From: Iphione sp. A-MEVVRFRX5
Taxonomy: Eukaryota
Direction of reading: 5' to 3'
DNA length: 33,000 nucleotides
Assembly: GCA_976226885.1 (NCBI GenBank)
Contig: OZ320316.1
Location: forward strand, 81,127,001-81,160,000
A program made the translations under genes and the position numbers. This document shows, one piece after another, positions 1 to 33,000 of the stretch (the first letter of the stretch is position 1; each line of letters starts with the position of its first letter). Under the pieces are notes generated by a model, which searched no databases, was not told where the DNA came from, and saw only the letters and a list, made by a program, of their open reading frames with translations.

Positions 1-930
1 TATGCAAATTGGTCCAAAAAAGGAAGAAAACAGTGATTTACTCTAAATTTGACAAATTTGCACATGGAATTTGACTCTTCTATCAGCTACGTGATTCCTC
101 TACAAATTCTCACAGACCTCCTCAGGTTGTCATGCTACCAATGAGATTAAAGCCTGCTAGGTTTTCTCTTTCCTTTCCTCATAACTCTGCACGAAAGATT
201 GTCTATATCCCTCGAATCCATCCGTGTCTAGATAAGCACAAACCTGCTCAAGATCGGTTACTTTTCTCCAAGCACATCAAACCCTAGACTCTCAAAAGCT
301 TTTGTAGGGTATTCTTCTCCAACTGACATGATTCATAACCATCACTTAATAATATGAAGTCGTCCAAGTTATTTGCTATACCAGTATCCGACCAGCTGTC
401 CAATTCTTACCTGACAACATGAAAAATCTCAGTGAATATGTAAGGAGCAGACTTCAAGCTAAATTTAAAGTATCGTTTCCAAAACATTCCTGCGTGTTTA
501 CGACCTCAAGCAAAACCCTTGCAACTCACCATGGTTGACATCAGCACTTACAGACTCATATTCCTTGCTGGTATCTAGTACACTCAGGAATTTGACTCTC
601 TTTTGCATGTGTGTAATGTCACTAATGAAATTATATTTGAAATATACACATAATTTATCCTAAAGTTGGTAATAGTAATATTCACTGCCCGGAGCAACCA
701 TTAATACGTCTGAATGAATCATTTCCTTTAGGTACTCCTCCCATAGTGTGTGCAGATCTGCGAAAGTCATCTACCCTACTAAGGGCCTTGGTCTAACTCA
801 AAACTTTACTTGACATCTCCGTATGTCTTGATGGATCCATAATTCCCACAATTAAAGAAAGCTTGTGACATTTCCATTATCACTTTTGAAACCTGCCACA
901 ACACTGCCCCACATACAATTCGTAAGTGCT
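1..930 (-). pseudogene. DIRS/Ngaro-like reverse transcriptase remnant
   Basis: Motifs in the expected order: HTMGGVPKGNDSFRRINGCS (cf. HALGAVPKxDGxxRPITDCS), FLSVLDTSKEYESV..HGELQGF (cf. xDIxxAYRSV..WxLQG), FSLKSAPYIFT at ~431-460 (cf. FGLRSAPYIF), and ANNLDDFILL at ~347-376 (catalytic YLDDF). Confidence 0.85.
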
Positions 931-959
931 AATTTCTTCTATGCCAAAAGAGCATCCTC

Positions 960-1955
960 TGAAGAACCCATAATGCAAACGTGCATAGGAGACCAAACTT
1001 CAGACTGGATGATTTTGGTCTCTCCTGCGATTTAGTCTTCTGTGCAAGTTGATAACTATTGTATAAATATAATTTGGGTCTTGGTCTCTCCCTTGGGTTG
1101 GTCTCCCCTGTGGGTCGGGTCTTCAAGTGAGTTTGAGCTGTATATGGATGCAGTTTTCTCTCAACCCAATCCAGAATGTGACAGGAATTAGAAATGTTAT
1201 TGAAATAATCACGAAAGGCCTAATCATGCTATTACTGTTGAATATTGCATATGTCAGGTCATTACTGGACACATCACATTTGCTGTCTGTAGAAAACCAC
1301 CGTGGATTTATCCTACTCAATACTTGCAAAATGAACCATTAATTATTCATCGACATCAGCTTGGCCAGTGAACAGCCACATGTCACCAGTTCCTTGTGAG
1401 GGTTTATTTATCACGTATTAAAAGACTATCCGTGACAAGGTTACGATCTAACAATGAAACTTCTTCCAAACTAGGGAATTTACATATATATATATACCGG
1501 GTACATATATTTGATGATTCAGCAACCAATGAGTGTCGCTTTTCCCTGTGACTCTCAGGTTTTATAGCCGTCTGAATTGATATGTGATGGACTCTCAGAA
1601 GCTTTAAGGTCTTTATGACCAAAACCATGCAAGCATGTGTAAACATCCAGAATTAGTACCAGGACATCTTCTCAAACAAAAATGGCTATATAACAGCTGA
1701 TCATTACCAAAGTTAAAATAAGATATGTCCTCTGTCACAACCTTTCTCCTAATTATCCTATTATATTTTATGAAGGAAATGTGTCTGTAAGGAGATTTCG
1801 CACTCTTGTCGAGCATAGCTAATAAATAATGCAAGTACTAATTGATAATATATTTAAGTTTTTTACTCTTACTGCTTCACTCATTTGCAATGCTTCCTAA
1901 TAGTTGACGAATGCTGCCCTTTACACTTTGAACAATATCTGGCTACCCTTGGCAT
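960..1955 (-). pseudogene. gag-like ORF remnant of the DIRS/Ngaro element
   Basis: An ATG at 1955 opens MPRVARYCSKCKGQHSSTIRKHC (CxxCxxxH...C). Further on come HD*AFRDYF (cf. YDxxFR) and ILDWVE. The region lies directly upstream of the RT remnant. Confidence 0.55.
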
Positions 1956-1984
1956 AACAAAAGATGTTGCTCGTTGATACATGC

Positions 1985-2640
1985 CTTATCAGCATACTAT
2001 TTCAGTTTTAAGTGACAGTTGGTAACAATATACTCCATACATAACAGATATCATAAAGTGATCTTTTATTGTAGCTTTATTAATGGTGCATTCCCATGCC
2101 ACTCTAAAATTGACTATTTGGCATATATATGAATATATACGCTTCATAGTAACACCCATGACCCGACAAATTGTATAAGCTCCTAAAATAGCTAAATTCA
2201 TAAGGAATAGCACATATATATATGTATTGTATAGATTTGGTTGTCTTTCCAGCCTGTATATAATATGGGGTGTTTCTAATAGAAGGTGCCCTTACTAGAG
2301 GGGTTCCACCATATTTCACATAGACTGCACTAGTCACAGAGGATTGTGCAGTAATTCTGCATGTGTTTTTCGTAAGGTCCATTTCTTTTTGAAAGTTTGG
2401 CTGAATAATCCTAATTTAATACACTAATGTAAGATAGCATTCAATATTCTCCCTGGTAACATTGAAAGAGGTACTTTTGCCATCTCACGAACTCTAATGA
2501 AAGAGATGACTTGATTCTTGAATGTATTTAGGGGCTTCCTTTTACCTTTAGTCAAGGTATCGATTTTGATTTTCTTCTGTGATGAGAAATTAAAAACTTA
2601 AGTATTATGAACCACTAGCCAGTGGGTGATGTCCACCAAG
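1985..2640 (-). pseudogene. Tyrosine recombinase remnant
   Basis: Fragments: ITHWLVVHN..DTLTKGKRK (N-terminal part), VTRENIE, ELLHNPL*LVQSM*NM (cf. PLCPV), and RIYSYICQIVNFRVAWECTINKATIKDHFMIS, which roughly matches the spacing of YSxHSFRRGGATxAxECGIxxxxIKxHGxWxS. The catalytic HxxR is eroded. Confidence 0.55.
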
Positions 2641-2859
2641 GTTAGTCAAATAAAACCAGTCCAGTTGGACTCAAATGTGCTACTCAAGCATTTGATACGG
2701 GTTCAGTCTATTCGTATCTTACCTCACCTGGTTACGGAACAATGTACACAAAATTGTATTATACATAATACTCAAAAAAAACTTCATTTGATATAATTAT
2801 TGAAATTACATCGTGTTGTCCCAAAATGCATCCCTATTTATGGCACATCCTTATTTAAG

Positions 2860-3150
2860 ATTTGTGATCAATATGTTTTTACTGTGCTATATTATTTCTT
2901 ATCTTGGGGGGAAAACCTTATATCGCAAGAAATAAATTTTAAGTGGACATTAATGGAGATGCAGACCATTTGACTCGATTCAGCATAGGACTCTATGGCA
3001 GTGCCCCAACAGCACATTTCCGATACCTTAGATTCATGAGTTTAACTTATATTTACCATTGAAGAAGATAAACTTTGTCGAAACGTTTGGACCAATAAAG
3101 CCTGCATACAAAATCCACTCACCTTGTTGTGTTTGTGTGTTTCCACCTAT
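2860..3150 (+). mobile_element. Penelope-like element 3' fragment (GIY-YIG remnant plus pseudo-LTR piece)
   Basis: LCYIISY/GGKPYIAR resembles VIYxIxCxxCxKxYIG, and RTLWQ..TF.P resembles the endonuclease C-terminus. These are followed by TTGAAGAAG..CGAAACGTT and AATAAA at 3094-3099. Confidence 0.55.
3056..3090 (+). ncRNA. Minimal type I hammerhead ribozyme motif (Penelope-associated variant)
   Basis: Sequence cca-TTGAAGA-a-gataaa-c-tttgtc-GAAACGTT-tgg: a CUGANGA box with C>U, a stem II, GAAA, the palindromic AACGTT minimal helix III, and a cca/tgg stem I. Confidence 0.55.
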
Positions 3151-3684
3151 GTCTACATTTATGTTCCTTCAATGATCATTCAATAACTTTGATTACTAAT
3201 CATTGTCTCATATGTTTCATACATGTTTCACAGAATTTGTCATGTACGATTTGTATGAACGATTTCGCATTATGAAAAGATATGTTCCTCATCTTAAAAT
3301 AACATTAGTTAGGTAAAACATTAAGAAGGCCCTTTGATATTTGTCAAACGGAGTCCATTTATTCTCCGGGAAAATATATTGCACATCCTTTGATGAAGAA
3401 TCTTTTCAAAGCACTAGGTTTTAATCGTCCTTTAACTGTGCCCGTCAAACGGTGTAACACTTATGTATCCGACAGCTGAGACCAGGGTCGCCGTGAAAAG
3501 AACGTTCACAAAAGGAAAATGAATCCATAGACAAAAAGTGCCTTTATCTCTTCAATCTGCCCTCATGGATAAATGATACAATAAAAAGTACAGATTTCCG
3601 AGGGTAAGTATCAAAGCATTATTTTTTATATCGTTGATCACAAGTTATACCTTGAGCCGTGTTTCTTCTTTGAGGGGTGCCTAA

Positions 3685-4308
3685 GGGCCAGCTTCCATAC
3701 CTGTATTAGTGTATGTGTGTGTTAGTGCATGTTTTTGGTGCATTGAGGTGTGTTTTTTATGAGCATGGTGATTTCAGTGGAGGATGTCTTCCATGTCCAT
3801 GTACACTGTTTTATGTTGAGGTGCATTGTGTATCGGTTGTTCATTATTGACCAGTGTTTGATAATTTAATGCAAGCAGCCATCAATAGAGAGTAGGACAG
3901 AGGATACATCCTTTGTGACAGGCAGCTAAAAGCAATGTTTTAAGGTTTTTCCTCACCTTTACACACTTTTTCTGGTGAAATATGCACAATTTTGCACATC
4001 TATGCAAAAATCCGTCCTTTTTCATCACTTTTGCCAATTTTCTTGGCTTTTAGCATCAGATCGATTCTTTTTTAATTTTTTTATTTTTCTTTTCGGTTTC
4101 ACCAGGATCACAGCTTTTAGCATCAAATTCATCCCTTTTTATACTTTTCCTCATCATTATTGCTGGTTTTCACACCGCCTCATGCAGCCTCAATGGAAGG
4201 CCAAAAGATAACCCTTCTGTATAAGGCTGCATGAGGGACAAAATGCATGGCGTTAGGCACCCAGGCAAAATGCATAATACAGGCCAATACAAATAAGGAA
4301 ACTGGACC
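3685..4308. mobile_element. PIF/Harbinger-like MITE, copy A
   Basis: Left TIR GGGCCAGCTTCCATACCTGTATTAG; reverse complement of the right end GGTCCAGTTTCCTTATTTGTATTGG. TAA target-site duplication at 3682-3684 and 4309-4311. T-rich degenerate internal array. Confidence 0.8.
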
Positions 4309-7300
4309 TAAGTGTGACAACTGTTGTCATAAATTTTGTTTCATGATCAATCAACCCATATATATTTGTAATTTGTTCACAAATTGTTGGTGTTTTATTT
4401 TTTTAAGAATATTTTGAATAAAATTCAAGTCCCGCTGTTTGCATGTAAGAATACAACCTGAACAGGTATTGTTTTCGCTTTGTAGTCTTCTATTTTAGAA
4501 AATATCTTCCATGTACAGTGTATACGTTGAACAAACAAAGGGCAATTCCCCCTCCGCCTAGCCAATTGTCTTCGCCTGACAAGTTGATATCTTTTTAGTT
4601 GTGAATCAAATAATATATCTTGTCATATATCATTTATATCCAGTGGCGAGTCATAGATCAGTCTGTGTGAGCCACTTCACCAAATAGATTTCCGCAGACA
4701 GACTGTTAGTGTATGCTGAATTAATCTTTTTTTGTTACAGTGAGGCTATCCGAGGATTTCCTGTAACGTGACTTTTTCTTTTGCCATACAATGAAGCTCC
4801 TATCGAGGACATTTCGGTTTACTGCTTTTGAAGTTGGACGCCAGTAGTTTCATAGCGCTTCAGTTGCTGAAAGCATAAGTCCGTCCCATCATCTTCAGAC
4901 ATCCAGACTTTCGATATACGCCTTAAAAATATCCACATTTTGCTGTGTGTATTCTTAGTCCGGTTACGTCCCTGAGGTGTGATGCATAGGGGGTGGGCGG
5001 AAATTGGCTACCACCGGTAGCATGTTTTCTAGAAATAAATGTATTATGTGGATAACTAAGAAAGTATACATATTACAGAACCTGAAAAAAGCACCCCTGT
5101 TCTTCATTTCACTTCATGGACGAGGAGAGAGAACATTGAATAAGGTTTTGAATGATCCTGTAAGCACCATGAATAAACTTTTGAGATTAAGAACTGAAGT
5201 CGGAACAAATGTAAGAAAAGGGCTACCCCTGGCTCTTTCTTCCTTATGGGCCATTATCTAATGCCAGGCCGTTACGACCACTCAAACCTGAATCAGACAG
5301 GTGACCTCCAGACCCCACTGCCCATCTGCCCGTTGCGTGCTTGAATGGTAAACACCTTTTGTCGGTCGGTGGGGGAAACTTTTCCCACTTCTAAAGGGAC
5401 TGAAATACCACATTTAGTCATTCGTTATGCAACTCTCTTGCTTGCCTTGAGCACTAGATTAATGGCCCTTATGTGCGGGATTAGGGTCACACATATGGAT
5501 CGCAACATGCAGTGATCAAGACCTGCAGGATTCCCTTCAGGTTGGTTTGTAGGTGTTCGTTTTAAAAACCTGACAGTCCTATGATATATATGGCTGGAAA
5601 GCAATAATACTAAGCCGTAGATAAAAACGTCAAACAACTGACTTCTTGCTTGTCCGAAGATTTGAAAATTCCGAGGAGAAAAAAACAACCACGTGTCAAT
5701 GATTGGCGGCTGCTCTTTTGACGGCCATCTGGCGACAGCTGCCACATAGACATAGAGACTGTCGTAGGAAGAACTGCTTACAAGAATGAATGACAAGAAT
5801 GGGGACTGACGTATACAAGTAACGACAGAGAAGATTCTTTTTATTTCATTCTAAAAACTTATCATCCATGCACACACAGCTATAGGCATACACAAAGGAA
5901 AAAAGCAGCTCACGCTGGGGGAGGGTCTATCAAGGTATTGTTTGCCTTGAGGACACATTTTATTGTCGTACAAATGTTGATTGTCTTTCGAATCTGACGT
6001 CAGTCCTGGGAATTGCGTTCTTTCACCGACCGTTTTTTCAAGATAATTACTACCAGTTCACTAAAAGTAATGAAGATCATCCTAAATCATGTGTAAATGG
6101 GTGCCGCTCTACAGGCACTCAGGAGATGGGACTGGCGAATACTTCGGTGTCATGATCGCAACGTATGCGTATAAAGCAGGACAACGGGGAGCTTTTTTTG
6201 CTGTGAATTATGGCTTTCCGCCATTGGGTTGAGCATTCACGTACACTTCTTAGGTGTCAACGGCCTGTCACCCTTCAATCGTTAAAAAGGGATTTCGTTG
6301 CGTCTAGTAAACGTCTTTCATATTTAACGTCGGTAACAACAGTTCTGACTCTGGATTGCAATGCTGACCACCTGTCATTAAGGTACCTCAGATGCAAACC
6401 GCATGTATTTTAATTTTATCAAGGAGAGTCCTTTCCTCTCGATTTTTTTTACATTGCGAATCTGTAAAATGCCTATCCGTCTTGGTGGCAGGTCTAGCGA
6501 GGCCCGTAATGTCTCCTTCCATCAGAAGCGAGAGGCAGGCAGTGTCAGTGGTCGTAGCTGGACCGATAATTTACAGCATAATGGACAGTTTAAGCTGGCC
6601 CCGACCAACTGCGGGCAGAGAGTAGTCCCACCCACGGATGAGTGGAGGACATCAAAGACGTCTATTTTCGTAAACACCGGTGAGTTCGACACTTCGTGCA
6701 GCCTCAACTGTCGCTATCTAACGCGGGGCCAACGGAACATTGTTTCTTTTACACATGGTCATGTAATATTATGATTAATAATTGATTATGAAAGTGTTTG
6801 ACCCCTTTAAGGTTACACTTGTGGTGTACAGTAAGGAGAGAATATACAGTTATTTATCATGCGACACCTCTATCATGTATTCTCCGTTCTGCGTATCAGC
6901 TAGCATTTCGCAAGTTTTCTTCCTTTTCCTTACATCTGTATATAACCAATCTCAACCATAAATACTAATCTTCCTTGATGGTTCATCCCCAGACTTATCA
7001 CATGAAATTTGATCTGACTACATGTACGCCTATCCCGTCCGGTCAAATGTTCAGGGTATGCAAAAAGCGAAACGCTCATATACCCTTTATACGGCATTTG
7101 TCTTTACATGTCATATTCTGCCGTGGAAGCAACGCCTTCTTTTTTAAGAAAAGGATTCTTTCCACACACAAAAATCGCCCGAAGAAATGTACGAAGAGTG
7201 TGACATACTTTATCACAAAATAGTTCAAGTTGTCGCGTTCTAAACCTTTCTATTCGCTATATGTATATATATATACATGCATATTAATGGCATTGGTTGA

Positions 7301-9778
7301 TGCTTCGGTCTTCGCCCTCCCATTACGGATCTGAACTTCAAGTGACCATGCATTTCACCACTTTAGTGCCCTGGATAGAAGTAAAGAGGTGTTTCTCTGT
7401 AACGTAGCCCTGTAGTGTAGCCGTTTGCGTCTAATGCCCCATTGCCACGGGCGAGGTTTAAACGAGCCTGAAAGTGGATAGGCTAAACCTGAATTCGGTC
7501 TTGTACATGTTCTTTGTAACTCTGTTATCTGTATTCACAAGGCAGAGGACGATGCATTAATAATACAATAAAATATATGCACGGGGACTATAGGTTTTAT
7601 TGCACTAGTATCCCACCCTCTATTTAGAATAACCCAGGTGGATTTGTCGAAATATTGTACGGAACCCACGCGTTTTCAGCAGCTATGTGTACAACATTGT
7701 TATGATTTGGAGATACATCATAGTCTATTATTATATCTAATCACTAATAGCCTTGTATACTGAGAATAACACTCAGTATGGGAAGTGAGTACATATGTAC
7801 AAAGGGATATTCTTTTAAAACATGGACGTATATGTTTAAATTGTTCTAACTTGCAATTCGTTATGGCTCTGGACTTAGAACAGAGACGTGACAGTATAAC
7901 ATGTACATTGATGGTTTGCAACATTCTTCAATCTCTCTCGCATCCATAAACCAGAAGTACACGGCCATGATCACTACTGCACCTTGATGACCCAATTGTC
8001 CTGACATAATCATCAGTCAGGCAATTACTGACATTGACTGGTACTTAGCAATATTACCTCCGTCGTCTTTCATGCAAATAACGTTAAAGCAATATTGCCT
8101 CATTAGTGTTTTTAAGAATTAATTTTTGCTACGTATAAGGGTGTGGCGCTTTAAATGCAAACAGTTTACAATATCTTCTGAATTTGACAATCTGCACTGT
8201 TATTTTAGATAACATGATTTATGATTTAACAGATACAAATAAAATACGGAAAATTTGCATACTTACGTGAATTTCTGCGGACAAACGTGGGTGGAAAATG
8301 TTCAGTTGTTCTGTATATGTCACAACAGAACAAATAAAGTAGGTTCTCCATAGGATATCATGAATATTACCTGTGCATTTACCCAATATATTATTTAACA
8401 GAGGGGGCATTGTAGCTTGCTTAATTTACCATGTGTAAATAATATTTAGTATTTGTGTCTTGAATCATCTATAAAACCACGATCAATTAATGTGTGCGTG
8501 CCACTGTGCAATTTAGGCGCACCCCTTGCGACACGGGCGCCATGCAAGCATACTGTGTTTTCTACACATCAAGTCAATTCACTTTTCAATCTTCGTAGTT
8601 TTTGACATTTATTATTTCAGTGCGTTTTATTGTCTACGTTTCCCCTCATATTAAGATAAAGTTATACCTCCACCCCATGATGATACAAATAACCCTTTTT
8701 TGTCTAGTTGGAAGAGAATTTGACCAATTCGTATCAGCTATGCAACCACCTTTTACCACATTTTGTGGGAGATTTGCCTTTGCACCGTTTTTGGGGGACA
8801 CATACTAAAGAAATATTAAGATATCATTTGTGGTCTTGAAACTTTTCACGTTTATGTGAATGTTTGGTGATAAATTATTGGAAACCTCTCTTGTGGGTAT
8901 TGTTTGAATAGCCAGGTAAAAGTAGTTGAGTTCCGTAACTGTGTTCCTCGTGATACAATCACTCGAATCAAAATTTCATTGCACGGGAGGTCTTGAAATC
9001 ATACGTGAACCATCGAGAAAATTCATCTCCTTGTAAATGAGAAGAATTCTTCAAAATTGACTAATCTAAGAAAGTGAGAAAACACACGTAAAAAAGGTAC
9101 GTTAACAATCGTCGAAGAGTCTAATTGAAACAATTATTTTCATTATGCTTATCATACGCAGCAAACATTATTAGATGAAGTAGCTCCCTACTTTGCTCAT
9201 GATGTTACAGGTAGTGAATTCGGTAATTGTGGCACTTTGATAAAGATCTCTTGTCAGTAGCTATAGGTATCAATTATGCCTCTTCCTTTTTTTGTTTACC
9301 ACTTAGTGAAAGCCACAGAATTTGAGTTTCCGCAGAGATACTGATGACAGAGACGAGGTTAATAATACTCGCTTTCTTTTCGTTTCAAAATGCTGTACCT
9401 GGTCACTTTTCAGGCGGTACGTCGGGTTGTCTCGGTTCCAATGGGAAAACATATGCTCTCGCATATACCGTAATATAGGTCTCATAGCTTCACCTTTTAA
9501 TGGCGATCGTGAAATTTCAGCAATGTGTGTTTCGATGCCGAAAGAAAGGCGTGTAGATGTAGTGCAAATTTTGGTATATAAATTTTCTTATCGATACAAC
9601 TAATGCCTTTTCAGTTTATAGAAAGAAATCATTATGTCTCACCACATTTCTAGGATGTTTTTAAAGGATTGCTGTTTTCTGTATAGCTGACGTAGAGAGA
9701 GAAAAGTGCAGATGAAAACATGTCTGTTCATTTAATCACCTTTTATGATTATTCATCAAACAATCCTCACCTTTATAT

Positions 9779-9860
9779 ATAGTCAGACGTCCCAAATGCG
9801 GACACCCTTGGTTCTGTGCCAAACTGTCCGGATTTCAGATTTGTCCTGATTATAGATCAC
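9779..9860 (+). mobile_element. Tc1/mariner (pogo/Tigger-like) MITE left terminus
   Basis: ta-tagtcagacgtcccaaatgcggacacccttgg..tgtccggatt..tgtcctgatt has the internal GGACA/TGTCC palindromes typical of pogo-type MITE ends. I did not find the right end. Confidence 0.5.
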
Positions 9861-9889
9861 TTAGTAGTGTATATGAGATGTGTATGCAT

Positions 9890-10075
9890 TATTGAATTTG
9901 ACGAGTAAGGGTCCTAAAAGTACTGAATTTGATGATTAGGAATCCTAAAAGTACTGAATTTGACCAGTAAATGTCCAAAAAGTACTGAATTTGATGCTAA
10001 AGAGTCCTAAAAGTACTGAATTTGACGAGTTAAAGTCAAAAAACTACTGAATTTGATGATTAAGAGTCCGAAAAG
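9890..10075. repeat. 31-bp minisatellite, 6 units, with A/B dimeric higher-order structure
   Basis: Units start at 9890, 9921, 9952, 9983, 10014 and 10045, with core AAAAGTACTGAATTTGA. Odd units continue c(g/c)agt and even units continue tg(a/c)t. Confidence 0.95.
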
Positions 10076-10084
10076 GAAGGTCTG

Positions 10085-10305
10085 TGAAAACAACTTCTGA
10101 GGCTTCTCTGCTGCCCCTAGAGCCTCCCTAGAGCCCTAAATTCATGCGACAATACCTTGTCCACAGGGTTTATTCATAACTACCTTTGAAAATGACTTCT
10201 GGGGCTTCCTGGAGTCCCAAACTCGTGTGACTACACCTCATCCACAGGATTTACTTATGACTACCTCTGAAAATGACTTCTGAAGGCTCTCCGGGGCCAC
10301 AAATT
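10085..10305. repeat. ~81-bp degenerate tandem repeat, ~2.5 units
   Basis: actacct(t/c)tgaaaatgacttctg occurs at 10179 and 10260, with a related tgaaaacaacttctg at 10085; tccacagg is also repeated. Confidence 0.8.
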
Positions 10306-10769
10306 TGCCAAACAACAGTGTCAGTAGGCAGACGTTTTGTAAAATTAGCTGTCCTTATTGTAGACGTGTTGCTACAATGGTTAACTATAGGAAACAAGTT
10401 GGTTCTTCTCCAAATCATCTGCATTGGAGATGTGTCCGCATCCAAGATGTTTCCGCAAGGGGACCTTTACTCTGTAATTCAATAACAATAAAAAGCATTT
10501 CCACATAAGAAAATGGTGTATTTAAACTGATCTCTAGGAAAGGATACAGCAGAGGCTTCACCAACGCTAAACAGTGTCACTGAAGAGTGGATGTATTGTC
10601 TCCCTTCACTCATGACAAGGTTTTCTTGGTTGTGCCCAGCTGAACTCCCCCAGTCGTAAATGTTCGAAGTTTGAAGTAGTTTACTCTCAATATAAATGTA
10701 TGTTCTTCCAGTAGAACATGAAAGAAGAAATTAAGGATATATAGTAATAGTGCAATTGATAATAAAGAA

Positions 10770-11057
10770 AGTATGAGTTAAAATAAAACAAGCAGAAATG
10801 TAAACAAACCACGGTGATGACAATTGCCAGGCTAGGTAGCACCTGCCATACATCGAGATGATGAAAATGTGAGATAAATGAGGAATAACAGAAAAGTGAA
10901 GAAACTGTAGTAATGACACTTACCAGGCTAGGTATGGCTTTCAATACACTGAGATTTGAAAATGTGAGATAAATGAAGAGTTGCAAAAAAGCACAAAAGA
11001 CGTGGTAATGACGCCCATCAGGCTAGGTTATCCTTTAATGCATCGAGGTTTGAAGGT
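10770..11057. repeat. ~96-bp tandem repeat, ~3 units
   Basis: caggctaggt occurs at 10828, 10924 and 11019; tgaaaatgtgagataaatga occurs twice. Confidence 0.85.
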
Positions 11058-12312
11058 ATTAGTGCATGTCAAGATCCCCTGGAAGCCTAGTCCACAGTGA
11101 CAGGCCCACATACCAATAACTTGACCTGAACAATGAAGTCCTCTGCTTATTAATCTAACAGGTACAGCCGATGGATCAATGGTAGTAGTAAGTTTTCACC
11201 CTGTTTAGCAAGTGGCAATATCCCAAATGACCTCCTTGTCGATGTCACACTTTTCCTTGTTGTTGAACCTATATATGAATGACCTGAAGCGATCTGTTGT
11301 ATTCTATATGGCGGGTGTCTAATAATTTCGTTTTGCTCATAAGAAATAGTAGACCATAATCCACTAGTGGAGCCAAAACGACTTGCACAGTTTTGCTTAA
11401 TTCCCAAATGGCAGGTGGAATGTTAGCTTTCTGATATAGTACATCCTGACTCTTAATTTCTTTCTAATACATTGTACCATTGGTACCCAGATGAGTCGCT
11501 CGTATAGCCCAGGAATTTACAGGCCACCTCTTTTTCGATAGTCAACAACCCTAGAGTTACGTTCAACTTGAAGGGGATGCTTTTGCTGAACACCATACAA
11601 AAAGTTTTCTCACCATTTATTATCAGACCTGTTTTATTAGCCCATGTAGGTTTCGATATCAGGTAAACCCCTCTGCGACTTAAAACAAAGGGCGAGGACT
11701 ATAGTGAACAATATAATCATCCGCGTACATTAACAATTTCATAACTACCTGGGTCTTCGGCCTGTCATTAACGACCATCGAAAACAGGAGAGACCCCGTC
11801 AGGCTGCCCTGAGGGACCCCACACTTCACTTAAGTCATTATCGTTACATCTAACATACCATTGTCTGCCAGTCAAGTAAGGTGTAATTCACTATAATGTT
11901 CGATGTCCCATTTTGGCCTCAACACACTTTGAAATTATACACAATGGATTATTACACCAAACACCTTAGAGAGATCGATAAAAACAGCAGCAAAGTGACT
12001 TCTCCTATCGATTGTTTCATACACATTTCATAGAAACACCGCCAGGGTAGTTGCAGTGCCTCTCCTTGGCCTGAACTCATGTTGCTCCACACAATGGTAC
12101 TTAGTCTGACAGAGGTAGTCCATAATCAGATCAAACACTACTTTTTCAATAACCCTTCCTATCATGGGCAGTATAGCCACAAGCCGGTAATTCGTTTTCA
12201 GTGAAGTACTACCTTTCTCATACAGTGAAGCTACTCTTACCATTTTACATGAGTTTGGGAACATCCCACTCGAGTTTTATTTATTACATCCCTAACAACC
12301 AAAGCTGAGAGC

Positions 12313-12388
12313 AACAACAGTGTGGACCTGTGAGGTCTGTTGCACCCTGCGATAAACTGCCCAGGTGTGTGTGGGGGGTGGAGAGAGA

Positions 12389-12431
<43 letters not shown>

Positions 12432-12928
12432 GGAGAGAGACAGTGAATGAGTGTGTGTGTGTGGTGTCTCTCTCTTTACAGCCACCTTGATTGACACCTT
12501 GTCTTGGGGTCGTTGGCTAGGCTTGTTTAAGTCTTTCAGGTTTACAACCCTCAGTTCTGCATGACTGAGCACTGAGCACCAGACTGCTACAAGCTGATAC
12601 TGGTAGAAGGGAGATATTGGTGAGTGTGTATGTGTACATGTATATGCATTGTCAGACCTAGAAATCTCTAAACCAGGTATGTATATTTGTAGTTGTGTTA
12701 GCAAAAGAGTAAAATTGGTACAATTTCACCTTCAAAATACTTGAATTACCACCAAATTACCCAGTGCCATGGGGCCTTATATACCAATATCATATACATG
12801 TATTAAAAATCAGTCCTTTTAAGTGAAGGTTTTGAGACTTATAGGACCCACAAGAGTGTGACCGAAGGTCAGGACAACCAGCCAGCAGCATTCCTAATGT
12901 CCCCCCTCTATGAGGTGGGGGACAATAA
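12313..12928 (-). mobile_element. Helentron-associated non-autonomous element (HINE/DINE-1-like), copy 1, inserted in LINE ORF2
   Basis: Aligns end to end, inverted, with 30461-31124. It has a terminal hairpin gtcccccctc-tat-gaggtgggggac, a (GA)n/(GT)n microsatellite, and a small gacct/aggtc stem-loop at the other end. LINE coding sequence resumes on both sides. Confidence 0.85.
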
Positions 12929-13503
12929 CACATTCTTGCTGACTCTGATAGATGCATTTTAGTAGCCACTTGGCTTGTTCACTTCCAGGCAACAGTAATG
13001 GGTTTGATGTCCCATTTGCCTTAGACATTACACATACTAGGCAGATCCAAATCCAAACTGTCAGGAATTTTAGCTGGTCCGGCACAAACTATTCACTGAG
13101 GATATTTGGAACCTCTGTGACACTCAGCCACTTTTCCTCTTCTTTCAGTTTAATGAACAATTATTACTGCGACCCAGAATCTCTGAATGATCAATCGGCA
13201 ACAATCCATGACATTACAGCATGAATCTAGTCTTTGAGCAATCCCTGATACTACAACATGAAGCTAGCCTATTAGCAATATACTGTTTCATAGGCTTTAT
13301 GACCTACATGCTGCATTTTATTCTTATACAATTGCTTTTGGTGCCTATTCACATAGAAACCCACCAATTAGCAAGGGGTGTTACAGGTCGCTACCCACAC
13401 ACATGTATGTTTCTCTTTCTCTCTATGTTTACAAAATGGCATAGGACTGCAGTGCGTTATCCCAATGAAGACATCATCACAGGAATTTCCTCTTGCCATA
13501 TCC

Positions 13504-13567
13504 CTGCACCTAACTGAAAAAGTAGTCCAAATTCACTGCACCTAACTGAAAAAGTAGTCCAAATTCA
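13504..13567. repeat. Perfect 32-bp tandem duplication
   Basis: ctgcacctaactgaaaaagtagtccaaattca occurs twice in tandem. Confidence 0.95.
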
Positions 13568-14087
13568 CACAATTTTCGTTTGTTGTATCTTTTATGACAG
13601 AAAACATGCCATTTTCGATGGTTTGAAAAAGTATCAACACAAACATCAGAAAATAAGCAACTTATGAGGCTTTGAAAGTATCTCCCACCCATGGGAACTC
13701 CTCCCCATGGCCAGTACTACTTTCATGCAATGTTCTGTATAGGTAATATAAAAATGTTGATATCCTCAGGTTGTCTATATTTCCTGTAGATATTAAGTTA
13801 AACAGAAAATAGTGGCATTCACGGGTAAGCTCAACGACTTCCTGATTGGACATTACTCCTCGCACTCTCTAAACTATAATTTTGTTGGGACAGATCTTTT
13901 GTTGCTTTTTCAACAGCTGCTAGTAAGGCATCCCCCCTCTTCTCTGCCGGTATCATGGTGTCTCAAGTGGTTTATCATGTTTAATGATGCCCGAGCACAG
14001 CAGTCACTCATAGACAGTGGACACCCACCTTCAGACACCCATTTTACTGTCCCATACACTGATTTTACAGGGTTTACAGCGGACATC

Positions 14088-14289
14088 CACCCTGGAGAAG
14101 GCCTCTTGTCCACTCCTTTGTGGTAGCTCACACCTGGGAGAGGTATGACCTCATCCCCACACCCTGGAGAAGGCCTCTTGTCCACTCCTTTGTGGTAGCT
14201 CACACCTGGGAGAGGTATGACCTCATCCCCACACCCTGGAGAAGGCCTCTCGTCCACTTCGTTGATGGATACTAATACCTGGGAGAGGT
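14088..14289. repeat. 72-bp tandem repeat, ~2.8 units
   Basis: caccctggagaaggcctc occurs at 14088, 14160 and 14232. The minus strand encodes the 24-aa repeat DKRPSPGCGDEVIPLPGVSYHKGV. Confidence 0.95.
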
Positions 14290-14763
14290 GTAAGGTGTTG
14301 GTAGAGATGTTAGTGCTACCACTCCTGCCTAACAGAGCTCTATCATTGATCTATAATTATTGCTTATTTGAAAGGTTTTTCGTGTAGATACATGTACATG
14401 TATATGTATGTATAACTTATAAGAAGTCATTAACTTTCATAACTTTCATTACATACATGATTATAGATTATTGATCTATAATTATTGCTTATTGGGACCT
14501 TATAAGTACAGAGCCCCAACAAATCCAGGAGATAATGTAAACAGTATGTAAGATAGTAAAAGGTTAGTAAGACTTACCTTCATCATAGATAAACATAACA
14601 ACTGGTTCATGGGCTTCAAGCCCAGATGCCTCTGTGTTCAACAGCGGCACACAATTTCAAACTAATGGTGAGTTCACTGCAAGCACTTAGATAAATGTCA
14701 TTATGTCAATTGAAACTAATTGTAATCCAGTTAGTACAGAACAGTGATGTCGAAATACCCATG

Positions 14764-15959
14764 TCAGGTACTCCCAGTCCCTAGTGCAAGAAAGGCCTTA
14801 TCGCATTGCGTTAGTGTTCGTGCAGACTCCAATATTGAACATAGAATGTTCTTGCCAGGCCTGTCCCTATTTGCACCTATTTGCACTACCCGCCCCAAAG
14901 TAGGTGTCCCTACTATTCTGTGCTAGGTATTCGTTGCCCGTGGACAACAAACGTACCCTGAAGCAAATACACTGTGCTACTCTGTGGTGGATTACATCTT
15001 GCATTTATAAGGTTTTTGCAGTCAGAGCTCCACTTCACTGTTGTTTCAATCATCACACCTATCCTCTTAGCTTCGGGTAGATCAGCAGCATGCATGATAT
15101 CATTTGCCTTGGTCTCTTGATTATGGTAACTGTTCTTTGCAATCTGTTTGCATGCTCAGCACTCTGGTGCTGCACACCTTCAAACTTGAAACACTCCACA
15201 TACAGGTTGGAGAGAAGATGGTTAGGGGGGGCTGAAAGGCAACAATCTCATCTGTTTCGTTGGTGTAGGCTTTCTCTGCACTTATCCCATCAGGTAGTTG
15301 GGACAGCTCCTTTGTCGGCTCGCAGGTTTACTCTTGTCATGGATGACTGCATTACTTGATGCCTCGCCTCCCTGGCAATAGCAAGTAGCAGTATGTGAGT
15401 AGGTTGGCACTCCTAGGTTAGGTCTTCTCTCATCATCATAAATTGATAATCCTCTAATTGATGTAAGAACGAACGACCATTGAAGACACGATCTCTGATT
15501 GCCATTGATTGGAAGGTTACCAGCACTTGTCTTGCCCTTGGTCTATTGGCATGCATTTTCCCTAATCGCTTCACTGAGGCAATATCATGACCAACAGTAC
15601 CAGCATGGGCCCGCTGAAGGACATCAATGACATCACTCCGTAGGTCTTCATCTGCAAGGTCCTGCAGGCTCTCGATCATTATATTCACCTTTTTTTTTTA
15701 ATTTCTTGGTCAAGCAGGCCTTGGTGCATGGCTTGTGCGGAAGTGTCAATTTCGTTAACCTTAGCAGACAACCAGTGCATGTCCACTGCAAATGTCTTAA
15801 ATTCACGGATGTCTTCAGCTGGCTTGCCTTGGAGGAGTTTGCAATCCTAGAGCCTAGATCACTGACCTTTTTCTGCAGATCGGTGATCAAACCATCCACT
15901 TCCCCAGCACGGGTCTCCAGGGTGACTATCCTGTCTGTGTATGTCTTCTCCTGACTCAT
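14764..15959 (-). pseudogene. LINE ORF1 remnant: coiled coil, RRM (L1/Transposase_22-like), linker, NADAR domain
   Basis: Heptad-like MSQEKTYTDRIVTLETRAGEVDGLITDLQKKVSDL; RRM-like NIMIESL..EDL..DIASVKRLGK..RQVLVTF..RDRV..MREDLT (15413-15688); linker ELSQLPDGISAEKAYTNETDEIVAF; then NADAR; stop codon at 14764-14766. Confidence 0.85.
14818..15240 (-). pseudogene. NADAR (YbiA-like) domain, frameshifted
   Basis: Reconstructed: AF/NHLLSNLYVECFKFEGVQHQSAEHA/QIAKNSYHNQETKANDIMHAADLPEAKRIGVMIETTVKWSSDCKNL/MQDVIHHRVAQCICFRVRLLSTGNEYLAQNSRDTYFGAGSANR/DRPGKNILCSILESAR. This follows the YbiA motif order FSNF..G..W.TSEHYFQ..K..I..A..G..W..M..KF.Q..LLAT..LVE..D.YWG.G..GKN.LG.LLMELR. Confidence 0.88.
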
Positions 15960-18009
15960 CTTGGCAAGGAATAGTTGTTAATTGCGAATTAAAACCGCTA
16001 ACCAGTGTGTAGTGGGTAGGCTAGATAACTGCTCCAAGTCTGGAAAGACTATCTCATCACGATTCAAGGAAGGATGATCCCTTCTGTCGGACAGAGCATT
16101 GGGCAGGAATACGAGTGGCTGTGACGAGTGGAACCTTGCTCTCAATGCACACTTCCCCTACTTATCAACTTGTCTTCGTTCCTAATCATAGCTACCGTCG
16201 TCTGCAGAACTACCAGACAGCTGTAGTTGGCCTACTGTTCCTTGGATGGAGTTTCAGGGTTATTTTCCCTAGGTATGTAACTTATTTAGGGAATCACTGT
16301 GTGTACATTGCCGGATTGTCCGTCACACGTCTGTATTCCGCCATGCCTAAACTGGCATACTGTATGACCGACAACTCTCGGACTTAAACTAATACAAACT
16401 GTATATTCTATATACATGTATATGTACAATGAAATCCATGATTACTTTATAGGCAAACATCACTTGATCAGTAATACTGTCAATGGAATAGTGCGATATA
16501 CTGAACATCTTACAAGGCAGTCGCAACTATCAGGTGCTGTCTTAAAAGAAAACAAAATGACACGTAGACATGAAGAAAGTACGTTGTTTCTTTGGTGGTA
16601 TGAGTGATTGAGCGAGTATCCACGACGTCTTTCACATACGTTTCGTGTGGTGTGATCGTATGGTTGCTTGAGGATCGCATGATTATTTTCAGGCGTGAAT
16701 AATATGAAGTGCATTGTGCATATATTTGCATGTGAGTGTACAGGTATCTGTCAGCGTGTCCTGGTGCGTGAAATATATATGATTGTATGCTGTTTGGTCT
16801 GATTGATGTCTGCCATTATGTGGAAGTCTTTGTGACTACGTTTGGTAGTGGTACTGTTTCAGCGCTTGTTATAATATTCCAGTTTACATTTGTGCATCAA
16901 TAACGCAAGTGTGAACGCATGTATAGAACAGTCAGTTTTGTCTGATGCACGGGATGTAAACTTTTTAGTTGTCTGATTTATGGTCTGGTGAATATGTTGA
17001 ATTACAGACACCAGACATGGAAGGCTGCGTTATGCCAGAGACCACAACGAACTACATGTACTATGGAATAATTGATATTACCTTTTGTGCTACATTTGGA
17101 AATTAGGGGAGATGAATGTTAATGATATGGCATGATCGTTTTTCGTGGCGTGAAGAGTGGTACAGGACCATGTGGTGTATAAGACACAGTTGCTATAACA
17201 AGGCCGGTCGATATACAGTATGCTCTGTCTTATAGCTGGTTAAGTGCGCTAAGGCAAAGTTTACATGGCCAAGTCGCTGCAGCACATCGTCAATCTAAGA
17301 TACATGCATATGTCTAGGTGTTGTATGTGCTGCATTGTCCGCCCTTCTTTGGGGAGCTTGCGGCCTGTTGCATTCATTCATCTATCTACCACTGTGTCTG
17401 TCTCTCATCTTGCTCCACTCAGTCATGAATGGCAAACACTATCGGTCTTCTCAAAGGCTGATCTCGACCTGTCCTTTTGACTGTAAACCATTGTGTCATA
17501 TCACTAAGTGTGAAGTACATACGACAAAACTTCGCTTCATGAAAGGCAAGTGTACAGAGTGATAGAGATTAAAAATGAAATGGTTCCCAGACATGCCAAA
17601 CGACGAATCCTTCATCAAATCAACAGAACAAATGCTGTGCTGCACGGAGTAAGGTTGACATTTTTTAGGATCTTATCTAATGCATATCTATACATGTACA
17701 TGCACTGCTGGAATGTTCACATATCTATGTTACTTCGCTTGGTAAATAGCCATGCATACCAGATGCAGCGTCATCTTGGCCGTTTTGAAGTACATGCGCA
17801 CATACATTGTAAATTCGCTTAATTTCGTCAGTGTTTTGTGAATTTTCACGATACCACTGACCACCCATCTTTAACATTTTATAGTGGGCTGTCTGCCATT
17901 GAATCTATATATGGAAGTTTAATTTGATTTGAATCGGTGTTTTTGTCGTGCATTTAAATGATATGCTAAATATGTACTGATGAATAATGTGTGATATAAG
18001 TGAAGTCGA

Positions 18010-18972
18010 CTCCCCGCCACTCTCAGTCCACACATCGGTCAGCAGTCATGATTTATCCCATATTCACAATTAAAAGTGGGCTTCTTGACACATTTCACCC
18101 TCGTCCCTATTTAGAGATGGCCGGTGAGGGTCGCACATGCCTCCACTAGAAGCAGCCCCTCCTCGATCGTCACTCCGGCGGCGTCCACAAGGTGTACAGG
18201 GATCGCAACACAGCTCAAGTGTATTGCTGCTGAGGATCTGGCGACCTCCTCTCGCGGCGCTCTCGGGTCGTTCAAGCAGAACCGCGAGGTTAGCGTTGAG
18301 CGGCGCTCACCGCCCAAACAGACCGACTACCTGTCTGCTGCACCTGGCCGCCGGCCGTGTGGCGTGCGCTGGCTCAACATACCTAGTCTTGCCGACACGC
18401 AGGTGTCTGCTGTTGGTCGTCTGCTGGCTGGGATCGCGGTTGGCTCGCTGCTGTCGGCCGGTGTTTCTCTTGCTGTCGACTAACCCTTTTGCAGCACAGC
18501 ACCGCTGTCATCAGCTGGTTCCCGACACCGTCACTGCTATTGCAGGTGTTGCTAGGACTATCACCACCAGCGTTTGCCTCCCTCACCGAATGAGATATTG
18601 AAGGCCAGTGGACTCCATGCACACAGTAACAGGCCAGGCTGGATTATTTTACCCCTAAGTCTCTTGTCAGCCCACTGGATTTACTCTCATACTCACCTGC
18701 AGTTGCTGTAGTGTAGTAGCCGCAGTCGTGCGATCACCCTCACGACTTCTACAGTAGCACTAGAATGACAGCCACACATTGAGAATTCACCATCTCCCCA
18801 CGGCTTTGCAACCTGCTGCAAACTTTCTTACAAATAGAGGTCACAAGAGAACTTTCCCTCTGCACATAGCGATCAGACATCAGGATCTATTCCACTTCTT
18901 TATGAATACCCTAACGGCCTAGCCCTGGATTTCATTACGGATTTTTTGGAGTTCGTGGGCAGTGGCGGGGAG
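18010..18972. mobile_element. Putative CpG-rich non-autonomous DNA element bounded by 12-bp inverted repeats
   Basis: CTCCCCGCCACT (18010-18021) and AGTGGCGGGGAG (18961-18972) are perfect inverted copies enclosing a markedly GC/CpG-rich block. No clear target-site duplication. Confidence 0.4.
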
Positions 18973-21199
18973 GACACCGACATGTCTGCCCTGCCAGGGT
19001 TCGACGTTCTTCCGAAGGAGCTGAGGTAGGTTAACTTTCAAATAAGATTGTTTGACCAAAAAGGTGAAATAAATGCAGACGAACTTTAATATTCAAATGC
19101 CCTGACAATGCCTATCCGAAGACATCAAAGACGCATGGCTCGTTACTACATATTCCCAAAGATCACTATCGATATTCTGAAACAGAAGCATTTCACCGCT
19201 TCCTTAAAAGAATACTCATGGCTGTGATATTAAAGGTAAGGCTGAGCTGTTTCAAACCCACATTCCATCACTTTCAAAGCCGGCCGGCGACGTAAGCAGT
19301 GAGGGGTTCCAAAATGGAGGGAGATCAAGACCCTCAGGCTTGACCAGACCGGGCCAGTTCGATTGGCGGGCCCCACTGGCTTATGTATTTGACCTCAATT
19401 ACCTCTGAAAATATCTAATCTGACTGTGTACCACGGGCTCTATCTCACGAATGTGAAGCGCCCTAATTGATGAGGACGAGGTCTATTTTAGGGATAAGAC
19501 ACAAAGGTTAAGGTTAACTGATCACCAGCTACGCATGTAAGGGTTTGAATGACTTGTTATAGTAATCAGGCTGCGCTAAAACGCCACTTACACAACCAAT
19601 ACGCTATTTTGTCACCCACCAGAGGACGATAAGTGCATGATTTTGTAGCCCTAATTTTCCTTAGACGAGACCCGTCATCAACTGGAATGACGAAAGATGC
19701 ATCCTCAATATAATAGTGATACATTCATGAATCATATAACACTTGTTGATGAGCATTGGCTGATCGTGCTCTGATATATTATTGGACCTGATTATATGTA
19801 AAGCAGAACAATTTACATACCACGATATTATTAGGAGTTCATACTACTGCCGAGTTCAGTGTCACAGAGGACACAGATTAATCAGACAGATCTTTTCAAG
19901 AGTGGAGGAAGATGGATTTATTATTGCTTTAGTTAATGAAGCATTTGTATTGGCTGGTGGCATATTGCTCACTTTTTCTGGTATATACCAATTTGAAATC
20001 TATAGAGCCATTAAGCACTGCTTCAAATGAATGAGATGACTGATATATTTTACAGAATGCCCCCAAAAACGTCCGATATAATCCCTCGGTTTTCTACAAC
20101 TTTCCGCAAGAAAAGTATGTCTTCCACCTATACTGAGGCACCTATGCGAATAGAGCTAGAAACTCCATATACGAAGGGCACTTTTCTCTCTCGATACCCG
20201 TCGTTAGTATACAGCTTAAGTTGCACGTGTCATCCGGCCGTGCATTTTAAACAGGTCTATCAACGTGCATTGACTACAACTGATCCTAACACCCTGACAC
20301 TTTGGGGCTAAACAACTGTTGGCATCGAGGGTATGAGCGAACGCTTTACAAAAGGGGTGTACGAGTGATAGTTTTATGGGTGAGACAATTGCACCCAGAG
20401 GACTCTTCCTCTGATTCGAAACCTGAGATTAGCTGGTGCAATGGTGATAGCTACACCCCACTTTCTATGGCTGGTTCTGCACCTTTGATATTGTCTAGAC
20501 GGTACGTTTTGATTCAGTTGAACCAGAGAGCCTCACACAAGAGGCATGACCAGAACGGTTTTCTTTAATATAAATCGATTTGATCTACTTCAAATAACAA
20601 TAGTCATTTCGTCGCTAAACAAGAAACAACAATAAAAGAACCGTGGTATGTGCGAGTATATTCCAAGACGGAGTGGTTCGGTTTAAGTCTCTACCCAAAT
20701 AGTACAGTGTAAAGGGGTAATTGTCTTCGTAGTATATTTGACCTACATTCTTAACTGCTTTCCGTTTGGGTGCCGTTCGAATAACTTATTTGTGTCTACG
20801 GTAGACATACATTTTTATTGGAGACAAAATAATATGAAATCATTCATTTTAATCGGTAAATGCTGACCACAATGGAGAACCACGTTCATATATAATCTCT
20901 CTATGCACACCAGACATTATATAATTTTATTGTATATAAACAAAATGTTTTCCTCTCTTATTGAAGAGACCATTACGGGGTCGTAGCAGTTATCGCTTTT
21001 TTACTGTTGCTAATCAAGGTTTTTTTCTGTGTTCGTTGGTGGAAAGGATTAGAAGCTAAGTACGAGAACGTGTAGATAGCTGAAAAATCCGAGCAACCAT
21101 TGGTAATTTTTCTCTCCCTATTTTATGCAGAGACACGCCTCTGCGTTGGAGTGGAACTAACACTCTTGTCGTTGTCGAAAGTCACTCTTACAGTATGCT

Positions 21200-21268
21200 G
21201 CATCCTTTCTTATGGATTGTAAGGCATCCTTTCTTATGGATTGTAAGGCTTCCTTTCTTATGGATTGT
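21200..21268. repeat. 24-bp tandem repeat, ~3 units
   Basis: gc(a/t)tcctttcttatggattgt(aag) occurs at 21200, 21224 and 21248. Confidence 0.95.
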
Positions 21269-24200
21269 CTTTGTACATGGCCCTCTCCATAGGTTTGTCG
21301 GCGCATGTAGTCATATCTCCTTTATAGCGAACAACTAAGTACAGTGAGGTAAAGACTTTGCAGTGTGGGCGTCAGACTAGAATGAATTGTCAGTATCTGA
21401 GAAACATTAGCCATTAACTTTGTCTTGGGAGAGGTAGATGAGGCTTCTGGTTGCATAAGCCTACACTAAGGGTTCTAAAAAGGGAACCCATGGGGGGTCA
21501 AGCATTTAGAGGAGCCAGGCTATCACTCATGGATGGGGATGGTGGAGCTCCGGTCTCTTCAGCCTTAATAGCCATCAAGAAGGATGCCGTGTCAAAACCA
21601 ATGATACAAGGTCATCACCGATGGATACGAGCATTGTACCATGTTACTGTTTACAATATGGGTGAAGAGTTTGAAGACTTTGTTTACAGATGAGATGGTG
21701 ATGATAAATAAAGGGACCACGTTCCCTGCTTAGTGGTTGTCTTTAGTGTGTCTCCGTGACTTCAAATTATTTTCTTCCTTCTTTATTTCCTATAACATCG
21801 ATTTGCTTTTCGATCTCTTTTTTCTATGTTTCTTCTGAGGTATAACGCTTCTTTCTTGTAGTAATACTCAATATTCATTATTCGCCCACATTTGATTCCA
21901 AATAGTAGCTATTACCTTTGTCGGAATTCCAGTTTGACAGATTTACTGTTCCTTCTTTTAATAACAGTCCGGTTAGCTTTACCTGTCAACGATTGTAGAA
22001 TTGCCTTGCTTTTGTCATGTTTTATTTTCTTTTTGAGTTCACCTCCCTGTTCCCACGCAAAGCAGTTATGTTGCGCCCCATGACTCGCGAGAGCCACGTA
22101 ACACTGCGTCTGTCTCGAGTATTTAACGTAATAAAAGAATCACCTTTAAGTCCTAGTACCAACCCCACACAACGGTGTAACGCCTTTTGCCTCTATGATC
22201 GGTCGATCGTTGGGTAGGCGCACGAATGCTCCAGCTGCATGAGAGCGTGCCCACAACACCGATGTATTGAAGAACATAGAAAAGGTCATCGTCCTCTATT
22301 TCAGGGTGACCAGCGATAGGAGTAGAGAACAACTAGGCTTTGTTCGTCGGGGCATTGTACTGAATCAACCCTCTTCCTTAGCTGTGACCTCTAACGTGAT
22401 CATGATACGTAGGACCGCGTGCAGACATTTTAGGCCAATTGCTTGAGAAATCTTCTATGATACCGCATTACAAGACGAGAACCGGCACGATGTGCATAGC
22501 GTGACGCAGGCATGGACAATTGCTCCAAATTCACGGTAGTAGTCTTCACTTCAGTGGTCATTGCCAAAGTGGAGATTTCCGCATGTTACAGTCATTTGAA
22601 GTGAAAAACTTCCGTGAACTCCGAAGTCTGTGGTTAGCTACATATTTGATGGAAACATGAATGAAGTGCGTGACCTTTCCACCTGTGATTATAATCAACT
22701 GAATGTTCATATGGTGTTGGTGGATGTCTATGTGTATATGCACTCTCTATACCCTTGGCACTGAATGCTTTTGTTCTATGAATACACACTGATTCAACAA
22801 CGGCGATCATGCCCACTTTGTGAGTTACCATTTTCTGTCAACAAATGAGGATAGAATTTGTCGACTGGATCAAACATTTTCTCAGAGGCAACACTCCACT
22901 TTCGCCTTCTTTCAGATGGAAATTTCCAAATCATTGACGCCTACTTCATGGCAAGCAATTTCTTTACTCTGCAGTCTTCGAGCAAACCATGGCTTTAAAG
23001 TACCTGGAAAAAACACTACAGCTAAACCTTTATGGACACAAGGAAACTTTGCTAAATAACCACTTATCGTCTTTAAGTCTTACCTTTCTCTATTTCCCAC
23101 GATATTTAGTCCACACGATCCTCTTTTAAATGCATACATACCTGCACGCGTTTAGATGAGTTCTGATTGAAACAAAACACAGTTGTAGTAAAACGCTGAA
23201 TTCTTTTTAAGAGCAAAGTATTTGTAGTATTTGGTTTTTTGTTTCCCCTTTACGAGAGGGTATCTGCACCCCCACGTGCCGAGGAGGACCAAACACATAA
23301 TCACCACAGTTGTTTATCCTCGGATAGCATGTGACAAGACGTCTCATGTTCGGGAACATGATATGGTTGGGAAATATTTCATTCTTTAATTGCTTTTGTA
23401 TGTATTGCATGCGCATAGAACAGTTTGCATGACCAAAGACATAACGATCTTCCTTCTGGGCGCTGATCCTTGATTTGTTGCTCAATAGTGTTAGCTGAGG
23501 TGATTAGGTCGGCACGTGACGACGCTAAAAGAAGGATTAACCTTAGATATTCATGCGCCGTTGTATACAGTAGCGGAAACAATTACCAGAGTTGCCAGGG
23601 CCTAGCACAAAACGTTTGAATTCCCTTCCTAAGATTACACCCCACCTACATCTACATGCAGCAAAGGAGTATGTTTGTGGTTCTAATTGCTCATCGCTCA
23701 AAACTATACCCTTTTTGTGAATAGAAACCGCTTTACTAGAGACAACAAAATGTTTCAGTATTTGTGACAATAAAAAGAAAAAAGCTAACATAGTGTGATT
23801 AGCTGTTTCTTTTTCTATCAGTTTCAAAGTGCTTTGTAGTCAATGCCTTTACTGTTTACCAGATCCAAATACTTTTGCGCACTGTAATGTGACGTTGGGA
23901 CGGCCTAAAATAAATATTATTTGACAATCTTTACAACATCGTGAGGTGGAATAATGATACACTTTTCGAGCAAAGCCAGATCATGCCACCGTGCTCTCCA
24001 ATGAGGCACTACTCAGGTAGATGTCGATAGCTGCAAATATATTATTTTGTGCACCAGGAGCCGATTGGGGAGGCTTACTGTTAATGCTTTCCTTTGCTTA
24101 GGAGAGCGCTCCGCCAATCAGGCCTCTCATTACAACATTTCCCAAAAGCTGATAATCTAAGGCCGATCCGGCAATTAAAAACTCACAATCTACAGTGGTG

Positions 24201-25942
24201 ATACACCTTCTCGTGTATCATTGATGATTATTGCCCCAAGTCTGTATTTATCGATTGTTCCATAGTACTTAGTTTACGTTAATAGTTATTGTTGGCAAAC
24301 ATCCTATGGTTTATAATCAGGGTGAAATTGGATTATGTCATAGCTTGTTTTGCTAGGTGGATAGGAGGTCAATAGCTGTCATCAAAATGTCAATTTTTAC
24401 CAAGAAGTGTGTGTGTGTCACAATGTTATGAAATATATTTTGCATAGATTTTGCTCCAGAAACATTTGTACTATCAGTGCACCTATATACACAATCGCCC
24501 GCACGTAATAGGCATGCAGGCAAAATGAATTTGAGTTTTTTCTTTAGTAGTAACTCGGTCTATACTAGGCCAAAAATGCATAGAGTACACCAAACAGACG
24601 TGCCAAAGCAGGGCACTCGTATAGGGTTGTAGTAAACGTTTCGGTTCCCATTACTCTGGATCTCTGAATGGGCAATGGCGGTAGTCTAACAATGTCTGCG
24701 CCCCATGGCAATGTTAGCTCACACAATGAGGCACCCTCGCGTTAACGTCGAGGTGACAGTCAGAGCAGTCGGTTGGATCATAATAGTTTAACAAGGTGAC
24801 ATGCCAGTTTTCTCGTTTTCCAGGACTAAGGCTTTGTGATAAATAAGGAATTAATAAGTATCATTGATTAAATTTGGATTTTCTTCAACAGCTTCCCTTT
24901 ATAAATGCAATACTTGAAGAGGCCATGTAATTATTATACTCCTGCATTTCATATACATGTAAATGTTTTTTTTTGGCAAACGTATATACATGTACTTATC
25001 GAGTGTTTCAGAGAGGTCAATGATCAGTCTGTTTCCCTCTCATTCTATAGTATTATTATTTGTGACGTCAGTGGTTTCATTGCCTAAGGGCAGAAAATTG
25101 CATGGTTGTATAAACGGGTGGCACTAATCCCCTCCCATCCATCCCTCCTCCCACGCCTCCTTTCTCTGCCGTAGCTGACTCTTGAAGTGCAGAGAGTGCC
25201 GATGAAGAGTGGTTTTCGTGGGAACAACAGGTGCAAGAATTCCTGAGGTCCCTCTGCTGGTAGCCCAGTAATACAATTCCCTCTGGAACGTCGCCAACCT
25301 TTTTATTCTTCTCGCCGTCTTCCTCAGGCAAAGGCTCGCTGTCTTCACATTGTACTACTTGTACTGACTGATTTATAGTGGCGACTATTGACGCACTTAT
25401 GACTGGAAAGCTCAGGTTTGGTCCGTGTATGTAAGCAGTGAACTAATTAATCTTTCCCCCCCCCGGAAATGGCTTCTCGTGCGTAATTTAAGTAAGTGTA
25501 GAGTCTGTGTAAGCGTCGTAAACACAGCGGTCAGAGATTTTTGCGAGCAACTATAGCCCTGCGATTTTCACCTAGAAGAAATGCATTTAATTCGGAATCA
25601 TTTCTCCTTTTGGAATTGAATCATTGATGTCTTTAAGGGCATGTAAAAGACAAAAACATTGACAGACACGATGGTGCTTTGAAAATATTGCGTTTGAATC
25701 GTGTTGTGATAGGAAAACCCATAGATTTTATGCATGTTGTTAATTGTTTTCATCTCGGTGCAGTGTGCTAGATGACAGTTTAAGCGAAGTGATAGGATAT
25801 GGTAGCATTATTTGAACCTTGAAAGATCGCCAGCGTGTTCTTGTTGAAAAGCAATACGTGGCCTTTGCAGAGACTGGTCACCGCTACGGCCGTGTCATAA
25901 GTACAGATCGTGACATCGCCTTGCAGTTTATTTACCATGATA

Positions 25943-26544
25943 GGGCTGCGTCTCCATGCACACGTTTTCATGGGTATGTCAGCATGTTTATGGCGTGCTT
26001 TTTAAAAACATGAATATATATGAGTGTTTCCATGTAAGTATGGGCTGTGTAGCATGTTTTCATGGGCATAGAGCATGTTATCAGAATGGGACATTCCATT
26101 TTTCATGGCATCATGGCCCTGTTTTCCTAAGAAGTATATGAAAAGTGATAGTGAAATGTCTATGTAGGTATGCTTCATGCAAAAAATAACATATTTCCAC
26201 ATACATCTGCATATTAATGCACATGTAATCATGAATTTTGCTGTTTTTTGACTGCATTTGCATGAATTTCGCCATTTTGCTGCTAAATTTGCATGAATTT
26301 TGCTGTTTTACGGCCGAATTTGCATTAATTTCATCATTTTTCGAAAGTTTTGCATGAATGTCACCATTTTTTACCATTTTTAGAATGAGTTTGCCTGAGA
26401 TTTGCCTTGTTTCATTCGAATTTTCCTGGTTTTTGGTTTATTTCTGGCAGCATAAAATATGGCGTGCATGGAAACACTCCTACCATGTTTAGTGTTTATA
26501 CAGTGGTTATCAGATTATCTTTCACAGTCATGGAAACATGGCCC
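25943..26544. mobile_element. PIF/Harbinger-like MITE, copy B, with internal 31-bp array
   Basis: Left end GGGCTGCGTCTCCATG; reverse complement of the right end GGGCCATGTTTCCATG. cat(g/t)aat units at 26230, 26261, 26292, 26323 and 26353. Target-site duplication not preserved. Confidence 0.55.
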
Positions 26545-26577
26545 ACGGTGACACACTTACATAGAAAACCAGCCTTA

Positions 26578-27193
26578 GGTTGAATTTCCTTAACTGCGTA
26601 GGCGTCCATGCTATTTTGGTGCATTGGTGTGCATTTTTATCAGGCTAGTGATATCTGTTTAAGGGTTTCTTTTGATTGCGTGTGCAGTGAGGTAGGTTGG
26701 GCTGTGTTGTGCATCCATTGTCATTAACAAACATGTCTGACAATTAAGTGCAAATGCATGGAAACAGATGGTATCTCCTCATTTTGACTCCCTTTTCTCA
26801 GTGAATTATGTACAATTGCATACATTTACTCACAAACCCCTCCATTGTCATACTTTTCCAGTGAAATTCATTGTTTTTAACGACTATTCCTGTCAAATTT
26901 GCCAGTTTCCATCCTTTCTCAGTGAAATTCACTAATTTTAGTTGCTAATCCCATCAACTTTGCCATTTTTCATCATTTTTCCAGGGAAATTCATCATTTT
27001 TAGCTGATATTCCCATCAAGTTTGCCAGGTGTCATATATTATCCAGTCGTTTTCACTGGTTTTCACGTGAGCGAAACAGACTGTTAAAAGATAATCCTGT
27101 GCATTAGGTTGCAGGAAAACGAAAATGCATGCCCACGGACAGGAAAGGCAAACTCAAGGGAATGCATGTAAACGCCAGTAAGGAAACCCGGCC
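26578..27193. mobile_element. PIF/Harbinger-like MITE, copy C, with internal ~61-bp array
   Basis: tta|GGTTGAATTTCCTTAAC at the left end and GTAAGGAAACCCGGCC|taa at the right. cag(t/g)gaa units at ~26799, 26858, 26920 and 26982. Shares subterminal tttggtgcattg and aaaatgcatg with copy A. Confidence 0.75.
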
Positions 27194-29074
27194 TAAGAGA
27201 AAAGATGTTTGATATGTGACAGATTGGTACACAGCCTTTTCCACGTAATACTTAAGAAGTAATAAAGGATGCACCAAGGTAGCTCGTCATCATATTCCTT
27301 TCCCCACCAGGACTTTATTACCATGAACCCATCGTCCACATATGATAGGTACTCACGATGCAGGGACAACAGGGATTTCTGAGAGAAACATTGATCACTT
27401 TAAGTAAGGTGTACAACTTACGCATATATGTAGATAGATATACCGAAATATACGAAACGTGAAATCAGAACATAATTACGGGTATTTGTCATTCATGTAT
27501 ATATATAAGGTAGATTTAGCACTGTAGTGCCAAGTAACATCGGCTGCTTCGTTTAAAATCTTTGTATACAAACTTTGCAAAACAACGCCAGAGTACAATG
27601 TTACCCGATTTTGCATAAGAATGATATGAGTGGGAAACTATGGTAGATTGTTATTGCATCCTATATATATTGAGTGTAGTGAACCCCCTTAAAACAAATC
27701 CAGGGAGTAGGGTAACACATGGGAAAGGGCATTGTGGTGGTTTCAACGGAGGCCCTCTATTTCAAGGTTAAAATTAGCTGAAGTCGAAGGGCAACTCATA
27801 GTCAGAGTAGGTCAAATTAGTCGCCGAAGCACATGTTTTAAGTTAAAATCATATATCTAGTGTAGTTTGAGCATGTATGTTACAGGCGCATGGCTAGAGT
27901 ATTAGGGATAGATTCCTTTGTTTCAAAAATGACATTATGTCTATACACAAGTTGGCTCTCTTTCACTAATGATTTGCCAAGTATTCTATTTTATTCACAT
28001 ACATGTTAATTTATGTAGCTATTTTATCTATGACATTACTTCTGTGGCTTCGGGAGATACTGGTCGCAGAAAATGTGATCAAATGTTTTTCTTGAGGTAG
28101 ATAAAATAATGTAGTAAGAGTACTTTCCTTTCACATCTTTAGAAATGCAATGCCACTTTTATTGAAAAGTTCAGATCTACTAAATCAAGCTAATTTCTTT
28201 CTATGTACGTTTTAGGTGAGTGATGTAATACTTAGCCATACGCTGCATCGTGATTTAGTACATTCTTTTCACTTTACATCTTAATCCTTTAACATGACTG
28301 GAAAGCTTTTATCCTGCCAAACGTTCTGAGGTTGGTGATTGATATGGATTTCTTTTGATAAAAAGTCTTCCTCTGAAAAATAGAGACATGGAAGTATCTG
28401 AAGTCTTTTTAAGTCGTTGTTAGCAGTCCTATTAAAGATGAATTTGTCGGCCATAATTGGACTAGTTATTGTTTCATAGTTGGCATTGGTTCACATTCTC
28501 GTTACTTCTCACATGACAGTTCATAAACTTCTTGGCCTGACGTGCTGTGCACGGCATGCTCAATGGAATCTTGAGAAAGGTTTTTCCTATTCCAGGGACT
28601 TAAGTTGCTATTACAAAGGTACAACATGCAGTTGCTCTTTTGGGAACGTTTTCTTAATCTCCTGTCTATACGGAGATAATTTCAGTGTAAATCATGGGCA
28701 CCGTCTTCCTAGGACTTAAGGAAACAGGTTAGGCAAAGTGGTTTAAGGAAGCATTGCGTGGCCGTAAGGGATACATTTTTGCTATTTAGCAGACAATCGT
28801 CCATTGTCTATAATCACCATATGGTAATAGTGTAATACCTACGTACACAGTTTGATTAATAGCAGTAGCAGCTCTTTGTCTTGTGAGGCTTGTTCATCAG
28901 TTGCTATTTCCATGTTCACAGGCTGCCCAGACCCAGACCCTGCGGCCTGTACAGCAGGTAGACCAAACCAGAGTATTTTAATAGGAATATACCCATATAC
29001 ACGGGCTACCTGAACCTGGACCTGGTGGCATGCGACCAGACCTTAGATGACCTACTTTGCATAACGTTTGCATA

Positions 29075-29162
29075 AATGACCCAAAATTTCCACTGATATG
29101 GCTCACTTTCAACAAAAAGACCCCGAATTTCCACCAATATAGCACTTTCATCAAAAGGACTC
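29075..29162. repeat. ~43-bp degenerate tandem duplication
   Basis: gaccc..aatttccac..atat..cactttca.caaaa.gac occurs twice. Confidence 0.65.
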
Positions 29163-30057
29163 TATTCTATTCTCTGTTACTAATTTTAAAGAATTGACAT
29201 ATGTTAAGATGTACTTTAACACCTTAAAACTGTGTGTATAGCATACATGGGGAAAGAGACCAACCACCTTTGGCAGGCGGGTGCGTACTTTCTGGGGTCC
29301 GCACCCTGAGGTGGGTTTTCAACCCATGTACATAGGGATACCGCCTTACACTTTTCATTTGTAAAGTCCACCCTAATGAGAAGAATAAGGTCCATTTAGT
29401 TGATTTTGTGCAGTTAACTATCTGTCGTCAGTTATTACATTTGCAATTCCAAGTCCTCATAAATGCACTAGAATCCCTCTTTTGTCTCTAACATGGTCCT
29501 CGTAAGGGAAGTTTGTGTGCTGAGATCAAAGAAAATAGCTCCGGGGTGACTGAAAATTGAAATTAAGTAAGAAGATCGCATGAATGGATAGACATGGACA
29601 GGAAATACCAGATGACAATTTGTCATTTTACGGGATCACTACAGCTTTATTTCAGGCAACTCAAAACATTATTGGCAAGGATATGGTCTGGCATCAGCAC
29701 AGATTAAATACACAGTTATTATACAGATATCGCTCAATATCAGTGCAGTAGCAATAGAAGTTAAGTAGCATATTTTATCTTTAGAAACGGGCCGCAATAA
29801 TTAAAAGTTTTAATATCAGAGCTGTTAAGATTCGGGAAACAATAATTTGGAATGGTTCATATATCTATGACAGACATGACCTCACTGCATAAGGGTAAAT
29901 ACTCACCAACCCTCCTGGCATCTAGATGGGAGATGTAGTAGAAAATGAATAAAGTTTGAACTAGAGCCTAAACTCTACTTAAAGGATTAGGCATATCCCA
30001 TTTTTACTGTGATCTCTTAATATTAACAGAATACTAGAGATGGATGCCTCCAGTTAA

Positions 30058-31285
30058 GGGTTGGTTTCCTTACCTGCATTGCCATCCATATGCATTGCCC
30101 ATCCGATCTCATCTGTTTATATCGATCATGTTGATTTTAATGGGGGGTGTCAAATGCATCCGTGTGCAGTGGTATCCATTGGTATCCGTTTGGTATCCAT
30201 TGACAATTAACAGTCCCTGACCGATAATTTAATGCACAGGGACCCAAATGAACAGTAGTATAGGGCAGATGGACTTTGATATAGGCACCTGACATCACAT
30301 GACCAGTACATTGCCGCACATTACCACACATTTCCGCACAAATTTGCCTTTTTCCACATTTCTCCATGAATGATGCCGTTTTTCTGCACTTTCTCCATGG
30401 AATTTGCTACAATCTCCATAAAGTAGCTGTTTTTTTGCACTTTCTCCATGAATTTTGCCATTTTTGTCCCCCGCCTCATAGAGGGGGGGAGGGACATTAG
30501 GAATGCTGCTGGCTGGTGTCCCGGCCATTCGTCACACTGTTGTGGGTCTTATAAGATACAAACCCTTCACTAAAAAGAACCGATTTTAATATATGATATT
30601 GGTATATATGGCTGCATGGCACTGGGTAATTTTGGTAGTAATTTAAGTATTTTGAAGGTGAAATTATGTCAAATTTACTCTTTTGCTAATATACCTACAA
30701 ACATACATACCCAGTGTAGAAGTTCTTAGGTCTGACAATACACATACATGCACACATACACACTCACCAATATGTCCCTTCTGCCAGTATCAGCTTGTAG
30801 CAGTCTGGTGTTCAGTAAGGCAGAACCAAGGCTGCTGTACAGCAGTCTGGTGCTCAGTGAGGCAGAACTGAGGGTGCTATGCTCTATCATGCAGAACCAA
30901 GAGTTGTAAACCTGAAGGACTAAGCCCAGCCAACCACCCCAAAACAAGGTGCCAATCAAGGTGGTTGTAAAGAAAGAGAGACACCACATACACACACATA
31001 CTCACTGTCTCTCTCCCCCTCTCTCCCTCTCTCCCTCCCTCTCTCTCTCTCTCTCCCTTCCCCCCTCTCTCTCTGGGCAGTTGATGGCAGGGGACAATAG
31101 GCCTCACAGGTCCACAATCTTGTTCATATATCTATCAAAGATCTATCATAGATTTCACATATTATAAACTCGCTGTCATTAGTCACCACTATCTGTGAAG
31201 CTGCGTTAAGGGAAAATGCATGTAAAATGCATACTTACGCACACAGATGGGAAACACAGGTGAACGCACCTCAAAGGAAACCGGG
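30058..31285. mobile_element. PIF/Harbinger-like MITE, copy D, split by a HINE insertion
   Basis: taa|GGGTTGGTTTCCTTACCTGC at the left end and AAGGAAACCGGG|taa at the right. The subterminal ctgtg..gctgc..aaaatgcatg resembles copies A and C. About 565 bp remains after removing the insertion. Confidence 0.65.
30461..31124 (+). mobile_element. Helentron-associated non-autonomous element (HINE/DINE-1-like), copy 2
   Basis: Starts in a T-run. 5' subTIR ttgtcccccgcc with an adjacent inverted repeat (gagggggggaggac); (CA)n/(CT)n microsatellite; 3' subTIR ggcaggggacaa, stem-loop ggcct-cac-aggtc and terminal cttgtt. No target-site duplication. Confidence 0.88.
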
Positions 31286-31381
31286 TAAAACGTTCCTTTT
31301 TTGTAGATACAAATAAAACTGTGTCTCATCTGAATCATATTAAACCGAACCCTTCCAACATAATGCCTAAATGTGCATATA

Positions 31382-31554
31382 CAGTCAGGACTCGATAACC
31401 GAATGATTGTAGTTTTATATAAATTTGTTCAACAGTTGAGATTATTCAGATTTTCAGTCCTATATCTATACTAATAAATGATGATTAGCAACTAGGAATC
31501 AACTCGGAAATTGAATTTTTTAATTTGGAGTATGCAGATATCGAATAAAGACTG
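31382..31554. mobile_element. Tc1/mariner (pogo-like) MITE
   Basis: TA|CAGTCAGGACTCGATAACCG at the left end; reverse complement of the right end TA|CAGTCTTTATTCGATATCTG. TA target-site duplication on both sides. Confidence 0.6.
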
Positions 31555-31660
31555 TAGTGAACATGTTCTTCCCATGTCCCTTTTCGTTATGGATGAAACA
31601 CAATCAGAATATATAGATCCTTTTCCAGGTATATTATTGTGATTACTTCCTTTCCATTTT

Positions 31661-32054
31661 TTAATTTACTTCTGTAACAAACAATGGGGTTATAATTTCA
31701 TTTGTTACTGTTATCTGATTATTTGCAGAGTTTGCCTTGCTGATTTTGCAGCTTAATGATCCATTTTTTAATAGAGAGCTGGCACGTACCCAAAGAGCTA
31801 ATCTATTGGTACTTTCTGCTATCTTGATATAATCTATCACGCTCGTTAGAAATTCCCGCCGATTGCGTACTGAAGTCAAGGTCCAAATTCGATCCTTTTT
31901 ATTGATGGGTATCTTCCTCAATGCATTTGTCATGCGTGATGTACATGTAGTAGGATTTATGTTAATCTGCTTAATCCGTCGGACTTTTTTTTTACTGTTT
32001 CCACTTTATATAGATGTCTATGCGTACATCATCTATAGCTTACAGGCGGGTAGC

Positions 32055-32101
<47 letters not shown>

Positions 32102-32400
32102 GGGGGGACAGAGAACAGAGAGAAGCTTTAGAGAAAAACAAAACAATCCACTTCAGATCAAAGTGGATATATGCAAATAAAGATTGATCTCTTTAAAATC
32201 CGTTTGGTCTTTTCCAATTTGAGAAATACTACCGATTTTATGCATGTAGTAGCAAAAGCAACCGATAATTTGTTGTTGTTCAATTTATTTGTACTCCTAC
32301 TTTTCAAAGTATCACTATCTAATACAATGTCTGTTACATATAGTGCTCCTGAATCATTTTGCTCGTATTCTTGCCGTTGGTCAGTACATATGTATATGGA
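31661..32400 (-). pseudogene. Possible highly decayed LINE AP-endonuclease fragment
   Basis: DIVLDSDT, IFICIYP, IWTLTS..TSVIDYIKI and a frameshifted MDH occur in the order of endonuclease motifs (DIxxLxET, xxxYxP, T..SxIDY, SDH). Weak. Confidence 0.3.
32056..32100. repeat. (GA)n microsatellite
   Basis: Uninterrupted AG run of about 45 nt. Confidence 0.98.
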
Positions 32401-33000
32401 GCTAAATTATCTCTGATTTTACGCAGAGATCTGGTCGAAATACAGTCTATTATCTAAGATTAAACGGCACTTCGAAAGGTATTTTGAATGTATAACATTC
32501 GTCATAGGTTGGATTGTTTAAAGAAGTATCATTTGTTGCAGCATTTATTTAGCACTCCTGAAGATTTCCTCCCGGTATGCGCAATTTATCTTCTCAAGAT
32601 TGCATGCAGGTACTCTCGTTAACCTGTTCCTCTATTATGATAATATCTTATACATATACATTATTTCCACTAGTTGGATGTTTGGCAAAGATGACGGATC
32701 TCCCGACACCAACATTCTTCTTACCACGTAATCTTTGTATTCTTTGATCCCAGCCTAGGCCATCTTTCTCCGCTAAAAAAGTATGATCATTATGTGTATA
32801 GCATGCAAAATTATCATTGAAACTTGGCTGATGTGGCGGGTCTGCCTCTTTCTACGTCCATGTGCGACTTATTACAAGGGTTGTCGTAAGTTTTTAGCGT
32901 ATCTGGCTGGCCTAAGAGTTCAACGCATGTTTTTGCTCATTATCCATGTCCTCTAGCCTGACTATCTGTCTAAGGTTAGGTAAAGGTTTCTTTACATCTT

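Follow-up and report, generated by a model that had tools for sequence, protein, structure and literature searches.

A YbiA-family NADAR domain in the ORF1 protein of a decayed LINE from Iphione sp. and of its intact relatives

LINE ORF1 proteins are regarded as RNA chaperones, and the accessory domains found in them are few, namely, zinc knuckles, PHD, and esterase. The minus strand of a 33,000-nucleotide (nt) stretch of the Iphione sp. genome, here referred to as the window, raises the question of whether a glycohydrolase has to be added to this list. A first-pass annotation, made from the sequence alone, had read positions 14764 to 15959 as a LINE ORF1 in which a coiled coil and an RRM are followed, at the C terminus, by a complete NADAR domain broken by about four frameshifts, and it had proposed that the element carries a de-ADP-ribosylase. 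We asked whether this domain truly belongs to the retrotransposon, whether it is likely to be an enzyme, and what it might act on.

To confirm the domain order, we used 36 intact ORF1 proteins encoded elsewhere in this genome, each scoring approximately 94 to 109 bits against Pfam NADAR, and derived a profile from them. This profile matched the window collinearly at 15950-14806 of the minus strand, over profile positions 99 to 503 of 513. The coiled-coil remnant (15730-15950, minus strand) is split by one frame change into the pieces 15950-15804 and 15774-15730, corresponds to profile positions 99 to 178, and shows visible heptad-like sequence; a candidate start ATG lies at 15959. The L1-ORF1p-like RRM (15416-15694, minus strand) is preserved as one open 94-amino-acid piece (67.6 bits, E value of 5e-23 against the ORF1 profile) and is followed on the same strand by the RRM-NADAR linker (15211-15406; pieces 15406-15311 and 15315-15211, profile positions 296 to 366). 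The remnant of the NADAR domain, which is of the YbiA family, occupies 14806-15223 of the minus strand and comprises approximately 139 amino acids over four frames. Its pieces matched the ORF1 profile at 15223-15146 (E value of 1e-7), 15146-15000 (6e-11), 15004-14876 (3e-12), and 14871-14806 (1e-3), so that four changes of frame fall within the domain or at its edge, as had been estimated. The motif string quoted in the annotation is indeed readable in the window (LSNLY, SAEHA, AKRIG, W, RVAQ, LLSTG, D.YFGAG, and PGKNIL). The window domain retains the equivalents of Glu43, Lys50, Trp89, and Asp130 and carries Gln in place of the Glu125 equivalent and Phe in place of the Trp133 equivalent. Among single stop-free pieces of the window, only 15004-14870 of the minus strand matched Pfam NADAR (PF08719; 14.9 bits, E value of 0.032, profile positions 93 to 134), and this piece alone is below the gathering score of 35.1 bits. 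The expected NADAR profile match was obtained in the intact relatives (93 to 109 bits) but not, at that level, in the window copy. Nevertheless, blastx of the window against the intact ORF1s gave E values down to 9e-28 spanning both RRM and NADAR. When the window element was searched against the genome at the DNA level, it matched nothing but itself. We read the window copy as a nonfunctional, decayed ORF1, left by a non-LTR retrotransposon that inserted long ago and is present as a single copy.

Farther along the minus strand, a reverse-transcriptase remnant of ORF2 with several frame changes was found at 11071-12270 (ORF2 profile positions 496 to 930 of 959, best piece with an E value of 2e-20). 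It aligned by blastx with amino acids 478 to 908 of the ORF2 of L058 at 37% identity and matched Pfam RVT_1 with an E value of 0.023. The ORF1 and reverse-transcriptase remnants are probably parts of the same element, because the nearest lineage is common to both (L058/L020). The placement of NADAR between RRM and ORF2 on one strand thus stands as to order and strand; however, the domain ends at approximately 14806, far from a remnant at 12270-11071 that holds the reverse transcriptase only. The interval between them (12277-14805), which in intact relatives contains the esterase ORF and the apurinic endonuclease (APE), holds nothing recognizable: searched with the middle-ORF and ORF2 profiles, it yielded no significant match to an SGNH-esterase ORF or to the endonuclease half of ORF2. 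Tandem Repeats Finder (TRF) reported a (GA)30 repeat at 12381-12440 and a 72-bp minisatellite at 14088-14289.

Intact relatives of the window copy are found elsewhere in the genome. A genome scan with PF08719 returned 4,416 first-look candidates; 150 of these were scored, and all 150 exceeded the cutoff with 93 to 109 bits, mostly within open frames of 500 to 700 amino acids. In whole ORFs, Pfam placed NADAR at the C terminus of ORF1 with E values of 1e-28 to 1e-31. For the RRM, 150 scored homologues in the genome show 27 to 38% identity, and at all 19 loci selected by RRM similarity alone, NADAR lies downstream, so that the domain is not a one-off insertion. RRM and NADAR share one continuous frame in dozens of intact copies, which answers a check proposed in the annotation. 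The intact elements are approximately 7.2 kb long and encode ORF1-NADAR, usually a separate SGNH-esterase-like ORF, and then an APE-RT ORF2, followed by a 3′-untranslated region of approximately 0.5 kb with AATAAA and a tail. Two of them, L060 and L061, lie on different chromosomes and align over 7.19 kb at 96.5% identity; their ends are sharp, they carry AATAAA and poly(A), and no target-site duplications were evident at their flanks. For the intact element L054, a DNA search found no genomic copy above 71% identity. The expectation that RRM and NADAR would also occur elsewhere next to an endonuclease-RT was borne out in public data, where, at an E-value limit of 1e-30, the RRM-NADAR profile retrieved 2,340 cluster representatives, with an APE-RT ORF adjoining where checked. 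These results show that the ORF1-NADAR architecture is linked to APE-RT and mobile as one unit and that the LINE group is very large, old, and diverse, having diversified into many low-copy lineages. We therefore regard it as virtually certain that the locus derives from a non-LTR retrotransposon whose ORF1 consists of coil, RRM, linker, and a YbiA-family NADAR.

The clade to which these LINEs belong is less sharply defined. The ORF2 proteins of L054, L055, L058, L059, and L060 are 934 to 975 amino acids long and contain Exo_endo_phos(_2) and RVT_1 domains (Pfam), and a search of these ORFs for the motif CX(1-4)CX(6-10)HX(3-5)C found no C-terminal CCHC. Tx1/L1-type ORF2 proteins carry a C-terminal CCHC and exceed 1,200 amino acids. 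Coral relatives are labeled "jockey" by NCBI. A CR1/L2-type assignment is plausible, because the ORF2 of approximately 950 amino acids without CCHC, the SGNH esterase, and the "jockey" names all point to it; it is solely the ORF2 length and the missing CCHC that would separate these LINEs from Tx1. The tails do not follow the CR1/L2 pattern of a microsatellite-like 3′ end, given that, of 9 elements, L058 alone ends in (AATCTTG)3 and the other 8 have poly(A) after AATAAA. Against PDB, the ORF2 profile matched L1 ORF2p over APE and RT (E value of 4e-40) and R2 over RT (2e-28), matches that do not discriminate between the clades. An argument that excluded the L1 group by an absent phmmer match to human L1 ORF2p was dropped, as the profile search ranks L1 ORF2p at the top.

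The AlphaFold2 (AF2) model of an intact relative gave both RRM and NADAR with pLDDT of >90. By Foldseek, the modeled RRM matched that of human L1 ORF1p (2W7A, E value of 6.5e-4) ahead of cellular RRMs. The coiled coil was called from sequence and weak helical-family matches, and neither the window nor the intact ORF1s matched Pfam Transposase_22 (PF02994). The protein hence resembles Type II ORF1p, such as human L1 ORF1p (PDB 2YKO/2W7A), in its coiled-coil-like N terminus followed by an L1-type RRM. Unlike Type II ORF1p, it is without the C-terminal domain (CTD) and continues after the RRM with a long helix, a disordered linker of approximately 70 residues (pLDDT of <50 at residues 119 to 191), and NADAR. 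In the predicted structure, NADAR occupies the position of the CTD of L1-type ORF1 proteins. Elements of the CR1, L2, and R1 clades likewise encode Type II ORF1p (PMC4120745).

The additional ORF of approximately 230 amino acids, located between the RRM-type ORF1 and ORF2 with no coiled coil ahead of it, was recognized mainly by structure. Its AF2 model has a pLDDT of 93.7, and the top 50 Foldseek matches are all SGNH/GDSL esterases, including PAF-AH; at the sequence level, Pfam gave E values of 0.03 to 0.1 only, and a PDB sequence profile search gave marginal GDSL matches only. The Ser/Asp/His residues and the oxyanion Gly/Asn are retained in 14 of 25 lineages. In the other 11, both Ser and His are lost. 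One clade without them still has an open SGNH frame; these elements can thus maintain an enzyme fold that has lost its catalytic residues. The Type IV ORF1p of CR1/L2 elements such as zebrafish ZfL2-1 (PMC3905857) likewise has an SGNH-hydrolase fold and is encoded upstream of ORF2. The published esterase ORF1ps, however, lack RNA-binding domains and are the sole ORF1 of their elements (PMC3905857), whereas here, the SGNH protein is a separate ORF beside an RRM-type ORF1, a combination absent from published surveys (PMC4120745, PMC3905857).

Several lines of evidence argue that NADAR is a working part of ORF1. phmmer searches of PDB with the LINE domain matched YbiA (2B3W, E value of 1.4e-6) and NADAR 8BAU (1.6e-5), and Foldseek with the modeled domain of the intact relative placed 8BAU at the top (TM score of 0.70, E value of 6e-10), with a TM score of 0.75 for 2B3W. 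By these matches, the modeled domain has the YbiA fold, in which small sheets flank a core of five helices. NADAR is the most conserved region of ORF1, with a median amino acid identity of 34% compared with 14% for the coil. The predicted purifying selection was also observed: of 630 pairs, 628 had pN below pS. The median dN/dS was 0.11, a value from the 5 unsaturated pairs, dS being saturated for most pairs. Residue roles, including those of catalytic E43 and K50, have been described for P. nicotianae NADAR (PMC11543638). Of its residues E43, K50, W89, E125, and D130, equivalents occur in 44, 44, 45, 38, and 41 of 45 lineages, respectively, in line with the expected retention of acidic catalytic residues. 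The last-strand Glu (E125), a mark of the YbiA family, is absent from 7 of the 45. In the phylogeny, the NADARs of these transposable elements (TEs) branch beside ordinary animal YbiA-like NADARs; a stand-alone host NADAR (L001) is 30 to 34% identical to the TE type and falls outside the TE clade. Among named proteins, the host NADAR matched none at more than 65% identity; as leads to the host group, which is probably annelid, the mitochondrial COX1 on contig C89 looks clitellate-like, and Annelida is the commonest taxon of the nearest ESM Atlas clusters. Purifying selection combined with active-site retention makes it likely that NADAR is a catalytically active enzyme in living copies.

As for the substrate, the sole nucleic-acid activity firmly shown for NADARs is that they take ADP-ribose off guanine and cytosine bases. 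Multimerization of ORF1p on the element RNA would bring an active N-glycosidic hydrolase into the ribonucleoprotein, where it would most likely strip ADP-ribose from guanine (or cytosine) of LINE RNA, first-strand cDNA, or target DNA. Base adducts of this kind would be a block to translation or reverse transcription, and the domain may serve as a cis-acting repair or counter-defense module, analogous to the orphan NADARs that T4-like phages use against DarT1. Base-ADP-ribosylated nucleic acid is our tentative candidate for the substrate, and it is rather doubtful that the domain counters a dedicated host defense. Genome scans with PF01375, PF03496, and PF14487 (pierisin/cholera-, C2/C3-, and DarT-type transferases) gave no match, but the controls were silent too; the scan for the ART family (PF01129) found a single gene, at C22:19330202-19330666. 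The host already has the stand-alone NADAR L001. The need for a private LINE copy is therefore unexplained, which counts against the proposed role.

Other explanations have to be weighed against this proposal. The enzyme might act on a small molecule or a free NAD/ADP-ribose derivative rather than on a modified base, through either YbiA-like N-glycosidase activity or interference with ADP-ribose/NAD signaling at the endonuclease nick. Membership in the YbiA family, with the last-strand Glu in 38 of 45 lineages, would agree with this, as would the fact that E. coli YbiA is an N-glycosidase that also cleaves riboflavin-pathway intermediates (PMC11543638, PMC11125620) and the branching of TE NADARs beside animal relatives, whose physiological role is stated to be unknown (PMC11125620). 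Yet all NADARs assayed, E. coli YbiA included, strip guanine of its ADP-ribose in DNA as well as in RNA (PMC11125620, PMC11833690), and phosphate-end ADP-ribosylation of the PARP kind is not a NADAR substrate (PMC11833690). Together with the fusion to an RNA-coating, RNA-binding protein, which argues for a nucleic-acid substrate, this makes a small-molecule role unlikely.

It is quite improbable that NADAR is kept merely as a structural or nucleic-acid-binding substitute for the CTD, with catalysis irrelevant. Its location at the CTD position of coil-RRM-CTD proteins, in a model that contains no CTD, and the SGNH ORF clade that stays open without Ser and His would suit such a role, but near-invariance of Glu and Lys (44/45), Trp89 (45/45), and Asp130 (41/45) at only approximately 34% identity is unexpected for a purely structural domain. 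That the NADAR-like pieces of the window resemble the domain by chance, or come from a host NADAR gene beside an unrelated LINE piece, might have been concluded from the subthreshold Pfam score of the single piece and from the missing close DNA copy. This explanation is refuted by the collinear match to intact ORF1s from the coil through the RRM to the end of NADAR, and the single RRM-NADAR frame of intact copies and the position of L001 outside the clade also contradict it; its residual probability is negligible. On balance, the explanation we favor, with moderate confidence, is that the window holds a decayed NADAR-ORF1 LINE whose relatives may use NADAR as a repair or counter-defense de-ADP-ribosylase. 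A bolder and rather unlikely extension would be that hosts restrict LINEs by base ADP-ribosylation of RNA, cDNA, or the nicked target, that an ancient LINE radiation escapes by means of NADAR, and that the SGNH protein is a second enzyme of the particle.

[quoted passage not shown] If the counter-defense reading is true, it would constitute a eukaryotic counterpart of the conflict between DarT1 and phage NADARs. For probing the role of animal NADARs, the LINE domains offer, moreover, enzymes that exist in nature, are under strong selection, and come in a setting that readily suggests their substrate.

The first-pass annotation had supposed that NADAR was undescribed in LINE ORF1. This is not the case: Tx1 LINEs of Crassostrea gigas in Repbase have been reported to encode ORF1 proteins with a YbiA-family NADAR, for which a role in processing of the RNA intermediate was guessed, and an Ectocarpus Gypsy lineage carries NADAR in Pol (PMC12477816, Genome Biol 2025). 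Selection, active-site residues, and copy number of the oyster elements are not analyzed in that report, and the scale, the selection evidence, and the three-ORF layout described here appear to be new. Both cases share a YbiA-family NADAR inside ORF1 of a spiralian non-LTR retrotransposon; unlike the oyster Tx1 elements, with which we compared by description only, the LINEs studied here have an ORF2 of approximately 950 amino acids without CCHC and usually an extra SGNH ORF. The other parallel is provided by T4-like phages, mobile genetic elements with a NADAR of their own, whose orphan NADARs remove the guanine ADP-ribosylation imposed by host defense and so neutralize DarT1 (PMC11825919, PMC11543638). 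The phage orphan and DarT1-linked NADARs are stand-alone bacterial or phage proteins with a last-strand Asp or His (PMC11825919, PMC11543638), whereas the LINE domain is of the YbiA type (Glu), has no known opposing transferase, and is fused to an RNA-binding protein.

Three-frame translation of the minus strand revealed a heptad-rich stretch beginning at the ATG at 15959, an open piece of 94 amino acids (aa) at 15697-15416 and, downstream of it, the motifs LSNLY, SAEHA, AKRIG, W, RVAQ, LLSTG, D.YFGAG and PGKNIL spread over four short pieces. Pfam was almost blind to such pieces in isolation: NADAR (PF08719) was matched by 15004-14870 alone (14.9 bits, E value of 0.032) and RVT_1 by 12276-12031 (E value of 0.023). 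The broken copy was analyzed piece by piece with a profile of 36 intact ORF1 reading frames from the same genome, which matched the minus strand collinearly over positions 99-503 of 513. The match covered the coiled coil at 15950-15730 (weak score), the RRM at 15694-15416 (67.6 bits, E value of 5e-23), the linker at 15406-15211 (best piece 15315-15211, E value of 3e-7) and four NADAR pieces at 15223-15146, 15146-15000, 15004-14876 and 14871-14806 (E values of 1e-7, 6e-11, 3e-12 and 1e-3, respectively). Four frame changes were counted at or inside the NADAR part, and blastx over the RRM and NADAR gave an E value of 9e-28. Collectively, these data confirm the first-pass annotation, which had proposed an ORF1 with an RRM followed by a NADAR domain broken by about four frameshifts; the feature is real and was read correctly. 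The window NADAR keeps the equivalents of Glu43, Lys50 (in a shifted frame), Trp89 and Asp130, and carries Gln for the last-strand Glu and Phe for Trp133. No further DNA copies of the element were found in the 1.18-Gb assembly, and its closest protein relatives share only 28-38% identity. The window copy is a dead, ordinary fragment.

An ORF2 remnant comprising the RT half only lies at 12270-11071 on the minus strand (ORF2 profile positions 496-930). The 2.5 kb between it and the NADAR gave no esterase or endonuclease signal; a 72-bp minisatellite (14088-14289, 2.8 copies) and a (GA)30 run (12381-12440) lie between the two remnants, the ORF2 remnant is followed closely on its 3′ side by a 95-bp tandem repeat (10813-11028, 2.3 copies), with a 31/62-bp tandem array (9893-10075) nearby. 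The remnants could be two adjacent, separate fragments; however, both have their closest relative in a single lineage (L058/L020), and their order and approximate spacing are those expected of one unit, which makes one old element the likelier reading. Elsewhere in the window, a GC-rich island at 18001-19000 (GC content of 0.547 versus ~0.40 around it) contains a 154-aa ATG-initiated ORF at 18137-18601 on the plus strand.

A six-frame genome scan with PF08719 yielded 4,416 first-look candidates, and all 150 that were scored exceeded the gathering score (93-109 bits), mostly in stop-free frames of 500-700 aa. The element layout, read from ten 10-kb loci, consists of three ORFs on one strand: ORF1 (470-710 aa) with a C-terminal NADAR (Pfam E values of 1e-28 to 1e-31), a middle ORF (212-255 aa) and ORF2 (934-975 aa) with Exo_endo_phos(_2) and RVT_1. 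L060 and L061, two loci on different chromosomes, match over 7.19 kb at 96.5% identity and have sharp boundaries on the 5′ and 3′ sides, and therefore the whole three-ORF unit moves as one element. Both end in AATAAA and poly(A); the 3′ tail, ~0.4-0.6 kb past ORF2, is poly(A) in eight of nine elements and (AATCTTG)3 in the other. Among 19 loci chosen solely by similarity to the window RRM piece, every one carried a NADAR downstream (intact in 13, interrupted in the other 6 by a stop or a frameshift), which makes the domain a constant component of this kind of ORF1 rather than a one-off insertion. An AF2 model of an intact ORF1 from the RRM to the end showed two domains with pLDDT above 90, separated by a disordered linker. 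The top three Foldseek matches were the Phytophthora NADAR 8BAU (E value of 6e-10, TM of 0.70), E. coli YbiA 2B3W and the human LINE-1 ORF1p RRM 2W7A (E value of 6.5e-4); a PDB sequence search agreed for the NADAR part.

No copy of the intact element L054 exceeds 71% nucleotide identity in the genome, and the group therefore comprises many old low-copy lineages, all with their frames kept open. Across the 36 ORF1s, conservation is highest in the NADAR (median aa identity of 0.34; RRM, 0.29; coil, 0.14), and pN was below pS in 628 of 630 pairs. As the first-pass annotation had anticipated, dN/dS was below 1 (median 0.108, range 0.037-0.366, in the five pairs with unsaturated synonymous sites) and the acidic catalytic residues were retained. 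In 45 diverged NADAR domains, numbered as in P. nicotianae and with residue roles set by structure and mutagenesis (PMC11543638), the equivalents of E43 and K50 were each present in 44 lineages, W89 in all 45, E125 in 38 and D130 in 41, while the W133 position held Trp in 30 and Phe in 10. The last-strand Glu is a mark of the YbiA family (PMC11125620). The natural reading of these sequences is that the LINE NADAR is probably an active enzyme; a noncatalytic role, in place of a CTD, seems improbable to us.

All NADARs assayed so far strip ADP-ribose from guanine in DNA (PMC11125620) and in RNA, but leave phosphate ends untouched (PMC11833690). That the LINE domain instead acts on a small molecule or NAD metabolite is unlikely, if somewhat less so than a noncatalytic role. 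Phages deploy orphan NADARs against DarT1 (PMC11825919). A de-ADP-ribosylating LINE NADAR might work similarly: ORF1p, coating LINE RNA, would carry the hydrolase to the RNA, nascent cDNA and target site, where it would clear base ADP-ribosylation that could otherwise stall translation or reverse transcription. What this inferred role lacks is an opposing transferase. Genome scans with PF01375 (cholera/pierisin type), PF03496 (C2/C3 type) and PF14487 (DarT) gave no match, and control genomes were equally silent, so that the blank carries no weight. The sole ART-family (PF01129) open frame found in the genome lies in locus L071 (G000:C22:19328702-19332166, match 19330202-19330666 on the minus strand); this 308-aa, 67-bit ADP-ribosyltransferase-like frame is a candidate counterpart.

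In a maximum-likelihood tree, the 45 transposon NADAR domains formed one clade (SH-aLRT of 96) on a long stem, adjoining ordinary animal YbiA-like NADARs, with bacterial sequences outside. This topology is consistent with one capture event from an animal gene, although the length of the stem is a reason for caution. The genome also holds a stand-alone host-type NADAR gene, L001 (G000:C22:27634916-27638365, ORF 1360-1995 on the minus strand, Pfam 176 bits), which shares 54-65% identity with NADARs from molluscs, annelids, echinoderms and amphioxus and 30-34% with the transposon type; among its relatives at NCBI, several carry the name 'irg-1-like'. When 1.84 billion cluster representatives were searched exhaustively with a profile, 2,340 proteins reached E values of ≤1e-30, with RRM and NADAR matched in one stretch in ~140 of the best 150. 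At the loci examined, public RRM-NADAR proteins adjoin APE-RT ORFs, and the closest ESM Atlas clusters come from eukaryotes, with Annelida the commonest. Among the top matches of the representative search were very long proteins with many NADAR-like repeats, P0242 (4240 aa, 7 matched stretches), P0243 (1075 aa, 5) and P0269 (1580 aa, 6), which may represent either multi-NADAR proteins resembling C. elegans SNA-3 or gene models joined in error. Separately, short COX1-like fragments on C4 (G000:C4:89642397-89642808; L063, L064) are likely a nuclear copy of mitochondrial DNA; the mitochondrial contig is G000:C89, whose COX1 has 9 TGA codons, fitting an invertebrate mitochondrial code. This COX1 looks clitellate-like and, as with the Annelida clusters, offers a lead on the host rather than an identification.

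The middle ORF was conserved in 28 of 29 NADAR-selected loci. SGNH blocks are visible in its alignment (A1; L054, L060, L058 and 22 others), and its predicted fold (pLDDT of 93.7) gave solely SGNH/GDSL esterases, including PAF-AH, among the PDB matches listed. This ~230-aa ORF lies between ORF1-NADAR and ORF2 at L054:6237-6914 (minus strand), L060:3029-3727 and L058:3741-4376 (both plus strand). The catalytic Ser and His are kept in 14 of 25 lineages; the other 11, a single clade, have lost both together (SDGRG / DGN[RK]) with the ORF still open, recalling noncatalytic SGNH domains, that of Oskar among them. In L060 (3025-3045), L061 (3069-3089) and L028, the SGNH ORF is in the ORF1 frame past one stop codon, with its ATG ~12 nt downstream of that stop, an arrangement that suggests termination-reinitiation or readthrough; other lineages show ORF1/SGNH overlaps or gaps of ~330 nt. 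Elements were also found in other public assemblies (L066-L068, ENA ERZ26222911; L069/L070, Logan ERR14368249/8). There, an identical ORF1 (438 aa, NADAR) and ORF2 (964 aa, APE-RT) on at least 5 contigs suggest a young family in which ORF2 directly follows ORF1-NADAR, without an SGNH ORF. The esterase is therefore optional and the NADAR the constant partner of this RRM. A further element there has a 727-aa ORF1 with NADAR, then a 298-aa ORF, then APE.

Surveys of Jockey/CR1/L2 ORF1 domains list solely CCHC, RRM/Tnp22, PHD and esterase (PMC4120745), and esterase ORF1ps are without RNA-binding domains (PMC3905857). The elements described here are plausibly of CR1/L2 type: they differ from L1/Tx1 in an ORF2 of ~950 aa without CCHC, although poly(A) is at odds with the classical CR1/L2 tail. 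With an ORF2 profile, L1 ORF2p led the PDB matches simply as the sole APE-type LINE in that database. The first-pass annotation was aware of no earlier description of NADAR in a LINE ORF1, which does not hold, since ORF1 proteins of several Crassostrea gigas Tx1 LINE families in Repbase appear to contain a YbiA-family NADAR (PMC12477816, Genome Biology 2025); that paper also describes a Gypsy lineage of Ectocarpus whose Pol includes a NADAR, and proposes a role in RNA processing. We found no further paper tying NADAR, YbiA or DUF1768 to LINEs. The core architecture had thus already been remarked on, in two sentences with no accompanying analysis; what makes the family behind the window copy remarkable is its scale and the sequence evidence for a selected, probably active NADAR.
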